Shown piece by piece: positions 1 through 64,000 of a DNA stretch of 64,000 nt. The notes below the pieces were generated by a model. The model ran no database searches. It saw only the letters and a list, made by a program, of their open reading frames with translations, and had not been told where the DNA came from. The DNA is from Candidatus Uhrbacteria bacterium (GTDB lineage: Bacteria; Patescibacteriota; Patescibacteriia; UBA9934; GWF2-40-263): positions 6,978 to 70,977 of the forward strand of contig JAERTI010000056.1 in assembly GCA_016844925.1 (NCBI GenBank), written 5' to 3'. How positions within the stretch are numbered: position 1 is the first letter of the stretch; each line of letters starts with the position of its first letter. The translations under genes were made by a program, and so were the position numbers.

Positions 1-1710
1 GCGGAGTACGTCGAGAGCTGGAACAGCGGGATCAACGAGGAGATCTCTCTGCTCGTCAGCGCTCCGGACCCCGTCGAGCTCTTCGGTGTGGTGACATCGA
101 ACTACCGCGTGTCCGTGCAGGATTCCGAGGTGCTGTTCGGCCGCAAGGATGTGTGGGACCCGGCCTGGGTGGCCTACGGCCCCACCGATCACCTGATCGA
201 TGAGGTTCCGTCCCCCATGGAGGCCGAGCGCCTCGAGGCTGCTGACCAGAAGTGGCCGGCAGCGCAGATCTACGCCGCACACGGCGACTACGTGAGTGCG
301 AACCGCTGCGCCCAGAAGCTCTTCGACGAGGGGAGCTACAAGGTGGCGGCCATGACGGCCGTGCTCACCGGCGACACGGAGATGATGACCAAGGCCACGA
401 CCGTCATGGTCGAAGCGCGGTACATCACCAAGACCTTCGACGTCATCCGCTACGCCATCGAGCAAGGCAGGCCCCAGGCGGCGCGGCACATCGTCGACGC
501 CCACGGGTTCGACCTGCTGGAGGTGACCGACGAGTACGCCGTGCGCCAGCTCGCCATCGCGGGCGATGGGTCGCTCCTGCCCCCGTTCATCGAGGCCAAC
601 CTCGAGAGCTGGGAGGCGGGCGGAGACCTGTCGCACCCGCACGGCGCTGAGACCATCGTGGCGGACATCGCCATGCTGGGACGGACGGACAAGGAAGCGG
701 CTCGCGGCTACGCGGCTCGCTATCTGCGTCTGGAGCACGCCAACGTGCTGATCTGGGTTCACTGCGGGGAAGGCTGCTACGCCTCGCCCATGCAGGGGAC
801 GATCGAGCTCTACGAGCTTATCAAGCACGACTCGGAGCTCAAGCAGCTCTACATCGACCGAACGCGGAAGTTCGTGGACGAGGCCTGGCCTGTTCCCGCT
901 CTGGACGAGTACGGTGAGGTCGAGAACCTGCCCGCGCAGGTTATTGCCGGTGAGCACGTGGGGAACATGTACGGCGGCTGGAGCACGGGCATGTGGGGTG
1001 GTGACGACATCTACTACGAAACCTCCCTTCTCTACACGCTCCTGATGAACGTTCATCAGAGTGGCGACGCGGACCTGATCCGACTGTGGACCGAGCTGCT
1101 CACCAGCTTCGGTCAGCGATCGGTGGCGGGGTTCGAGGACTCCACTCTCGCCTTCGAGCGGGAGATGGGTCGCGGGATCCTGGGACAGCCGGTCAACACC
1201 GACGCCCCGGACCTGACGCTCATCGAGCGCTACCTGCTCTCGAACATGCTTGGCAGGCCTGCCCCGGACCTCTCTGGTCTGTGGCAGGAGCTCGAGGATC
1301 CGACGAGCCGTACGCACTCCGACACCATGCATTCCCTGCAGTGGATGGTCAGCATGCTGCTGAAGGGGAGGGTCAACGACTCGGCCCGGACGCAGATCGT
1401 GGATCGCTACAGCCTGAACCTCGCCGAGGATGATTCCGGTGAGGGACGGATTAGCAGTCTGTTCCAGGTGGCGCTGAAGTCCAAGTACGGCAAGTCCTAC
1501 TCCTTGGAGGCGGACCTCGACCGACCCTGGCGTGCTGTGCGCACCAACCAGAGCGCGCTGGACCAGCGGGCGGCGATGGATCTGCCGCAGATCGACCTGT
1601 ACCCGGCCAGCGCCGAGCAGGCTCAGGAGATCCTGGCGCCGCACCTGCAGCGCCTCCAGACGGAGCTGCCCGTGCACTACGCGCGGTACATGGCTAGCCG
1701 CGGCGAGTAG
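1..1710 (+). CDS. hypothetical protein, 5' end outside window; very high GC (GC3-rich)
   Basis: ORF track 88..1710. The in-frame codons 1-87 contain no stop, so the ORF enters the window already open. No recognisable catalytic motif. Confidence 0.6.
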   Translation, partial: AEYVESWNSGINEEISLLVSAPDPVELFGVVTSNYRVSVQDSEVLFGRKDVWDPAWVAYGPTDHLIDEVPSPMEAERLEAADQKWPAAQIYAAHGDYVSANRCAQKLFDEGSYKVAAMTAVLTGDTEMMTKATTVMVEARYITKTFDVIRYAIEQGRPQAARHIVDAHGFDLLEVTDEYAVRQLAIAGDGSLLPPFIEANLESWEAGGDLSHPHGAETIVADIAMLGRTDKEAARGYAARYLRLEHANVLIWVHCGEGCYASPMQGTIELYELIKHDSELKQLYIDRTRKFVDEAWPVPALDEYGEVENLPAQVIAGEHVGNMYGGWSTGMWGGDDIYYETSLLYTLLMNVHQSGDADLIRLWTELLTSFGQRSVAGFEDSTLAFEREMGRGILGQPVNTDAPDLTLIERYLLSNMLGRPAPDLSGLWQELEDPTSRTHSDTMHSLQWMVSMLLKGRVNDSARTQIVDRYSLNLAEDDSGEGRISSLFQVALKSKYGKSYSLEADLDRPWRAVRTNQSALDQRAAMDLPQIDLYPASAEQAQEILAPHLQRLQTELPVHYARYMASRGE

Positions 1711-1724
1711 TCACGAGAAGACGA

Positions 1725-1780
1725 GTGGGCCCGCGCCCACTGACCGATTGCCTCCGGGTGGTCGGTCTTTTCATTTTGTT
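1725..1780 (+). terminator. intrinsic terminator (two GC hairpins followed by a T-run)
   Basis: GTGGGC-CCGC-GCCCAC hairpin at 1725-1740, GACCG...CGGTC hairpin at 1742-1766, then TTTTCATTTTG. Confidence 0.55.
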
Positions 1781-1810
1781 AAATAAAAATCTCCCTGAGG
1801 TCAGGGAGTG
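1781..1810 (-). terminator. terminator hairpin for the minus-strand kinase-like gene, overlapping its stop codon
   Basis: CTCCCTG-agg-CAGGGAG stem with an A-run on the plus strand, which is a T-run on the minus strand. Confidence 0.4.
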
Positions 1811-2382
1811 AGCGAGAGGCGCGTGCGCACCTGCGCGAGCATCATGCTCACGTAGACGTTGAGGGTTCTGAGCGAACCCGAGTTGTCAATGATGAGGTCC
1901 GTGCGAGCAGCGAGGTGTTCTGTGTCTTGCTCGGTCACGGAGGTGTCGAGGTGTATGAGGTTGGTGAAGGTCATTCCACGCTCGCCAGGTTTTTCCTTGC
2001 GACGCTGGATGCGATCCAGTCGTGTGAAGATACCGGCATGAACGTGAACGTGCACGTACGAGAGAATCGTGCGGTTGAGCACGTCGTTATCGGCCAGGAA
2101 GCGTACGCCATCAAGGACGATGAGTTCCGCGCCAGGATCTGAACGAATCTCATCACAGACCATTCTCGCAATACAGTCTGCGCCGTGTAGAGCCTTGAGC
2201 TCTTCTGCAAGACGCACATAGTCATCCCGCGTGGGGTGTGTGACCCCGCGACCGATCAGAATATGCTTGAGCAGGCCTGAGATGCTGATGTGCCAAAAGC
2301 CATATTGCTCTGCCAGGCGTCTGGCGACGGTTGTTTTTCCAGCCCCAATCCTTCCGGAGAGGCCAATGACGATTTGAGGCAT
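1801..2382 (-). CDS. P-loop NTPase, small nucleotide/nucleoside kinase-like protein (dephospho-CoA kinase / AAA_18-like)
   Basis: Walker A GLSGRIGAGKTT at the N-terminus, a DG-x-R motif, and about 190 aa, as in small kinases. Confidence 0.55.
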   Translation of the reverse strand: MPQIVIGLSGRIGAGKTTVARRLAEQYGFWHISISGLLKHILIGRGVTHPTRDDYVRLAEELKALHGADCIARMVCDEIRSDPGAELIVLDGVRFLADNDVLNRTILSYVHVHVHAGIFTRLDRIQRRKEKPGERGMTFTNLIHLDTSVTEQDTEHLAARTDLIIDNSGSLRTLNVYVSMMLAQVRTRLSLTP

Positions 2383-2486
2383 CGTGGCTCTCCTAAGGAT
2401 TGCAGGGAGGTGGTATCATGGATATATCAGAGGTTTTTGTAAAGCTGCAACGTTTTGAAGATTCCTGCGATATAGTTATTGCAAGG

Positions 2487-2516
2487 TCGAAACGTGACGA
2501 ATTCAGGCACGTCACA
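2487..2516 (+). promoter_or_regulatory. ECF-type promoter (GAAAC-N16-CGTC) upstream of the ECF sigma gene; probable autoregulation
   Basis: TCGAAAC at 2487-2493, a 16-nt spacer, then CGTC at 2510-2513. An 8-bp GGCTCGCG/CGCGAGCC hairpin at 2520-2552 lies in the predicted 5' UTR. Confidence 0.45.
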
Positions 2517-2577
2517 CTAGGCTCGCGGCAAACCCCCGAATGTCGCGAGCCTGGGCATAGGCTGATTATAGATTCTT

Positions 2578-3210
2578 ATGGAAAATGAATTGGAGGTGAT
2601 TGCTCATGCACAAAAAGACCCGGAGATGTTTGGGAGATTGTACGATACGTACTATCAGCCCATCTTTGGGTTCATGTATAACAGGACTGGAAACGCAGAA
2701 GTGGCAAAGGACCTCACGAGCGAAACATTCTTCCAGGCCTTGAAAAACTTGCATAAGTACAAACCTCGTGAAGGAAGCAAATTTAAATCATGGCTTTTCG
2801 CCATTGGAGTCGCGCAAGTGGGTAACTACTTCCGTAGCCGCTCAAAGGTGCTGGAAGTGAGTACTGATGAAGCTCCGGAGCTCGTAGATCGCGATGAGTT
2901 TAGACCAGACATTGCCTATCAAATGGGTGAGGATGTCGGCGAACTTAAACAGCAGGTTGAGCTTCTGCATCGCGTGATGAAGCAGTTGAACCAAAAACAA
3001 CAAACCATTCTTACACTCAGATACTTTTCCCACATGACCGTGCCGGAGATTGCCTCTACCATGGACATGAAGCAGGGAACGATTAAGTCACATATACACC
3101 GTGCGATAAAAAAGATGCAGACTCTCATGATTGAGAAGACTGCTGTTACCGAAACTACTGAGGAACAAACAACCCTTAAGACCTATGAAGCGCAACCAGC
3201 AAAACATTGA
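2578..3210 (+). CDS. RNA polymerase ECF sigma factor (sigma-70 family, regions 2 and 4)
   Basis: Region 2 motifs (YQPIFGFMY, ETFFQAL) and region 4 (TILTLRYFSHMTVPEIASTMDMKQGTIKSHIHRAIKKM). About 200 aa. Confidence 0.85.
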   Translation: MENELEVIAHAQKDPEMFGRLYDTYYQPIFGFMYNRTGNAEVAKDLTSETFFQALKNLHKYKPREGSKFKSWLFAIGVAQVGNYFRSRSKVLEVSTDEAPELVDRDEFRPDIAYQMGEDVGELKQQVELLHRVMKQLNQKQQTILTLRYFSHMTVPEIASTMDMKQGTIKSHIHRAIKKMQTLMIEKTAVTETTEEQTTLKTYEAQPAKH

Positions 3211-3616
3211 AGACCTCCTCGAGCGCATGGGATCCCAGGAGCATCCTGGTGACCCCCAGCACCGCTACGAGCTACGTCGTCAGCTTTTGTGTTCACGCTT
3301 CTTTGAGGATTGTAATCGCCAGAGTCGTTGGGATCGTCTCTTCACCTATACAGCACCGCTCGTTGCTGGTGGGATGATGGTGGGCGTTCTCGTGGTATTT
3401 GCTGCAGCTTGGCCACAGGATACGGCAACCATTCAGCAGCAGGTTGCTTCGCAACCAGTTGCAGAGGCTTCTATGGAGCTTGCAGATATCACGGTTGATG
3501 TAACGGAGTTTGTTTCCGACGCAGAGGCTCCTACCGTGCGACTTGCGGATTTCGAGCAGCAGAATCAGGTTCGTTTCGTTCCTATGCAGCGTAGTCAGGT
3601 CGTTCGAACACAGTAG
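3185..3616 (+). CDS. putative anti-sigma factor, single TM helix; overlaps the end of the sigma gene by about 26 nt
   Basis: Lies directly downstream of, and overlapping, the ECF sigma gene. Cytoplasmic N-terminus, TM segment LVAGGMMVGVLVVFAAAW, short extracytoplasmic tail. Start taken at the internal ATG (MKRNQQ); the ORF track start at 3131 is also possible. Confidence 0.5.
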   Translation: MKRNQQNIEDLLERMGSQEHPGDPQHRYELRRQLLCSRFFEDCNRQSRWDRLFTYTAPLVAGGMMVGVLVVFAAAWPQDTATIQQQVASQPVAEASMELADITVDVTEFVSDAEAPTVRLADFEQQNQVRFVPMQRSQVVRTQ

Positions 3617-3705
3617 AATTCATGGACAGTCAAAAGGCTGTTTTTTGTTTCCACAGTCACTGCAACGAAAGCTTGCGTAGTCACATTAGGAGTTGATATA
3701 ATTTA

Positions 3706-4045
3706 AGTGCTCCACGGAACTAATTTGGGCAAACAATTGGCTTAAGGCTTAGAACCGGTTCACCTTGGTGGACCATGAGAGCCTCGCGGTTATCCCCTCG
3801 GGGAGAAGTTATTCAGAACGTCGTATCGGCCCACAAGCTGAACTGATCGTATCTGAGGCGCGCTGTGCTGCGGCACAGGGCCCGACTAGAACCAGCCAAA
3901 TGTAGGGTCGTGGAGTAACAAAAAGCTCCAAAATGAGCGATATTTCAACTCAGTTCTGTGCGCACTCGGTCAACGACCATTTAAGGTCGTCTCCCTCGTG
4001 TGCTCGAACTTCATTGAAATCTCATCTCATTTTGGAGCTTTTTGA
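3706..4045 (+). ncRNA. candidate structured small RNA or palindromic element (class unknown) with its own promoter and a terminator-like 3' end
   Basis: TTGCGT-N18-TATAAT (perfect -10) at 3673-3711. A 19-bp inverted repeat at 3919-3937 / 4026-4044, extended by ATTTCAA/TTGAAAT and AGTTC/GAACT, encloses a roughly 88-nt interior and is followed by TTTTT. Internal CUGUGC-UGCG-GCACAG hairpin. No ORF of 60 aa or more in the region. Confidence 0.3.
3919..4044. repeat. long-range inverted repeat (19 bp arms, about 88 nt spacer) forming an extended imperfect hairpin
   Basis: ACAAAAAGCTCCAAAATGAG at 3918-3937 is the reverse complement of CTCATTTTGGAGCTTTTTG at 4026-4044. Confidence 0.7.
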
Positions 4046-4051
4046 TTCGCC

Positions 4052-4303
4052 TTAGAGTGCGCCTTCTTCGGAGAGGCGTTTTGTTTTGGTTGTTGTTCCA
4101 CGGTTGTAGCCGCCTGGTGTTCCGTCGGATCGGACGACTCGGTGACAGGGGATATCTGGGTCGTAGTTTTTGTTTAAGATGTTTCCGACGGCGCGGTAGG
4201 CCTTGGGTCGACCTGCTGCTTCAGCCACTTCTTTGTAGGTCATGGTTTGGCCTTTTGGAATGTTTCGCACGATCTCGTAGATTACGTCAGAGAAACTGGT
4301 CAT
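4052..4303 (-). CDS. ogt: methylated-DNA-[protein]-cysteine S-methyltransferase (MGMT/Ogt DNA-binding and active-site domain)
   Basis: PCHRVV active-site motif; about 83 aa with the MGMT fold sequence. The start ATG overlaps the stop of the upstream glycosylase gene (ATGA). Confidence 0.8.
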   Translation of the reverse strand: MTSFSDVIYEIVRNIPKGQTMTYKEVAEAAGRPKAYRAVGNILNKNYDPDIPCHRVVRSDGTPGGYNRGTTTKTKRLSEEGAL

Positions 4304-5190
4304 AGGGGCAGGGTTAGGCGCGTCTTTGTTTTTTGGAGAAGGTTGTCTTGGCACAAGCGCTTGATCATATATTCGACCCAAGCTTGATCATGTGTTTTAT
4401 CGAACGTCTTGTCGATGAGTGGTCCTATATTCGAGAGGCTTACTTCGTCCTGTTCACGAACAAGCTTAAGTATCCGACCGCGATAGATGCGGTCTGGGTA
4501 GCGTTTATCCCGATGATGACGTTCTTTGCTCTTAGGGGTCGACCGTTTCGGAATACGCACGCGTCCAGAGAGGAACCGCTCTGCTACGGGACAGTCTCGA
4601 CGTAGTGGACACCGCATACATTCTGGCTTCTTTGTGCAGATCATGGTGGCGAGGTCGAAGATTGCCTGTGGGACTTCATAGAAATGACCCCGGTGGGGGA
4701 GGAATGACTCGGCTTCTTTTGCAATACGGTCGTCGTCTTTGAGATCGCTGTAGGGCTTGGCAAGTAGAATGCGCCCGAGAACACGGCGAATGTTTGTATC
4801 GATGGGCATGGTGCGCTTCTTTTGTGCAAACGCACTGACAGCTGCTGCTGTATAAGGTCCAATGCCTTTGATAGATTTCCACTCAGTTTCAGTTTTTGGG
4901 ACGCCATTTTTTGTGACATGGCGAGCCATGTCACGCAGGGCAAGTGCGCGACGATTATAACCAAGGCCTGCCCAGGCACGGATTACTTCTGCATTAGATG
5001 CTGCAGCGAGCTTCTTCCAGGTGGGGAATTGTTTCAGCCAGGACCGGTAATACTTCTTTACACGATCGACTTGTGTCTGCTGCAGCATGATCTCGCTTAC
5101 CAGGATGCGGTAGGGGTTGCGTGTGCGTCGCCATGGTAGGTCTCGGCCGTGACGGCGATACCAGCGCAAGAGTTTTACGGCTCGTGTCAT
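4300..5190 (-). CDS. mutY: HhH-GPD DNA glycosylase with a 4Fe-4S cluster (MutY/Nth family, A/G-specific adenine glycosylase-like; lacks the C-terminal NUDIX-like domain)
   Basis: LPWRRTRNPYRILVSEIMLQQTQV N-terminus, a GIGPYTA helix-hairpin-helix, and the C-x6-C-x2-C-x5-C ligands CTKKPECMRCPLRRDCP. Confidence 0.8.
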   Translation of the reverse strand: MTRAVKLLRWYRRHGRDLPWRRTRNPYRILVSEIMLQQTQVDRVKKYYRSWLKQFPTWKKLAAASNAEVIRAWAGLGYNRRALALRDMARHVTKNGVPKTETEWKSIKGIGPYTAAAVSAFAQKKRTMPIDTNIRRVLGRILLAKPYSDLKDDDRIAKEAESFLPHRGHFYEVPQAIFDLATMICTKKPECMRCPLRRDCPVAERFLSGRVRIPKRSTPKSKERHHRDKRYPDRIYRGRILKLVREQDEVSLSNIGPLIDKTFDKTHDQAWVEYMIKRLCQDNLLQKTKTRLTLPL

Positions 5191-5774
5191 ACCTCGTCGA
5201 GCACGCCAGCTTCTTGGAGCGCGCGGTAATGATCTGGTTTGTATCGGTGTAAGTATTCGACGACCTTCCCACGGACCGGGCTCGCGTCGAGTCCTATGGA
5301 TGCGGCAAAGCGTGCGATGCGATCGTTGGCTTCTTGTTGCTGATCAGCTGACTCGATGAGAAGTTCAATCTCGGCAACGGCGTAATCAAAGTCACAATGA
5401 TCGAGATCTAGCCGGAAGCCATCACGCAGATAACTTCGACGTGCTTTTTCGATTCGGACAAAGGGTCTATATCCAGCGGCTCTGATTTCATCCGTAAGAT
5501 TGTCGCCTGGGAAACCGAACCATTCCGCAATAGACGTGTCATCTTCAAGTTCCTCGTAGGTTGTTGCAAGTCCCTCCCGATATCCACGTCGACCAATTTT
5601 TAACTCCCACTGTCCATTACGTTGGCGGAGCCACACGTCTCGTTTTCCAAGTGTGAGATCCTCTGAATCATAATAGATGTCGATGTTAATCTTCTCATGA
5701 TCAAGGACGGCGCCTTCAACAAGTTTCTGTTCCTGTTCAGCATCAAGACGAAATTTTTGCTCCACTTCAATCAT
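5187..5774 (-). CDS. CYTH-domain protein (triphosphate tunnel metalloenzyme; class IV adenylate cyclase / thiamine-triphosphatase-like)
   Basis: N-terminal EVEQKF (ExExK) CYTH signature; about 195 aa. Overlaps the glycosylase gene by 4 nt, so probably the same operon. Confidence 0.7.
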   Translation of the reverse strand: MIEVEQKFRLDAEQEQKLVEGAVLDHEKINIDIYYDSEDLTLGKRDVWLRQRNGQWELKIGRRGYREGLATTYEELEDDTSIAEWFGFPGDNLTDEIRAAGYRPFVRIEKARRSYLRDGFRLDLDHCDFDYAVAEIELLIESADQQQEANDRIARFAASIGLDASPVRGKVVEYLHRYKPDHYRALQEAGVLDEV

Positions 5775-5861
5775 AGGTTTTTTGTGTGCGGATAAATGTT
5801 GATTCCCCTTGGGGCCATACTATCGTAAAATAGAGCGTGATAATGAACAACTTGTTTTTCT

Positions 5862-6995
5862 ATGAAGATTGATCAGAATAAGATTCTCATGGGGGTGGTG
5901 ACACTTCTTGCTGCTGCTGTTGTGGTTTTGGGAGTGATGTTAGTTGCACAAGAGGCACCAGAAGAGAGGCAGCAAATATCCGTTGATGATTCTGTTGATC
6001 GGCATGACCATGATGAAGATGAAGACTCGATAGAGATAGAGGAAGAGAAAGATGAGGTTGAGATCCAAGAGGAGGCGCCGGTCTTTTTTTCAACAATGAC
6101 GCATTTGGAAGGTGACTGGGACTTTGTCGAAGAGCGCGAAGAAGGATTTGATCGCCAGGCAGGATATCTGCGCATGGGCATGGATTATGCTGAGCAGTAT
6201 GACGCCATTTTGACGTTTGAGTCTGAGATGCCATTTGCCAGAGCGATGGTGAAGTGGGATGACAATGTCTTTCAGGAGGCGCTAGACCGAGGGATGGGCA
6301 TTGGTACCCATTGTGACACACGGCCAACAGAGCCACGTTCCGTTGAAGAGTTTGCTGCAGATATCGCAGAGCGCAAGGCGCTTGTCGATGCGGTTGTAGA
6401 TTCTTCGGAGAACCTTGGTTGCGCTGGAGCGGGTGGATTGAATGACTGGTATGGAGGAATGGTCGGTGCTGGATTCAATTATATCAATGGTATTGTGGGA
6501 TTTCATTATCTAGCCATGCCTTTACGCGAGAGGCCGGAAGGTTGGGATAACCGCGCGATTACATCGGAGTACTATCACTACACGGCTCCTGAGGAAGATG
6601 ATCTTCGCTACTACCCGTTTCGTGTGAGCAGTGCAAGTTTCACAGAAGATCCTTCTGGAGAGCTTGTGGTAAGTGCTGGTGACATCGGAGAGATTTCCTC
6701 AATTGGGGACTTGGCTTTGGCCGGTGAAACAGGGTGGGGCGCTGACTGTTCGCCTAACTGTGCCATCGACATGGCGGACGTTGATGCGATTGAAGATGCG
6801 ATCAGAAGCTTTGTTGAGACACGTGACACGAGTCGGGTGGCGAAACTTCAAGTGTATATTTCTACACAAAAGTTTTCTGACCCGGGCATAGAGTTATTTT
6901 TTGAGCGCTTGCAGGCTTTGCAAGATGAAGGAGTGATTCAGTGGGCAAGTCAAAAGGAGGTTTATGAAGCCTTCGTTGAGTGGGAGCGTAACTAA
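5862..6995 (+). CDS. hypothetical secreted or membrane-anchored protein with an acidic low-complexity stretch
   Basis: N-terminal hydrophobic anchor (LMGVVTLLAAAVVVLGVMLVA), then DHDEDEDSIEIEEEKDEVEIQEE. No catalytic motif recognised. Confidence 0.6.
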   Translation: MKIDQNKILMGVVTLLAAAVVVLGVMLVAQEAPEERQQISVDDSVDRHDHDEDEDSIEIEEEKDEVEIQEEAPVFFSTMTHLEGDWDFVEEREEGFDRQAGYLRMGMDYAEQYDAILTFESEMPFARAMVKWDDNVFQEALDRGMGIGTHCDTRPTEPRSVEEFAADIAERKALVDAVVDSSENLGCAGAGGLNDWYGGMVGAGFNYINGIVGFHYLAMPLRERPEGWDNRAITSEYYHYTAPEEDDLRYYPFRVSSASFTEDPSGELVVSAGDIGEISSIGDLALAGETGWGADCSPNCAIDMADVDAIEDAIRSFVETRDTSRVAKLQVYISTQKFSDPGIELFFERLQALQDEGVIQWASQKEVYEAFVEWERN

Positions 6996-7033
6996 TTAAA
7001 TTCATCGGAGTTTTTTGCACGTTTGCATTAAGT

Positions 7034-8320
7034 ATGTCAGGAGGACTTTTTAAAAACCGGAAGATGCTAGAGGTAACCGACTTACGTAAGGATGCGTTGT
7101 CGATTATTGAGGCAGGTATGGATGCAGTGCAGACGGATGCGGTTCTTCGAAAAAAGATTTCACGAAAAAATAACAAGCTTGTTGTTGGACGTCGTCAGTA
7201 TCAGTTAGACCGATATCGACGTGTGTTTGTTGTCGGCATTGGAAAGGCTTCACTGGAGGCTGCAGGGGTTCTCGAAGACCTTCTTGGAAACAGAATCACC
7301 GATGGTGTTGTCCTTGATGTGAAACGTGGACCGTTGAAATACCTCAAGAGCGTGAAAGGGAGTCATCCATATCCAAGCTCAGAAAACATTCGTGCTACCG
7401 GAGAGATTGCCGGGATCCTGAAGGGGTTAGACTCTCGAGATTTGCTTATAGCAATCATTTCCGGTGGAGGCTCAGCGCTACTTTGCTGGCCATATAATTT
7501 GGAGTGCGTGGATATCGTTGGGATTACAAAAACACTCATGAAAAAGGGAGCTGAGATTCACGAGTTGAATACGGTACGGAAACATCTTTCAGAGATTCAA
7601 GGAGGTCAATTCGCTCGATTGGCACACCCTGCAACGGTTGTGGGCCTCATCTTTTCTGATGTTCCTGGCGATGACTTATCCATGATCGCATCTGGTCCTA
7701 CGGTCCTTGACCAAACAACGGTGGGAGATGCGGCGCGCATTCTAAAAAAATACAATGTTCTCAAGCACTGCAAGCTCCCTACATGCCAACTAAAAGAAAC
7801 ACCAAAAGATCCCGAGTTGTTTGCTCACGTTCATAATGAATTGATTGTCAGTGGGAGCGATGCGGCCAAGGCAATGAAGCGTCGCAGTCGTGAACTTGGA
7901 TACAAACCACTCATTTTTTCAACCACGCTCGATGGGGAGGCACGTGAGGTGGGTGAGCTTTTAGCTGGACTACCGAAACCAGGACAAGCAGTGATCGCCA
8001 CGGGGGAAACAACGGTAACGGTGCTGCACGATGGCAAGGGTGGTCGTAATCAAGAAGTGGCATTGGGAGCATTAGAGCACGTAAAAGAAGATGGAGTCGT
8101 TGTTTCTTTTGGAAGTGATGGAATTGATAATACCCCTGTGGCAGGAGCGATTGCAGACGCCGTCGTTCGTCGACGTGCTGCTGGCAAAGGCTTGATACCA
8201 GCTGAATATCTTGCCAAGAATCAATCCTATGATTTTTTTCAACAGACAAGATCCTACATACGGACAGGGGTCACAGGAGTGAACGTCTCGGATCTTCTAT
8301 TGTCGATTCGGGCAAAGTAG
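7034..8320 (+). CDS. glycerate kinase (MOFRL / GckA-TtuD family, glycerate 2-kinase)
   Basis: 428 aa with GIGKAS and ISGGGSALL motifs and a C-terminal MOFRL-like region. Confidence 0.7.
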   Translation: MSGGLFKNRKMLEVTDLRKDALSIIEAGMDAVQTDAVLRKKISRKNNKLVVGRRQYQLDRYRRVFVVGIGKASLEAAGVLEDLLGNRITDGVVLDVKRGPLKYLKSVKGSHPYPSSENIRATGEIAGILKGLDSRDLLIAIISGGGSALLCWPYNLECVDIVGITKTLMKKGAEIHELNTVRKHLSEIQGGQFARLAHPATVVGLIFSDVPGDDLSMIASGPTVLDQTTVGDAARILKKYNVLKHCKLPTCQLKETPKDPELFAHVHNELIVSGSDAAKAMKRRSRELGYKPLIFSTTLDGEAREVGELLAGLPKPGQAVIATGETTVTVLHDGKGGRNQEVALGALEHVKEDGVVVSFGSDGIDNTPVAGAIADAVVRRRAAGKGLIPAEYLAKNQSYDFFQQTRSYIRTGVTGVNVSDLLLSIRAK

Positions 8321-8345
8321 CGTATCTTTGCGCCGAATCATTTCT

Positions 8346-9299
8346 ATGCATATAGCCCTTTTAGTCTTCGAGCAAGAGGACGTTAAACTACTTTCTGGTT
8401 CCAAAATGTTCGTGAAGCGTGCGAGGAAAGCCGGTCATCGGGTGAGTATTTTGCGTGAGCGAGAAATTTACGTGGTTTTTAATGGACAGAAAAGGTCTCT
8501 TTATAAAAAAGGAAAACCCATCAAGAAATTTGATGCGGTGGTTGTAAGACCTTCGTTTAAATCAGACCCGTCCATTCACACTTCCCTTATTCGGCAGTTT
8601 GAGCTTGAGGGACAGTTGGTGATCAATCCACACACGGGCGTTCATCGTACAAAGAATAAAATTCGGACACTTCAGCTTTTGCATCACTACGAGATTGCGA
8701 TGCCTAAGACGGTGGTGTTGTTCGGTTCCGATGAGCTTGACCATGTGATGAGTGATTTTAAGTATCCCGTGGTGGTGAAGTCTGCCTATGGAGCTGGTGG
8801 CTCAGGCGTGTTTATTGCTGAGACGAAACGTTCGCTTAAGCCGGTAGTTGAGCATCTGCTGCGAAAGCGAGGAGGAGTTCGTGAGCCTATCAAGATTCAG
8901 GAGTATATTGCTGAGTCAAAGGGGAAAGACTTGCGACTGTTTGTTGTAGGAAAGAATGTTGTTGCGACCATGCAGCGTTCAGCAAAGAAGGGAGATTTTC
9001 GATCGAACTTTCATCAGGGTGGTTCTGTTGAGGGGGTTGAACCGACACAGGAGGAGCGAGAGATGGCTGTTCGTGCAAGCGTCGACCTTGGTCTTGATAT
9101 TTCGGGGGTCGACATTCTTCGAACAAAACGTGGGCCGGTCATTATTGAAGTGAACTCACAGCCAGGCCTTGAGGGGATTACCAAGGCAACAGGTGTTGAT
9201 GTGGCTGGCGCGATCGTGAAGTACGTTGAGCGTCGTGTGAAGCGACGGAAGAAACGCTTGAAGACGGTGAAAGAAAAAAGAAGTGCTGTAGAGGGATAA
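8346..9299 (+). CDS. rimK: RimK-family ATP-grasp ligase (alpha-L-glutamate ligase)
   Basis: ATP-grasp motifs (VVVKSAYGAGGSGVF, EYIAESKGKDLRLFVVG, IEVNSQPGLEG). Start taken at MHIALL; 8328 is also possible. Confidence 0.75.
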   Translation: MHIALLVFEQEDVKLLSGSKMFVKRARKAGHRVSILREREIYVVFNGQKRSLYKKGKPIKKFDAVVVRPSFKSDPSIHTSLIRQFELEGQLVINPHTGVHRTKNKIRTLQLLHHYEIAMPKTVVLFGSDELDHVMSDFKYPVVVKSAYGAGGSGVFIAETKRSLKPVVEHLLRKRGGVREPIKIQEYIAESKGKDLRLFVVGKNVVATMQRSAKKGDFRSNFHQGGSVEGVEPTQEEREMAVRASVDLGLDISGVDILRTKRGPVIIEVNSQPGLEGITKATGVDVAGAIVKYVERRVKRRKKRLKTVKEKRSAVEG

Positions 9300-9796
9300 T
9301 GCGTTTACCAACTCGTAAATCTCAGAAGCTTAAACTCCCTCAAGATGAGGGACCTTTGTATTTGACTAAGGCTGGCATTGAGAAACTTGAACGTCGTCTT
9401 GAGAGGATTGAAACAACAGAACTTCCGCAAGCTATTGAGGATGTTCGTCGTACGGGAGAGTTTGGTGATTTCTCTGAAAATGCGGAATATCAAGAGGCAA
9501 AAGGGAGGATGAGGCGTTTACATAATTCCGTCCTTGTGATAAAGGACAAGCTCAAACGAGCTGTTTTGATCGAAAAAGAAGAGGGGATGCAAGGGGTGCA
9601 GATTGGATCAGTGGTTGTTCTTGAGACTGGGGATGGACAACACAAGACATTTGAGATTGTTGGACCGAGTGAAACCGATCCAACGCGCGGACGCGTTTCG
9701 TATAAATCTCCATTGGGAGCGCGCTTGATAAACCGCGAAGTAGGAGAGTCAGTGGAGATCGGTTTAACAACATACGCCATCGTAGAGATACGCTGA
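9299..9796 (+). CDS. greA: transcription elongation factor GreA
   Basis: N-terminal coiled-coil (LTKAGIEKLERRLERIE, GDFSENAEYQEAKG) and C-terminal FKBP-like domain. TAATG overlap with rimK. Confidence 0.85.
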   Translation: MRLPTRKSQKLKLPQDEGPLYLTKAGIEKLERRLERIETTELPQAIEDVRRTGEFGDFSENAEYQEAKGRMRRLHNSVLVIKDKLKRAVLIEKEEGMQGVQIGSVVVLETGDGQHKTFEIVGPSETDPTRGRVSYKSPLGARLINREVGESVEIGLTTYAIVEIR

Positions 9797-9816
9797 GCGT
9801 GATAGGATAGAGATAC

Positions 9817-11118
9817 ATGCCTAGACAAGAATTAGAAGACAAACAGTTTTACGGACTTGGAATTGCCCCAACACTGCTAGAGCGCCTCGATGCGCTCGGT
9901 TTTGTTCATCCGACTCCAATCCAATTTAAATCAATCCCTATCGCCATGACGGGTGATGATGTGATCGGTATTGCACAGACGGGGACAGGGAAGACGCTCG
10001 CGTTCTCACTCCCACTCCTTCAGCAGATTTCCGCGAAGGGGAAGCGTGGCTTGGTGCTGACACCAACACGTGAGCTCGCCATCCAGGTTGAAGAGACGTT
10101 GCGTAAGGTGGCAGGGCCCTTGGGTCTGCGCACAGCGATTGTTATCGGAGGAACATCGCAGCACCGGCAGGTGAAACAGTTGCGTGCAAAGCCACACGTG
10201 ATTGTGGCTACGCCTGGGCGTTTGATCGACTTGATGGAGCAGAAGCATGCGAAGCTCCAGAACGTGGGTGTGCTTGTGCTTGATGAAGCGGACCGCATGC
10301 TCGACATGGGGTTTGCTCCTCAGTTGAAGAAGATCATGGCTGTAGTGCCGCAGGAGCGTCAGACATTGTTGTTCTCTGCAACCATGCCGGAGCAGATCGC
10401 ACAGATCGCGCGTCAATTTATGAAAAAGCCGCTTCGTGTAGAGGTGGCACCAGCTGGAACATCCGCTGAGAAGGTAGATCAAGAGGTCTACATCGTTCCT
10501 CGTGCAGAGAAGATTGAACTGTTGGAACGGATCTTGCAGGAGTACAAAGGAACGGTATTGGTATTCTCTCGAACAAAATATGGCGCGAAGAATCTTGCGC
10601 GCAAGGTTCGACAGATGGGACATAGTTCAACGGAGATTCATGGGAACCGTTCACAGAACCAGCGTCAGGTGGCACTTGCAGGGTTTGCTTCAGGAAAGTA
10701 TCGCGTAATGGTGGCAACAGATATCGCCGCTCGTGGTATCGATGTAAAGGACATTGAGCTCGTTGTGAACTTTGATTTGCCAGATCAGTTAGAAGATTAT
10801 GTGCACCGTATTGGCCGAACAGGACGTGCGGGCACAACGGGGAAGGCGATTTCATTTGCCTCACCAGAGCAGAAGAAAGATGTGCGTGCGATTGAGAAGT
10901 TGATTAAGAAGCAATTGCCAGTCATGACCGCTGAGGGAGAGCCAGTTGTGCGTGAAAAAGGAAAGGCAAAAGAAACGTACGGCGGTGGTCGAGGAAAGCG
11001 ATCAGGTGGTGGACGACCTCGTGGTAGCAAGGGACGTAAACGTAATTATGGTGGAGGGAGATCAAAGGGACGCTCAGGATCTGGCGGTAAAGGTAAGGGG
11101 CGAAGTAAGAAGCGATAA
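9817..11118 (+). CDS. DEAD-box ATP-dependent RNA helicase with a C-terminal Arg/Gly-rich tail
   Basis: Q motif, AQTGTGKT, PTRELA, DEAD, SAT and HRIGRTGRAG. The last roughly 60 aa are GG/RG/KG-rich. Confidence 0.9.
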   Translation: MPRQELEDKQFYGLGIAPTLLERLDALGFVHPTPIQFKSIPIAMTGDDVIGIAQTGTGKTLAFSLPLLQQISAKGKRGLVLTPTRELAIQVEETLRKVAGPLGLRTAIVIGGTSQHRQVKQLRAKPHVIVATPGRLIDLMEQKHAKLQNVGVLVLDEADRMLDMGFAPQLKKIMAVVPQERQTLLFSATMPEQIAQIARQFMKKPLRVEVAPAGTSAEKVDQEVYIVPRAEKIELLERILQEYKGTVLVFSRTKYGAKNLARKVRQMGHSSTEIHGNRSQNQRQVALAGFASGKYRVMVATDIAARGIDVKDIELVVNFDLPDQLEDYVHRIGRTGRAGTTGKAISFASPEQKKDVRAIEKLIKKQLPVMTAEGEPVVREKGKAKETYGGGRGKRSGGGRPRGSKGRKRNYGGGRSKGRSGSGGKGKGRSKKR

Positions 11119-11120
11119 GT

Positions 11121-11861
11121 ATGCTTACGAAGGCGCAGGAAAAATTGATTAAAAGTCTTCATCGGAAAAAGGGTCGCTTGCAAAGCGGCCTTTGTTTGGT
11201 TGAAGGACGAAAGGTGATTGAGGCAGCGGGTAGAGCGGTGGAGGATGTGTTCACCAAACAAGACTCATTGAATTTCGATAAGCTTGTCACAACGGAGAGT
11301 CCTCAGGATATGGCGGCGACCGCACAGATCCCACGTTTCACAACCGAAGAGGTGCTTTCCAGCGAGACGGTACTGCTTCTCGATGGGGTGCAGGATCCTG
11401 GAAATGTCGGAGCGATCTTTCGTCTGTGTCAGGGCTTTGGCGCAACGTTGGTGATGGTGGAGAGTGCGGATGCAACAAGCCCAAAGGTGATTCGTTCTTC
11501 TGTTGGTTCAATGTTCTCTGTGCCATGGATTAGTATTCCACGATCAAAGGCGAGTGACTTGATTGAGCGTGCCCCTCATGAGGTGTTGCGACTTGAGGCC
11601 TATGTGCCTCCATCTGATCCGTTCTTTGAGAAGAATATTGATAAGAAAGAGGAGGTCTATCGTGGAGAGCTTGGAGATGTTGATCTCTTTACCAAAAAGG
11701 AGCCGATGATGCTTATTGTGGGCTCTGAAGGGAGGGGGATTCAGCTTCCTGTGAAAGCGCCGTCAATGGCTATTGAACACGATAAAGCCTTGGAATCATT
11801 GAATGTTGGACATGCTGTCGGGATTGCATTGCAACATCGATACAGATCTGCAAAAAACTAG
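11121..11861 (+). CDS. SpoU/TrmH-family RNA 2'-O-methyltransferase
   Basis: SPOUT-class motifs (LLLDGVQDPGNVGAIFRLCQGFG, MLIVGSEGRGI). Confidence 0.75.
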   Translation: MLTKAQEKLIKSLHRKKGRLQSGLCLVEGRKVIEAAGRAVEDVFTKQDSLNFDKLVTTESPQDMAATAQIPRFTTEEVLSSETVLLLDGVQDPGNVGAIFRLCQGFGATLVMVESADATSPKVIRSSVGSMFSVPWISIPRSKASDLIERAPHEVLRLEAYVPPSDPFFEKNIDKKEEVYRGELGDVDLFTKKEPMMLIVGSEGRGIQLPVKAPSMAIEHDKALESLNVGHAVGIALQHRYRSAKN

Positions 11862-11902
11862 ATAAGAATTGGGATTTCAGTAATTTGAAGCATTCTTGGA
11901 TA

Positions 11903-11919
11903 ACAAGCATGCTTTTTTG
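11903..11919 (+). terminator. intrinsic terminator after the methyltransferase gene
   Basis: Self-complementary AAGCATGCTT followed by TTTTTTG. Confidence 0.5.
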
Positions 11920-12001
11920 ATTGTTTACACTTGACGTGCTGACACTCATCGCCTAACGTCCAGGCGTCGCTAAGCCATTCGAGGCGACGTGGAGTGTTGA
12001 C

Positions 12002-13489
12002 ATGAGTGACTTCAGGCAGAGAACAGATGGCGAGTCCGTCCAGCAGTGGATGGATCGTCGGGTGGGGCAGGTCTTGTCCGGAGCAGGGGTGGACTTCCAC
12101 TGCACTGCGACGCTGGGGAAGGACTCGGCGCAGACGCGCATCGTCTTCGAGGTCAGTGACAAGCGCCCCAAGGGCGACGTCAAGCTGACCGATGGCGAGC
12201 TGCACGTGAGCTTGGGCAAGGAGCCCGAGAAGATGTTCCCCGAGGACGTCATGAGCTTCTTCGGCAAGGTGGCCCTCAAGGCCCAGGGTCTGGGCTGCAA
12301 GAAGGTGGCCTTCCGGCTGCCGGACAAGGGCATCGACGCGAAGTTCGCGGCCATGGGGGTGCAGACGGCGCTCCTGCGAGCGGACGAGCTGCAGACCAAG
12401 GTCACTGATCTCGGCATCGAGGATGTGACCTTCTTCACGGAGGAGGGCCAGTTCGCGGCCATCAACCGTGGTCTCGAGCTCGCCCGTGCGGCCAACACCA
12501 GCCGGTTCCTGACGGCGATGCCGCCGAACCTGCTGACCGTGGACACGTTCTTCAACCTCGCGCACGCGCACTTCAGCGATCTCGAAGCCGAGTTCCTCGG
12601 TGTGGACGGGCAGCCCGACTCGGTCGAGTACGACAAGATGGGGATGCTCGGTGCGGTCGCAGCCGGCAACGGCGGCAACCGTCGCGTGCTCGCCATCCGG
12701 CTGGATCCGCTGAGCGGACCCACCGAGAAGGTGGTGGCCTACGTGGGCAAGACGCTGGTGTTCGATGCCGGCGGCCTGAACATCAAGGGCACCCACGCGC
12801 GCGGCATGAAGGGCGACATGGGTGGCGGTGCGAGCCTCTTCGGTTCGGCCACCTACCTGGCGATGAACCGTCAGCTGCTCAAGCGCTCGGTCGTCTTCGT
12901 CTGGACCATCACCGAGAACGTGATCGGCCCGGAGGCCTACCGGCCCGACGACGTGCTCACGGCCTTCAACGGCACCACGGTCGAGGTGGACAACACCGAT
13001 GCCGAGGGTCGTCTGGCCCTGGGTGACGCCATGGCCTGGATCTGCACGATCGTGAAGGTCGAGCAGCTCGTGCCCGTGTGCACGCTCACCGGTGCGGCCG
13101 TGGTCGCGCTGGGTTCGTCCGCGACGGCCATGCACCTCAAGGACAGCCGCACGCGGCTCAGCGAGGTGCGTCAGCTGGAGGACCTGTCCTTCCGCTGCGG
13201 CGACTCGATGAACATCCTGCACCACTACCCGGAAGCGGCGGCCGCTCTGGCCTCCAACATCGCGGACGTGAAGAACGCCGGCGGCAGCAACCGCGGCGCC
13301 GGTTCCTCGCAGGGCTTCGCCTTCCTGCTCAACTTCGCCCCCGAGGGCGTGGACGTCATGGAGCTGGACATCGCGGGCAAGTCCGGCAACTTCTCCAACG
13401 GCAGTGGTGTCCAGACGGGCACCTCCCTGCCGGCGGCCGTCTGGTTCACGATCGGACGCGAGAGCAGCTACGAGGCCCCGGTCAAGTAG
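12002..13489 (+). CDS. pepA: leucyl aminopeptidase, M17 family (cytosol aminopeptidase); high-GC island gene
   Basis: NTDAEGRL signature, VGKTLVFDAGGLNIKG, MKGDMGGGA. GC3-rich. The antisense 552-aa ORF is a shadow. Confidence 0.85.
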   Translation: MSDFRQRTDGESVQQWMDRRVGQVLSGAGVDFHCTATLGKDSAQTRIVFEVSDKRPKGDVKLTDGELHVSLGKEPEKMFPEDVMSFFGKVALKAQGLGCKKVAFRLPDKGIDAKFAAMGVQTALLRADELQTKVTDLGIEDVTFFTEEGQFAAINRGLELARAANTSRFLTAMPPNLLTVDTFFNLAHAHFSDLEAEFLGVDGQPDSVEYDKMGMLGAVAAGNGGNRRVLAIRLDPLSGPTEKVVAYVGKTLVFDAGGLNIKGTHARGMKGDMGGGASLFGSATYLAMNRQLLKRSVVFVWTITENVIGPEAYRPDDVLTAFNGTTVEVDNTDAEGRLALGDAMAWICTIVKVEQLVPVCTLTGAAVVALGSSATAMHLKDSRTRLSEVRQLEDLSFRCGDSMNILHHYPEAAAALASNIADVKNAGGSNRGAGSSQGFAFLLNFAPEGVDVMELDIAGKSGNFSNGSGVQTGTSLPAAVWFTIGRESSYEAPVK

Positions 13490-13511
13490 TACGAGTGCCA
13501 AGCAGGCACCT

Positions 13512-13539
13512 CCCATCCTGAGAAACGGGTGGGTTTTTA
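13512..13539 (+). terminator. intrinsic terminator after pepA
   Basis: CCCAUCC-ugagaaac-GGGUGGG stem (7 bp with one G-U pair) followed by TTTTT. Confidence 0.5.
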
Positions 13540-13569
13540 TATTGACAGATTCGTTCTACTGGGAAATAA

Positions 13570-14793
13570 TTGGCCGTTATGAAATATGTATCTCTAATCT
13601 TGTTCGTGCTCCTACTTATGCCGGTGGCACTTGAAGCATCATCGATTGCTGAGCGTGTTGCGGGAAAGATTGTGTTGGATGTTGAGTCCAGTGGGGAGGC
13701 TTGGTATGTAGAGCCTGATAGTCAGGAACGGTATTTTCTTGATCGACCGGATGATGCGTTTGTCATTATGCGTGAGCTTGGTCTTGGAATTACAACGGTT
13801 GATTTGGAAAAGATTCCAAGTAGTGAAGAGTCTTCTGTGGGAGATTACGCGTTGAGGCAGCGGCTCTCTGGAAAAATTCTCTTGCAAGTGGAGTCCAGTG
13901 GAGAAGCTTGGTATGTCTATCCCGTTGATTTGAAGCGTTACTATCTTGGAAGGCCCGCGGATGCGTTTGCGATTATGTCGGAGCTTGGGCTGGGGATCTC
14001 ATCAAGCGACTTGAGTCAGATTTCTGTGGCAGGAGAGGAGGTTGAGTTATCGACAGGGTCAGATGGGTACGTCTATGTCTCTGAACGTATTTCGACAGAT
14101 CGTGGGAGTTTCTCTGCTCGGTATGTGAAGCTTGAGCAAGGGATGTTCACCATGGTGACGGACACCGCTGAGCTGAGTGACTGTGAGTCGGATTGTGATG
14201 CCAAGTATGTTGGTGAGTACGTTGAGGAGAATGGCGGACTGATTGGGATTCATGGGACATATTTTTGCCCGCCGGATTATGGAGAGTGCTCCAGTCGGGT
14301 GAATCAGTTTGATCCACCGGTGTATAACACGGCTGAGGGGGTGATGTTGAATGAGTTTGATCTTGTGCATCAAGGTGGGCCGATGATGGCCGTGGATGTT
14401 GAGGGAAACTATTATTACTATCATCGAGCGGGGGAGTTTGGTGATGGCGTTGAGGATTGGGAACGTGAGCATGGTGTAGAACTTCAGGCGGCCATTGCAC
14501 ATTACCCCTCTCTTGTAGAAGAAGGAGAGAATATTGTGGGCGCAGAGGTGTTACAGTCGTCAATGCATAGCTCAGCTACGCGTGCGGGAATCGGATATGA
14601 TGAGGATTACGTATATCTCGTTGTGGTGACGGAAGCGTCAGTTACTGATCTCGCCTCGGTGTTTGATGCATTGGGTGTCGATTATGCGATGAACCTGGAT
14701 GGGGGAGCGTCGACGGCATTGTATGTGGATGGAAGGTATACGTATGGACCGTCTCGTGAGAATCCGAATGCAATCGTTTTTGTAAGAAATTAG
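13570..14793 (+). CDS. secreted protein: signal peptide, two tandem roughly 60-aa repeats, and a C-terminal phosphodiester glycosidase (DUF2233/NAGPA-like) domain
   Basis: Signal peptide MKYVSLILFVLLLMPVALEA. Repeats GKI[VL]L[DQ]VESSGEAWYV...DAF[VA]IM[RS]ELGLGI occur twice. C-terminal MNLDGGASTALYVDG motif. Confidence 0.6.
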   Translation: MAVMKYVSLILFVLLLMPVALEASSIAERVAGKIVLDVESSGEAWYVEPDSQERYFLDRPDDAFVIMRELGLGITTVDLEKIPSSEESSVGDYALRQRLSGKILLQVESSGEAWYVYPVDLKRYYLGRPADAFAIMSELGLGISSSDLSQISVAGEEVELSTGSDGYVYVSERISTDRGSFSARYVKLEQGMFTMVTDTAELSDCESDCDAKYVGEYVEENGGLIGIHGTYFCPPDYGECSSRVNQFDPPVYNTAEGVMLNEFDLVHQGGPMMAVDVEGNYYYYHRAGEFGDGVEDWEREHGVELQAAIAHYPSLVEEGENIVGAEVLQSSMHSSATRAGIGYDEDYVYLVVVTEASVTDLASVFDALGVDYAMNLDGGASTALYVDGRYTYGPSRENPNAIVFVRN

Positions 14794-14798
14794 TGCGG

Positions 14799-14829
14799 AA
14801 ATCTGCTCTTGCGAGAGCAGATTTTTGTT
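14799..14829 (+). terminator. intrinsic terminator
   Basis: AAATCTGCTCT-tgcg-AGAGCAGATTT followed by a T-run. Confidence 0.7.
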
Positions 14830-14919
14830 TGGGGGCAATGGTGTTGTGTGGTATTTTTCATAAGGACACTCTTAATAAGATGCCTTACGATTCACGGTCT
14901 ATTTAAAGACTGATCCCCT

Positions 14920-15678
14920 ATGACACTCATATACATTCTTCTTGCCACAACGATTATTACATCGTTGTCCCTGACGGGGATTTTTTTGCTCGTGATGCTG
15001 AAAAAACACATTCATAAAGGCATGCTGACACTCGTGGCTTTGTCTGCCGGTGCCATGTTGGGAAACGCTTTTCTGCACTTGCTCCCAGAGGCCATAGAAA
15101 TGACAGAGGGTGGACCGATCGATTTATTCACGGTCATGCTTCTCGTCGTTGCGGCGTTTGTTGCTTCCTTCTTGTTTGAACAGTTTTTCTCCTGGCATCA
15201 CTGTCACGACTCTGGAAGTTGTGAACTCGGTGAGCAGCCCTTCGCTCATCTTGTCTTGTACTCCGATGGCTTACATAACTTTATTGATGGTCTTGTCATT
15301 GCGGCAGCGTTTATGGCAAGTCCTGCCCTTGGAATTTCAACAGCCATTGCCATCGCGCTTCATGAGGTTCCTCAGGAGCTAGGTGATTATGCCGTGCTTG
15401 TTCATGGTGGCTTTAGTAAAATTCGAGCCGCTGTGTATAACGGGATTGCTGCATCTACAGTGATCCTTGGTGGAGTCGTAGGGTACTACCTTGTCGATTC
15501 TGTTGAGTGGGCCGAACCAGTTCTTCTACCGATTGCCGCTGGAGGCTTCCTCTATATCGCCGCAGCAGACTTACTGCCAGAGCTTAAGCACAACGAACGA
15601 AAGAAAACCATTCCTCTCCACATCTTAGTCTTCTTCACAGGACTAGCTATCATGATTGTTGCAGCCATGATGGAGTAG
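14920..15678 (+). CDS. zupT: ZIP-family zinc/metal transporter (ZupT-like)
   Basis: Eight predicted TM helices, HNFIDGL and HEVPQELGD motifs, and a His-rich loop HHCHDSGSCE. Confidence 0.8.
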   Translation: MTLIYILLATTIITSLSLTGIFLLVMLKKHIHKGMLTLVALSAGAMLGNAFLHLLPEAIEMTEGGPIDLFTVMLLVVAAFVASFLFEQFFSWHHCHDSGSCELGEQPFAHLVLYSDGLHNFIDGLVIAAAFMASPALGISTAIAIALHEVPQELGDYAVLVHGGFSKIRAAVYNGIAASTVILGGVVGYYLVDSVEWAEPVLLPIAAGGFLYIAAADLLPELKHNERKKTIPLHILVFFTGLAIMIVAAMME

Positions 15679-15691
15679 TAATCGACGAATC

Positions 15692-15727
15692 AAAAAACCG
15701 ACAGGTTTAAACCAGTCGGTTTTTAAT
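15692..15727. terminator. bidirectional intrinsic terminator between convergent genes
   Basis: AAAAAACCGAC-aggtttaaacca-GTCGGTTTTT. Confidence 0.7.
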
Positions 15728-15741
15728 TTCTAGACGTTTTC

Positions 15742-16182
15742 TTAAAACTGTCGCTGAAGATCCAGTGTCGTTTTTCCGTCTTCATTACGCAAGATGACCG
15801 CCCAGGTCTCACCAGAGCCTGTATAGGTTGCTGTATGTAGATCTTCATTGTCTGTTGGAAGTACGCCCCAGCCACGTGAGATTGAGTACGCACCAGCTTC
15901 CATCTCAGCTTCCATGAACGCCTGTGCGTCATCGATGTTGAGTGCCGTTGAACCAAGAACACCCACAGCAAGGTCGTTATCGATAATGACGTCAATAACC
16001 GTGTCCTCGGGGAGTGAGATGCCTAAGAGAGTCTCGGCTTGTGCGCGGGTGTACGTGCTAGTCTCCGTGGTTGTCGATGTTGTTTCTGTACTGGTTTCCG
16101 TGGTCGTGCTGTCAGAACCAAATAGTGAGAATGCGAAGAAGAGGGCGATAATGACAGCTAGGACAGCGAGAATTTTTTTCAT
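15742..16182 (-). CDS. small secreted protein or lipoprotein with a Thr/Ser-rich linker, unknown function
   Basis: Signal peptide MKKILAVLAVIIALFFAFSLFG, then the linker TTTETSTETTSTTTETST. Confidence 0.55.
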   Translation of the reverse strand: MKKILAVLAVIIALFFAFSLFGSDSTTTETSTETTSTTTETSTYTRAQAETLLGISLPEDTVIDVIIDNDLAVGVLGSTALNIDDAQAFMEAEMEAGAYSISRGWGVLPTDNEDLHTATYTGSGETWAVILRNEDGKTTLDLQRQF

Positions 16183-16186
16183 ACAA

Positions 16187-17092
16187 TTAGAGGTTATCGT
16201 TTATGGATTCAACAGATACGAGCTGTGCTTCGCGATCGTAGTCCTCGCTGTCGGTAATATCTTCACCGTAAGAATAGTTGCCGTAAAAGACGTCTGAGAT
16301 GTCGTCCACAAGCGTCTTCCAGTCGTCGCCGTAGAGCTCTGCAGCGATTTCTTCTGTTTCAATGGCACGAAGGGTTGAGTGTTGCTCTACCGCATAGACC
16401 GTTGGGACGGTTGGGAACTTCACGAGTTTGGTTCCTGGGTGATAGGTTACATTCGATCCCAAAGGAAAGTCTGACATTACGTCTGCCGTGACAATGTGAA
16501 GGTTTGAGTAGTCTTCATACCAGGTAAAGAATACACGTTCATTCGGGAAGGCATGGCGAGACCCTTCATCATCGAGAAAGTAAACCGTTCGGCAAGTATG
16601 CGTGAAGTCTTCCTCGCCGGGGCATTGTGTTTTGACAAGCACCGGCGATACAGCCGTGACCTCATCAGCTGTCCACTCAGTGGCGTCCACTTTGTCTGGA
16701 TCAGTCTCAGTATCTGACTCTCCGTCAGTGGTTTCTATAGGCGCCTCGCTGACAGAGATGATGTTACTTGGGCCGGTTGTCTCCTGGCCGAGCGTGTCAG
16801 TGCATTTGGCACGAATGCTATTTGCTGAGCGCTCTGTCGTAAACGTGTATTCAACAGACCAGACATCGGTCGTATCAATGTAGGTCATTGGACTCTCGTA
16901 GATGCTTGAAACAATCAGGGTACAGCTTTCAACTCCATCAGGGTCCGTGGCCGTGACAGAGAAAATTTCTGGAACGTCGTACGTGGCGGTCAGTGGAGAC
17001 ACGTCACTTACCTCTGGTCCGGAGACATCAGCGAGAGCTGGTGTCAGTGGGAGAAGTAAGAGTGTCAGCGAGAGGAGGAGGTATCTAGTCAT
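16187..17092 (-). CDS. secreted hypothetical protein (acidic; possible Ig-like N-terminal domain)
   Basis: Signal peptide MTRYLLLSLTLLLLPLTPALA. No motif recognised. Confidence 0.55.
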   Translation of the reverse strand: MTRYLLLSLTLLLLPLTPALADVSGPEVSDVSPLTATYDVPEIFSVTATDPDGVESCTLIVSSIYESPMTYIDTTDVWSVEYTFTTERSANSIRAKCTDTLGQETTGPSNIISVSEAPIETTDGESDTETDPDKVDATEWTADEVTAVSPVLVKTQCPGEEDFTHTCRTVYFLDDEGSRHAFPNERVFFTWYEDYSNLHIVTADVMSDFPLGSNVTYHPGTKLVKFPTVPTVYAVEQHSTLRAIETEEIAAELYGDDWKTLVDDISDVFYGNYSYGEDITDSEDYDREAQLVSVESINDNL

Positions 17093-17363
17093 ACTTACGT
17101 GTTGTTATGAGGTGTTTACCTGTGATCAATTGTAGTAATCCCATGATAGCAATAACGGCTGTGAATAAGAACATACCGACATAGATACGAGCGCTCCATG
17201 CGTAGATGGCCCAAATAGCCAGAAATCCTGCGGCGCCAACAAGTGTCACGATGAGGCCAGACTTTCGAGCATAGATGCGATGCTCAGGAGGAATCGGTTT
17301 GCCCTCGGACTTCAACTTGAGATGAAGCCGAGCTTCTTTTTCTACGTTGTGTCGAAATGCCAT
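17085..17363 (-). CDS. small membrane protein (2 TM), unknown function
   Basis: 92 aa with two hydrophobic helices. Overlaps the upstream ORF by 8 nt. Confidence 0.4.
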   Translation of the reverse strand: MAFRHNVEKEARLHLKLKSEGKPIPPEHRIYARKSGLIVTLVGAAGFLAIWAIYAWSARIYVGMFLFTAVIAIMGLLQLITGKHLITTRKYD

Positions 17364-17373
17364 GTGGATCTGT

Positions 17374-17874
17374 TTAAGAGGTTTCGTCTGTTAAGTAAGA
17401 ATCGAAACGGATGCGGTGACAGGTGTAACCATCAGGATTCTTTTGGAGGTAGTCTTGGTGAGAATCCTCAGCAGGTGTGAATACGTTGAGTGGTTCGAGT
17501 GTTGTCACGACGGGATTTTCCCATCGTCCAGAGTCATTTACAAGCTCAATGAATGCTTCGCTTTGAGCACGTTCCTGTTTGTCGGCATAGAAGATGGCTG
17601 ATCGATACTCTTCACCACGATCGTTACCCTGTTGATTTATTGTTGTTGGATCATGGATGCGGAAAAAGAGATCGAGTAGTTGTCGATACGAGACTAGTTC
17701 TGGATCATAGGTTATTTGAACAGCCTCAGCATCCAGGGTGTAGTCTCCTCCCTCAGTGAATGCTCCACCACCCGTATATCCAACGACGGTATCCACAACA
17801 CCTTGTTGCTGACGAATCAACTCTTCCATTCCCCAGAAACATCCACCTGCAAAAACAGCCTGTTTATTTGGCAT
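17374..17874 (-). CDS. msrA: peptide methionine sulfoxide reductase MsrA
   Basis: GGCFWG active-site motif near the N-terminus. Start taken at MPNKQAVFAGGCFWG; the 32 upstream ORF codons overlap the neighbouring high-GC gene and are unlikely to be coding. Confidence 0.85.
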   Translation of the reverse strand: MPNKQAVFAGGCFWGMEELIRQQQGVVDTVVGYTGGGAFTEGGDYTLDAEAVQITYDPELVSYRQLLDLFFRIHDPTTINQQGNDRGEEYRSAIFYADKQERAQSEAFIELVNDSGRWENPVVTTLEPLNVFTPAEDSHQDYLQKNPDGYTCHRIRFDSYLTDETS

Positions 17875-17920
17875 ATGACGTATTGTAACAAAAAAAGAGA
17901 GCCGTGTGGCTCTCGCGTTG

Positions 17921-19276
17921 CTAGCTCGCGCGTTGGGAGCTGAGCAGCATGGTCTCCATGTTTCCTTCACGGAACTGGAGGCCGATCTTGTCCTGCATGT
18001 CCCTCACGATCTCTACCGCGTTGCCGAGGCAGAAGCTGGCGCCCGGGGAGGGGGCCAGGGTGAAGGCGATGGGGGCGTCCGTGGCGATCACGCGGTCGGC
18101 GTCCTTGCGAAGCTCTCCGCTGACCAGGTTCACGGGCTGTCCACGCACGCCACCGGCACCCTTGTCGAGGATGATGTCCTCGGGGCGCAGCGACGGGATG
18201 ACCTTGCGGGCGCGGCGCAGGAACGCGCGCTTGCCCACGTAGGGCCACTCGTAGAGCATGTTCTCCAGGGCGAACTTGGAGATGTCCCAGTCGGCCAGGA
18301 TCTTCATCAGGGCCAAGATGCCGCGGGGGCTCACGAGCCCCACGCGCAGGAACTCCCAGATGGTCGCGTAGTTGTGGCGCTCGAGCATCGGGAGTGGTCG
18401 GGCCGTAGGGCCGAACCGCGTCTCGTCCGGGTTGTAGACCGCAGGGTCGCCGTGGACGGCCGCGAACGGCAGCTTGGGCAGCTGCATGGTGTAGACCTTG
18501 CCCTCGAGCAGGCCACCTGAGCGCACGCTCCGGTAGAAGCTTCCCGCGACGGGGAGCAGAGCGTACTCTTTGTGGTAGCCCAGCGCGTGTGCGTGCAGCA
18601 GCGAGCCGGAGCCCGCGCAGACGCTGACGTAGCGTCCGGTGTGGGCAACTCCATCGGCGGTGCGCACGACGAATCCGTCACGGGACGGTTCGATGCGCTC
18701 GACTTCCAGGTTGTAGAGGACGTCGACGGTGACGCCGTTTCCGCTGGCCTCCTGCGCCAGTTCGATGAACTTGCACGCCAGCTGGTGGTAGTCCACCGCG
18801 CGTCCGTGCGGGGTGTAGAGCGAGACGATGTCCTGCTGAGGGTCACGTCCCTCCATCACCATGGGTTCGACCTTGGTGATGTCATCGGGGCCCAGAAGCC
18901 GGATGTCCGAGAAGTGTTTCCGGAACTCGTCGAAGCGAAGCTTGAGACGGTCGGTCTCGCCATCGACGGCGATGACCTGCTTCTGGATGACCATGGAGCC
19001 GTCGGGCAGGTGGCGGCGGCAGAACCCCTCCAGGAGGTCCGAACCCCACTTGACCCGCAGGGCGCGCTCGAGATCGTAGTTCGTCTCGATCTCGCCGCGG
19101 TGCAGCGTCTGGCTGTTGTTGGTCACGTTGGAGTTGACCTCGCCGGGCTTCTCTCTGCGTTCGATGACCAGGATCCGTTTGGCATCGGTGTGCAAGGCAA
19201 GGAGCCAGGCCTGAGCTGCTCCCGTCACGCCTGCGCCGATGATGATCGCGTCGTACATCTGTTCCTCCTTCGGCAT
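17921..19276 (-). CDS. FAD-dependent oxidoreductase, malate:quinone oxidoreductase (Mqo)-like; high-GC island gene
   Basis: N-terminal dinucleotide-binding YDAIIIGAGVTGAA. VIERREKPGEVNSNVTNNSQTLHRGEIETNYD resembles the Mqo/LhgO family. 451 aa. Plus-strand ORFs across it are shadows. Confidence 0.6.
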   Translation of the reverse strand: MPKEEQMYDAIIIGAGVTGAAQAWLLALHTDAKRILVIERREKPGEVNSNVTNNSQTLHRGEIETNYDLERALRVKWGSDLLEGFCRRHLPDGSMVIQKQVIAVDGETDRLKLRFDEFRKHFSDIRLLGPDDITKVEPMVMEGRDPQQDIVSLYTPHGRAVDYHQLACKFIELAQEASGNGVTVDVLYNLEVERIEPSRDGFVVRTADGVAHTGRYVSVCAGSGSLLHAHALGYHKEYALLPVAGSFYRSVRSGGLLEGKVYTMQLPKLPFAAVHGDPAVYNPDETRFGPTARPLPMLERHNYATIWEFLRVGLVSPRGILALMKILADWDISKFALENMLYEWPYVGKRAFLRRARKVIPSLRPEDIILDKGAGGVRGQPVNLVSGELRKDADRVIATDAPIAFTLAPSPGASFCLGNAVEIVRDMQDKIGLQFREGNMETMLLSSQRAS

Positions 19277-19378
19277 TTCGGCAGGGTTGCCGATGCAGGA
19301 CCGTAGGCGAAAAAGCCTTACTTGTCAATGCTTGTCTGACACGAAGTGCATAAGGTATCATCCTCACGAAACCTATCT

Positions 19379-20377
19379 ATGAGACAAAAAGCCAACAAAA
19401 AATCACCAGAGGAACTGCGCGCAATTCTTGCCGCAGAGACGTTTAAGCGCACGTCGATTTCCTTTTACCGTTATGTGCACATTGAAGATCCAGACACACT
19501 AAGGGATAAACTTTACGACCTTTGGAAGGCCATGGGGGTCCTTGGTCGGATCTATGTGGCTAAGGAGGGGATTAATGCACAGCTGAACGTGCCTGAGCAT
19601 AATTTCGATGCATTCCGTGTTGCAGTGGATCTCTTTCCTGAGTTCAAAGATGTGCCATTTAAGGTGGGGCTTCATGAGGACGCCCCTTCATTTATCAAGC
19701 TGACGATTAAAGTACGAAAGTTTGTTTTGGCCGACGGTCTCGAACCAGGAGAATACGATGTAACGAATGTCGGAACGCATTTGAGCGCGCGTGAGTTTAA
19801 TGAGGCAATGGATGAGGGGGCGATTGTTGTAGACATGCGCAATAACTACGAGAGTGACATTGGTCATTTTGAAGGAGCGCTCTTGCCTGATGTAGAGACT
19901 TTTCGAGAAGAACTTCCTGTGGTCGGTGAAATGCTCAAAGGCTCTGAGGAGAAAAAGATTCTCTTGTATTGCACCGGTGGCATTCGTTGCGAGAAAACAA
20001 GCGCGTATTTGAAAGAGAAGGGGTTTCAAGATGTGAATCAGCTTCATGGGGGGATCATCGACTATAAACATCAGATTGATCGCGAAGGATTGGAATCGAA
20101 GTACAAAGGCAAGAATTATGTCTTTGATGGCCGCAGCGCTGAGCCTGTGACAGATGACGTGCTAGGAACGTGTTATCAGTGCAAGAGTCCTGCGGATACA
20201 CACGTGAACTGCGCGAATACAGTGTGTCACGTTCTGTTTATTCAGTGTGATGACTGTCAGGAGAACATGTCTGGTTCTTGTTCTGATGCTTGTAAGCAAA
20301 TTGCGGAACTCCCTGCTGAGCAGCAGAAACGAAAGCGTGCTGGGGTGAAAAGTGGAACAAAGATGGTAATGCGCTAA
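19379..20377 (+). CDS. trhO: rhodanese-domain tRNA U34 hydroxylase-like protein (TrhO/YceA, UPF0176 family)
   Basis: Rhodanese active-site loop CTGGIRCEK and a Cys-rich C-terminus (CYQCKSPADTHVNCANTVCH). Start taken at MRQKANKK, downstream of a TTGTCT-N18-TATCAT promoter-like site. Confidence 0.7.
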   Translation: MRQKANKKSPEELRAILAAETFKRTSISFYRYVHIEDPDTLRDKLYDLWKAMGVLGRIYVAKEGINAQLNVPEHNFDAFRVAVDLFPEFKDVPFKVGLHEDAPSFIKLTIKVRKFVLADGLEPGEYDVTNVGTHLSAREFNEAMDEGAIVVDMRNNYESDIGHFEGALLPDVETFREELPVVGEMLKGSEEKKILLYCTGGIRCEKTSAYLKEKGFQDVNQLHGGIIDYKHQIDREGLESKYKGKNYVFDGRSAEPVTDDVLGTCYQCKSPADTHVNCANTVCHVLFIQCDDCQENMSGSCSDACKQIAELPAEQQKRKRAGVKSGTKMVMR

Positions 20378-20390
20378 GAACGCATGAATG

Positions 20391-20424
20391 AAAAAAAGAG
20401 ACTTGTGAGCAAGTCTCTTTTTGT
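20391..20424. terminator. bidirectional intrinsic terminator between convergent trhO and glpK
   Basis: AAAAAAAGAGACTTG-tgagc-AAGTCTCTTTTTG. Confidence 0.7.
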
Positions 20425-20432
20425 TTGAGTGT

Positions 20433-21566
20433 TTAGTCGAAGATGAGTTTTGCGACCCCTAAAGCGGTTCCATCGAAGGGATCTTGCTGGACGACTGGAA
20501 TCCCTGAGATTCGCTCCTGCACTTCTTTCATGATCCCGTCGCGAACGACACCCCCGTCGATGACGATCTCTGTAGGAGTGGTGGGAAGCCGCTTGATGTA
20601 CGCGTCCACCTCGTGGGCGATCTCCTCGATGACTCGTCGAAGTTTTCCATCGTCTTCAAGGGCGTCGTCAACCCGACGCCCACAGTCTGCCACCTTCGCC
20701 TCAAGCGCAAAGAGGGAACAGGCTTTTCCTGGCACGAGGGTGGTAAAGAACGGTTCATGTCGCTGGAAAGTATCGCCGATGACCTGTACCAAAAATGCCC
20801 CGGTACCGTAGGTCACTTTCGTTGTAAGTGCATCAGTGCCGGCAGCAAAGAGGCTGGCCTGTTGATCACCTGCGACAGCACGTACTGGAAGATTGGCGCC
20901 AACAACATCCTCTCGAAGCTCGCCGAACAGTGATTGTGATGGGAGAACATGTGGGAGGAGCGATTCGGGTACCTGGAAGATCTCTAGGAGCTCAGAGTCC
21001 CATGCGGCATCGCGGATATTGTAAAGAAGCGTTCGTGAAGCGTTTGTGCAGTCTGTGACGTGGGGTTGGTCTTTGCAGAGATTCCAGAGGATCCATGTGT
21101 CGACGGTGCCGAACAGGGCTGTCTCAGGAACAGAGACGTTGTCTAAAATCCAATGAATCTTTGATGCAGAAAAGTAGGAGTCACTCGTCAGGCCGGTTTT
21201 CTCGTTGATGGTCGCTTCGTGCTCCTGTTTGATCTGCTCGCAGTAAGCTTTTGTTCTTGCATCTTCCCACACGATAGCAGGGTAGACCGGTTCGCCGGTT
21301 ATCTTGTCCCAAATAATCGTCGTCTCACGCTGGTTGGTGATTCCCATGCCAACGATTCGATGAAGGTTGATACCGTCACATACTTCTCTTAAGAGTGTGC
21401 GACTTACCTCGAGGAGTTCCTGCGGATCTTGTTCCACCCAGCCCTCTTCAGGAAAGACCTTCCCGATTTTCTTGTAAACTTTTTTTACGATCTGGTTCTG
21501 CTCATCAAAAAGAAGTGCCTTGATGCCAGTTGTTCCAATATCTAGGACCAGTGAGAGTTTATCCAT
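20433..21566 (-). CDS. glpK: glycerol kinase (FGGY family), compact 377-aa form
   Basis: LDIGTTGIKALLF N-terminus, GITNQRETTIIWDK, GTVDTWILWNL...HVTDCTNASRTLLYNI, and a C-terminal IDGGVVRDG motif. About 120 aa shorter than canonical GlpK. Confidence 0.75.
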   Translation of the reverse strand: MDKLSLVLDIGTTGIKALLFDEQNQIVKKVYKKIGKVFPEEGWVEQDPQELLEVSRTLLREVCDGINLHRIVGMGITNQRETTIIWDKITGEPVYPAIVWEDARTKAYCEQIKQEHEATINEKTGLTSDSYFSASKIHWILDNVSVPETALFGTVDTWILWNLCKDQPHVTDCTNASRTLLYNIRDAAWDSELLEIFQVPESLLPHVLPSQSLFGELREDVVGANLPVRAVAGDQQASLFAAGTDALTTKVTYGTGAFLVQVIGDTFQRHEPFFTTLVPGKACSLFALEAKVADCGRRVDDALEDDGKLRRVIEEIAHEVDAYIKRLPTTPTEIVIDGGVVRDGIMKEVQERISGIPVVQQDPFDGTALGVAKLIFD

Positions 21567-22452
21567 AGATAGCAGATTCCAAGGTCTCTTTCAGGGGTTC
21601 GTTGTGTGTGATGATTCGGTGTAGGGCCATAAGTAGAGGGAAGGTGTCTCGCTCCTTGCCAAGCATTTCCACAACAATCGGCAGCGCACGGCACCCCTCT
21701 TTGTTGCGCTCACAATCAACACCCTGAGCGAGTTGGACGCCAAAAGTTCTGTGTCCCGAGTGCTCACTGAATCCTGTGGCGATGAAGTCTCCAAAGCCTG
21801 CAGGACCAAGGGTCGTTTTATGATCACCACCTAGTTGTTCAATAATATCTAGCATTTCACCCATGGCCTTGCTTGCTAGCCATCCCTTCATATTGTCGCC
21901 CCAGCCAAGACCATGCGCAGCTCCAAGACCCATGGCGTAGATGTTCTTCATGACACCACAAAGGGCCGCGCCGTGTGCGTCCGCCGTCGTTTCAAGGGCG
22001 ATGGAGGTATTCTTAAATAGTTCTGTGAGAGCCTCTCGTGCGTGCTCGCTGGCTGAAGCAGCTACAGCAACACCACCGGCACCTGCCTCAAGCTCTTCGC
22101 CCAAGAGTGGTCCACCGAGAATGGCAAACGGCTGCTCGGGTGGGAGGATGTTCGCGAGTACTTCGTTCATGGTCTGGTGAGAGTCTGTTTCGATGCTTTT
22201 GGCGAGAGAAACAATGACCGTGCCTGGGCTGAGTAGGGGAGCAATGTCCACGATGGCAGGTCGGATGGCGAACGATGGAATACAAAGAAAGAGAACATTC
22301 GCTTTGGGAACAATCGCCTCAAGTGGTTGCTGATCAGCAACACGTTCAGGATTTTTATCCCACATGTCGATCGAGACGTCTTTTTCTTTCAAGACAGTGG
22401 CTATGGCAGAGCCGATTTCACCGGCACCAAGAATGAGAACGTGTTGAGACAT
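21559..22452 (-). CDS. gpsA: NAD(P)H-dependent glycerol-3-phosphate dehydrogenase
   Basis: Rossmann LILGAGEIGSAIA, and a GVMKNIYAMGLGAAHGLGWGDNMKGWL segment like the GpsA signature region. Overlaps glpK by 8 nt. Confidence 0.8.
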   Translation of the reverse strand: MSQHVLILGAGEIGSAIATVLKEKDVSIDMWDKNPERVADQQPLEAIVPKANVLFLCIPSFAIRPAIVDIAPLLSPGTVIVSLAKSIETDSHQTMNEVLANILPPEQPFAILGGPLLGEELEAGAGGVAVAASASEHAREALTELFKNTSIALETTADAHGAALCGVMKNIYAMGLGAAHGLGWGDNMKGWLASKAMGEMLDIIEQLGGDHKTTLGPAGFGDFIATGFSEHSGHRTFGVQLAQGVDCERNKEGCRALPIVVEMLGKERDTFPLLMALHRIITHNEPLKETLESAIYG

Positions 22453-22549
22453 AGGGCGTGTTCATTGAGTAGTATTCCAATTATACCAGCTCACTGTGGG
22501 GGATCTAGGGGGTTGGGGACTAGTAATATTCTGAGAATCTGGTATAACC

Positions 22550-24016
22550 TTGCATTCTATGGCACAAGGAAATGTAGTCGTTCGATTTGATGACGTAACC
22601 TTTGGTTACACAAAGGAAAAGCCTAATCTAAAAGAGGCGAGTTTTTCTGTTCGTGAAGACGTGAAGTATACCCTCATGGGGCAAAATGGTGCAGGGAAAA
22701 GTACCATGTTCAAACTGATCACAGGGGAACTCCAGCCAGACAAAGGGAAGATTCACATCTCGCCAACGGCCTCTATTGCTACGGCCAAGCAGGTCATGGC
22801 ACGGGAGCATCTTACAGAGACGGTGCGTGAATACTTTGCTCATGCGTTTGAGGAGGTACCTTACAATCTCGACAAGCGTGTTCAAGACGCTCTTGAGGTG
22901 GTGAACTTCGCTGTTCCACTTGAGAAGATCGTCGGAGAGCTTTCGGGTGGGCAGCAGGCACGACTGCTCCTTGCGTATGCATTGATTCAAGAGCCAGACA
23001 TTCTTCTTCTTGATGAGCCAACGAACAATCTAGATCGAGACGGGATCGACTACCTGACAGCATTTCTCATCATGTACCCAAAGACGGTGCTTGTTATTTC
23101 TCACGACGCAGACTTTCTCAACAGCTTTACCGAAGGAGTGCTGCATCTGGATGTCTACACAGGAAAGGTTGATAAGTACGATGGAAACTATACAGACGTT
23201 GTTGAGGAGATTAAGGCTCGCGTTGAGCGTGATCGCGCACGGAACGCACAGCTGCTTAAAACCATCCAGGATCGTAAAGACAAGGTAAACTTTTTCTCCA
23301 ACAAGGGAGGAAAGATGCGTAAGCTTGCCAGTAAGTTGCGCGATGAGATTGCTGAGGCAGAAGCGAATATGGTTGGTGTGAAGCGAGATGACAAGACGAT
23401 CAACAACTTCACGATTCCAGCACAGCCATTTAAGGAGGCTATTGTAAAACTCGACGCGGTGAAGGTGATCTTGAATCACGAGCCGCATCGTGCGGAAGTA
23501 AACATTGAACTAAGGCGGAAGCAACACGTGCTTGTGAAGGGGCCCAATGGGATAGGGAAGAGTACGCTCCTTCGGACGCTTGCGGGTGGAACATCGCCTG
23601 AGGCAAAGATCGCTGAGGGGGTAAAGGTGGGTTACTATCGCCAAGACTTCTCAGGACTAGATTTTGACCAGACAGCCTACGAGTCACTCGCCTCGATGAT
23701 GGACATGCCTGACAACGAAGAGATTCGTCGTACAGGCGCGCAGTTCCTCTTAAATGGAGATGTGCTCGCGACAAAGGTCGGAGCGCTCTCAGAGGGGCAA
23801 AAAGGACTACTCTGCTTTGCGCGGTTTGTTCTTCAGCAGCCAGCATTACTCATTTTTGATGAGCCAACCAATCACATTAACTTTAGGCACCTTCCTGTTA
23901 TTGCAAAGGCGATCAATGCCTATGAGGGGTGTGTGCTGATGGTGAGCCACGCGGATGAGTTTGTTCAGCAAATTGAATTTGATAGCACCATCGATTTATC
24001 GAAGTTGATCAAATAG
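22550..24016 (+). CDS. ABC-F family ATP-binding protein (two tandem ABC domains, no TMD; translation-factor/Uup-EttA-like)
   Basis: Two Walker A sites (GQNGAGKST, GPNGIGKST), two LSGGQ-type signature motifs, Walker B DEPTN twice, and an interdomain linker. Confidence 0.85.
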   Translation: MHSMAQGNVVVRFDDVTFGYTKEKPNLKEASFSVREDVKYTLMGQNGAGKSTMFKLITGELQPDKGKIHISPTASIATAKQVMAREHLTETVREYFAHAFEEVPYNLDKRVQDALEVVNFAVPLEKIVGELSGGQQARLLLAYALIQEPDILLLDEPTNNLDRDGIDYLTAFLIMYPKTVLVISHDADFLNSFTEGVLHLDVYTGKVDKYDGNYTDVVEEIKARVERDRARNAQLLKTIQDRKDKVNFFSNKGGKMRKLASKLRDEIAEAEANMVGVKRDDKTINNFTIPAQPFKEAIVKLDAVKVILNHEPHRAEVNIELRRKQHVLVKGPNGIGKSTLLRTLAGGTSPEAKIAEGVKVGYYRQDFSGLDFDQTAYESLASMMDMPDNEEIRRTGAQFLLNGDVLATKVGALSEGQKGLLCFARFVLQQPALLIFDEPTNHINFRHLPVIAKAINAYEGCVLMVSHADEFVQQIEFDSTIDLSKLIK

Positions 24017-24020
24017 AAAT

Positions 24021-24053
24021 AAAATCACCCCTCGTAAGGGGTGATTTTTTATT
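24021..24053. terminator. bidirectional intrinsic terminator
   Basis: AAAATCACCCCT-cgtaa-GGGGTGATTTTTT. Confidence 0.75.
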
Positions 24054-24057
24054 GGGG

Positions 24058-24471
24058 TTAGTACTGGAACCAGTTGGAAGGTTCCTGGCCGTCACCACCT
24101 GAGACGTTTTTCGGTGCCTGACGTGGGGATGGTGTTGTGTCACCGCCGAGTAACGTCAAGATCTGATCAAGTTTACGATTCATTTCAGCAACTTCCTCTT
24201 TCAGGCTAGGGCCTGCTGGTGCCTTGCTAAAAGACGGCCTGTTAGATGAACGCTGGAATGAGAGTCGTCCACGGGAAGGTGTTTTTCCAAATGAACCTTT
24301 TGTTTTGCGAAAACAATCGCTACACAATACAGGTTTCTTCCCGTTTGGTTTAAATGGAACGGTGCAGGGAGAGGCACAGTCGCTGCAGCGAGCCTTGTGA
24401 CTAGCTTTTGTCCCAATAAATCCACTTCTTCCTTTGTACGCACCTCGAGGTTCTCGTTTGAATTTATGCAT
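24058..24471 (-). CDS. basic zinc-ribbon protein (CxxC-x17-CxxC), unknown function
   Basis: CSDCASPC...PVLCSDCF, flanked by Lys/Arg-rich, low-complexity segments. Confidence 0.5.
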   Translation of the reverse strand: MHKFKREPRGAYKGRSGFIGTKASHKARCSDCASPCTVPFKPNGKKPVLCSDCFRKTKGSFGKTPSRGRLSFQRSSNRPSFSKAPAGPSLKEEVAEMNRKLDQILTLLGGDTTPSPRQAPKNVSGGDGQEPSNWFQY

Positions 24472-24556
24472 AGTAACGATTCATGTCAGGTCGCGAAGAC
24501 TAATGGAATCTTTACTCTCTGTCAAGAATTTGTCTGAAGAAATGGCTCTGCAATAA

Positions 24557-25447
24557 CTAGTTTGTGGCTGAAAATGGGATAACATACGAACAACCGTTGC
24601 TTCCAGAGATCGTTGCATAGCCATCAATACTACTCTCACCGGTTGCGTAGAATTCATATTCTACGGGGAATGTGTCGTGCTCATAATCAAGGAGCAGATC
24701 ACCCTGACTGTCTACGGGGATGCCAGCGTCAACAGATGCTCCAGATTGTGCGTAAACATTTACGTTTTCTCCAGCAACGAGGTAGAGGCTCTGGTTTCCG
24801 ATTTGAGCGTGCATGTCACCCGTTGGCTCGCCGGTATCAAGGTCATATTCTGTTGTGAGCTCCATTGATGCTGGGAGATTAGGGAAGGAGGCAACATCAT
24901 CCCCGCAATCAGACTCTGCTTGTTCATGAGTGATGTTCCAGGAACCCTGTGTTAACGGGAACCACTCGTTGTCAGGTAGTTCGGCTTCCATCAGCTCCAT
25001 GTGAAAAGATTGCGTGCCTTGGTCATGGTGCACATACCCATCAATCACATCAGAGTCCACAGCAGTGAATTCAAAGTACGCTGTGGAACCACCTTGAGTT
25101 CTTGGAGTTGTCTGATAAGTGTAGGGGACAGAAAAGGAGCTGTTGTGAAAGAAGAGCTGTTGTCCATCTGCGTGCATGATGACGTAGTTGGCATCAGGAT
25201 CTGAGTAAACATAGGCAGAGCCCAGATTTCCGATATCTAACTTGAACGACCAGGTTCCAGAGAGAGGGACACCTGTAAGAGGGTCTAGATCACTAACGAT
25301 ATCTCCAGGGGAGATATCTGGACCATCGCCTACAGTGTAGGCGGCAAATGCACCGGCTGCGACAAGTATGGCTGCCGTGATAATAACGATAAGTCGGCGT
25401 CTGCTACGAGGGTGATGTTCTTCGGACATAGGATTAAGAAGAGTCAT
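24557..25447 (-). CDS. membrane-anchored extracytoplasmic protein, unknown function
   Basis: Start taken at MTLLNPMSEEHH; the ORF-track N-terminal extension overlaps the csp gene. TM anchor LIVIITAAILVAAGAFAAY. Coordinates accurate to a few nt. Confidence 0.5.
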   Translation of the reverse strand: MTLLNPMSEEHHPRSRRRLIVIITAAILVAAGAFAAYTVGDGPDISPGDIVSDLDPLTGVPLSGTWSFKLDIGNLGSAYVYSDPDANYVIMHADGQQLFFHNSSFSVPYTYQTTPRTQGGSTAYFEFTAVDSDVIDGYVHHDQGTQSFHMELMEAELPDNEWFPLTQGSWNITHEQAESDCGDDVASFPNLPASMELTTEYDLDTGEPTGDMHAQIGNQSLYLVAGENVNVYAQSGASVDAGIPVDSQGDLLLDYEHDTFPVEYEFYATGESSIDGYATISGSNGCSYVIPFSATN

Positions 25448-25553
25448 TAGTTGTGTGTGAGATGAACGGTACCAAGTACTCAGGAAATCACAAGTGGACT
25501 GATGGAATAGATAAAGCAAAACACCCGCTTGCGCGGGTGTTTTGTTTTTGTGC

Positions 25554-25751
25554 TTAGGCGCGCTGTACGTTTGTAGCACGAGGTCCCTTGTCGGAATCCT
25601 CGGTCTCAAACGTGACAGTGTCACCCTCGCGGAGCTCGTCAAACATGACATCAACGAGAGCAGATGTGTGGAAGAACAAGTCCTTCTCCTCACCCTCAAC
25701 GCTGATGAAACCGAACCCCTTGTCAGTCAATCGTGCGATTGTACCAGTCAT
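25554..25751 (-). CDS. csp: cold-shock protein (CspA family)
   Basis: GTIARLTDKGFGFISVEGEEKDLFFH RNP motifs; 65 aa. Confidence 0.9.
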   Translation of the reverse strand: MTGTIARLTDKGFGFISVEGEEKDLFFHTSALVDVMFDELREGDTVTFETEDSDKGPRATNVQRA

Positions 25752-25898
25752 AGGTGTGTCTCATTGTGAATTATCCACAAATTCCGCCTCACGTGGGGAA
25801 TTCGTCGGAACTCCACTCTGAGTACGTTTTGCATGCGCAAGACTACACCAGAATCAGTTTTTTGTCAAGGTCTGATTGTTGGGCATCTTGAGTATGAA

Positions 25899-26282
25899 CT
25901 ATTCCAAGATCCCTCTCTTTTTCATCACCCCCTCTGTCTTTTTAATAATTTCGGCCAAAGAGTGTTCTGTTTTTACAAGATAGAGATCGATGCCGCACTG
26001 TTTGCACGCTTCTCGATCTTCTTCTTGAGCGAGAACGGTAAGAACAATAACAGGCGTGTCTTTAAGAGCTTCGTTTGCACGGATCTCTTTGAGAAAATCA
26101 AAGCCATCTTTGACTGGCATAATGAGATCCAGCAAGACAAGATCGGGTTTTTCAGATTGCAGTAATTTCAATCCTTCATCACCGTTTTCCGCTGTAAGCA
26201 TTTCGTACCCTGCTTTTTCAAAGCCGTACTTGTAAGTCTTTGTGTAGAATTCATCATCTTCGATGAGGAGGATTTTTTTCAT
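25899..26282 (-). CDS. stand-alone response-regulator receiver domain (CheY-like)
   Basis: KILLIEDDE with the acidic pocket, phospho-acceptor LLDLIMP, and a conserved K in VKTEHS. No output domain. Confidence 0.8.
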   Translation of the reverse strand: MKKILLIEDDEFYTKTYKYGFEKAGYEMLTAENGDEGLKLLQSEKPDLVLLDLIMPVKDGFDFLKEIRANEALKDTPVIVLTVLAQEEDREACKQCGIDLYLVKTEHSLAEIIKKTEGVMKKRGILE

Positions 26283-26283
26283 A

Positions 26284-27852
26284 CTAGGCATTAGATTTTT
26301 TAGAAGCTACCGTTGGGAAGGAAAGGAAGAAGGTTGAACCTTTTCCTTCGCCCGGTGATTTGAACCAAAGTTGACCATTGAGTAATCGAACGATCATTTT
26401 TGATATGTAGAGTCCTAAGCCAGAACCACTGGCATAGACCTTTCGTGCATTATCTGCGCGGAAAAATCTTGTAAAGATTTCTTGTTGCTCGTGTTTGCTT
26501 ATGCCAATTCCATTATCTTTGATAGACAGAATAACAACTCCATCTACTTCCTCTAGAGAGATGTCGACTCTTGCACGTTGTTTACGTGAGTAATGAGCGG
26601 CGTTGGTTAAGAGATTTTGAATCACTTGCTCTGTAAGGTTTTTGTCGACACGAATTTGCGAAAGAGTCTCTGATGGTTTTTTGTAGTTGATCTTAATGCG
26701 TTTTTCTTCAAAAAGATGACTCAGTGCCCCGATAGTTTTTTCGACTAAAGACGGGAGGTCAACACGACGAAGTTGTAGATCAATTTTTCCGCCCTCAAGA
26801 CGAGAGATATCCAGCAGTTGGTCAATAAGACCGATCATACGTTCTGTTGAGACCTCGATGTCCGTTAAGAATTCTTGTTGGTGTGTGGTGAGGTGGTCTA
26901 TTCCTTCGCTCTTAAACGTTTCTAGGAGGAGTTTAATGCCTCCAATGGGGGTGCGGAGCTGATGAGAGGCAAGAGAGACAAATTCCGTCTTCATCATGTC
27001 AATTTGTTTCTCTTTTGTGATATCAACGGCAACCCCAATGAGTCCAATAGGTTTGTTGTTTTGTTTGAGAACAAAGTTATGCATCAGGGCTGGAAATGTT
27101 GAACCATCTTTTCTTTTGTGGACGATTTCACCTGAAAGATGACCCTTTTTGAGAAGTGTTTTATTAAAAGTCTCAACAGTAGTCAGTTCAGTTTCCGGGT
27201 GAAAGATTGATAAATGTTTTCCAATAAGTTCCTCTTTTTTGTATCCATGATCCTTCGCCCATGCATTGTTGACGTACGTAATATTCCCCTCGAGGTCGGC
27301 AAAGGCGATCTGTTGTGTGGATTGATCGATAACAAATTTATAACGATTGAGCTCGCCTTCGATTTTCTTTCTTTCGGTTATATCCTGTACATTTCCTATC
27401 GACCTCAGCGCTTTTCCGTTTTTATCGTATTCTGTATCACAACGTTCGTTCACGATACGAATACTGCCGTCGGGGCGAATAATTCGGTGCTCAATGTTAT
27501 AAGGCTGCCTTTTCTTAACAGAAGTCCAGTAAGCCTTATCCACTTTCTTTCTATCATCGGGATGCACTCTCTCTAAGAACGCTTCATAGGTTGCTGCAAA
27601 TTCTTGTGGCTTTAAACCAAAGATTCGATAGATTTCGTCAGTCCAGGTGAGTACGTTTTTTTCGATATCCAAGTGCCAACTTCCAAGATGGGCAATCTCT
27701 TGCGACTTGTTTAAGTTTCGCTCACTTTCTTCTAGTGCCTTTTTGGCTTTCTCGAGCTGGAAATACGCATCTCGAAGTAGGGAAACTTCAATTTCCAGAC
27801 CTTCAATCTTTTCGTGCAATTCGTCCACTTGTTTTTTTGTGTCTTTAGACAT
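26284..27852 (-). CDS. cytoplasmic sensor histidine kinase with an N-terminal coiled coil, tandem PAS domains, HisKA and HATPase_c
   Basis: H-box SHQLRTPI, N/G boxes (NLLTNAAHYS, DNGIGI, GSGLGL), and PAS-like repeats. No TM segment. Confidence 0.85.
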   Translation of the reverse strand: MSKDTKKQVDELHEKIEGLEIEVSLLRDAYFQLEKAKKALEESERNLNKSQEIAHLGSWHLDIEKNVLTWTDEIYRIFGLKPQEFAATYEAFLERVHPDDRKKVDKAYWTSVKKRQPYNIEHRIIRPDGSIRIVNERCDTEYDKNGKALRSIGNVQDITERKKIEGELNRYKFVIDQSTQQIAFADLEGNITYVNNAWAKDHGYKKEELIGKHLSIFHPETELTTVETFNKTLLKKGHLSGEIVHKRKDGSTFPALMHNFVLKQNNKPIGLIGVAVDITKEKQIDMMKTEFVSLASHQLRTPIGGIKLLLETFKSEGIDHLTTHQQEFLTDIEVSTERMIGLIDQLLDISRLEGGKIDLQLRRVDLPSLVEKTIGALSHLFEEKRIKINYKKPSETLSQIRVDKNLTEQVIQNLLTNAAHYSRKQRARVDISLEEVDGVVILSIKDNGIGISKHEQQEIFTRFFRADNARKVYASGSGLGLYISKMIVRLLNGQLWFKSPGEGKGSTFFLSFPTVASKKSNA

Positions 27853-27861
27853 GGGAGTGGA

Positions 27862-28236
27862 TTAGCTGGCAATAACCTTTTTGACTCGGGAGACTAATTC
27901 GTCGCGCTCAAATGGCTTGGTAATATAGTCCATAATACCATGCTGTTTGAGCTTATCGAGACGTTCATCGGAGATTTCAAGAACGGTCAAAAAGATGACT
28001 TTGTACTTCGGTTTGATCTTTGAGATTCGCGAAAACAAATCCCAACCAGACATATCAGGCATCATGATATCCAAAAGAAGAAGATCAAAATTGTTTACAT
28101 CAACTTCTTTCAGTGCCCGGTCGCCACTTGATACGCTGACAACTTCGTACCCTTCATTTTCTAAAATAGTCTTTACTACTTCCAATACGTCTCGCTCGTC
28201 ATCAACATGAAGGATTCGTTTTTTTGCTTTTGGCAT
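27862..28236 (-). CDS. stand-alone response-regulator receiver domain
   Basis: ILHVDDE, LLLLDIMMPDMSG, and a K in ITKP. 124 aa, no output domain. Confidence 0.8.
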   Translation of the reverse strand: MPKAKKRILHVDDERDVLEVVKTILENEGYEVVSVSSGDRALKEVDVNNFDLLLLDIMMPDMSGWDLFSRISKIKPKYKVIFLTVLEISDERLDKLKQHGIMDYITKPFERDELVSRVKKVIAS

Positions 28237-28249
28237 AGGATTACGCTCG

Positions 28250-29710
28250 TTATTTCGTTGGTTTATGTAAGTTCTTTTTTAATGGCAGTGTAAACGTAAA
28301 CGCACTTCCTTTGCCCAGACCAGCACTTTTTGCAGAAATCTTGCCACCATGAGACACGACAAAACCTTTGGCAATGGAAAGACCTAGACCAGTGCCACCG
28401 TACCTTCTTGTTATTTCGCTATCTGCTTGAAAGAAGGGGGTAAACAGTTTTTTCAAGGTTTTTTTATCCATACCGATACCCGTGTCAGTTACCGTTACTC
28501 GTACGTTGTTTTGTGTTCTACTTACATCAACATCAACACGACCGCCCTCAGGGGTAAATTTGACCGAGTTGTCCAGAAGATTGTGCATCACCTCGCTTAT
28601 GCGTTTGGTGTCGATGACGAGCAGAGGGAGGTTTTCGGCATGGCTTAAGGTAATGTCTATCTGTTTATTACGTGCGATTGATTGCATGTCATTAACGGCA
28701 TCTGAAATAATTTGACCCAAATCAGCCTCCTCAAGAATGAGCCTTATCTTTCTTGAACGAATTTTCGTGATAGAGAGTACATCCGAAACAAGATCGTTTA
28801 GATGATCACCATTTCGCGCAATCATTTCTATGGCATTTTTTTGTTTCTTATTCAGTTTTCCATAATCACCACCTAGAAGAAGCTGAGCTTGAGACTTGAT
28901 TGGAATAAGAGGGGTCTTAAGCTCATGTGTTGCCGTGTTTAGGAAGTCATCTTTAAGTTTGTTTAGTTCTTCTAATTTAGTAGCCATATCGTTAAAACTA
29001 GACGCAAGATGACCAATCTCATCCTTTGATTGTATATCGATCTTTGTATCAAGTTTTCCTTTCCCAAACTTCGTGACAGCCTTCTCAAGATTCAGAAGGG
29101 GTTTCACGATACTCCTTGAAACGATGACGGAAATTATGGTCGTAAGAACAAAAAAAGACAGTACGAGTAATAGCGTTAAGATCCTGTTTTGTTCGATGGC
29201 TGCTTGTGTCTGTTCGTAGGTTAACTCTTCCAATGATTGTGCAGCAGAAGAAACAGATTGCGATGTTATCAATAATTGAGAAATAATCCGTTCTTGCAGT
29301 GCCGTTACCAGTCCCAATGTTTCTGCTGAAGCTTGTTCTTCTGTGAGTGTTAATTCGTAGTGATAGTTTTCCACTTCTTTTTGAAAGAGATCGTCAAGGA
29401 GGAGATATTCAGCGCGAATATCTCTAACGAAATCTTGATTTCGATTATCTGTTCCGATTTTATTCAGTAGTAGGAGTCCCGAGTGATGACGTGTGTTCCA
29501 TTGTTCTAGTACACGGTCTTCTCGATGTAGGAGGTACTCATTTAACAGTAGGTTTAACTCAAAGACCGCTGTTTGAATATCAGATGCTAAGACATGTTCC
29601 TTTTCTTGGTCACTAATAATATTCGTTGTTGTAAAGACGGAAACATAAAGAAAGGAAATCAGAACAAGTGATACCAGAGTGTTGATGAAGAGTTTGTATT
29701 GGATCCTCAT
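28250..29710 (-). CDS. membrane sensor histidine kinase (two TM, periplasmic sensor region, HAMP, HisKA, HATPase_c)
   Basis: TM helices near residues 10-30 and 170-195, H-box THELKTPL, and N/G boxes (NLLDNSVKFT, DTGIGM, GGTGLGLSI). Confidence 0.85.
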   Translation of the reverse strand: MRIQYKLFINTLVSLVLISFLYVSVFTTTNIISDQEKEHVLASDIQTAVFELNLLLNEYLLHREDRVLEQWNTRHHSGLLLLNKIGTDNRNQDFVRDIRAEYLLLDDLFQKEVENYHYELTLTEEQASAETLGLVTALQERIISQLLITSQSVSSAAQSLEELTYEQTQAAIEQNRILTLLLVLSFFVLTTIISVIVSRSIVKPLLNLEKAVTKFGKGKLDTKIDIQSKDEIGHLASSFNDMATKLEELNKLKDDFLNTATHELKTPLIPIKSQAQLLLGGDYGKLNKKQKNAIEMIARNGDHLNDLVSDVLSITKIRSRKIRLILEEADLGQIISDAVNDMQSIARNKQIDITLSHAENLPLLVIDTKRISEVMHNLLDNSVKFTPEGGRVDVDVSRTQNNVRVTVTDTGIGMDKKTLKKLFTPFFQADSEITRRYGGTGLGLSIAKGFVVSHGGKISAKSAGLGKGSAFTFTLPLKKNLHKPTK

Positions 29711-29714
29711 GGGC

Positions 29715-30746
29715 TTATCGTATGATCGTAACTGCTTCAGGTTTCACTTCTTCCAAGGCGTGCAGGTAAATATAATCGAGATAATTTGGCATCTGCTCAC
29801 TTTCAACGAGATCGTTGTTGATTGCCCATCGTGCTTCAGCCTCGAGGACTCTGATCAAGGACTGCTCTAAGGTGATATCGAATGTGAACTCTTCCCAAAG
29901 GGTGATCATACTCTCTGTGTCCAGGTTGAGTCTTGTTGCGACAATTTCTTGAGATTCCTCTTTGTGCTGTTTGATGAATTCAGTGGCGGCATCCACCGCC
30001 TGCACAAAACGTTTGACTGCTTCAGGTTCAGATTTAAGGAAGGCATTCGTACTCACAAAGTTAAATGTTTCGTTGTAGATATCCGAGCTCGGTAACCTGA
30101 TAGCCATATCTCCTAAGAGGCTCACTGCATTTGTTCCGTGCGGTTCCCAGATAACAATGGCGTCAACACGTCCCTTGGCTAAAGCGTCTGGCAAATCAGA
30201 AGGGGCGATGTCGATAGCTTCTACCTCGGAGGACAAGATGGCGTTGTTCGTCAAAAAGGCATCTAGAAAAAATTGTCCAGTCGTGCCCATAGGGGTGCCG
30301 ACTTTCTTTCCGCGCAAATCTTCTGCGCTTGTCACCCGGTCATTGCGAGCGATGACTTTTACGTCTTCATAGGAGCTGACAAACGTGCCAAAGACAGAAA
30401 AATCACTTCGCTCAAAACTGTTAAGCATGATGGGGGTAGGGGCGACGGTAGAAATATCAATCCCCTGATTGCCCTCGAGCATTGCCATGAGGCTTTGTCT
30501 TCCTGAGTCAAACTCTTTGATGGTGAGGTCCAGACCGTATTCTTGAAAGTATCCCTTTTCCTCAGAAATCCAGACAGCTGCGGGAAGTAAGCTCGCTTCT
30601 ACTCCGAGCGTTGCCTTCAAGAGAGGTTCTTCTGTAGGGCTTGGTTGTGTTTGTGTTGTCCAGAAGTAACCACTCAGAATAAGAGCGCCGGTAAAGAATG
30701 TGACTGCGCCCCAGAACCAGGGGGGGATGTCATGCTTAATGTTCAT
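29715..30746 (-). CDS. periplasmic substrate-binding protein, NMT1/SsuA/TauA-like, with an N-terminal anchor; first gene of the signalling operon
   Basis: N-terminal TM/signal sequence, then a type 2 periplasmic-binding fold (VGTPMGTTGQFFLD...VDAIVIWEPH). Ends 4 nt before the HK gene. Confidence 0.65.
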   Translation of the reverse strand: MNIKHDIPPWFWGAVTFFTGALILSGYFWTTQTQPSPTEEPLLKATLGVEASLLPAAVWISEEKGYFQEYGLDLTIKEFDSGRQSLMAMLEGNQGIDISTVAPTPIMLNSFERSDFSVFGTFVSSYEDVKVIARNDRVTSAEDLRGKKVGTPMGTTGQFFLDAFLTNNAILSSEVEAIDIAPSDLPDALAKGRVDAIVIWEPHGTNAVSLLGDMAIRLPSSDIYNETFNFVSTNAFLKSEPEAVKRFVQAVDAATEFIKQHKEESQEIVATRLNLDTESMITLWEEFTFDITLEQSLIRVLEAEARWAINNDLVESEQMPNYLDYIYLHALEEVKPEAVTIIR

Positions 30747-30825
30747 AGTTCCTCCTAAATAATTTTCATCATCTCTACGGTCTTCTTACCTGTGACTTGA
30801 TTTAGCAAATTATGAATACTGAGAA

Positions 30826-31167
30826 CTAGTTATCCGACCAGACAGCGAGCTCATTTCCAGCTGGATCTAAAAATTGGAATCGACGTCCGCCGGGAAAGGA
30901 AAAGATGTCTTTTGAAATGGTGGCGTCGGCTGCTTGGATAGTTGCGAGCGCTTGCTCAAGATTGCTGTGGTAAAGCACGACGAGTGGGCCGCCCTTGTGA
31001 ACCTGATCAACTTTTTCAAATCCACCCTCCAGTCCACTGTTTGAGAAAGCTGTATACCCTTCGCCATAGTCCGTAAACGTCCAGCCGAAAACGCTGGTAT
31101 AAAAGTCCTTAACTGATTCAAGATCCGTTGCGTAGAGCTCAATGTATTGGATGTGATTGTCCTTCAT
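30826..31167 (-). CDS. VOC-family (glyoxalase/bleomycin-resistance fold) protein
   Basis: Start taken at MKDNHIQYIELYATD. Paired beta-alpha-beta-beta-beta modules. The upstream ORF codons overlap truB. Confidence 0.55.
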   Translation of the reverse strand: MKDNHIQYIELYATDLESVKDFYTSVFGWTFTDYGEGYTAFSNSGLEGGFEKVDQVHKGGPLVVLYHSNLEQALATIQAADATISKDIFSFPGGRRFQFLDPAGNELAVWSDN

Positions 31168-31198
31168 AAACACAGTATAGCAAGGTGCGGTTGAGGCG

Positions 31199-31951
31199 TC
31201 AGTCGTCAAAACGTTCAGAGTCTTTTTGATGGTAGGTTCCAACGGCTGTACGTCTAAGTTCGAGTAGGAGCGCGCCGCATCCGAGCTTTTGTCCGAGAAG
31301 GTGTGCAAGGGATCGAATGTAGGTTCCGCTGGTAACGTCCAGTGTCACGGTGGCGATGAGAAGCTGTTGCTCTTGAGTCTCGATCGTCTCCCAAGAACGT
31401 CGGGTTGCTTCCTGTCGGAAATCGCCATGAACGAGATTGATCCGTTGGACTACTTGCTCACGAATGTCGCGAAGGGTACGTGAAGAGACGGTTGCGACTG
31501 GGGTGTTGAGCACGGTCATGTGTTTCATGGGGATGTCGATCTCGTTGAGACGACCCTCTCGAGCCCACCAATGCAGTGGTTTACCTTGGATTTTGTACGA
31601 TGAATAAGGAGGAAAGGGGAGCAGGTGCTCGCCCTGGAGCTGCTCGACAGAGGCTTTGATGTGTTCTTCTGTTGTCACTCCGCCGCTCTCAAGTAGTCCG
31701 AGTGAATCGTAGGTATCTGATGACAAGCCAAAGAGAATAGTTGCCTCGTACGTTTTGTTGAGTTTTTGAAAGTCGGGCTTCTTGAAACGATCTTCATCCG
31801 TTAAAAACACAATCACTCCCTCGGCCATTGGGTCGAGACGTCCTGTGTAGGTCATGGGGCTGTTGCTGTACTCACCGTGCTGCCGTTTGATTTCTTCTAT
31901 GCACTGTAGCGGTGTCCAGCCCAAGGGTTTGTAATAGTTGAGGATGGCCAA
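31199..31951 (-). CDS. truB: tRNA pseudouridine(55) synthase TruB
   Basis: GRLDPMAEGV catalytic-Asp motif, and the TruB core with a PUA-less short form. Confidence 0.8.
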   Translation of the reverse strand: MAILNYYKPLGWTPLQCIEEIKRQHGEYSNSPMTYTGRLDPMAEGVIVFLTDEDRFKKPDFQKLNKTYEATILFGLSSDTYDSLGLLESGGVTTEEHIKASVEQLQGEHLLPFPPYSSYKIQGKPLHWWAREGRLNEIDIPMKHMTVLNTPVATVSSRTLRDIREQVVQRINLVHGDFRQEATRRSWETIETQEQQLLIATVTLDVTSGTYIRSLAHLLGQKLGCGALLLELRRTAVGTYHQKDSERFDD

Positions 31952-31960
31952 AAGAAATAG

Positions 31961-32482
31961 TTACGATGTTGGAATGAGGAGGTGGTAGAAAAATGAAACG
32001 AATGGATCAATGTCCGGTCCGTAGACAATGGCCCCACCAAGAGCTCCTGTAATGGTGATGGCAAGAAGTCCTGCTAATGAGAGAATGATGACAAGTGGTC
32101 TGAAGAGAATGATTGCCGTAAGTCGATTGAGGATTTTGTCGATGATACTGGGCAGATGGAACTTGTTCTTTTGTAAGAAGGGTCGAAGCACTGCTGACCA
32201 AAGATACGCTACAGCAAGAATAGAAAAGATCCAGGATGTTGCATTGGCAAATAAGGCATGTGTCTCGACGAGGACCGTCTCGCCTACACGCTCTTCGGCT
32301 ACTTCGCCAGTGGAAAGGGCTAGCCAGGAAGTAATCGTACCGAGAAAGAGAAACGCAAGCTTGATGGAGGTACATGAAGATTTCCATCTAGAGATCCATC
32401 TTTGTGGAACGGCCTCAAGGAGGCTGTAGAAAACCAGCATGGCAATGGGGAAATGGACGACCATGGGGTGAACATCAAACAT
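31961..32482 (-). CDS. polytopic membrane protein (DUF2231-like)
   Basis: HPMVVHFPIA N-terminal motif and four TM helices. Confidence 0.4.
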   Translation of the reverse strand: MFDVHPMVVHFPIAMLVFYSLLEAVPQRWISRWKSSCTSIKLAFLFLGTITSWLALSTGEVAEERVGETVLVETHALFANATSWIFSILAVAYLWSAVLRPFLQKNKFHLPSIIDKILNRLTAIILFRPLVIILSLAGLLAITITGALGGAIVYGPDIDPFVSFFYHLLIPTS

Positions 32483-32484
32483 AG

Positions 32485-33426
32485 CTAGGTGTTTAGGGGT
32501 TTGGTAACGATTGGAATAACTTTATAGAGGTAGAGCATAAAAACAAGGGCAAGGAAAATAGCACCCATGTACTCGTGGAAGAGTTGAAAGGCGAGTTCGT
32601 GCGAAACGTATCCGCCAATAAAGAGAATAATTGCCACTCGAAGGATGTTGAGATAATACAGCGCAATAACACCAACGATGCCTGCGAGAGTAGCTCGTCC
32701 GTATAAAATGTGACGTTCTGAAGAAAGCCAGATGAGAACGATGATGTAAAGGAAAGCAAACGTGACAATTGAGTAGGCGCCAGCGCAGACGGGCCCGATG
32801 TACAAGATGAAGTTGTTTAGTCCAACAGTGAAGTAGTCCAAATTATAGATCGCCTCGTCTGTGACAAGGGGAGTGATCTTTGAGAGTGAGGTGAGAATGG
32901 AGGTTGAGATGGCTTCCCAGTGTAGCTTGATGGTTAGCTGGGCGATGGTATAGCTGAGGTAAAGACCCGCGATGGTGATGGTTTCTTTAAGAAAGTATCT
33001 GATGGCTGTTGCCCCAACGAGGGCGAAGAAGAGAAAAAAGAAGCTGATACTGAATGTTGAAAGAAGCAGGAGGTTGGGAATGATTTCGTGCAGTGTGCCG
33101 AGTTGGTTCACCGGGAAGATGAGGATTGCCAGAGCAAGAAGACTAAAGAGAAAAGATTCCGCTTTCGATATTCGGTAGAGTGGAAGTGTTTTTACAATGT
33201 GCCAACGGTAGAAAATGAAAAGAAGAAAAAGAGGGTAGGGGCTTAAGAGGATCCACCAATCATTGAGGCCATATCTATATCCATGTAGGGCCGAGGTGAT
33301 TGTAGGGTGGACGATGACAATGAGTGTATAGAGGCCAAGGAGCACAAGCACGCGTAAAACAAAACGCCTCCCTCCGGGGGAGGCGTTTTTAAATGCGCTA
33401 CGGATGTGTTTCCAGTGTGTGGTCAT
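32485..33426 (-). CDS. exosortase/archaeosortase-family membrane transpeptidase (putative)
   Basis: About 8 TM helices. Candidate catalytic Cys in YIGPVCAGAYS, downstream NILRVAII (Asn and Arg) and HEYMG. Immediately adjacent to a PEF-CTERM protein. Confidence 0.5.
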   Translation of the reverse strand: MTTHWKHIRSAFKNASPGGRRFVLRVLVLLGLYTLIVIVHPTITSALHGYRYGLNDWWILLSPYPLFLLFIFYRWHIVKTLPLYRISKAESFLFSLLALAILIFPVNQLGTLHEIIPNLLLLSTFSISFFFLFFALVGATAIRYFLKETITIAGLYLSYTIAQLTIKLHWEAISTSILTSLSKITPLVTDEAIYNLDYFTVGLNNFILYIGPVCAGAYSIVTFAFLYIIVLIWLSSERHILYGRATLAGIVGVIALYYLNILRVAIILFIGGYVSHELAFQLFHEYMGAIFLALVFMLYLYKVIPIVTKPLNT

Positions 33427-33428
33427 GT

Positions 33429-35708
33429 TTAGGCGTGTGGCTCGCCGAGGTACTCTGGCATCTTTTGGTGCAGCATGTAGCCAAAGAGGAGAAAGAGAAG
33501 TGTGTAGACGTAGGTGGAGAATTCGGGCACACCGCCAACAGGGACATCTGGATCACCTCCTCCAAACTCAGAAAGGTGTTTTGTCTGGAACGAGCAAGTT
33601 TGAGAGAAGACCGTGCAGGAAACGTTTTCACCATCCAGCTGCAGTCGCGTCCAGTTTCCTTGACTCGCGTCCTTACTGTAGACCATGAGTTCTGTGCCGT
33701 TTGCAACCCCAGGAGTGTTCATCGTGAGGGTAATGGCATTACTTAACTCAACCTTCTTGTCGTCAAAACCGAAGCTCATCTTTCCGGCCGCTGGGACGGG
33801 GAGCGTGGAGACGTTTGGGTTGTTGCCAAGTGTCATGGTGCTGAAGTCTGTCGTTGTCTCTAGATCTCCTACACTCTTGGTTGTCATGATGGTGTTTGCT
33901 GGGATAACGACAGCGACGGTGTCAGAGAGAGATGACGAGTTGGTGTATGCGATGGACTTCTGCAATTGCACGCGACTTGTTGATTCTGTTGTGTCCCCGT
34001 ACCCGCTAACGGGTTCGGCAAGAGCTGAATCCAATACCGTAAAGCTGATATTGTCTCGAGTGGCTTTTACGATGTCTGTGTCTTGTGTGGTGAATGTCAC
34101 CTCTGTTGGTGAACTACTTTTGTTACCGTAGTAGTCGTAGGCCCAGATGTTTGCCGTGTATTCTGTGTTCGGTGAAAGGGTATCAAGGTTTACCAAGATA
34201 TTTCCCTTAAAGTCAGGGTAGGCAAGCAAGGGTCTTGTGGAAGAGCTGATCTCCGTGTCTGTTTCTTGAACACCGGTCGAGCCTTGTTTGATGAAAATTT
34301 TATAGGATTGGAAAAACGTGTCGTTTGATGGGGATCCTAGTTTGAATCCCACAATGTTTTGTCCAATAAATACAGGAGTAAGCGCCCCTGGCGTGCTTGG
34401 AGGTGTACTGTCCGAGAGGGTGGAGAACGTCACACTGGATGCAGCCTTCCTTGAATTTCCTGCGGCATCGTAGGCCCAAATGTTCGCTGTATATTGTGAC
34501 GCTGGAACGAGGCCGCTCAAGGTAACTGAGCTTTGCCCACCATAGCTTATGTGGCTGAGTGCTGGCGCGGTCGTCTTATCAATAACTTCATCCTCATCGC
34601 CCGGCTCTGAGCTACCTTCTTTGTAGTAGATAACATACTCGGCGAAATTTTCATCAGAGGTGGCTGCTCCGAAGTTGAGTGTTACCTCTGAGTAGCTTTG
34701 AGAAGCAAGACTTAAGGAACCTGGTGGGTCTGGTTCTACGACATCTGTACCAGTAAACGAAAAACTTGCTGTCACAGAGATGTCTTTCTGGACGCCAGTC
34801 TCTGTTCGTGGGTTGGTTGTGGAGCCATCGCTCCAGGAGACGAATTCAAAGTCTGTGTCCGCGACGGCGGTGACGGCTGAACCTGATGTGTTATGGCTTA
34901 CCGTTTGGCTCGTACTTCCTGTGATTGACCCGCCGATATCAGCGGTATAGCTGAGGCTGTATGTCGGTGCATAGGTAAGGATCTCTTCGTCGTAGATGCA
35001 CCTGACAGAAGATGCACTCTTTTTCCCATTTCTTCTAACAATGGCTGAGGATGAACTCGAGGTGAGCTTCAGGCCGTAGGCACGGCGTTTGTTCTCGATT
35101 GTTGAGGACCAGTACCGAGCAAGTCTTCCTCGACGCTTCCAAACTTTTTTTCCAGATACGCGCCCTACACCATAAGCACCAAAGTCAAAAGAGTCTTTTG
35201 CTCCGGCGTTTGGAATGATCCAGTTATTAATCCCTACTTCTTTTAATGCTCCACCGGCTGTCGTGGCGCCGCCGGCTTCTGTAACAAGTGTGTCGAGATC
35301 AAATTTTGTCGGTACATGCCATCCCACGGGGCAAATACCTTGATGTACGGCATTTGGTTGGCATGATGGGCTTAGGCTGTTTTTGCAGGAGAGCGCCATG
35401 CCCATGGCTGTGTGCCATTGGTAAAGACCACCATCGTTATCACAGTTTGCGTCACTGTTGTTGTAACAATATTTTTGAAAGGTGCCCCCGTCGGCGTCTG
35501 CTTGGTTTCCGCTTACATCAATGCGCGTGCCGTAGTTGAGGTTCTTGCCAAACCAACATTGCCCACCAATAAGAATCGTGGGGTAGGAGACTCCGCCATA
35601 AGAAACGGCATCTCCACAGGTAAATTCTTCCTGAGCGTTTAGGGATTGTGTGGGCCAGAGCCCAGAAATAAACGTGGCAATGAGTATCAGCGTGCCAATA
35701 CGTTTCAT
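33429..35708 (-). CDS. large surface protein: signal peptide, Fibrobacter-succinogenes-major-paralogous (Fib_succ_major) domain, two or more fibronectin-III-like modules, and a C-terminal PEF-CTERM sorting signal
   Basis: Signal peptide MKRIGTLILIATFISGLW. CWFGKNLNY...GGLYQWHTAMG...CPVGWHVPT matches the Fib_succ_major signature. Repeated ...YTANIWAYD..GN.S... modules. C-terminus GGVPEF-STYVYTLLFLLFGYML-HQK. Confidence 0.7.
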   Translation of the reverse strand: MKRIGTLILIATFISGLWPTQSLNAQEEFTCGDAVSYGGVSYPTILIGGQCWFGKNLNYGTRIDVSGNQADADGGTFQKYCYNNSDANCDNDGGLYQWHTAMGMALSCKNSLSPSCQPNAVHQGICPVGWHVPTKFDLDTLVTEAGGATTAGGALKEVGINNWIIPNAGAKDSFDFGAYGVGRVSGKKVWKRRGRLARYWSSTIENKRRAYGLKLTSSSSSAIVRRNGKKSASSVRCIYDEEILTYAPTYSLSYTADIGGSITGSTSQTVSHNTSGSAVTAVADTDFEFVSWSDGSTTNPRTETGVQKDISVTASFSFTGTDVVEPDPPGSLSLASQSYSEVTLNFGAATSDENFAEYVIYYKEGSSEPGDEDEVIDKTTAPALSHISYGGQSSVTLSGLVPASQYTANIWAYDAAGNSRKAASSVTFSTLSDSTPPSTPGALTPVFIGQNIVGFKLGSPSNDTFFQSYKIFIKQGSTGVQETDTEISSSTRPLLAYPDFKGNILVNLDTLSPNTEYTANIWAYDYYGNKSSSPTEVTFTTQDTDIVKATRDNISFTVLDSALAEPVSGYGDTTESTSRVQLQKSIAYTNSSSLSDTVAVVIPANTIMTTKSVGDLETTTDFSTMTLGNNPNVSTLPVPAAGKMSFGFDDKKVELSNAITLTMNTPGVANGTELMVYSKDASQGNWTRLQLDGENVSCTVFSQTCSFQTKHLSEFGGGDPDVPVGGVPEFSTYVYTLLFLLFGYMLHQKMPEYLGEPHA

Positions 35709-35774
35709 AGGCGATCCTCTGTCAGTTGCAGGTAATGAGTATCGATTGGCGTCATTATAGCATCAGTTTCTCAC

Positions 35775-36170
35775 CTAGATGTGTATAACAAAATCGAGGA
35801 GTATGCCTGCGATAAGCGCGAGGCCTGAGAGGATGAAAATAATCTCGTAATTTAGCTGCGCTTTTGTGGTACTTAATGTTTGGACGATGTGCGAGAGAGC
35901 CTTCTTTTGACTCTGGGAGATGTCTTTGGTGTGTTTCACAGCCTCGATGAGGTGCTCGTCATCAATCAGCGAGGAAAACTGTTTCACCACCTTGTAGCGA
36001 CTCCAGAAGTAGATAATGAATCCGATCGTCCCGGTGTACCAGGCGATCTTTACCCACGTCGGCTCAAAGAAGTTCAGGACGATGATGATGCGATAGGAGA
36101 ACGTCGCCACAAGACCAATCCAAAAGTAGAGGAGTCGTAGGGGCTTAGGATCAGCTTTGATTTTTGTCAT
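35775..36170 (-). CDS. membrane protein (3 TM), unknown function
   Basis: Hydrophobic helices; no motif recognised. Confidence 0.45.
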   Translation of the reverse strand: MTKIKADPKPLRLLYFWIGLVATFSYRIIIVLNFFEPTWVKIAWYTGTIGFIIYFWSRYKVVKQFSSLIDDEHLIEAVKHTKDISQSQKKALSHIVQTLSTTKAQLNYEIIFILSGLALIAGILLDFVIHI

Positions 36171-36214
36171 AGGAGTTTTTCTACGTGAGTCGATCAGTAT
36201 CTGAATGGTGTGAA

Positions 36215-36847
36215 TTACGAATCCAAGTCTTGGATAAACTCTCCACCAATGTACGTTGGTTCCCAGATATAGAGATCGATGAAGGCCTTATAGGTGGCGA
36301 GGATCTCGCGTTGTTTATACTGCGTCTCAAATAGATAGGGTTGCAGCGAAGCAGAGAACCCGACGCTAGATACACCCAATTTCTCGCAGGTCCAGATGGC
36401 GCGGGGGAGGTGGTAGTTTTGTGAGACAAGGATGGCGTTCTCGATGCCCCACAGCTCGTGTGCACGGACACAGGTGTCATAGGTTCGGCGCCCGGCATAG
36501 TCCACGAACACGTCGTCCTCCGGAACATCGTAGGTCGTCACGAGGGTCTCAAACATAACGTCTGGCTCAGAGTAGTCTTCAAAGCGGTTATCGCCAGAGA
36601 CGAGGATCTTATCGACCAGACCTTCGTGATACAGCGTCGATGCTGCTTTGAGGCGATCGTCCAACATGTCTGAGGGGGTGTTCTGATCACGCAGCCCGGC
36701 CCCGAAAACAATGGCGACAGATGCGTGCTCAAGTTGGTGTGTATCTGAATAGACGTTCTCGCTCTGACTCATGGTCTTCCACAAAGGAAACAGGGCAATG
36801 AGTAGCGTGAGTAAAAGTAATCCAATCGAAGCATGTGTAAGTTTCAT
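36215..36847 (-). CDS. DUF218 (YdcF/ElyC/SanA-like) membrane-anchored protein
   Basis: Start taken at MKLTHASIGLLLLTLLIALF. IVFGAGL...ILVSGDNR...YDTCVRA...ILVSQNYHLPRA is a typical DUF218 core. Confidence 0.6.
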   Translation of the reverse strand: MKLTHASIGLLLLTLLIALFPLWKTMSQSENVYSDTHQLEHASVAIVFGAGLRDQNTPSDMLDDRLKAASTLYHEGLVDKILVSGDNRFEDYSEPDVMFETLVTTYDVPEDDVFVDYAGRRTYDTCVRAHELWGIENAILVSQNYHLPRAIWTCEKLGVSSVGFSASLQPYLFETQYKQREILATYKAFIDLYIWEPTYIGGEFIQDLDS

Positions 36848-36944
36848 AGTCAGCCGATCATGCTGTCGCAACAAGATGATGTTTATCAAATCAATTACCC
36901 CCATTATAGCATTGAACTATTTCTGCTAGAATTGGAGTAACACT

Positions 36945-37973
36945 ATGAAATTTTTTATTGGTCTTTTACTCATTCTTATCGCGTCACCGGCAGCGCTTTG
37001 GTTTTCTGAATCACAGCATCGAGTTAAGGACGTGTCTTCTGCCACTGAGGTGGACGCCTCAACTCAGGCGCAGGGATATGTCGTGTTTGAAGGCGAGCCG
37101 GTGCTCTCTGACGCTCCAATGTGTCCTGGACTTGATCAGTCCTGTCTAGCCGTCTCAACAATCGAGGAACAGTATGTGGCAGTGGAGCTTGTGGAGTGTG
37201 GGGTGCTTGATCTAGATGAAGGAGATGTTCTTCTTGAGCAAGTAGAAGATCGATGTGATGCTGACACAGGAAGTTGCGATCCTTGTTATCAAATAGAGAG
37301 AAGAGGCTGGGAAGAGGTTTCCGATACAACCTCCTATGCTGGTCTCCGCGTTGGTGCCTATGAGGTAGCCCTCTCGAATCAGGTTCAGTTTGTTGGAGAC
37401 TTAACGTCTTTTGCCTACGTCACCGCTGAGGGTGAACAGATGTCTGCCCAGCCTGAGGAGGTTCTGGTTGGTGATGTGCGTTTTTCCTATGACTTTTTCC
37501 CTTTGAGTGATTCGTTACTTGTTGTGGGAGAGGCTCAGGGGGGAGTGGTCACTGATGAGGGGGAAAAGACATTTGTTGTCTCATCATTAGGCTATGAGGC
37601 AACCGTGGCGGAATTGGATGCGCGAGATGAGGCGTCTAAGTGGGGGCTACGTGTTCTTTCACTGCTTGTCATGGTCCTAGGCTTCCTTCTGGTCGCATCA
37701 CAGTTCCTTGCACCGATCACAGATCTCGCAAAGATCGCACCGTTCCTAGGATCGCATATCAGCGCATGGATGAGAGGTGTTCTGTACTTGGTCGTGGCCA
37801 TTGCCGCGTCGATGGTCTGGTCGATTATGCTGGCCACCGTCGTGCTGTTAAAGACATTCTGGCCAGCACTTCTTGTGCTTGCTGTGCTGATCGTATTTTT
37901 TGGCAGGCTCGCACCAGAGTCATTTATAAAAGATCTTCGACAGAAGATGAGGGGGGCATCGGGTAACAATTAA
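36945..37973 (+). CDS. membrane protein with an acidic Cys-containing extracytoplasmic domain and three C-terminal TM helices, unknown function
   Basis: Signal/anchor sequence, then a D/E-rich domain with CPGLDQSC and CDADTGSCDPC, and TM helices after residue 225. Confidence 0.5.
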   Translation: MKFFIGLLLILIASPAALWFSESQHRVKDVSSATEVDASTQAQGYVVFEGEPVLSDAPMCPGLDQSCLAVSTIEEQYVAVELVECGVLDLDEGDVLLEQVEDRCDADTGSCDPCYQIERRGWEEVSDTTSYAGLRVGAYEVALSNQVQFVGDLTSFAYVTAEGEQMSAQPEEVLVGDVRFSYDFFPLSDSLLVVGEAQGGVVTDEGEKTFVVSSLGYEATVAELDARDEASKWGLRVLSLLVMVLGFLLVASQFLAPITDLAKIAPFLGSHISAWMRGVLYLVVAIAASMVWSIMLATVVLLKTFWPALLVLAVLIVFFGRLAPESFIKDLRQKMRGASGNN

Positions 37974-37985
37974 CGAAACTGACGT

Positions 37986-38216
37986 ATGAAAAAAGCAACA
38001 TGTAAAGATCTGCGAGGCGCCTGTGATGCAGAGATTCAAGGCGAGACTCCTGAGCAGATGGGGGAAAACTGTAAACAGCACGTGATGGAGATGGTGGGTG
38101 CAGGAGATGTTGATCACCTGACAGCCATTGAAAGCATGAAGCAACTCAGTCCAGAAGAGCAGCAGGCCTGGTATGAAGCGTTCAAGAATGGATTCGAGGC
38201 GCTTGAGAATGTCTAA
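37986..38216 (+). CDS. DUF1059-family small protein
   Basis: 76 aa with the typical DUF1059 signature MKKATCKDLRGACDAEIQGETPEQMGENCKQHVMEMVG. Confidence 0.55.
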   Translation: MKKATCKDLRGACDAEIQGETPEQMGENCKQHVMEMVGAGDVDHLTAIESMKQLSPEEQQAWYEAFKNGFEALENV

Positions 38217-38229
38217 GATGTATACAGTA

Positions 38230-38258
38230 AACACTCTCTACATGGAGAGTGTTTTTTG
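38230..38258 (+). terminator. intrinsic terminator
   Basis: AACACTCTC-tacatg-GAGAGTGTT followed by TTTTT. Confidence 0.75.
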
Positions 38259-38316
38259 TTGAAAAAAGAAAACCTGATTCCCGGTCTGGGATCAGGTGAG
38301 GGGTGTCGTTCAGCTG

Positions 38317-38712
38317 CTAGCCAAACGTGAGCTCGAGCAGGGCGTTTGCGTTGATCTGCTCTTCAAGCTGCCTCCGTGCGCGTCGCAGGGTCGGGAGGAC
38401 ACGTTCGAGATCTCCTCTTGCCAAGGGAACGAGCAGCTCGATCGCTTCCTCCTTCATCTCCGCAAAGCGCTTGTCGCTGACGTCTTGGGAACCCTGCCTT
38501 TCGCAGGCCTCATCGTAGAGATTCGCGAGAACAAGGCTCTCCAGACGCGCCGCGCGGGAGATGAAGACGTCGAGCAGGTGAGTCCTACACATGCCGCCAT
38601 CGATACCCTTGAGCGCCAAGAGTAGGTTCATGTCGTTGTCCCCATCCTGGACAGTCGTTGATCCAGAAGGAGTTCGGTCTTTGTCGGCCATCCTGGCCTC
38701 CGTGCGTACCAT
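38317..38712 (-). CDS. hypothetical protein (helical, acidic), on a small higher-GC segment
   Basis: 131-aa ORF with a GC-rich codon third position and no motif recognised. The real start may be at the internal MADKDR. Confidence 0.4.
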   Translation of the reverse strand: MVRTEARMADKDRTPSGSTTVQDGDNDMNLLLALKGIDGGMCRTHLLDVFISRAARLESLVLANLYDEACERQGSQDVSDKRFAEMKEEAIELLVPLARGDLERVLPTLRRARRQLEEQINANALLELTFG

Positions 38713-38788
38713 GTTGTGTCGTGCGCTTGGGGATTAAAGGTACGTGCGTCACGACGTGCCAATCTAACCAAAAGGCGTAGGGACGTCA

Positions 38789-40696
38789 GTGATTAGGGCT
38801 TTTACTTGCAGCTTTGGCGGATACAAGATTACTATGGGCAAAACAACACCTATGCATTACGGAGAACCCCTCACGAGTAAAACACTCCAGAAACGGTATC
38901 CAAACGTTTACAAAAGTTTTTTTGCCCAAAATGAAGTGGTGGTATCTAGTCAGCAGATGTTATCGCTTATGGCGGGAATGGCTTGGAGAGTTGGGGGTCC
39001 CATCATCACGCAGAAAATCAATCAACGCTGTTACGTTGGTATTTCATCGAAAGGGAAGTCAAAGCAGCTGACGGTAAATAAGAACCTTGCTTATTTTTCA
39101 GACCGAGAGGCATTTGAGGTACCGAAGTACACCACATTGCCCTGGGACAAGGCCTTAGAGACACTCAAAGAGATACTCGAGAAACGATTGGGGCACCCCG
39201 TAGAAGGATTGTCGTTTTCAATCCTTCATGAGATTCCGGAGTCACGGTCATTAGATTCAGGCGTGCCAGTTCTGTTTGTTGTGGCGAGTTTTTTGCATTA
39301 TGGCATTTTGACCGAAGAAGATTTAGCGGAGATCTCAACGCTTCCAAGTGAAGTGATTCAGGCAAAGGCGTGTCGTCTGTCTAAGCTTGTGTTTGAAATC
39401 CATAAGTACGCCTCAAAGCTTAGGCTTCTGTATCAGGCTGGTTCTACATCCGGATACATTGATTATGGATCCTTGATCGCTACAAGTTTTCCGATGCTGT
39501 ATTTTGCTGAGGAGCGAGCTGGGACCGTAGAGAAACCCGTCTTAGACCTCCCGCCCTTAAATGGTTCTGAAAGTTTAGAGAGCCCTCACTTTCACGCATG
39601 GGGATTTCGATTGGATGAGTTGGGAAACATTCATGGAAATTTTCCACTTGATGTCGTTTGGATTTATCCAGGGAGTTACAGAGAGTCAGGAGCGGCAACG
39701 AGGTATACCACAACGGTTGTTGTTCCAAGCTTTGATGACCTACGAGATTATGCGAAGAAACTTTTTTCTCGTATTGAAACGACAGAGGAACACGCGCCTG
39801 CATTCTTGAAAGACATGGATCGCGATGGGGTGTATTGGCAGTATGCTGGGAGGGGGCAGATGGTCTCCAGGCTTCACTTGGTCCGGGATCTGATGCACAT
39901 GTATGAAGATCAATATAGTTCTAGTAAAGCTGCACGTTTTCTTGATTCGCTCAACTCACTCTTTTATGTGAATGGTCCGTTTGAGGAATCACCATCAAAG
40001 AAACTTGAGGCCATGATTGGGATGTTGCGTGAGAAAGCACGCGCTGTAGGAGTGCCTATTGGCATCCGGGCCTACCGCTACGGAAAGATGGATGGAAATA
40101 TCTTGGTCTATTCACCTGCACAGAAGTTTCGTAAAGAGCTCTTTGAGATCATTGAGAACTTGAAGGAACAGTTTGGGAAAGATATTCATGCCGATTTTGT
40201 TTCGTGGCGTGATGGCTGGGGATCTGAAGGAGTCATAACGGAGCAGCTTCTTATGAGGGACATACGTTCTGCGCTCTATCCAAATGGCGCGAAGCAATAC
40301 CTTGTTTGGGATGCCAAAGATGGACTGCAGGAACTTGATGAGTCGAGTATGGAGCAACACAAGCCTGATCTTCTTCTCGATACAATCAAAGGAAAGATCT
40401 ATGTGGGAGGTAAGCCTGTTACGTCAAAAGACATTCCAAGTCAAAAAGGCTCAATAAAAATTCTGACCCATCTTATAGAACATTTAGGGAAGCCTGTGTC
40501 GAATAAAGAACTTCCCGCAAAAACGTATACGTCTTATCGAAATGATCTTCAGGGCAAAATTGTCGGTCCATTGGAGAAATTGATTGAGAAGCGAACAAAA
40601 GGAACGATTGGGTTCACGTTACAGGGGCAGCTCACGGACTTCACTGTCGCGCTCACGCCAAAGCGATTAACCATAGGAATCAAGAAAGAACGGTAA
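38789..40696 (+). CDS. large hypothetical protein with a C-terminal OmpR/PhoB-type winged-helix DNA-binding domain and no receiver domain
   Basis: The C-terminal 100 aa (KIYVGGKPVTSKDIPSQKGSIKILTHLIEHLGKPVSNKELPAKTYTSYRNDLQGKIVGPLEKLI) look like trans_reg_C. The N-terminal 530 aa are unclassified. An alternative start at MGKTTPMHYGEP is possible. Confidence 0.5.
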   Translation: MIRAFTCSFGGYKITMGKTTPMHYGEPLTSKTLQKRYPNVYKSFFAQNEVVVSSQQMLSLMAGMAWRVGGPIITQKINQRCYVGISSKGKSKQLTVNKNLAYFSDREAFEVPKYTTLPWDKALETLKEILEKRLGHPVEGLSFSILHEIPESRSLDSGVPVLFVVASFLHYGILTEEDLAEISTLPSEVIQAKACRLSKLVFEIHKYASKLRLLYQAGSTSGYIDYGSLIATSFPMLYFAEERAGTVEKPVLDLPPLNGSESLESPHFHAWGFRLDELGNIHGNFPLDVVWIYPGSYRESGAATRYTTTVVVPSFDDLRDYAKKLFSRIETTEEHAPAFLKDMDRDGVYWQYAGRGQMVSRLHLVRDLMHMYEDQYSSSKAARFLDSLNSLFYVNGPFEESPSKKLEAMIGMLREKARAVGVPIGIRAYRYGKMDGNILVYSPAQKFRKELFEIIENLKEQFGKDIHADFVSWRDGWGSEGVITEQLLMRDIRSALYPNGAKQYLVWDAKDGLQELDESSMEQHKPDLLLDTIKGKIYVGGKPVTSKDIPSQKGSIKILTHLIEHLGKPVSNKELPAKTYTSYRNDLQGKIVGPLEKLIEKRTKGTIGFTLQGQLTDFTVALTPKRLTIGIKKER

Positions 40697-40781
40697 TCTA
40701 CCGTTCTTTTCATGTTGTTTCAGTAGTTTTCAGAGAAGGGGAATGGCACAGTAGGATTGGCAAAAGCCAAAGGAGAGAGTC

Positions 40782-40970
40782 ATGGCAAAAAAGAAGTGTA
40801 CCGGCTGTGGAACCAGCATCTGGTTTGGTTCCAAGTGCAGCAGCTGCAAGCGACCGAACACGAGCTATTGCTCGGACCACGGTCACTACCTGAACTTCAT
40901 TCGCGGGCGGCAGCGAGGTTGCCCGGAGTGCAGGCAGATGAACGAAGACATCAAGCATGAGTGGGGCTAG
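40782..40970 (+). CDS. small zinc-ribbon protein (four Cys pairs); high GC
   Basis: CTGCGT...CSSCK...CSDHGH...CPEC; 62 aa. A competing 67-aa frame at 40757..40960 has no motif. Confidence 0.45.
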   Translation: MAKKKCTGCGTSIWFGSKCSSCKRPNTSYCSDHGHYLNFIRGRQRGCPECRQMNEDIKHEWG

Positions 40971-40992
40971 GATCCGCTCTGCGCGTCACCTG

Positions 40993-41016
40993 AGCGAGGT
41001 TGCCTCGCTCTTTTTC
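40993..41016 (+). terminator. intrinsic terminator
   Basis: GAGCGAGG-ttgc-CCTCGCTC followed by TTTTT. Confidence 0.7.
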
Positions 41017-41149
41017 TCTGTCTCTTTTATCCTCTTCAGATTTTTTCATAGATCTTCAGTATTTTTCATGGTAGCGGTTTTGTAGTCTACAAGTGTCGAT
41101 AGTGTGAGTGGAATGGTTCTGCTCGCCGTCACGACAACAGGAGTGCGAC

Positions 41150-41554
41150 ATGTTTCCCATCGATCCGTTCGGTCCGCCGCCGATGACGCCCTTGTTCCGC
41201 AGTGAGTGCGGCATGGGAGGGAGTGGAGGCCCCATCAACCCGAACCTCGGTCCCAGCGGCTGGGGCAATGGTGGTGTGGGGCTGCAGCCCGGTTACGACA
41301 TCGGACGACCGCTGAACCTCTACCAGGAGGCCCTGCGCTTCTCTCCGCCGCCGGTCGCGCCGCCGCCGATGGAGCCGATCGTGTTCCAGCGGTACGAGCC
41401 CGAGCCCTACGTGGATCTGTACTGGCGCACCGACCTGGTGCCTGACTGCGGAGATGACCTGTGTCACCTCAGCGACGTGCCCTGCTTCATCGAGACTCCG
41501 AAGATCGAGGTCGCGACCATCGTCGAGCCCTTCGTCTTCAGGGACCTGTTCTAG
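41150..41554 (+). CDS. Pro/Gly-rich hypothetical protein; high GC
   Basis: AGGAGT RBS 5 nt before the ATG (MFPIDPFGPPP). Pro/Gly-rich, with DCGDDLCH near the C-terminus. The antisense ORF is a shadow. Confidence 0.45.
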   Translation: MFPIDPFGPPPMTPLFRSECGMGGSGGPINPNLGPSGWGNGGVGLQPGYDIGRPLNLYQEALRFSPPPVAPPPMEPIVFQRYEPEPYVDLYWRTDLVPDCGDDLCHLSDVPCFIETPKIEVATIVEPFVFRDLF

Positions 41555-41569
41555 AACAGGAGCGCTACT

Positions 41570-41593
41570 GACCTGCCCGCGGCAGGTCTTTTT
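41570..41593 (+). terminator. intrinsic terminator
   Basis: GACCTGCC-cgc-GGCAGGTC followed by TTTTT. Confidence 0.8.
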
Positions 41594-41693
41594 ATGAATC
41601 ATGTTCATAATCATCGAATCGGATTCATCCTAAATCAGTAGCTCAACACATTCATGACTCTGATTTTTTCCGTGCCTGTGTTAGTATCTGGCC

Positions 41694-42875
41694 ATGAAAA
41701 AGATTCTACTTGTATTCCTCTTTGTGGTATTTGCTACGGGAGGGTTTTTGTTCACGTCACGTGACTCACAGGCTGATGAGCCGGTTGTTGAGGAGGTTGT
41801 AGAGGTTGAGCCTGAGGTTCAGGTGGTCGTTGAAGAGTACGTCGTTACGGAAGATGATACATTCACATCCGTGACAGATCATTTCGGCATTCCGTATGCA
41901 GACGCGTTAGCGATTGTAGATACGGCTGAAGACGTTTTTGATTTTACCTCTATCAAGGTTGGCAAGCCGTTCCGACTCGTGTCGGAAGACGGTGTCATGA
42001 GTCGTCTTGAGTATGAGCCGGGAACAGAATATTTTGTTTCCGTGGATTTGTTGTCTGGATTCGTGACGACAAAAGAGGCGATTGCCTATGATATTTCCAT
42101 TGAGCGCGCGGAGGTGACGATTCGTGAGTCTTTGTTTGTCTCAGGGCTCAATGCGGGTCTCTCTGAGGTACTGCTTCTAGACTTTGTTGAGATCTTTGCC
42201 TGGGATGTGGACTTTGCCACGCAGGTTCAAGTCGGAGACACCTACACGATTCTCTATGAGAAGCGTTCTCGAGATGGGGAAGAGGCTGGTGTGGGAGATG
42301 TCCTCTTTGGGAGTTTCACAAATGTGGGAGAGACGTCTGAAGCGTTTAGGTTTGTTGATCCAGAAGGGGAGACAAGCTACTACGATCCAGAAGGTCGTTC
42401 CCTGGCTCGTGAGTTCCTCCGTGCTCCTCTAAGCTATTCACGCATTAGTTCTGGCTACACCAATGCACGTTTTCATCCGGTCGTGAAGAGAAATATGCCT
42501 CATCTGGCCATTGATTACGCGGCACCCTACGGGACCCCCATTGTGGCGGTGGCAGACGGGATGGTCACCTATGCTGGTTGGAATGGGGGATATGGGAATT
42601 ACATCGATATTCGTCACAACAGCGTGTACGAAACGCAGTACGCCCACCTCAGCTCAATGGCTGTTGGTTACGGAGAACGGGTCAAGCAGGGTGAAGTTAT
42701 CGGCTATGTGGGCTCAACAGGTTGGTCAACAGGACCACACCTTCATTACCAAGTAAAAGTGAACGGATCCCTCATGAATCCTCTGGAGGTTGAATTTCCA
42801 AAGGGTGATCCACTGAGCGATGAATTGCTACCGATGTTTGAAGAACAGAAGAAAGAGATTCAGGCGCAGATGTAG
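41694..42875 (+). CDS. M23-family metallopeptidase (LytM/lysostaphin-like) with an N-terminal anchor and acidic linker
   Basis: HLAIDYAAPYGTPIVAVADG (HxxxD) and GSTGWSTGPHLHYQV (HxH); signal/TM sequence at the N-terminus. Confidence 0.85.
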   Translation: MKKILLVFLFVVFATGGFLFTSRDSQADEPVVEEVVEVEPEVQVVVEEYVVTEDDTFTSVTDHFGIPYADALAIVDTAEDVFDFTSIKVGKPFRLVSEDGVMSRLEYEPGTEYFVSVDLLSGFVTTKEAIAYDISIERAEVTIRESLFVSGLNAGLSEVLLLDFVEIFAWDVDFATQVQVGDTYTILYEKRSRDGEEAGVGDVLFGSFTNVGETSEAFRFVDPEGETSYYDPEGRSLAREFLRAPLSYSRISSGYTNARFHPVVKRNMPHLAIDYAAPYGTPIVAVADGMVTYAGWNGGYGNYIDIRHNSVYETQYAHLSSMAVGYGERVKQGEVIGYVGSTGWSTGPHLHYQVKVNGSLMNPLEVEFPKGDPLSDELLPMFEEQKKEIQAQM

Positions 42876-42894
42876 TTAATACACGGATCAGAAT

Positions 42895-42927
42895 AAAAAA
42901 CGACTAGTTTGATACTAGTCGTTTTTG
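42895..42927. terminator. bidirectional intrinsic terminator
   Basis: AAAAACGACTAGT-ttgat-ACTAGTCGTTTTTG. Confidence 0.75.
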
Positions 42928-42972
42928 TTGGGAGAATACTTAAATAGGTCCTTATTTTATGTCGTGAAAAAA

Positions 42973-43614
42973 TTATTGGTTATCGTTGAAATACATGGCG
43001 TCATTCGTCTCTTTCCAGACGGGGAACTTTTCCATGATGCGCGTGAATAGGGGACTCGCTATGTTCGTGTTGAGCCATGTGCGTAGATGGGTATATTCGG
43101 ATTGGTTAAACCAATCCTTGTTCACATGCGCAAATTGCCTGATGAATGGGAAGATCGCTGCGTCTGTGAATGAGAATGCCTGGCCTGAGAGATGGGCTTG
43201 CTGAGAAAGTTGTTCCTCTAATTTTTGCAAAAACACCTCCCCGCGAGCTCTGTAGACTTCCTCTGGTTCAGGGTGTCTTTGTGCGTACTTATAACAATCA
43301 AGATTCTTCTTGAAATCCCCATCATTTTCTGTGATCAATTCCTCATCTTTTGTTGCAAGCCATGACTCCGGGTCACTCTTAGATAAGGCCCAATCCATGA
43401 TGTCCAAACTTTCATCAATCACCTTGCCGTCAGGTAGTATCAAGACCGGCACAGTCCCTTTTGGGCTTGCTTCAAGCATCGATGCCGGTTTATCTCTCAA
43501 TAGAATCTCACGCAGTTCCACTCGCATGCCACTTGCCGCAATGGCGAGTCGTGCCCGCATCGCATATGGACACCGACGAAATGAATAGAGGATTGGGTGC
43601 GTAGTCGTATTCAT
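42973..43614 (-). CDS. glutathione S-transferase family protein
   Basis: Thioredoxin-like N-terminal domain with SFRRCPYAMRARLA and TVPVL, and a helical C-terminal domain. Start taken at the ATG (MNTTTHP); the ORF-track start is TTG. Confidence 0.65.
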   Translation of the reverse strand: MNTTTHPILYSFRRCPYAMRARLAIAASGMRVELREILLRDKPASMLEASPKGTVPVLILPDGKVIDESLDIMDWALSKSDPESWLATKDEELITENDGDFKKNLDCYKYAQRHPEPEEVYRARGEVFLQKLEEQLSQQAHLSGQAFSFTDAAIFPFIRQFAHVNKDWFNQSEYTHLRTWLNTNIASPLFTRIMEKFPVWKETNDAMYFNDNQ

Positions 43615-43651
43615 AATGTAGACGCGTTTCAAAATTGCAAAGATGGTCGAG

Positions 43652-43673
43652 TTGAAGCTGATGATGATTCAGT
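43652..43673 (+). repeat. direct-repeat copy A (TTGAAGCTGATGATGATTCAGT), 3' of the MutS-HNH gene
   Basis: Matches 46769-46791 at 20 of 22 positions. Confidence 0.6.
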
Positions 43674-43685
43674 ATCAGCATTGAA

Positions 43686-46649
43686 TCAGTTATCAACGTC
43701 GAGCTCTAGTCCGGTACTCGTCATTTTGAACCCTTTAATCTCAATCTCTCCCGCGTGTACTTTTTTGTGGCAAGCGTTGCACAATGGCACAAGGTTGTAT
43801 TTGTGATCCTTGTGAAAGTGTTTAATGTAGCCATGCTCATTAGCGTTTTTTTGAGGAGCGATATGATGAATCTCCGAGACGGTATCACGACAGAGGCCAC
43901 AGCTCGTAGCGTAGAGATCCTTATTGTAGTTATTGCTTTGTTTTTTGGTGAGCAATGTTAAATCGTCTTCCTCTTGCGCGATTTGCTGACGAATCTTCGC
44001 TGCTAAGGCGAGGAATTTTTTGTCCATGTGTAACGATTCGGCAAACTCTAAACCATACACACTGCTCCCACTGCCTGTTTGCAATGTTCGGTCAAAAATC
44101 AATTTATCTGCTTTCTCATCATAATGAACATGTAAATGAACACTTACTACTTGCGGCAGTGCCTGTAACAAATCAATTCTTTGCAGTTGGTGTAAGTGGG
44201 TGGTGAACATGAATAACGCACCGATTTCTGAAAGACGTTGAATCGTTGCACTGACGATCGCAAGGGCAGAGAGCGTTTCTGTCCCACGACTTATTTCATC
44301 GCCGAGAATGAGACTTCGTGCCGTAGAGCGATTGAAAATGTTTTTCATTTCCATCATTTCCACCGCAAAAGAAGAAAGCCCCTTTTCAAAATTGTCTCTT
44401 GCAATAATGCGAGTAAACAGCTCTTGGAACAGCGTAAATCTCATTTGCTTGGCCGGAACAAAGAAACCACTTTGAGCCAAAATGATACACACACCCAAAC
44501 TTTTCATGAGCGAAGATTTTCCGCTCGAGTTTATTCCGTACAATAGAACGCCACGCGTGTCTTCGTCGGTCATCTTGGCCATGGTGGATGAAGATGTTGA
44601 CGCATCTTGCAACGACTTATCACCCATCACGACGTCGTTGGGAACATAAATCCCGTTTTCTTCGCGGGCTTCTACGAGAGGATGTCGGACATCCAATAAT
44701 TCCAAATAGGACGTTTCTTCAGGGCTGGTAAGAATTTGCGGGCGAACGAGATTATGAATCAAAGAAGCTTTGATATTAGAAAGTGCCACATCAATTTTTC
44801 CAATCGTTGTGATGAGAGTATTCATCAGATCACAATAGTTTGCATCAAGCTGCTCTAATTCACTGCGGAAGAGATTACGAACTAACGCGGAGATTTGTTT
44901 GTTCAAGAGCGAAATTTTCTCAGAAATTTCTCTGATGATTTCCGCCGTGATTTTTACATTGCCGGTTTGAATCTTTACGGTGAAATCACTCAGTGCATAC
45001 ACGGTGCCGTCAATTGATACATAGCTATCAGACAACGCCTGCTCAATTAAAAAGTACCTACTTTTTGTGATCGAAATATGATGTCCATCTTTCTCGAGAT
45101 GTTTAATCACAACATAATCACGTTCTGGCTTACCCGTTTGTTGTTCAATCAAATGAACAAATGCCGTCCGAATGGTTTCTAATTTTTCCTGAAGTTCATT
45201 TTTTTGTTTGATTAAACGATCGATCTCGTCGTTAAATCCGGCTTGAAAGAAACTTTGACTGATTTCACCTTGTGCGTACTTGCTCGTTTCATCCAAATTG
45301 AAAATGGTTTCTAAATGGAGAACAGCTTTTTCTAGGAGAGGTTGTTGCTCAACGAGTTCTGGGACAACGGATGAGCTTTCAATGCTGCTCAGGTGCTTTA
45401 AGATGCTCTGACTCGCAACCAAGGAATCATAAAGAAAATTGATTTCAAATGGATGCAGACGCGTAAGCTGAATGCGGCGTTTTAGGCGGTCAATATCATA
45501 GATATGCTTTAACTCCTCATCAATGTCCGCATAGATATAAATGAGCGCATCAGAGAGATCATAACGAGCCTCCAGTTCCGTTTGGTCAATGATTGGATTC
45601 GTGATTCGTTCCTTGAACAGGCGACGACCAAAACTGGTACGCGTGTTGTCAAGAAAACTGAGCACCGTCTGCTCGTTTGGATTAGGGGAAATGATGTTGA
45701 GTTGTTCGAGTGGATTGTTTCCTAGATACAGGAAGTTTTTGTCATTGATTTGTTGTGGTGCGGTAATGTTTTTCACCACCTCACGGTCATGCTCAATAAT
45801 AAACTCAAGCAAGATGGCCAACGCCTCAGATGCTAAGGGCTTTTTCTCTAAGTTTAAAAATTCAATCGATGATAAAAACGACTTTATGTCATAGCATTGT
45901 TTAAACAATTCGTTTTGATAGCCAATGGGCAAACGCTTGTTGTCCGTATGAACATTCAACTGTTCTGATAACTCTAAATACTGTCGAACGGTTTCTGGAA
46001 CGACATCTTGGCCTCCACACGTGAGCAGGACTTCATTCGGGTCATGCGATTTAAGCAGCGAAAAAAGCTGGTCTAACGCATACGTAGGGTCTTCCTGGGT
46101 ACTGTGAATTTCAAAAACGGACGTTCTCCCAGTGGTCACATCAATGGATGCGTAACCGACCGAGTAATTGTCTTTATGTTTCTCTACGATTAAAGACGTG
46201 GTGAAATTGTCATCGTTGTTGAGACTGTATTCAAAGTTGACTCCAGGAGACAAAATGTTGTCCAGATAACGCGTGACGTTTGGTGGTACACCCTGCTGTT
46301 TGATAATGACAATGGTGTACTTGTTCTCACGGATAAGTTTTTGCACATAGCGATCAAACGTCGCCGTAGGAAAACCAGCCATGAGTGGGTTCTTAACATT
46401 GTTTTCCAGAATGTTTTTGTTTTTTCGCGTCAACTGAATGTTTAAAATTTCAGCAATCTCTTTTGTTTTACCAATCTGCTTCGTTGCATTATCAACCCCG
46501 TAGATTTCAAAAAAAGATCCGACTTCCATCAGTACGACTGTGTCAGTTCCATACTTTTCTTCGAACAGCTCTTGTAGCTGTAAATAGATGGCGATCAATG
46601 ACTGATTTGTATCGTCAAGTAGCTCTTGAACACGTGCATGTATACCCAT
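43686..46649 (-). CDS. MutS-family protein fused to a C-terminal HNH endonuclease (MutS7-like architecture)
   Basis: N-terminal mismatch-binding domain (LMEVGSFFEIYGVDA), a domain V ABC ATPase (Walker A GINSSGKSS, signature SSFAVEM, Walker B LILGDEISRGT, then TTHLH), and a C-terminal HNH (CGLCRD...HHIAPQ...N...CNACHKKVH). Low GC relative to flanking host genes. Confidence 0.85.
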   Translation of the reverse strand: MGIHARVQELLDDTNQSLIAIYLQLQELFEEKYGTDTVVLMEVGSFFEIYGVDNATKQIGKTKEIAEILNIQLTRKNKNILENNVKNPLMAGFPTATFDRYVQKLIRENKYTIVIIKQQGVPPNVTRYLDNILSPGVNFEYSLNNDDNFTTSLIVEKHKDNYSVGYASIDVTTGRTSVFEIHSTQEDPTYALDQLFSLLKSHDPNEVLLTCGGQDVVPETVRQYLELSEQLNVHTDNKRLPIGYQNELFKQCYDIKSFLSSIEFLNLEKKPLASEALAILLEFIIEHDREVVKNITAPQQINDKNFLYLGNNPLEQLNIISPNPNEQTVLSFLDNTRTSFGRRLFKERITNPIIDQTELEARYDLSDALIYIYADIDEELKHIYDIDRLKRRIQLTRLHPFEINFLYDSLVASQSILKHLSSIESSSVVPELVEQQPLLEKAVLHLETIFNLDETSKYAQGEISQSFFQAGFNDEIDRLIKQKNELQEKLETIRTAFVHLIEQQTGKPERDYVVIKHLEKDGHHISITKSRYFLIEQALSDSYVSIDGTVYALSDFTVKIQTGNVKITAEIIREISEKISLLNKQISALVRNLFRSELEQLDANYCDLMNTLITTIGKIDVALSNIKASLIHNLVRPQILTSPEETSYLELLDVRHPLVEAREENGIYVPNDVVMGDKSLQDASTSSSTMAKMTDEDTRGVLLYGINSSGKSSLMKSLGVCIILAQSGFFVPAKQMRFTLFQELFTRIIARDNFEKGLSSFAVEMMEMKNIFNRSTARSLILGDEISRGTETLSALAIVSATIQRLSEIGALFMFTTHLHQLQRIDLLQALPQVVSVHLHVHYDEKADKLIFDRTLQTGSGSSVYGLEFAESLHMDKKFLALAAKIRQQIAQEEDDLTLLTKKQSNNYNKDLYATSCGLCRDTVSEIHHIAPQKNANEHGYIKHFHKDHKYNLVPLCNACHKKVHAGEIEIKGFKMTSTGLELDVDN

Positions 46650-46693
46650 AACGCCCTACATTTTAGCAACTCTCGCAATAAAATCTAGTAAGA

Positions 46694-46723
46694 CAAAAAA
46701 CCACCATTGCTGGTGATTTTTTC
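46694..46723. terminator. bidirectional intrinsic terminator, separating the upstream minus-strand operon from the MutS-HNH promoter region
   Basis: AAAAAACCACCA-ttgc-TGGTGATTTTTT. Confidence 0.7.
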
Positions 46724-46768
46724 TTGGCTCCCGCTACTGGACGCATTCAGAACAGCGAAATGGTCAGA

Positions 46769-46791
46769 TTTGAAGCCGATGATGGTTCAGT
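46769..46791 (+). repeat. direct-repeat copy B (TTGAAGCCGATGATGGTTCAGT), 5' of the MutS-HNH gene
   Basis: Matches 43652-43673 at 20 of 22 positions. Confidence 0.6.
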
Positions 46792-46800
46792 TTGTTTGAG

Positions 46801-47190
46801 CTACTTTTTGAATCTTTCGACTCGTGTTGAATAGTCAGCATAATCGAAGGTCACTACTGCAATCCAAAACAAGAACAATGCCAATCGAAAGACAAGAACA
46901 TTTCCGACCATCAATACGAGCAGTACATCCAATGTAATAAAGAGCATTCCGATCACAATCATTGAAAAGAACGTTGTAACATGACCCCAGATGAGGGCAT
47001 TTTTTGTTTCGGCATTCTTGTAACTGTAAATGAAGTTTGATGTGATGGGGGCTATGACGATCAGTCCAACAAAAAGAAGTAAGGTATCCAATCTTTCAAC
47101 TGGCATTCGAGCAACTTCGTGTTGCGTGAGTATGTAGAAAGGAATAAGCACCACATGTATTAGAATGTTTTTTGAGACAATCGATTTCAT
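46801..47190 (-). CDS. membrane protein (4 TM), unknown; in the AT-rich element
   Basis: Hydrophobic helices; no motif. Confidence 0.45.
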   Translation of the reverse strand: MKSIVSKNILIHVVLIPFYILTQHEVARMPVERLDTLLLFVGLIVIAPITSNFIYSYKNAETKNALIWGHVTTFFSMIVIGMLFITLDVLLVLMVGNVLVFRLALFLFWIAVVTFDYADYSTRVERFKK

Positions 47191-47205
47191 AAAAGTTTGT
47201 ATTTG

Positions 47206-47415
47206 TTACTTGTTTTTTGGAGTATACGTAATCATTTCCTTTCCGTAATACTCATTCACGGCAGCGGCGGCGGCAACTTTGAGCTGCTCCAGCTCTTTCT
47301 GTGAACTCAAAGGTTCATTGTTCATCATTTTTTCGATCAAAAGAGAGTTCAATTTTGTTTGAAATTGAAGTTCAATGATCGTTTTTCCAATGTCGATGTC
47401 TCCGATTTTGATCAT
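47206..47415 (-). CDS. small hypothetical protein
   Basis: 69-aa ORF, 1 nt from the upstream gene. Confidence 0.35.
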   Translation of the reverse strand: MIKIGDIDIGKTIIELQFQTKLNSLLIEKMMNNEPLSSQKELEQLKVAAAAAVNEYYGKEMITYTPKNK

Positions 47416-47416
47416 A

Positions 47417-47746
47417 CTATCTTGTATTTACCTCCTGTCGCAGGCTTTCGTTTTCTTCCTGCAAAATCCGAATCTGCTCCAAGAGCGAGGAATAGGCTTC
47501 TCCACGGTCATTCAACAACTCTTCAATCACTTGATCATTTGAAGAAACTTCACCTTTTGTCTCGTATACGATCTTACCAAGGTCAATCATCTCGGTAAGC
47601 ACGAAAACAAACGCAGCAACAACAAAAGCTACCAAAATGTAGCTCATAGTATTTTGTTGGATTTGTTGTGCGTGGTATTTGATCCTGTCCGTAATGGTCA
47701 GATCGCCACCCGTTTCGATTTTCAGTTTTTCATCGGGCATACTCAT
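47417..47746 (-). CDS. single-TM coiled-coil protein, unknown
   Basis: TM segment MSYILVAFVVAAFVFVL followed by a coiled-coil tail. Confidence 0.4.
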   Translation of the reverse strand: MSMPDEKLKIETGGDLTITDRIKYHAQQIQQNTMSYILVAFVVAAFVFVLTEMIDLGKIVYETKGEVSSNDQVIEELLNDRGEAYSSLLEQIRILQEENESLRQEVNTR

Positions 47747-47832
47747 TACAATTTTGTCACATCACTTGAATGCGTAAAGTATAGCAAAATAGCAGTTTTT
47801 TCGGTAGTATTACCGTAAATTGACCCAAAGAT

Positions 47833-48966
47833 GTGATCAAAACTGTAACAGACAGCCTGCAACGACAATACGATACGTTCATCGATGAGCCAGATGACTG
47901 GTTTTTCTTTTTGGGCTTGGCCGAGTACATGCAGTATTTGCGTACAACCGAGCTGACAATCCCGCTCATCGAAGGCGTTGAAGAGCAAATGCACCAATTT
48001 GACGATGAGTTCAAGCAGATCCATGCAGCCGTTGAAAAAGAAGCCAAACGAGCTTTTGAGGTCATTCAGGGGCGTATAGCAAAAGCAGGGATCGAAGATG
48101 AAATCATTGAGCGTGAAACAAACGAGTATCACGGTTTTCTTGACGGCACATGGAGCAGCACCGCAAGCCTTGGGCAAAGCCTCTATCGAAACGTGCGAAA
48201 CATCGTGGAAAGACTGCGAAAACTGGATAGAGATGATCTGGTCAAGGAATACTTTGTTCCGTTTGTTCCTGATCCAAAGTTGACTGAAATCTACACAATT
48301 ACACCAAGCCGTGACCGACTTGATGACCTTGAAAAGAAACAAGAGCAATCAAAGAAAACGCAGATTTGGGGTAGCTATTGGCACTTGGAACGTGCCAGAT
48401 GGGCAATCATGGACGGGTTGGACTACATGAACAGGCAGAAAGGAACCTTGCGTGGATCATTGAACCGCATCAATGCGAGTCCTCTGATCCGTGAAATGGC
48501 CGCCATGGAACGACGAGATCCAAATCCGCAACTGCAACGGTTCATCAAAAGAGATTACCTATTTCATGCTCGACGGTTTCACACGTTTGTTTTGAATACT
48601 CTCGCCAAGGTTCCAAAGTATTTGCTCGATGATCAGGAAAACAAAGATGCTGGTAGTGTTCAGCTTGCATACAGCGACGGCACAATCCACATCAGGGGAC
48701 AGTCACTCAGAATTACAAAGCGGCAGCATTCACTCCAAAATCGTCTCATGTTGAAGCTGTTTAGCGATCTGTATGTAAAGTGGGATTTTGAGGATGTTTT
48801 TGATGACCTGTACGAAGAGTCCCGTGGTAAAGATGATTGGAAAAAGCTGTACAAATTGATTGATGCCGTAAACGACAAAGTAGCCGTTGAATCAGATGCC
48901 AAGGAATTGATCCGCAAGAATCGTTACGAGATTTGGATTGATCCTGACTACCTGCCACCGAAGTAG
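47833..48966 (+). CDS. hypothetical protein (377 aa) in the element; possible C-terminal winged-helix domain
   Basis: Long ORF with no motif. The antisense 200-aa ORF is treated as a shadow. Confidence 0.45.
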   Translation: MIKTVTDSLQRQYDTFIDEPDDWFFFLGLAEYMQYLRTTELTIPLIEGVEEQMHQFDDEFKQIHAAVEKEAKRAFEVIQGRIAKAGIEDEIIERETNEYHGFLDGTWSSTASLGQSLYRNVRNIVERLRKLDRDDLVKEYFVPFVPDPKLTEIYTITPSRDRLDDLEKKQEQSKKTQIWGSYWHLERARWAIMDGLDYMNRQKGTLRGSLNRINASPLIREMAAMERRDPNPQLQRFIKRDYLFHARRFHTFVLNTLAKVPKYLLDDQENKDAGSVQLAYSDGTIHIRGQSLRITKRQHSLQNRLMLKLFSDLYVKWDFEDVFDDLYEESRGKDDWKKLYKLIDAVNDKVAVESDAKELIRKNRYEIWIDPDYLPPK

Positions 48967-49149
48967 TCCCAAAAGTCCTACAACATTTCAGAACCTCCAT
49001 TTGAGTATCGTGCCTCTGTAAAGATTCACGGTACTTTTTTGTGTCTGACGACGTAGTAATAAAACAAGAACGAATACCCGTCGATCCGAAGGTCGTCGAG
49101 TTCTTTGCGCTGCTCAACGAACTCGGACAAAAGTACGCTCCCGAACTCT

Positions 49150-49413
49150 ATGAAAATCAAGGACATTCAGATCATCCCAATCAGACCTCGTGATGGACTT
49201 GTCGGCTTTGCCAACGTCACGCTCGAAGACGGCCTCCATCTTGGCTCTATCGGCATTCACAAACGACTGGATGGTAGCGGTTACCGTATCACGTATCCAA
49301 CGAAGAAAGTCGGATCAGTAGATACACATATCTACCACCCAACAACGACGCAAACAAGCAGATTGATCGAGCAAGCCGTTACGCAAAGAGCAGAAGAGTT
49401 GTTCGACCTGTAA
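49150..49413 (+). CDS. spoVG: SpoVG-family protein
   Basis: MKIKDIQIIPIRPRDGLVGFANVTLEDGLHLGSIGIHKRLDGSGYRITYPTKK follows the SpoVG pattern (M.ITDVR....G..KA.A.ITLD..F.V.DI.V.....GLFV.MPS.K). Start at the internal ATG. Confidence 0.6.
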   Translation: MKIKDIQIIPIRPRDGLVGFANVTLEDGLHLGSIGIHKRLDGSGYRITYPTKKVGSVDTHIYHPTTTQTSRLIEQAVTQRAEELFDL

Positions 49414-49445
49414 CGGCAAATCAAAGATGTAACAAAGACGTAACT

Positions 49446-50600
49446 ATGATTGACACCGTTGTAATTATGCTTGACAAAGGCCACTACTTCATCACAGATC
49501 CGCAACGCTTTTCGCCCGCCCTGATGGTTCGAGATGAAGAAAACATTCCCTATACAAAGCATGTAAACAATCCAACAAAGCGGCAGAAAGAGGATGTCTA
49601 CTATCCTCGACTGACTTTGCACTATCGCTCATATGGAAAGAAGTTCGAGCAACCTCTCGCTATTGAGTTTTCTGTACCAAAACTACTGTATGGCAACAAC
49701 CTCGATGAGCTTGAAGATTCAGATTTCAAAACGATTGTCAGCACCCTCAAACGTCGCTGCGATGAGATGGGAGTCAAAATCTGGGTCGGATCGCTCGACA
49801 ACGCACACGTTTCAACAATCCATTTTGGAAAAAACATTGAGTTGAAAGACGGCTATACCAGCACGCTTGCGATTCAAGAAATTGCCAAGCTGCACGGCTC
49901 AACACAGCAAGACCACAACAAGGCGGACTTTCGCAACGAAGGTCATGCGTACCAGATCTACACAAAGAACAGATCAATCGTTCTGTACGACAAAATGGCT
50001 GACATCAACAAGCCTGTCAGCCGAGCCATCGACAAGGACAAGGTAGCTGCCCAGCTTTCACTCTTCGATGTTCTCAAAGAACAAAACAAGCCACCTGAAA
50101 TCCTGCGTATCGAAGTCCGATACACCAACCGACGACTTCTCAAAACCGAGCTTTCAAGGCTCGGCATCAACGTGGAGCTGACATTCCAACAGCTTTTCAG
50201 CAAAGTGATCGCCCAGAAGGTCTTGCAATCACATTGGGAGCGTATCTATGACAAGCGAGTACATTTCGCTCTTTCGATGGAACGTAGGCCGCAAGCTGTT
50301 CTCAAACAGCTTCTACTCACGCACCCAGACATGAAACCGAAACGTGCCATTGAATTGGTTGGCATGTACGTCTTGGCACGTGACAATGCTGGACTGCTTG
50401 GCGTGCGTACAGCTGTGCAATCACTTCGACCAAAAACAAATTGGCATCGCTTCAAAAAGCAGCTCGAAGCATTTGAAGACCCACCGTTTCCGCTTGTTGT
50501 TCACGGCTTCGTGAATGACATCAAAACACAGCTCAAAGACTTCAAATCGCTTCGGTATTCAGTTGCTGTCGATGCCGATGTGCGACATAATCAATCATAA
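49446..50600 (+). CDS. putative replication initiation protein (Rep_trans-like rolling-circle initiator)
   Basis: 384 aa with HAYQIYTKNRSIVLYDK and EILRIEVRY motifs resembling the Rep_trans family. Lies upstream of the recombinase. Assignment is tentative. Confidence 0.35.
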   Translation: MIDTVVIMLDKGHYFITDPQRFSPALMVRDEENIPYTKHVNNPTKRQKEDVYYPRLTLHYRSYGKKFEQPLAIEFSVPKLLYGNNLDELEDSDFKTIVSTLKRRCDEMGVKIWVGSLDNAHVSTIHFGKNIELKDGYTSTLAIQEIAKLHGSTQQDHNKADFRNEGHAYQIYTKNRSIVLYDKMADINKPVSRAIDKDKVAAQLSLFDVLKEQNKPPEILRIEVRYTNRRLLKTELSRLGINVELTFQQLFSKVIAQKVLQSHWERIYDKRVHFALSMERRPQAVLKQLLLTHPDMKPKRAIELVGMYVLARDNAGLLGVRTAVQSLRPKTNWHRFKKQLEAFEDPPFPLVVHGFVNDIKTQLKDFKSLRYSVAVDADVRHNQS

Positions 50601-50612
50601 GAACGTCATACT

Positions 50613-52175
50613 ATGCGTGGAATCATTCTTGCCAGAGTCTCAACCGACGAACAAATGCAAACAGGGCAATCAATCCCTGCTCAACTTGAACGTGCAAGAC
50701 TCTACTCAAACAAAAAATCACTCATCGTTGCAGATGACGACGAGTACCAGTTCGACGAATCATCGCTACTGGATCATCGAAAGAAGTTCGAGGCTGTTCT
50801 CGACAAGATTCGTGCATCCAAAGAACCGATAGCCTTGGTCGTCGAAACTGTTGATCGCTTGCAACGCAGTTTCAAGGAATCCGTTGAACTGGATGCGCTT
50901 CGTAAATCAGGAAAGCTCGAAATCCACTTCATCCGTGAAAACCTTGTCATCCACAAGGATTCAACGGGATCAGAGATTCAACGATGGGATCTTGCCGTAT
51001 TTACGGCCAAGTCCTACGTGTTGAGTATTAGCGACAACGTGAAGCGAACTTTTGAACGAAAGATCCGTGACGGGCAATGGCTCGGCATGGCCTACATCGG
51101 CTACCTCAACGAACGAAGCGATGACGACAAAGAAGGTTTGATCGTACCCGACCCAGAACGTGCCATGTTCATCGTACGAGCCTACGAGCTATACGCAACT
51201 GGCCTTGAATCGCTTGCCAGCGTCCGTGAGAAGCTCATAGATGCAGGTTTCCGCACTCGAAAGGGCAACAAGCCTTCCAAGAGTCAGATTGAACGTATCC
51301 TCAAAAACAAGTTCTACTACGGCATCATGACTGTGAAGGGCAAAGAATACCCACACAAGTACCAGCCGCTCATCTCAAAGGGTTTGTTCGACAAAGTTCA
51401 AGATGTTTTTGCTGGCAAGACCAGTCGACCAAACAAAGTGCTGACCTCTGACAGGTTCATCTTCAAAGGTCTCATTCGCTGCGGTCATCCTGATTGTGGT
51501 TGTACGGTCACGCACGAGCGAAAGAAAAAGAAATACAACATGTACAGCTGCACGAACTCAAAGAAAGTTCATGAAGGACGGAAGTACATCAACGAAGAAG
51601 ATTTCTTGACGCAAATCTACGGCGTATTTGAGGCTCTGACGCTTTCTGACGAGCAAGTCGAGGAAATCACCGAAGAGATCAAGAAATCGCAAGCAGCGAA
51701 GAATCTGTATCACACGAATGCTTTGAAGGGCTTGCGTGAAAAATACGACAGCTACCAAGGCAAGATCGACCGTCTTCTCGACTTATTTGTTGATGGGAGT
51801 ATTACTAAGGCGGATCATGACAGAAAGTTGAAACAGTACAAAGAAGAACAGTATGACATTGAGCGTCAGATCACCGACCACACACAGGCAGACGAAAACT
51901 TCTATTTGTCCGCAACCCAGCTACTAAACGTTGCTCGTCACGCTCGTGTGATCTTTGAGCGTTCGGAACCACAAGAAAAACGCCAACTTCTCAATTTTGT
52001 ATTTCAGAACTTCGTTTTGAACGATCGTGAATTGGTTTACGAAGTCAGAAGTCCAATGAAATCAATCATTTCCTGCAAGGAAGCAGCGTCACACAAACAT
52101 AAAACGACCAGCGTTTCTGCTGATCGTCCTATGTGGCTCGGGGGGAGGGATTCGAACCCTCGACCCATTGGTTAA
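50613..52175 (+). CDS. large serine recombinase/integrase
   Basis: N-terminal resolvase domain with catalytic Ser in GIILARVSTDEQ, a recombinase domain, a zinc ribbon (CGHPDCGC...YSCTNS) and a coiled coil. The last roughly 14 codons (GGRDSNPRPIG) are read from the antisense of the tRNA-Asn 3' half. Confidence 0.85.
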   Translation: MRGIILARVSTDEQMQTGQSIPAQLERARLYSNKKSLIVADDDEYQFDESSLLDHRKKFEAVLDKIRASKEPIALVVETVDRLQRSFKESVELDALRKSGKLEIHFIRENLVIHKDSTGSEIQRWDLAVFTAKSYVLSISDNVKRTFERKIRDGQWLGMAYIGYLNERSDDDKEGLIVPDPERAMFIVRAYELYATGLESLASVREKLIDAGFRTRKGNKPSKSQIERILKNKFYYGIMTVKGKEYPHKYQPLISKGLFDKVQDVFAGKTSRPNKVLTSDRFIFKGLIRCGHPDCGCTVTHERKKKKYNMYSCTNSKKVHEGRKYINEEDFLTQIYGVFEALTLSDEQVEEITEEIKKSQAAKNLYHTNALKGLREKYDSYQGKIDRLLDLFVDGSITKADHDRKLKQYKEEQYDIERQITDHTQADENFYLSATQLLNVARHARVIFERSEPQEKRQLLNFVFQNFVLNDRELVYEVRSPMKSIISCKEAASHKHKTTSVSADRPMWLGGRDSNPRPIG

Positions 52176-52208
52176 CAGCCAATTGCTCTGCCACTGAGCT
52201 ACCCCCGA
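52134..52208 (-). tRNA. tRNA-Asn (anticodon GTT), CCA encoded
   Basis: Manual fold: acceptor TCGGGGG/CCCCCGA, D arm GCTC-AGTGGCA-GAGC, anticodon arm ATTGG-CTGTTAA-CCAAT, variable loop GGGTC, T arm GAGGG-TTCGAAT-CCCTC, discriminator G, then CCA. Confidence 0.85.
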
Positions 52209-52254
52209 ATGTTTCTTTTTTTAAGAACGACAGGAGTATAACAAGGGTTTTGAT

Positions 52255-53406
52255 GTGATGCAAGACCTGTTGGGGAGAAGTGATATACTTAGTTCCATGT
52301 TGAACTTTGCGAAGAAAATTTTGCGATTCCGTGCACTAAAACGGTTGTATGCGCGCCATGAGCGGGCGCTTGTGCCGGCGATGCTTTTGATTGGTGTGGT
52401 CGTTGATGTGGTGACGTTTCGGACCATTGAGGTGAATACGGCGTTTCTTGTTTTGGGAGTGTACGCTGTCTTAGCCGGAGTGATGATCGCTCTGATGCAT
52501 TGGTACGACTCGAGCAAGCGACTTATTGAAAAGCCAACAGGGTTCGGGTATCTGCGACTCATCGCACCGCTCATTGTTCAGTTTACTTTTGGTGCGCTGC
52601 TGAGCGCGTCACTGATCTTCTATTGGTTCTCTGGTGCCTTCACCGTCTCATGGCCGTTCATTCTCGCGATCATCCTTCTCATGGGCGCGAACGATGTATT
52701 TCGAGAGCAATACCTCAAGCCGATCGTTCAGCTGAGTGTGTATTACTTCATTCTTTTCTCCGTGCTCTCGGTGGCCTTTCCGTTCCTGTTCAACTCCTTG
52801 AGTAGCTGGGTCTTTGTCTCCGCCGGGATTGCAAGCTTGGTTCTTGCGCTTGTGTATATCCGACTCTTGTTCCTACTAAGGCCTGACCTGCTGCACATGC
52901 GTCCGCATCCGATGATCCCTGTGGGGGTGATCTTTCTTGTGATGAACGGACTGTATTTTCTAAACATCATTCCTCCGATTCCACTCTCGCTCACCGATGC
53001 AGGGGTCTACCATTCCGTGGAGCGCACAGGATCTACGTACACAGTTCTAGCTGAAGAGGAGAGTTTGATCGATCAAATCCTTCCAGGTGAGACGATTCAC
53101 GCAGTTCCAGGAGAGCGGATCTATGTGTACGCTTCGATCTTTGCGCCGGTCGATCTGAACACGACAGTTGTTCATCATTGGCAGCGTTACATTGAAGGGC
53201 AGGGGTGGGTGAGTGTGAATCGGCTTTCGTACAATATTAGTGGCGGTAGAGCTGATGGTTATAGGGGCTATTCTTATGCAACATCACACTCCCCAGGTAC
53301 CTGGAGAGTGGACGTGGAAACACAGCGAGGGCAAGTGATTGGTCGTGTGCGGTTTGAAATCGAGGAGCCTGATGGTCCTCTGGCTCTCATTGAACACAAA
53401 AAATAA
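52255..53406 (+). CDS. polytopic membrane protein with a C-terminal soluble beta-rich domain (DUF2914-like)
   Basis: About 8 TM helices, then a 120-aa C-terminal domain; no catalytic motif. Confidence 0.45.
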   Translation: MMQDLLGRSDILSSMLNFAKKILRFRALKRLYARHERALVPAMLLIGVVVDVVTFRTIEVNTAFLVLGVYAVLAGVMIALMHWYDSSKRLIEKPTGFGYLRLIAPLIVQFTFGALLSASLIFYWFSGAFTVSWPFILAIILLMGANDVFREQYLKPIVQLSVYYFILFSVLSVAFPFLFNSLSSWVFVSAGIASLVLALVYIRLLFLLRPDLLHMRPHPMIPVGVIFLVMNGLYFLNIIPPIPLSLTDAGVYHSVERTGSTYTVLAEEESLIDQILPGETIHAVPGERIYVYASIFAPVDLNTTVVHHWQRYIEGQGWVSVNRLSYNISGGRADGYRGYSYATSHSPGTWRVDVETQRGQVIGRVRFEIEEPDGPLALIEHKK

Positions 53407-53426
53407 AAAGACTCCCGTGGGGAGTC
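53401..53426 (-). terminator. intrinsic terminator for the minus-strand high-GC gene pair
   Basis: GACTCCC-gtg-GGGAGTC with a plus-strand A-run, which is a T-run on the minus strand. Confidence 0.6.
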
Positions 53427-53446
53427 AGGTGTCGAGCGTGTCTCGA

Positions 53447-54130
53447 CTAGGAGCGGGTACACATGTAGTGGGTGTACCCGTTTTCGATGTGCTTGTAGAG
53501 CGAGGCGCAGGCCAGGAACATGGCTGCGGTACCCGCCAGGTCGATCAGGATCGGCATCATCTTCAGCGTGGCCAGTGGGTTGTCGCCCCAGTAGAGCGGC
53601 CTGGTGCCGAAGACCAGGATCACGATGAACACCACCTCGGCGTACACCTTGTACTTGCCCCACTGGTTGGCACCGCCGGTGTCCAGCTTCAGCCAACGCT
53701 TGACCGGACGGACCAGTGTGAGGGCCAGGGCCAGCAAGGTGATGGCAAAGACGATGCCCTTGTCCACACGCTCCAGACCGACGGTCCAAAGCAGTCCGAT
53801 GAAGCGGATCTTGTCCACCACCGGGTCCAGGGCGCGACCCATGTTGGTCACGCCACGGTGGTTCATCCGCTTCCAGACAGAGAGCTCTTCCTCTCTCTCC
53901 CGGCTCATGACAGGTTCGTCGCTCTGCTGGAACCGCGCGAGCGCGCCGTCCCACCAGTCCGTGAGGAAGCTCAGTGTGAGCACGCCGACGGCGGCCCAGT
54001 CCAGGTCCAGCTGGAACAGTCCGATGCCGATCAGGGCCAGAGCCCCTCCAGCGACTGTGACCCAGCAGGGAGTCGTCCAGTTCAGAGCCTGTCCGATGAC
54101 AGACTCCGAACGGCGCTTCATATCGTTCAT
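53447..54130 (-). CDS. CDP-alcohol phosphatidyltransferase family protein (PgsA/PIPS-like); high GC
   Basis: DWWDGALAR...D motif of CDP-alcohol phosphatidyltransferases and 5-6 TM helices. Start at MNDMKRR. Confidence 0.7.
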   Translation of the reverse strand: MNDMKRRSESVIGQALNWTTPCWVTVAGGALALIGIGLFQLDLDWAAVGVLTLSFLTDWWDGALARFQQSDEPVMSREREEELSVWKRMNHRGVTNMGRALDPVVDKIRFIGLLWTVGLERVDKGIVFAITLLALALTLVRPVKRWLKLDTGGANQWGKYKVYAEVVFIVILVFGTRPLYWGDNPLATLKMMPILIDLAGTAAMFLACASLYKHIENGYTHYMCTRS

Positions 54131-54141
54131 CCTACCTCTCT

Positions 54142-55203
54142 TTACCGCATTGTGCGGAGGTTTCCACCCCAATGGTGGGTGTAGATGACCCAGGCCATGT
54201 CCTCGAGCCAGCTGAGCTGGGTGAGGCGGCCCTGATCACGGAGCACTTCCAGCGGCCCGCCCTGGGGCAGGGGGATTGTGTCCGTGACGATGATCTTGGT
54301 GACGGGGCAGTCATCTGCAGTGAACCGCTCAGCGGCCTTCCCACAGCAGACAGCATGTGTTGCTGCGGCCCAGACGTCATCTGCTCCGTAGCCTCGCAGG
54401 ACCTGACCGAAGTCCATCATCGAGCCGGCCGTAGCGATCTCGTCATCGATCATGGCGACCACTCGACCTTCGACGTCCTCACGTCTTCCGACGATGTCGA
54501 CGATCTTGGTCTTCTTCGCGCTGACTCGTCGCTTCAAGGCGATGATGTCCGGGAAGGTGAGACCGAGCTCCTTCTCGATGGCCTCGCGTGCCGGGTCGTA
54601 ACGCTTGCGAGCGCTGTCGTCCGGGAAGGCGAGGCAGAGCTTCGTGGGGTCCACAGCCATGTCGATCACCTTCTTGAGGAGTCGACGCGTCAGGTAGACG
54701 GGTGTGACGAGGCCAGGCCGGCCCGCCATAGCGATCTGCTCGCTGTGCGGATCTGCGCAGACCCAGCGGTACAGACCCTTGGGTCCGCATGCCGCCTTGG
54801 CCAGCTGCACCAGCATCGGTGGCATGGTGAGCTCCTTGTCACCTTCATCCTTGTCTGAGCGACAGAGGGGGAAGTAGCCGGTGATGACTAGGACCCGAGC
54901 TGCCTTGCGACCACTCATGTACGAGAGGGTCCAGAGCAGGTCCATGACCATCTTGTCCGTGCCGGGGCCCGAACCGATGACCACGCAGTCATGCTCACCG
55001 ATGTGCTTGCTTTCGAGCTGCACGAAGGTCTCGCCGCTGGGGCGCAGGTTGAAGCTCGGAGTGGCGACGTCGACGGGCGTGACACGCTCGCCTTCTCGTG
55101 CTCCTCGTTCTTCGATGTGCCTTGCTACACGCGCGGCAGCAGCCTCGAAGCCGGGGAGAGGGACCAGGGTCAGTCCGCCGTGTTTGTTGAAAGGAGCGTT
55201 CAC
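54142..55203 (-). CDS. ribose-phosphate pyrophosphokinase (PRPP synthetase) family protein; high GC
   Basis: 353 aa with a PRPP-binding-type loop VVAMIDDEIATAGSM, an N-terminal PRS-like domain, and HDCVVIGSG. Confidence 0.6.
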   Translation of the reverse strand: MNAPFNKHGGLTLVPLPGFEAAAARVARHIEERGAREGERVTPVDVATPSFNLRPSGETFVQLESKHIGEHDCVVIGSGPGTDKMVMDLLWTLSYMSGRKAARVLVITGYFPLCRSDKDEGDKELTMPPMLVQLAKAACGPKGLYRWVCADPHSEQIAMAGRPGLVTPVYLTRRLLKKVIDMAVDPTKLCLAFPDDSARKRYDPAREAIEKELGLTFPDIIALKRRVSAKKTKIVDIVGRREDVEGRVVAMIDDEIATAGSMMDFGQVLRGYGADDVWAAATHAVCCGKAAERFTADDCPVTKIIVTDTIPLPQGGPLEVLRDQGRLTQLSWLEDMAWVIYTHHWGGNLRTMR

Positions 55204-55277
55204 GATCGATTCCTCCAGTCCTCAGAATTGAGGAACGTGCAAATCTAACCATAAAACAGCCTCACGTCAAGGCTGTT

Positions 55278-55646
55278 TTATCGTTCTGATCTTGGGTCCC
55301 AGGTGTCTCTAGGCTGCTTCTTTTGATGCGCGTACGCATCATTAATGCTCATTTGTCTCCGCACGTCCTCGAGATCTTTGAGGTCCTGTACGTGTTGCGC
55401 AAGTTTCTCTCGGCGCGCTTTTACGCGAGGGTGCTTACCCGCTTCACCGAGAAGGCGCCCAAAGAGTTTGTTTCGATACTTCCCAGGACGCACCCCCATG
55501 ACATTCAGCGCCTTGCCCGCCGCACCTTTTCCATCTGGATCACGATCGAGGTCTGTGTTGTCGAGTGTGTAGTTAAACTGTTCGACGATCTTATTCCACG
55601 TCTCCTGCTCAATGCGCCGACGTTGTTCGTAAGGAAGGTACCCCAT
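55278..55646 (-). CDS. hypothetical basic protein
   Basis: 122-aa ORF overlapping the metK 3' end by 38 nt. No motif. Could be spurious. Confidence 0.3.
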   Translation of the reverse strand: MGYLPYEQRRRIEQETWNKIVEQFNYTLDNTDLDRDPDGKGAAGKALNVMGVRPGKYRNKLFGRLLGEAGKHPRVKARREKLAQHVQDLKDLEDVRRQMSINDAYAHQKKQPRDTWDPRSER

Positions 55647-56718
55647 AGGCGTCTATTGTATCAGGCTCGTCGATCCGTTCCCAGGGCGCGCTCGCGTGGG
55701 TGAAGTGTCCGCTGGTGCAGTTGGCTTGGTAGATCGGTGTGCGCAGGTCCAGCGTGGCGATGATGGCTTTGGGGCGGAAGTCGAAGTTTTCAAGGAGATG
55801 GTCAAGCGTCCGTCCGTCGCCATCGATGGCGTGCACCATCAGAGGCTCTGCCATGCCGATCGCGTAGGCAACGGAAACGAGACATTCATCAGCAGCGCCG
55901 GAAGCGACAAGTTGCTTTGCGACGTAGCGCGCCATGTAGGCACCTGAGCGGTCTACCTTCGATGGATCTTTTCCAGAGAACGCTCCGCCACCATGGGGAA
56001 TCACACCGCCATAGGTGTCGACCATGATCTTGCGACCGGTGAGTCCTGCATCTGCCTCAAACCCGCCAACAACAAAGCTCCCGGAGGGATTGATGATGAG
56101 ATTGGTTGGGGGAGCGAGTCGGTAGTGGGAGAGGACGGGAATGACGACGTGCGTGACCAACTCAGCGCGAATCTGTTCTTGCGCCACATCTTCATTGTGT
56201 TGAACACTCAAGAGAATGGTTTCAATCAGTCCGTCACGAACGGTTACCTGACTCTTTCCATCAGGACGCAGCCAGGCAAGGGTCTTGTCGCCTCGCACTT
56301 GATCGAGTCGACGTGTCAGAGCATGTGCCACGGCTGTAGCGATCGGGAGGAGTTCTGGTGTTTGGTTGCAAGCATAGCCGTACATGATTCCTTGATCGCC
56401 GGCACCACCATCATCTACTCCTGCAGCGATTTCGGGTGATTGCTGCACGACGTATTCCAGGATGTTGAGTGGGTCCGTGTGGCCGATATCGCGATACACA
56501 CGCTCAGCGATGGCCCGGTGGTTTACTTGTGCTGTTGAAGTAATCTCTCCACCAATGACGAGGGTGCCATGGGAACCAAACGTTTCGACGGCGACACGCG
56601 CAGATGGATCTTGGGCAAGGTGAGCGTCGAGTATCGCATCGGAAATCTGATCACAGACTTTGTCTGGGTGACCGGCGGTAACAGACTCACAAGTATAAAG
56701 AGAAGGGAGGTGACTCAT
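55609..56718 (-). CDS. metK: S-adenosylmethionine synthetase
   Basis: GHPDKVCDQISDA, the GGGAFSGKDPSKVDRS P-loop, and DTYGG. Confidence 0.9.
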   Translation of the reverse strand: MSHLPSLYTCESVTAGHPDKVCDQISDAILDAHLAQDPSARVAVETFGSHGTLVIGGEITSTAQVNHRAIAERVYRDIGHTDPLNILEYVVQQSPEIAAGVDDGGAGDQGIMYGYACNQTPELLPIATAVAHALTRRLDQVRGDKTLAWLRPDGKSQVTVRDGLIETILLSVQHNEDVAQEQIRAELVTHVVIPVLSHYRLAPPTNLIINPSGSFVVGGFEADAGLTGRKIMVDTYGGVIPHGGGAFSGKDPSKVDRSGAYMARYVAKQLVASGAADECLVSVAYAIGMAEPLMVHAIDGDGRTLDHLLENFDFRPKAIIATLDLRTPIYQANCTSGHFTHASAPWERIDEPDTIDAYGVPSLRTTSAH

Positions 56719-56724
56719 AAGGGT

Positions 56725-56910
56725 AAAAATAAAACGACATCTCGCAGGAGATGTTCATAAAGAATTATCTGTCCCACGTAGGGCCACGTAAAACTCTTCG
56801 AGTCACGTGGCGGGGCTGGAAGGCGCACCGTCTTCTTTCGAAAGGTTGCGGGTGGGTCAATGAGCCAGAACTCTCACCACACTCTTGATATTGAATTGTA
56901 GAGAAAGACT
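56725..56910 (-). promoter_or_regulatory. candidate SAM-I-like riboswitch leader of metK with an intrinsic terminator
   Basis: On the minus strand: AUAUCAAGAG (plus 56882-56891), GCAACC (plus 56844-56849), GGUGC (plus 56825-56829) and UUCCAGC (plus 56815-56821). A terminator ACAUCUC-cugc-GAGAUGU plus U-run (plus 56725-56754) ends about 10 nt before the ATG. The P1 pairing could not be reconstructed. Confidence 0.4.
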
Positions 56911-56928
56911 AGCACGGATTTACGTTTG

Positions 56929-56957
56929 TTGACAGTGCGCCGGCTCTCAACTACGCT
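56929..56957 (+). promoter_or_regulatory. sigma-70-like promoter for the downstream high-GC ORF
   Basis: TTGACA at 56929-56934, a 17-nt spacer, TACGCT at 56952-56957, and a GGAGGT RBS at 56975-56980 before the ATG at 56984. Confidence 0.45.
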
Positions 56958-56983
56958 CGTCACCTGGCCAAACTGGAGGTGCC

Positions 56984-57640
56984 ATGCATGTAGAACAGGA
57001 AAAGCTCTCTCGTTTCGACGAGGGATTGCACGAGCTCAGTCCGCTGATGCGACTGGTGCTGACAGATGCGGATCGGATTCTGGCTGCCGTCTGCGATGCG
57101 CCCAAGGACCTCCGTCTGCGTACGCAGATGGCAGATCACGACCGACAGGCCGACGAGCAGGCCATCGCGTTCGCGCTCCGGCAGCTCGGGCTCCACGCTG
57201 AGCATCACGGCATGACGTCGTTCAGCTTCACCAGCCCCATGGGGGAGGTGGGAGGATGGCTGTCGCACGTTCCCGAGTCCGTTCGTCGCATGCAGGCCCG
57301 CGTGTGGATGAGGGGCCTGCTCACCAGGTCCCTGAGAGGCCTGCTGGAGGAGAAGTACCACACTCTCACGCACGGCAAGCTGGGCCTGGGAGATCGTCGG
57401 CGTGTGCACGGTGTAATCCTCACCACACTCCAGGGGGTAGAGCTTCCGTGGTATGGGGGAGGAGATCTCATCTTGAGCTTGCTCAGGGCCATCCTGCCGC
57501 ACTACATTGTTCTGGCAGTGCTGAACGACCAGGATCGAGTCGCAGAGTTGCGACCGCTCATGCATCTGCTGCCCACCCTCCCGGTGCTGGGCCTGATGCA
57601 AGGCAAGGAGGGTCCTATCTGGATCTACGGCGTGCACTAG
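56984..57640 (+). CDS. hypothetical protein; high GC
   Basis: Promoter and RBS on this strand. No motif. The antisense 227-aa ORF is a shadow. Confidence 0.45.
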   Translation: MHVEQEKLSRFDEGLHELSPLMRLVLTDADRILAAVCDAPKDLRLRTQMADHDRQADEQAIAFALRQLGLHAEHHGMTSFSFTSPMGEVGGWLSHVPESVRRMQARVWMRGLLTRSLRGLLEEKYHTLTHGKLGLGDRRRVHGVILTTLQGVELPWYGGGDLILSLLRAILPHYIVLAVLNDQDRVAELRPLMHLLPTLPVLGLMQGKEGPIWIYGVH

Positions 57641-57689
57641 CACGCAACGCGTCCTCTTCAGGGCGCTTTTTTGTTACAATGAGAGCACT

Positions 57690-58328
57690 ATGTGTTTTTC
57701 TGCCACCGCGTCCTTTACCGCCTCAGCCGTACTCTCAGCGGCAGGTGTTGCCTCGATTAAGAAAGCGCCTCGTAAGCGTGATCAGTTCATTGCGGCGATT
57801 CCGCTTCTATTCGGCATCCAACAGTTCTTTGAAGGAATGATCTGGATGTTCCCTGATCATCCGTCTTATTCGATGTTTTTTGTCGTCGGCTTCCTGTTTT
57901 TCGCTGCGGTCGTCTGGCCGTTCTATATCCCGCTGGCCGTTTGGAGCCACGAGCCTGATCCTGAGAGGAAGAAGTCCCTCCGTGTCCTGGTGGTCGTAGG
58001 TGCCATCGGGGCGCTCTACATGTTTACACTTGGTATTCTGCAACCAGTCACTCTTTCGTTTTATGACCAGTCGGTTCACTATTCGATCCCTGATCCAATA
58101 GGGGTCTGGGGAATCCTCATGTATATCATGGTGATTATCTGCTCGTTTCTCCTTTCCACAAAACCGTTCCTCCATTGGTTCGGCCTATCGATTCTGTTTG
58201 CTGCCTGGTTCTCCTGGACGATTTATAACGTGACCTTCACAAGCGTCTGGTGTTTCTTCTCTGCGCTGCTCAGCCTAGCCATCTACTTTTACATTCAACA
58301 GTTGACACCGAAGAAATCCCGTGCGTAA
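57690..58328 (+). CDS. polytopic membrane protein, unknown function
   Basis: Six hydrophobic helices. Confidence 0.5.
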   Translation: MCFSATASFTASAVLSAAGVASIKKAPRKRDQFIAAIPLLFGIQQFFEGMIWMFPDHPSYSMFFVVGFLFFAAVVWPFYIPLAVWSHEPDPERKKSLRVLVVVGAIGALYMFTLGILQPVTLSFYDQSVHYSIPDPIGVWGILMYIMVIICSFLLSTKPFLHWFGLSILFAAWFSWTIYNVTFTSVWCFFSALLSLAIYFYIQQLTPKKSRA

Positions 58329-58373
58329 TCAAGGTGTAGTACAGTAAGCCTCGTAAACCGCGAGGTTTTTTGT

Positions 58374-59630
58374 ATGGATTTATTTGAACACAAACGACAA
58401 CAGAATAAACGCTCACGCGCGCCACTTGCCGAGCGGATGCGCCCTCGTACACTGGACGATTATGTCGGTCAGGCGCATTTGGTGGGAGAGGGAAAAATCC
58501 TCCGTCGACTGATTGACCAGGATAGGATTCCCTCGATGATTTTTTGGGGGCCACCAGGGACAGGCAAGACGACGCTCGCTCATATTATTGCCGGAGCGAC
58601 CGGTTCTCACTTTGTGAAGTTCAGTGCTGTGGAGAATGGGGTCAAGGACGTGCGACGCATTGTGGCTGAGTCAATCGACCGAGAGAAGTACTCTGGAAAG
58701 CGCACTATTTTGTTCATCGACGAGATTCACAGGTTCAACAAGCTTCAACAAGATGCGTTTCTACCCCACGTCGAGGACGGGACGATTGTGCTCATTGGCG
58801 CCACGACGGAGAACCCTTCATTTGAGGTGAACTCCGCGCTCCTTTCGCGCTGTCGGGTGTTTGTGCTGGAGGCGCTCTCAACGGAATCGATCAAGGATCT
58901 CATTGAACGAGCCCTCATGGATCCTCTTGGTGGTCTTGGGACGAAGGGGATCAACATGGACGAGCAGAGCGTCGAATACCTGGCCCACATGGCCAACGGT
59001 GATGCACGTACGGCCCTTAATGCGATCGAGATTGCTACCGAGGCGTTCGAGTCGGGCGGTGACGTGACGATCGACAAGAAGGCTGTTGAAGAAGCTCTGC
59101 AGCGCACGCATCTGCTCTATGATCGGGCGGGGGAGGAGCACTACAACATCATCTCGGCACTCCACAAATCCATGCGTGGTTCAGATGCTGACGCAGCACT
59201 GTACTGGCTCGGTCGCATGCTTGAGGGTGGGGAAGATCCGCTCTACATCGCACGCCGGCTTGTCAGATTTGCTAGTGAGGATATTGGTCTGGCAGACCCG
59301 CGTGCACTCGAACAAGCCGTGGCGGCCTATCAAGCCTGTCACTTTATCGGCATGCCAGAGTGTGGCGTGGTCCTTGCTCAATGCGTGGCTTATCTTGCAC
59401 AAGCCCCAAAATCAAACGCCCTCTACAAGGCCTACAACCGAGTGCAGAAAGATGTGCAGGAGCTGCAGAGTCTTCCTGTGCCGCTCCACCTTCGTAATGC
59501 ACCAACAACGCTGATGAAGAATCTTGGGTACGGTAAGGGGTATAAGTACACACCCGCATTCAACGATCCTGCTCACGCTGACCAGTCTTATCTTCCAGAG
59601 GAGCTGGAGGGGAAGAAGTATTTAGATTGA
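58374..59630 (+). CDS. rarA: replication-associated recombination protein A (AAA+ ATPase, MgsA/WRNIP1 family)
   Basis: Walker A GPPGTGKTT, Walker B ILFIDEIHRFNK, sensor motifs, and a C-terminal MgsA helical domain. Confidence 0.9.
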   Translation: MDLFEHKRQQNKRSRAPLAERMRPRTLDDYVGQAHLVGEGKILRRLIDQDRIPSMIFWGPPGTGKTTLAHIIAGATGSHFVKFSAVENGVKDVRRIVAESIDREKYSGKRTILFIDEIHRFNKLQQDAFLPHVEDGTIVLIGATTENPSFEVNSALLSRCRVFVLEALSTESIKDLIERALMDPLGGLGTKGINMDEQSVEYLAHMANGDARTALNAIEIATEAFESGGDVTIDKKAVEEALQRTHLLYDRAGEEHYNIISALHKSMRGSDADAALYWLGRMLEGGEDPLYIARRLVRFASEDIGLADPRALEQAVAAYQACHFIGMPECGVVLAQCVAYLAQAPKSNALYKAYNRVQKDVQELQSLPVPLHLRNAPTTLMKNLGYGKGYKYTPAFNDPAHADQSYLPEELEGKKYLD

Positions 59631-59642
59631 TTTGGTACAATT

Positions 59643-60044
59643 GTGCTAGCTATGAGCACGACTAACGAGGAGTGGAAGCAAAAACTTACTTCTGAGCAGT
59701 ACCGACTGCTTCGCGAGAAGGGGACGGAGCCGGCGTTCAGCGGCGCGCTTTTGGATCAGCATGAGGATGGAACGTATCACTGCGCTGGTTGTGGAGCCGT
59801 TTTGTTCTCATCAGAGGCGAAGTTTGATTCCGGTTCAGGTTGGCCGAGCTTTGATCGCGCCATGAGTGAGGGAGTCATCGAGTTTGTCGAGGACCGGTCT
59901 CATGCAATGGTGCGCACAGAAATTGTGTGCAAGGCCTGCGGAGGGCATTTGGGTCACGTGTTTGATGATGGACCAAGTGAGACGGGAAAACGGTTCTGTG
60001 TAAATTCAGGATCACTAGACTTTAAACAAGAACAACATGATTGA
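59643..60044 (+). CDS. msrB: peptide methionine sulfoxide reductase MsrB
   Basis: Zn-binding CAGCG...[12 protein letters not shown] and a catalytic Cys in RFCVNS. Confidence 0.85.
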
Positions 60045-60273
60045 GTTGTATCACATGGAGAGGTGCCCGTTCTGTGTAAAGGTTCGACTGAAACTTGAGG
60101 CGCTTGAACTGGATTGGATCTCAAAAACAAGTCCGCCAGGTTCGCCACAGCGAGAGAAGCTCATGGAGATCGGAGGAAAGCAACAAGTCCCATTTCTTGT
60201 CGACTCGGAACATGGCGTGGCCATGTATGAGTCAGATGACATTATCAATTATTTAGAAGAGACTTACGGATAA
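60037..60273 (+). CDS. grx: glutaredoxin
   Basis: CPFC active site, a TVP-like VPFLV motif, and 78 aa. Confidence 0.8.
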
Positions 60274-60274
60274 T

Positions 60275-61273
60275 ATGTCGGTATACATTGCTATTGTTTT
60301 TGTGTGTTTCGCTGGGTTCTTTCTGGCGAGCTACTTGTTTCACAAAAAGCATGAAAAGAAGGAGCATTTCATTTGTCCTTTTAGGGGGCGTTGTTCGGAA
60401 GTGATTCAAAGTGAGTTTTCAAAGTTCATGGGCATGCCAGTGGAGGTGATGGGATTGGTGTATTACGCAGGTCTTGCCATTGGTTATGGTGCGACCATTG
60501 CGTTTCCCTCCGTTTTCGGCTGGCTTATTTTGCCGCTCCTTATCGCCTCAACACTGGCGTTTTTCTTTTCGATGTACCTAACCTTCATTCAGATTGTCTC
60601 CATTAGAAAGTTCTGTACGTGGTGTCTTACCTCAGCAGCGTTCTGCACCATCATTTTTGGTCTCGCCCTCTTTGGTTCGTATGAATTGGTCGAACCGTTT
60701 CTGGTTCAGTTCCGCTCACCGATCTACGCATTTCATGTTCTGTTCATGGGCTTTGGTATTGGTGCAGCCACACTTAACGATGTGCTCTTCTTTAAATTTC
60801 TCAAAGACCTTCGCATTTCTGAGCAAGAGGCTGCTGTTCTAAAAACCGTAAATGAATTCATTTGGTTCGCGATCGGATTCATCCTTCTTACGGGGCTTGC
60901 CTTGTACCTCCCTGAGTTGGGGCCACGCATAGGCTCTTCACAGACACTCATGAAGATGCTCATCTTTTTGGTCATTATCGTGAACGCGGCATTTCTTAAC
61001 CTCACGATCGCTCCAAAGCTTGTAAGGATTTCATTTGGTCAAGAGCATGATCATAAAGCTGGTGAGCTTGTTCGGGCACGAAGACTCGCGTTCCTCCTGG
61101 GGCCAGTCTCTCTTGTTTCTTGGTATAGCGCGTTTGTTGTTGGGGTGATGCCGACCAATGCTGGGTACGCATTTCGAGAAATGCTTACGGTGTACGTAGT
61201 GTTACTTATCGTAGGTATGGTGATTGGATGGATTCACGAGTGCCGACTCTGCGACAGAAAACCTTCTTCGTAG
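60275..61273 (+). CDS. vitamin K epoxide reductase (VKOR)-family protein fused to an additional C-terminal polytopic membrane domain
   Basis: Loop Cys pair CPFRGRC and the in-membrane CTWC (CxxC) active site. An extra roughly 150-aa 4-TM C-terminal region. Confidence 0.65.
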   Translation: MSVYIAIVFVCFAGFFLASYLFHKKHEKKEHFICPFRGRCSEVIQSEFSKFMGMPVEVMGLVYYAGLAIGYGATIAFPSVFGWLILPLLIASTLAFFFSMYLTFIQIVSIRKFCTWCLTSAAFCTIIFGLALFGSYELVEPFLVQFRSPIYAFHVLFMGFGIGAATLNDVLFFKFLKDLRISEQEAAVLKTVNEFIWFAIGFILLTGLALYLPELGPRIGSSQTLMKMLIFLVIIVNAAFLNLTIAPKLVRISFGQEHDHKAGELVRARRLAFLLGPVSLVSWYSAFVVGVMPTNAGYAFREMLTVYVVLLIVGMVIGWIHECRLCDRKPSS

Positions 61274-61343
61274 CCTCAGTCACCACAGTTTTCATTGATT
61301 CTATTGAGCTAAGCGATTACCATTGAGTTATCATTTTTTTGTT

Positions 61344-62120
61344 ATGCAAGAAGCTTTACCACTCGTCCTCCCTGCGTTCATCGCGGGCATTCTCACATTC
61401 TTAGCACCCTGCACCCTTCCGCTTGTCCCGGCCTATCTTGGCTTCATCAGCGGTGCGAGTGCGAAGGATATGCAAGACCCCTCAAAGGTGGGGCAGATTC
61501 GAAAGAAAGTCTTTCTCAATGGCATATTCTACGTTCTCGGTTTCAGTGTCGTGTTTGTGGCATTGGGAATTGTCTTCGGTCTTGGGGGGGTGGCACTGGC
61601 GAAATATCAGACGCTCTTAACCAAGATTGGTGGAGGATTCATTCTCTTCTTTGGTCTCTACCTGCTAGGAGTGCTTGATAAAATTCCCGGTCTCAAAACA
61701 CTGCTCTCTTCAGAACATCGAATGAAACTCCCTCAGTCCCTTGTGCCCGGCACAGGGTCAAGCTCTTTCATCTTTGGTGCGACGTTCGCCTTTGGGTGGA
61801 CGCCTTGTGTGGGGCCGATTCTCGGTTCAATTCTGTTACTCGCTTCTTCCACCACAACGGTTTACCAAGGAGCGTTCCTCTTATCGGTATTCTCTTTGGG
61901 GCTTGCGATTCCGTTTCTGCTTCTTGCTCTGGGAATTGGACACGCATCAAAGACGGTGCACAAGCTCTCAAAAATTCTTCCCTATATTTCTGCCATAGGC
62001 GGAATCTTCTTAATCATTCTTGGAATACTCTTGCTCACGGACTCCCTTGGGGTCTGGCTTGGCTGGTCCTATCAATTGCTAGGAGAATTTGGGTACGAGT
62101 TGATCCTGGATTACCTGTAA
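61344..62120 (+). CDS. ccdA: cytochrome c-type biogenesis protein CcdA (DsbD transmembrane-domain family)
   Basis: LAPCTLPLVP and WTPCVGPILG Cys motifs, and 6 TM helices. Confidence 0.85.
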   Translation: MQEALPLVLPAFIAGILTFLAPCTLPLVPAYLGFISGASAKDMQDPSKVGQIRKKVFLNGIFYVLGFSVVFVALGIVFGLGGVALAKYQTLLTKIGGGFILFFGLYLLGVLDKIPGLKTLLSSEHRMKLPQSLVPGTGSSSFIFGATFAFGWTPCVGPILGSILLLASSTTTVYQGAFLLSVFSLGLAIPFLLLALGIGHASKTVHKLSKILPYISAIGGIFLIILGILLLTDSLGVWLGWSYQLLGEFGYELILDYL

Positions 62121-62130
62121 GAAACATCTT

Positions 62131-62712
62131 ATGAAATCATCAGTAAAGGTGGCTGGCCTGGCCATCGGTAGTTTCGCGCTGCTTCTCTGGGGGATGGGAA
62201 TCTCCTCCGGAACAACAACCGGATCGTCGACAACAGCTTCAACCTCTATGGGGGGTCATGGGGCCACGACCGCAGCGGTCGAGCCAGCGTCGGCAACTGA
62301 CACGACGCCATCGAGAACAGCTGCTCCTGACTTCACGCTGACGACTCTAGACGGCGAGACAATCACTCTGTCTGAGTATCAAGGTGAGAAGCCCGTGATT
62401 CTAGATTTCTGGGCGTCATGGTGCCACAACTGCCAAAGGGCTTTTCCTAAGACGGCACGACTGTATGATGCGTATAGCGATCAGGTTGAGATTATCGGTG
62501 TGAATCTAAAAGAGTCAGCATCGGCGGCCCAGGCGTTCGTTGACCGCACAGGCGCGACGTTCCCTAATGGATTGGATGCTGGGTCCATTTCTGGTAGCTA
62601 CGGTGTTCGATACACGAACACTCACATTCTCATTGACGTCGACGGCAATATTGTTGATATGTTTGCTTCTGACCTCACAGAGGCGCACATCGAGGCGCTT
62701 CTCGGCGCTTAG
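62131..62712 (+). CDS. thioredoxin-fold thiol:disulfide oxidoreductase (TlpA/ResA family), membrane-anchored or lipoprotein
   Basis: WASWCHNC (WCxxC) active site, a signal anchor and a Thr/Ser linker. Confidence 0.85.
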   Translation: MKSSVKVAGLAIGSFALLLWGMGISSGTTTGSSTTASTSMGGHGATTAAVEPASATDTTPSRTAAPDFTLTTLDGETITLSEYQGEKPVILDFWASWCHNCQRAFPKTARLYDAYSDQVEIIGVNLKESASAAQAFVDRTGATFPNGLDAGSISGSYGVRYTNTHILIDVDGNIVDMFASDLTEAHIEALLGA

Positions 62713-62715
62713 CCT

Positions 62716-63093
62716 ATGAAACAAAAACTTACCGCGAAAGAATTATTCCGCATTCTCTCGATCCCTGTTGTTGTGGCATCGCTCTGTTGCCTCTCGCCGA
62801 TAGTGATTGTGCTCCTTGGAATCAGCACGACAGCGGTGGCTGCGTCGCTCTCCGACATTCTCTATTATGAATACCGTTGGTACTTTCGTTTGGCAGGTCT
62901 CCTAGCCCTCTCTCTTAGTCTATGGCTCTTCTTTCGCAGGAAGGGGATCTGCACACTTGATCAGGCTAAGCGTCGACGCAACGAAATCATTAATACGGCC
63001 CTGATCGTCTTCATTGTCTCGATTCTTGCCTACGTTGTGTGGCTCTATGGGGTTGTGGAAATCATCGGGATTTGGTTGGGAATTTGGGGGTAG
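62716..63093 (+). CDS. small membrane protein with an intramembrane Cys-Cys pair (MerT-like motif)
   Basis: TM1 ASLCCLSPIV; 3 TM helices. Confidence 0.45.
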   Translation: MKQKLTAKELFRILSIPVVVASLCCLSPIVIVLLGISTTAVAASLSDILYYEYRWYFRLAGLLALSLSLWLFFRRKGICTLDQAKRRRNEIINTALIVFIVSILAYVVWLYGVVEIIGIWLGIWG

Positions 63094-63129
63094 AAAAAGA
63101 TCTCGACGCTGTGATATACTGCCGCCGCT

Positions 63130-63711
63130 ATGAAAAAGACGTTTTTACTTCTCCTGGGAGCCATTGTGCTCGTCGGTGGTGGCTGTTTCGGAAATGATTC
63201 AGCATCTGTAGACGAGGGTCCAGTTGAGATTGATCGAGATGCTATCTTGTTTGAAGCAAAGCAGCAGGGGCTTATCATGTCTGATGATGAGAGTGCTCAG
63301 ATGGTGGAGGGTGTTTCAGAGGACGCTGGTTCCACACCGGAAGGGATCGAGCAGTACCTCAATCAAGACTTCTCTGAATGGAGTTCTGCGGCTCTGGCAG
63401 ATGTAACAGGTGGCGGAAGTTATGGGATTGCTCACGCGGCATTCATCAGTGGCCAGTACCAACTTGTCGTAGAGATGGGAAACGTCCCTGATCTTGCAGA
63501 AGGGTACTTCTATGAAGGATGGATTGTTCGACGCGGAGCAAACATGTCTGTTATCAGCACAGGTGTTGCTGAGATCGTGGAAGACAAACTTGTGAACGTT
63601 TATATGTCGAACACAAACCTGACCGACCATGATTTCTACGTGCTTACCCTAGAGCCAGACGATGGCGATCCAGCACCGGCAGAACACATCCTTGAAGGAA
63701 CATTGAAATAA
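63130..63711 (+). CDS. lipoprotein, unknown function
   Basis: Lipobox LVGGGC after the signal peptide MKKTFLLLLGAIV. Confidence 0.6.
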   Translation: MKKTFLLLLGAIVLVGGGCFGNDSASVDEGPVEIDRDAILFEAKQQGLIMSDDESAQMVEGVSEDAGSTPEGIEQYLNQDFSEWSSAALADVTGGGSYGIAHAAFISGQYQLVVEMGNVPDLAEGYFYEGWIVRRGANMSVISTGVAEIVEDKLVNVYMSNTNLTDHDFYVLTLEPDDGDPAPAEHILEGTLK

Positions 63712-63742
63712 AAAAACAGACCCTCATAAGGGTCTGTTTTTG
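63712..63742. terminator. bidirectional intrinsic terminator
   Basis: AAAAAACAGACCCT-cataa-GGGTCTGTTTTT. Confidence 0.75.
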
Positions 63743-63743
63743 G

Positions 63744-64000
63744 TTAGGTAATCATGAGGTAGCCAATGCTCATGACGGTCATGTCGACGATCGCGTGATT
63801 CAGCCACACGGGAAGCAGGGAGCCTGAGCGTTGGTAGAGCCAGCACCAGAAGATGCCCATGCCCGCTATGAGGATCGAGATGCCGATGGCCATCCAAAGT
63901 GGTGTGAATTGGGCAAGGACAATCACGTGGTGGGAAGCAAAGGCGATCGAGGAGATGAGGGCAGCCGGGAGAAAGGTGGTTTTGAGGAGCAGGCCGCGGA
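63744..64000 (-). CDS. CPBP-family intramembrane metalloprotease (CAAX protease / Abi), C-terminal part; 5' end outside window
   Basis: Reading frame open to the window edge. Motif 2 AFASHH and motif 3 LNHAIVD. Confidence 0.6.
   Translation of the reverse strand, partial: RGLLLKTTFLPAALISSIAFASHHVIVLAQFTPLWMAIGISILIAGMGIFWCWLYQRSGSLLPVWLNHAIVDMTVMSIGYLMIT

Follow-up and report, generated by a model that had tools for sequence, protein, structure and literature searches.

The leader of metK in the 64-kb stretch of DNA analysed here (hereafter the window) raises the question of whether it carries an ordinary SAM-I (S-box) riboswitch or a variant class with an expression platform of its own. 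The regulated gene is well defined: its product matches the methionine adenosyltransferase model TIGR01034 with 427.6 bits against a cut-off of 309.4, and its sole in-frame start is the ATG at 56718, residue 1 being also the start of the alignment in relatives. The next ORF upstream (56984..57640) runs divergently on the plus strand. A first-pass annotation had noticed SAM-I strings in the right order in the leader, and this holds: on the minus strand, AUAUCAAGAG (56891..56882) is followed by GCAACC (56849..56844), GGUGC (56829..56825) and UUCCAGC (56821..56815). It had also pointed to a set of repeats, and further to a P1 helix that could not be recovered and an unusual spacing of terminator and start codon, two features from which a variant class might be suspected.

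The Rfam SAM-I model (RF00162) matched the leader at 56894..56762 with 45.9 bits (gathering score 44.4, E=2.6e-7 over the whole 64-kb window), the alignment taking in all model positions 1-108. The margin over the gathering threshold was only 1.5 bits. In the clan-resolved Rfam scan, neither SAM-IV (RF00634) nor SAM-I/IV (RF01725) was matched and SAM-I was the best and only assignment; similarly, with permissive filters and E up to 10, RF00162 alone was reported for the region 56600..57050 and no other Rfam family was found there. The low score is explained by three outer consensus P1 pairs that are non-standard in the RF00162 alignment of the window, by a J3/4 that reads CCU against the consensus AAu and by an insertion of 37 nt in the P4 loop.

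We then compared the leader with those of related metK genes. The closest MetK relatives in genome and metagenome collections are 55-62% identical and come from Patescibacteria/CPR assemblies labelled Saccharibacteria, Kaiserbacteria, Moraniibacteria, Parcubacteria and others. Scans of genome contigs and metagenome contigs yielded no MetK above 62% identity, and the exact protein was found on only one public contig (Logan SRR13374099_4396). RF00162 reached at least its gathering score directly 5′ to metK in 16 of the 20 closest loci, with 45.5-69.8 bits. A lineage model trained with the window included (R1) gave 51 matches, one in the window and the others in 50 of 67 related loci that were searched. 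Since the training set of R1 held the window, a leave-one-out covariance model (R2) was built from 25 relatives only. R2 scored the window at 82.4 bits (E about 8e-19), its sole match in the 64 kb, and in its alignment a 36-nt P4-loop insertion was the only large departure. With both models the motifs thus lie far beyond chance, which speaks strongly against chance matches in the leader.

Minimum-free-energy (MFE) folding of the aptamer segment alone led to a four-way junction with helices P1 to P4 (Table 1). The P1 helix was recovered both by the covariance-model alignment and by plain MFE folding, contrary to the earlier impression: UAUC (56890..56887) pairs with GAUA (56769..56766), and an outer A56892-U56764 pair follows across an A.A mismatch. 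Allowing a one-base bulge would yield 6 bp. In an alignment of 17 sequences P1 is a core of 4-5 bp, and the outermost of the five modelled pairs is non-standard in 5 of the 17, window included. The ligand-pocket core is intact, with J1/2 AAGAG, the bulged A in GCA-A-CC, GGUGC and AGAUA at upper-case consensus positions; the J3/4 position at which the window departs from the consensus is variable among relatives as well. At the K-turn positions of P2, GA dinucleotides are aligned on both sides (UGA 5′, AUUGAC 3′), an agreement at the level of sequence only. A K-turn between P2 and P2a/P2b is a feature of SAM-I (PMC2258182).

The aptamer structure is conserved in the clade. In the R1 alignment, 94.8% of helix cells are paired, compared with 80.2% after shuffling and 36-50% with slid partners, and compensatory (double) changes occur in 16 of 24 helix pairs; those of P2 and P2b covary. 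Pairing of the pseudoknot between the P2 loop and J3/4 is found in 92.6% of cells (8-52% in slid controls), and all 4 of its pairs show compensatory changes, as in CUAG/CUAG, UUGG/CCAA and AUGG/CCAU.

Table 1. Positions of metK and of the elements of its leader in the window
Feature	Position	Strand	Basis or remark
metK (methionine adenosyltransferase, 369 aa), regulated gene	55609..56718	(-)	TIGR01034
Terminator U-run CGUUUUAUUUUU, also the AU-rich stretch without SD before the start codon	56725..56736	(-)	sequence, terminator scan
Intrinsic terminator ACAUCUC-CUGC-GAGAUGU	56737..56754	(-)	terminator scan; -8.0 kcal/mol
Antiterminator 3′ strand AUCU-CCUGCG	56743..56752	(-)	terminator 5′ arm, loop and first G of 3′ arm
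Antiterminator 5′ strand CGUGGG-AC-AGAU	56767..56778	(-)	overlaps P4 3′ base, J4/1 and P1 3′ strand
SAM-I (S-box) aptamer, full length	56762..56894	(-)	RF00162
P1 3′ strand GAUAAUU	56763..56769	(-)	covariance alignment and MFE
P4	56773..56815	(-)	base CCC 56815..56813 with GGG 56775..56773
Pseudoknot 3′ strand CCAG, J3/4	56816..56819	(-)	complementary to 56868..56865
P3 CGCA-A-CCUUUC GAAA GAAG-AC-GGUGCG, with bulged A and GGUGC core	56824..56850	(-)	Rfam alignment, MFE, covariation
P2 with K-turn-type internal loop (UGA / AUUGAC), P2b (GAG/CUC) and loop	56851..56882	(-)	Rfam alignment
Pseudoknot 5′ strand CUGG, P2 loop	56865..56868	(-)	complementary to 56819..56816
P1 5′ strand AAUAUC	56887..56892	(-)	covariance alignment and MFE
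TACAAU leader motif, window copy of clade (T)ACAAY	56895..56900	(-)	predicted +1 = A56899
Putative extended -10 TGC-TAGTCT	56906..56914	(-)	position only

The one true peculiarity of the window aptamer is its long P4 arm. Three copies of a CCACGU/ACGUGG element had been taken as possible alternative terminator and antiterminator pairings. The copies are indeed present on the minus strand (CCACGU at 56810..56805, copy 1; ACGUGG at 56789..56784, copy 2, and at 56779..56774, copy 3), but they lie inside P4 and do not make up a separate module; copy 3 alone joins the antiterminator. Copies 1 and 2 are the strands of a 12-bp hairpin that extends P4 (56811..56783, GCCACGUGACUC-GAA-GAGUU-UU-ACGUGGC). 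Part of copy 3 is held in a 7-nt internal loop on the 3′ side of P4, and its GGG closes the helix. This arrangement is common to the RF00162 alignment, which puts the insertion in the P4 loop, and to the MFE and suboptimal folds. Pairing of copy 1 with copy 2 amounts to -19.9 kcal/mol, against -10.1 with copy 3. A copy 1:copy 3 helix, considered as an alternative P4 or as a switch, was hence rejected as unrealistic at a cost of 9.8 kcal/mol.

At 38 nt, counted inside the CC/GG pair, the P4 insert of the window exceeds those of all other members of the clade (51 in all); inserts of 30, 20, 20, 17 and 16 nt come next, and lengths of 4-7 nt are commonest. Elsewhere in the clade, P2 is expanded by as much as 91 nt and P3 by as much as 46 nt. 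The length of the peripheral arms is free to vary in the clade, and the window stands at the end of a continuous P4 range. Covariation support for the long arm itself is absent, because no MetK relative is closer than 62% identity. It contains a direct repeat of UACGUGG, present twice and 10 nt apart within 56774-56790 on the minus strand (UACGUGGCCC / UACGUGGGAC), which suggests that the arm arose by local duplication. Also, a sigma-70-like TTTACG-17-GATAAT is found inside the aptamer (56792..56764, minus strand), between P4 and the P1 3′ strand. We set it aside as a promoter, GATAAT probably reflecting no more than the conserved GAUAAU of the P1 3′ strand; if active, it would produce a transcript starting just 5′ of the terminator.

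Downstream of the aptamer, the clean intrinsic terminator with its U-run that had been proposed for the leader is present (Table 1), and the terminator scan returned one site for 0.4 expected. Its distance to the start codon was first given as about 10 nt; in fact, 6 nt separate the AUG from the last U (56725) and 18 nt separate it from the stem. Sequence from the 3′ portion of the aptamer can pair with the terminator 5′ arm and loop in a duplex of 10 bp with a 2-nt bulge, worth -6.8 kcal/mol alone. We compared the two states with nearest-neighbour folding energies, which ignore tertiary contacts, pseudoknot, ligand and kinetics. For a transcript ending at 56743, before the terminator 3′ arm, the antiterminator fold reached -41.2 kcal/mol and the closed aptamer -37.7 kcal/mol; the unconstrained MFE at this decision point was a third structure, using P2 sequence, at -42.5 kcal/mol. 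For a transcript extending through the U-run, the values were -44.6 kcal/mol with the antiterminator and -46.9 kcal/mol with aptamer and terminator. In the antiterminated fold, AUAUC of the P1 5′ strand pairs with GAUGU (56741..56737) of the terminator 3′ arm, because the sequence of this arm resembles that of the P1 3′ strand. Transcriptional control with OFF logic is thus energetically plausible: the predicted energies fit two mutually exclusive states that are near-isoenergetic.

The same design recurs in relatives. A terminator was found in most related metK loci, and most of them share the order aptamer, terminator, AU-rich stretch and AUG. Pairing of the aptamer 3′ segment with the terminator 5′ arm has a median of -11.4 kcal/mol, against -5.7 for shuffled sequences, and in 27 of 38 loci it is stronger than in 95% of their own shuffles. 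The duplex of the window is modest in this respect (-9.3 versus -6.0 kcal/mol, 8.5% of shuffles being equally good).

The Rfam match, R2, the covarying helices and pseudoknot, and the terminator/antiterminator platform all back the first-pass reading of a SAM-I riboswitch with a terminator on metK. Very probably, the leader element is a canonical SAM-I (S-box, RF00162) riboswitch that attenuates metK transcription with OFF logic. We infer that it binds SAM and actually switches the gene, and on the folding model it most likely stops metK transcription when SAM is abundant. In the mechanism that we propose, transcription would probably start near 56899 and the nascent RNA would fold into the four-way-junction aptamer, whose P2 would contain a K-turn and whose P2 loop would form a pseudoknot with J3/4. 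Bound SAM would keep P1 and the P4 base closed, the terminator hairpin and U-run would form, and transcription would halt 6-18 nt 5′ of the metK AUG. When SAM is absent, CGUGGG-AC-AGAU would pair instead with the terminator 5′ arm and loop, and the freed AUAUC of the P1 5′ strand could pair with GAUGU of the terminator 3′ arm; the terminator would then be blocked and metK transcribed. Translation would begin on the AU-rich leader that lacks a Shine-Dalgarno (SD) sequence, like that of most genes here. The long P4 arm would be a peripheral, lineage-specific extension, folded in both states.

As noted at first reading, no canonical SD precedes metK: neither GGAG nor GAGG is found 5′ to the start at 56718, and a canonical SD was likewise missing from all 16 relatives' leaders inspected. 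In the window, GGAG or GAGG lies within 20 nt 5′ of the first start in 7 of 55 long ORFs, the corresponding share among random 17-nt windows being 10%. The frequency of SD motifs is that of the background, and starts without SD are the norm for this genome. The 16S anti-SD motif is reported to be missing in part of the CPR (PMC9297842). One of the exceptions to this scarcity is the divergent neighbour at 56984 (GGAGGTGCC-ATG), and many ATG codons in the window are preceded by ...ACT, ...AGT or ...CCT. The spacing that had been considered unusual was found again in relatives. The U-run is directly followed by the AUG (gap of 0 nt) in L108, L096, L023, L107 and L021; the gap is 1 nt in L086, 5 nt in L095, 6 nt in the window, L083, L101 and L089, 7 nt in L016 and 8 nt in L102. 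About a dozen relatives thus have at most 8 nt between U-run and AUG, and in others the gap extends to more than 300 nt.

These comparisons bear directly on the suggestion of a distinct SAM-binding variant class, which would possess a SAM-I-like core, no P1 and a new expression platform built on the repeats. A near-threshold Rfam score, outer P1 pairs of which three are non-standard and the insertion of 37 nt could be read in its favour, as could the longest P4 insert of the 51 clade members. However, P1 (UAUC/GAUA plus A-U) is recovered by covariance model and MFE and is equally short in relatives; agreement with SAM-I extends to every helix, to the K-turn positions and to the pseudoknot; the repeats form a plain hairpin that lengthens P4; insert lengths in P4, P2 and P3 are continuous in the clade; and R2, at 82.4 bits, finds in the P4-loop insertion the sole large departure. 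A U-run beside an AUG without SD recurs as well. The features of P1, P4, spacing and start are hence ordinary for lineage and genome, and the variant class, already largely refuted, appears extremely improbable. A decaying, non-functional S-box relic or a chance cluster of motifs would agree with the marginal Rfam score and with a reduced genome that has few regulators. It would leave unexplained the intact set of highly conserved core positions, the canonical CUGG/CCAG pseudoknot, a terminator accompanied by a complementary antiterminator and the E-value of about 8e-19 from an independent model; moreover, 50 of 67 related loci have kept the element and show compensatory changes, which indicates purifying selection. 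We consider such a relic or cluster very improbable.

More room is left for a platform that acts twice, the terminator hairpin and U-run, some 6-36 nt from the AUG, gating translation in addition to transcription. The SAM-bound hairpin would then stand in the ribosome landing zone, and in the antiterminated state the U-rich stretch would be single-stranded and available for SD-independent loading. The end of the U-run 6 nt 5′ of the AUG, the dozen or so relatives with a gap of 8 nt or less (in five of which the U-run runs straight into the AUG), the background level of SD motifs and the anti-SD motif missing in part of the CPR all speak for it. Yet the 18 nt before the AUG are unpaired in both states, so that occlusion is not obvious, and in many relatives 20-300 nt separate terminator and AUG, which means that close apposition is not required; also, the compactness may reflect genome reduction alone. 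Control of translation by the same hairpin is therefore judged unlikely. A wider proposition, that Patescibacterial S-box leaders form an architectural subtype, is more doubtful still. In that scheme, very short P1 helices, a 5′ (T)ACAAY, expandable arms and a U-run fused to a start without SD would go together, one hairpin with its U-run would control transcription as well as the loading of ribosomes without an SD, and the duplicated UACGUGG would keep the P4 arm folded while copy 3 toggles between P4 base and antiterminator.

The canonical SAM-I reading can be set against known systems. Features of the SAM-I family, its metK context and the terminator/antiterminator platform have long been known (PMC2258182). 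The window shares with S-boxes such as Bacillus subtilis yitJ and metK or Thermoanaerobacter tengcongensis metF (RF00162) the P1-P4 junction, the K-turn positions of P2, the pseudoknot of P2 loop and J3/4 and the core AUCAAGAG, GCA-A-CC, GGUGC and AGAUA. Similarly, a SAM/methionine gene is placed under a terminator/antiterminator with predicted OFF logic, the antiterminator being drawn from the aptamer 3′ strand. It differs from classical members by a short P1 (4 standard pairs and one outer pair), by CCU in place of AAu in J3/4, by the 12-bp P4 hairpin (37-38 nt insert), by a very compact platform with 43 nt from aptamer end to AUG and no SD, and by a Patescibacteria-like host in which the Rfam model gives only 45-70 bits. 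With the metK S-boxes of Patescibacteria/CPR (loci L001-L112) it forms one aptamer clade, as reflected in its R2 score, and has in common the antiterminator design and the succession of promoter-like element, ACAAY, aptamer, terminator, AU-rich stretch and AUG; it is set apart from them by its P4 arm of 38 nt against a typical 4-7 and by a MetK only 55-62% identical. The SAM-IV and SAM-I/IV riboswitches of the same clan (CL00012) have the SAM-binding core around P1, P3 and the junction in common with SAM-I, are without its K-turn and P4 arrangement and carry other peripheral pseudoknots. In contrast to both, the window has GA dinucleotides at the K-turn positions, a pseudoknot of the SAM-I type and a P4 placed as in SAM-I.

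We also looked for a promoter 5′ to the aptamer. TGC-TAGTCT, 5 nt and TACAAU follow each other in the window, and by their position they suggest a promoter with a predicted transcription start (TSS) at A56899. The -35 position, TGTCAA (56934..56929), is a poor match, and a simple sigma-70 scan did not call a promoter at 56906..56914. Among Patescibacteria metK S-box loci, ACAA[CT] occurs within 19 nt 5′ of P1 in 30 of 45, against a control frequency of 3.3%, and is often extended to ACAAYU[GA]AAUAUC. Of these 30 motif-bearing relatives, 24 have TAnnnT just 5′ of ACAAY at -10 distance, about 25 nt before the P1 core, and several of them show by eye a TGn and a TTGCA-like -35 before it. The ACAAY of the window is closer to P1 than that of any relative. 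T-A-C of TACAAU fits the YRY ‘start element’ described at bacterial TSSs (PMC12641261), which would account for the first three bases only. We rejected TACAAT (56900..56895) as a -10 element, given that the TSS would fall inside P1 and that most relatives have TACAAC. TAnnnT-N4-7-YACAA was also discarded as a genome-wide promoter signature, with 10 matches in the window for 15.5 expected.

In four relatives (L084, L009, L016 and L002) the leader CAACU[GA]AAUAUC is complementary over 11-12 bp to GAU(U)AUUU[UA]GUUG, that is, the terminator 3′ shoulder and U-run, in a helix that would enclose the whole riboswitch; the base opposite the leader U is A in L084 and U in L009. As a general long-range helix (‘P0’) this pairing was rejected: of 33 loci, these 4 alone exceed their shuffles, and the window lacks the helix, with -0.9 kcal/mol compared with -2.1 for shuffled sequences.

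Around the start codon, a 23-codon upstream ORF (56687-56758, minus strand; AUG 56758, AUGAACAUCUCC...UUGUGA) spans the terminator and extends across the metK start in another frame; it is without SD and is probably due to chance. At the other end of metK, a 122-aa ORF without family match (55646..55278) overlaps the 3′ end of the gene by 38 nt (55609-55646, minus strand). Next comes a divergent ribose-phosphate diphosphokinase-like gene (54142..55203), whose score of 104 bits falls short of the curated cut-off (113 bits). The three genes may constitute one operon under the riboswitch.

The leader can hence be annotated as a SAM-I riboswitch with a transcription terminator, and for a variant class the outcome is mainly a clean negative. 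Predicted S-box feedback by SAM on metK is widespread in Patescibacteria/CPR, whose reduced genomes have few known regulators, and the open literature that we searched holds almost nothing specific on native riboswitches of Patescibacteria. At about 175 nt from promoter to AUG, such leaders are compact natural parts for inducible-expression tools, which are said in the field to be wanting for Patescibacteria (PMC11665869). RF00162 operates at the edge of its sensitivity in Patescibacteria, the clade scoring only 45-70 bits: at least 2 loci with about 80 bits in the clade model fall under the gathering score, namely the S-boxes of L005 (82.5 bits) and L009 (79.0 bits). In L005, a Candidatus Kaiserbacteria assembly, a glmS ribozyme (RF00234, 52.6 bits versus 37) lies directly 3′ of metK at 4189-4382 on the plus strand. 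Finally, two tandem matches of the clade S-box model, with 42.6 and 25.1 bits, precede a single metK in L095 (2187-2298 and 2377-2464, plus strand) and may represent a tandem or partly duplicated aptamer.
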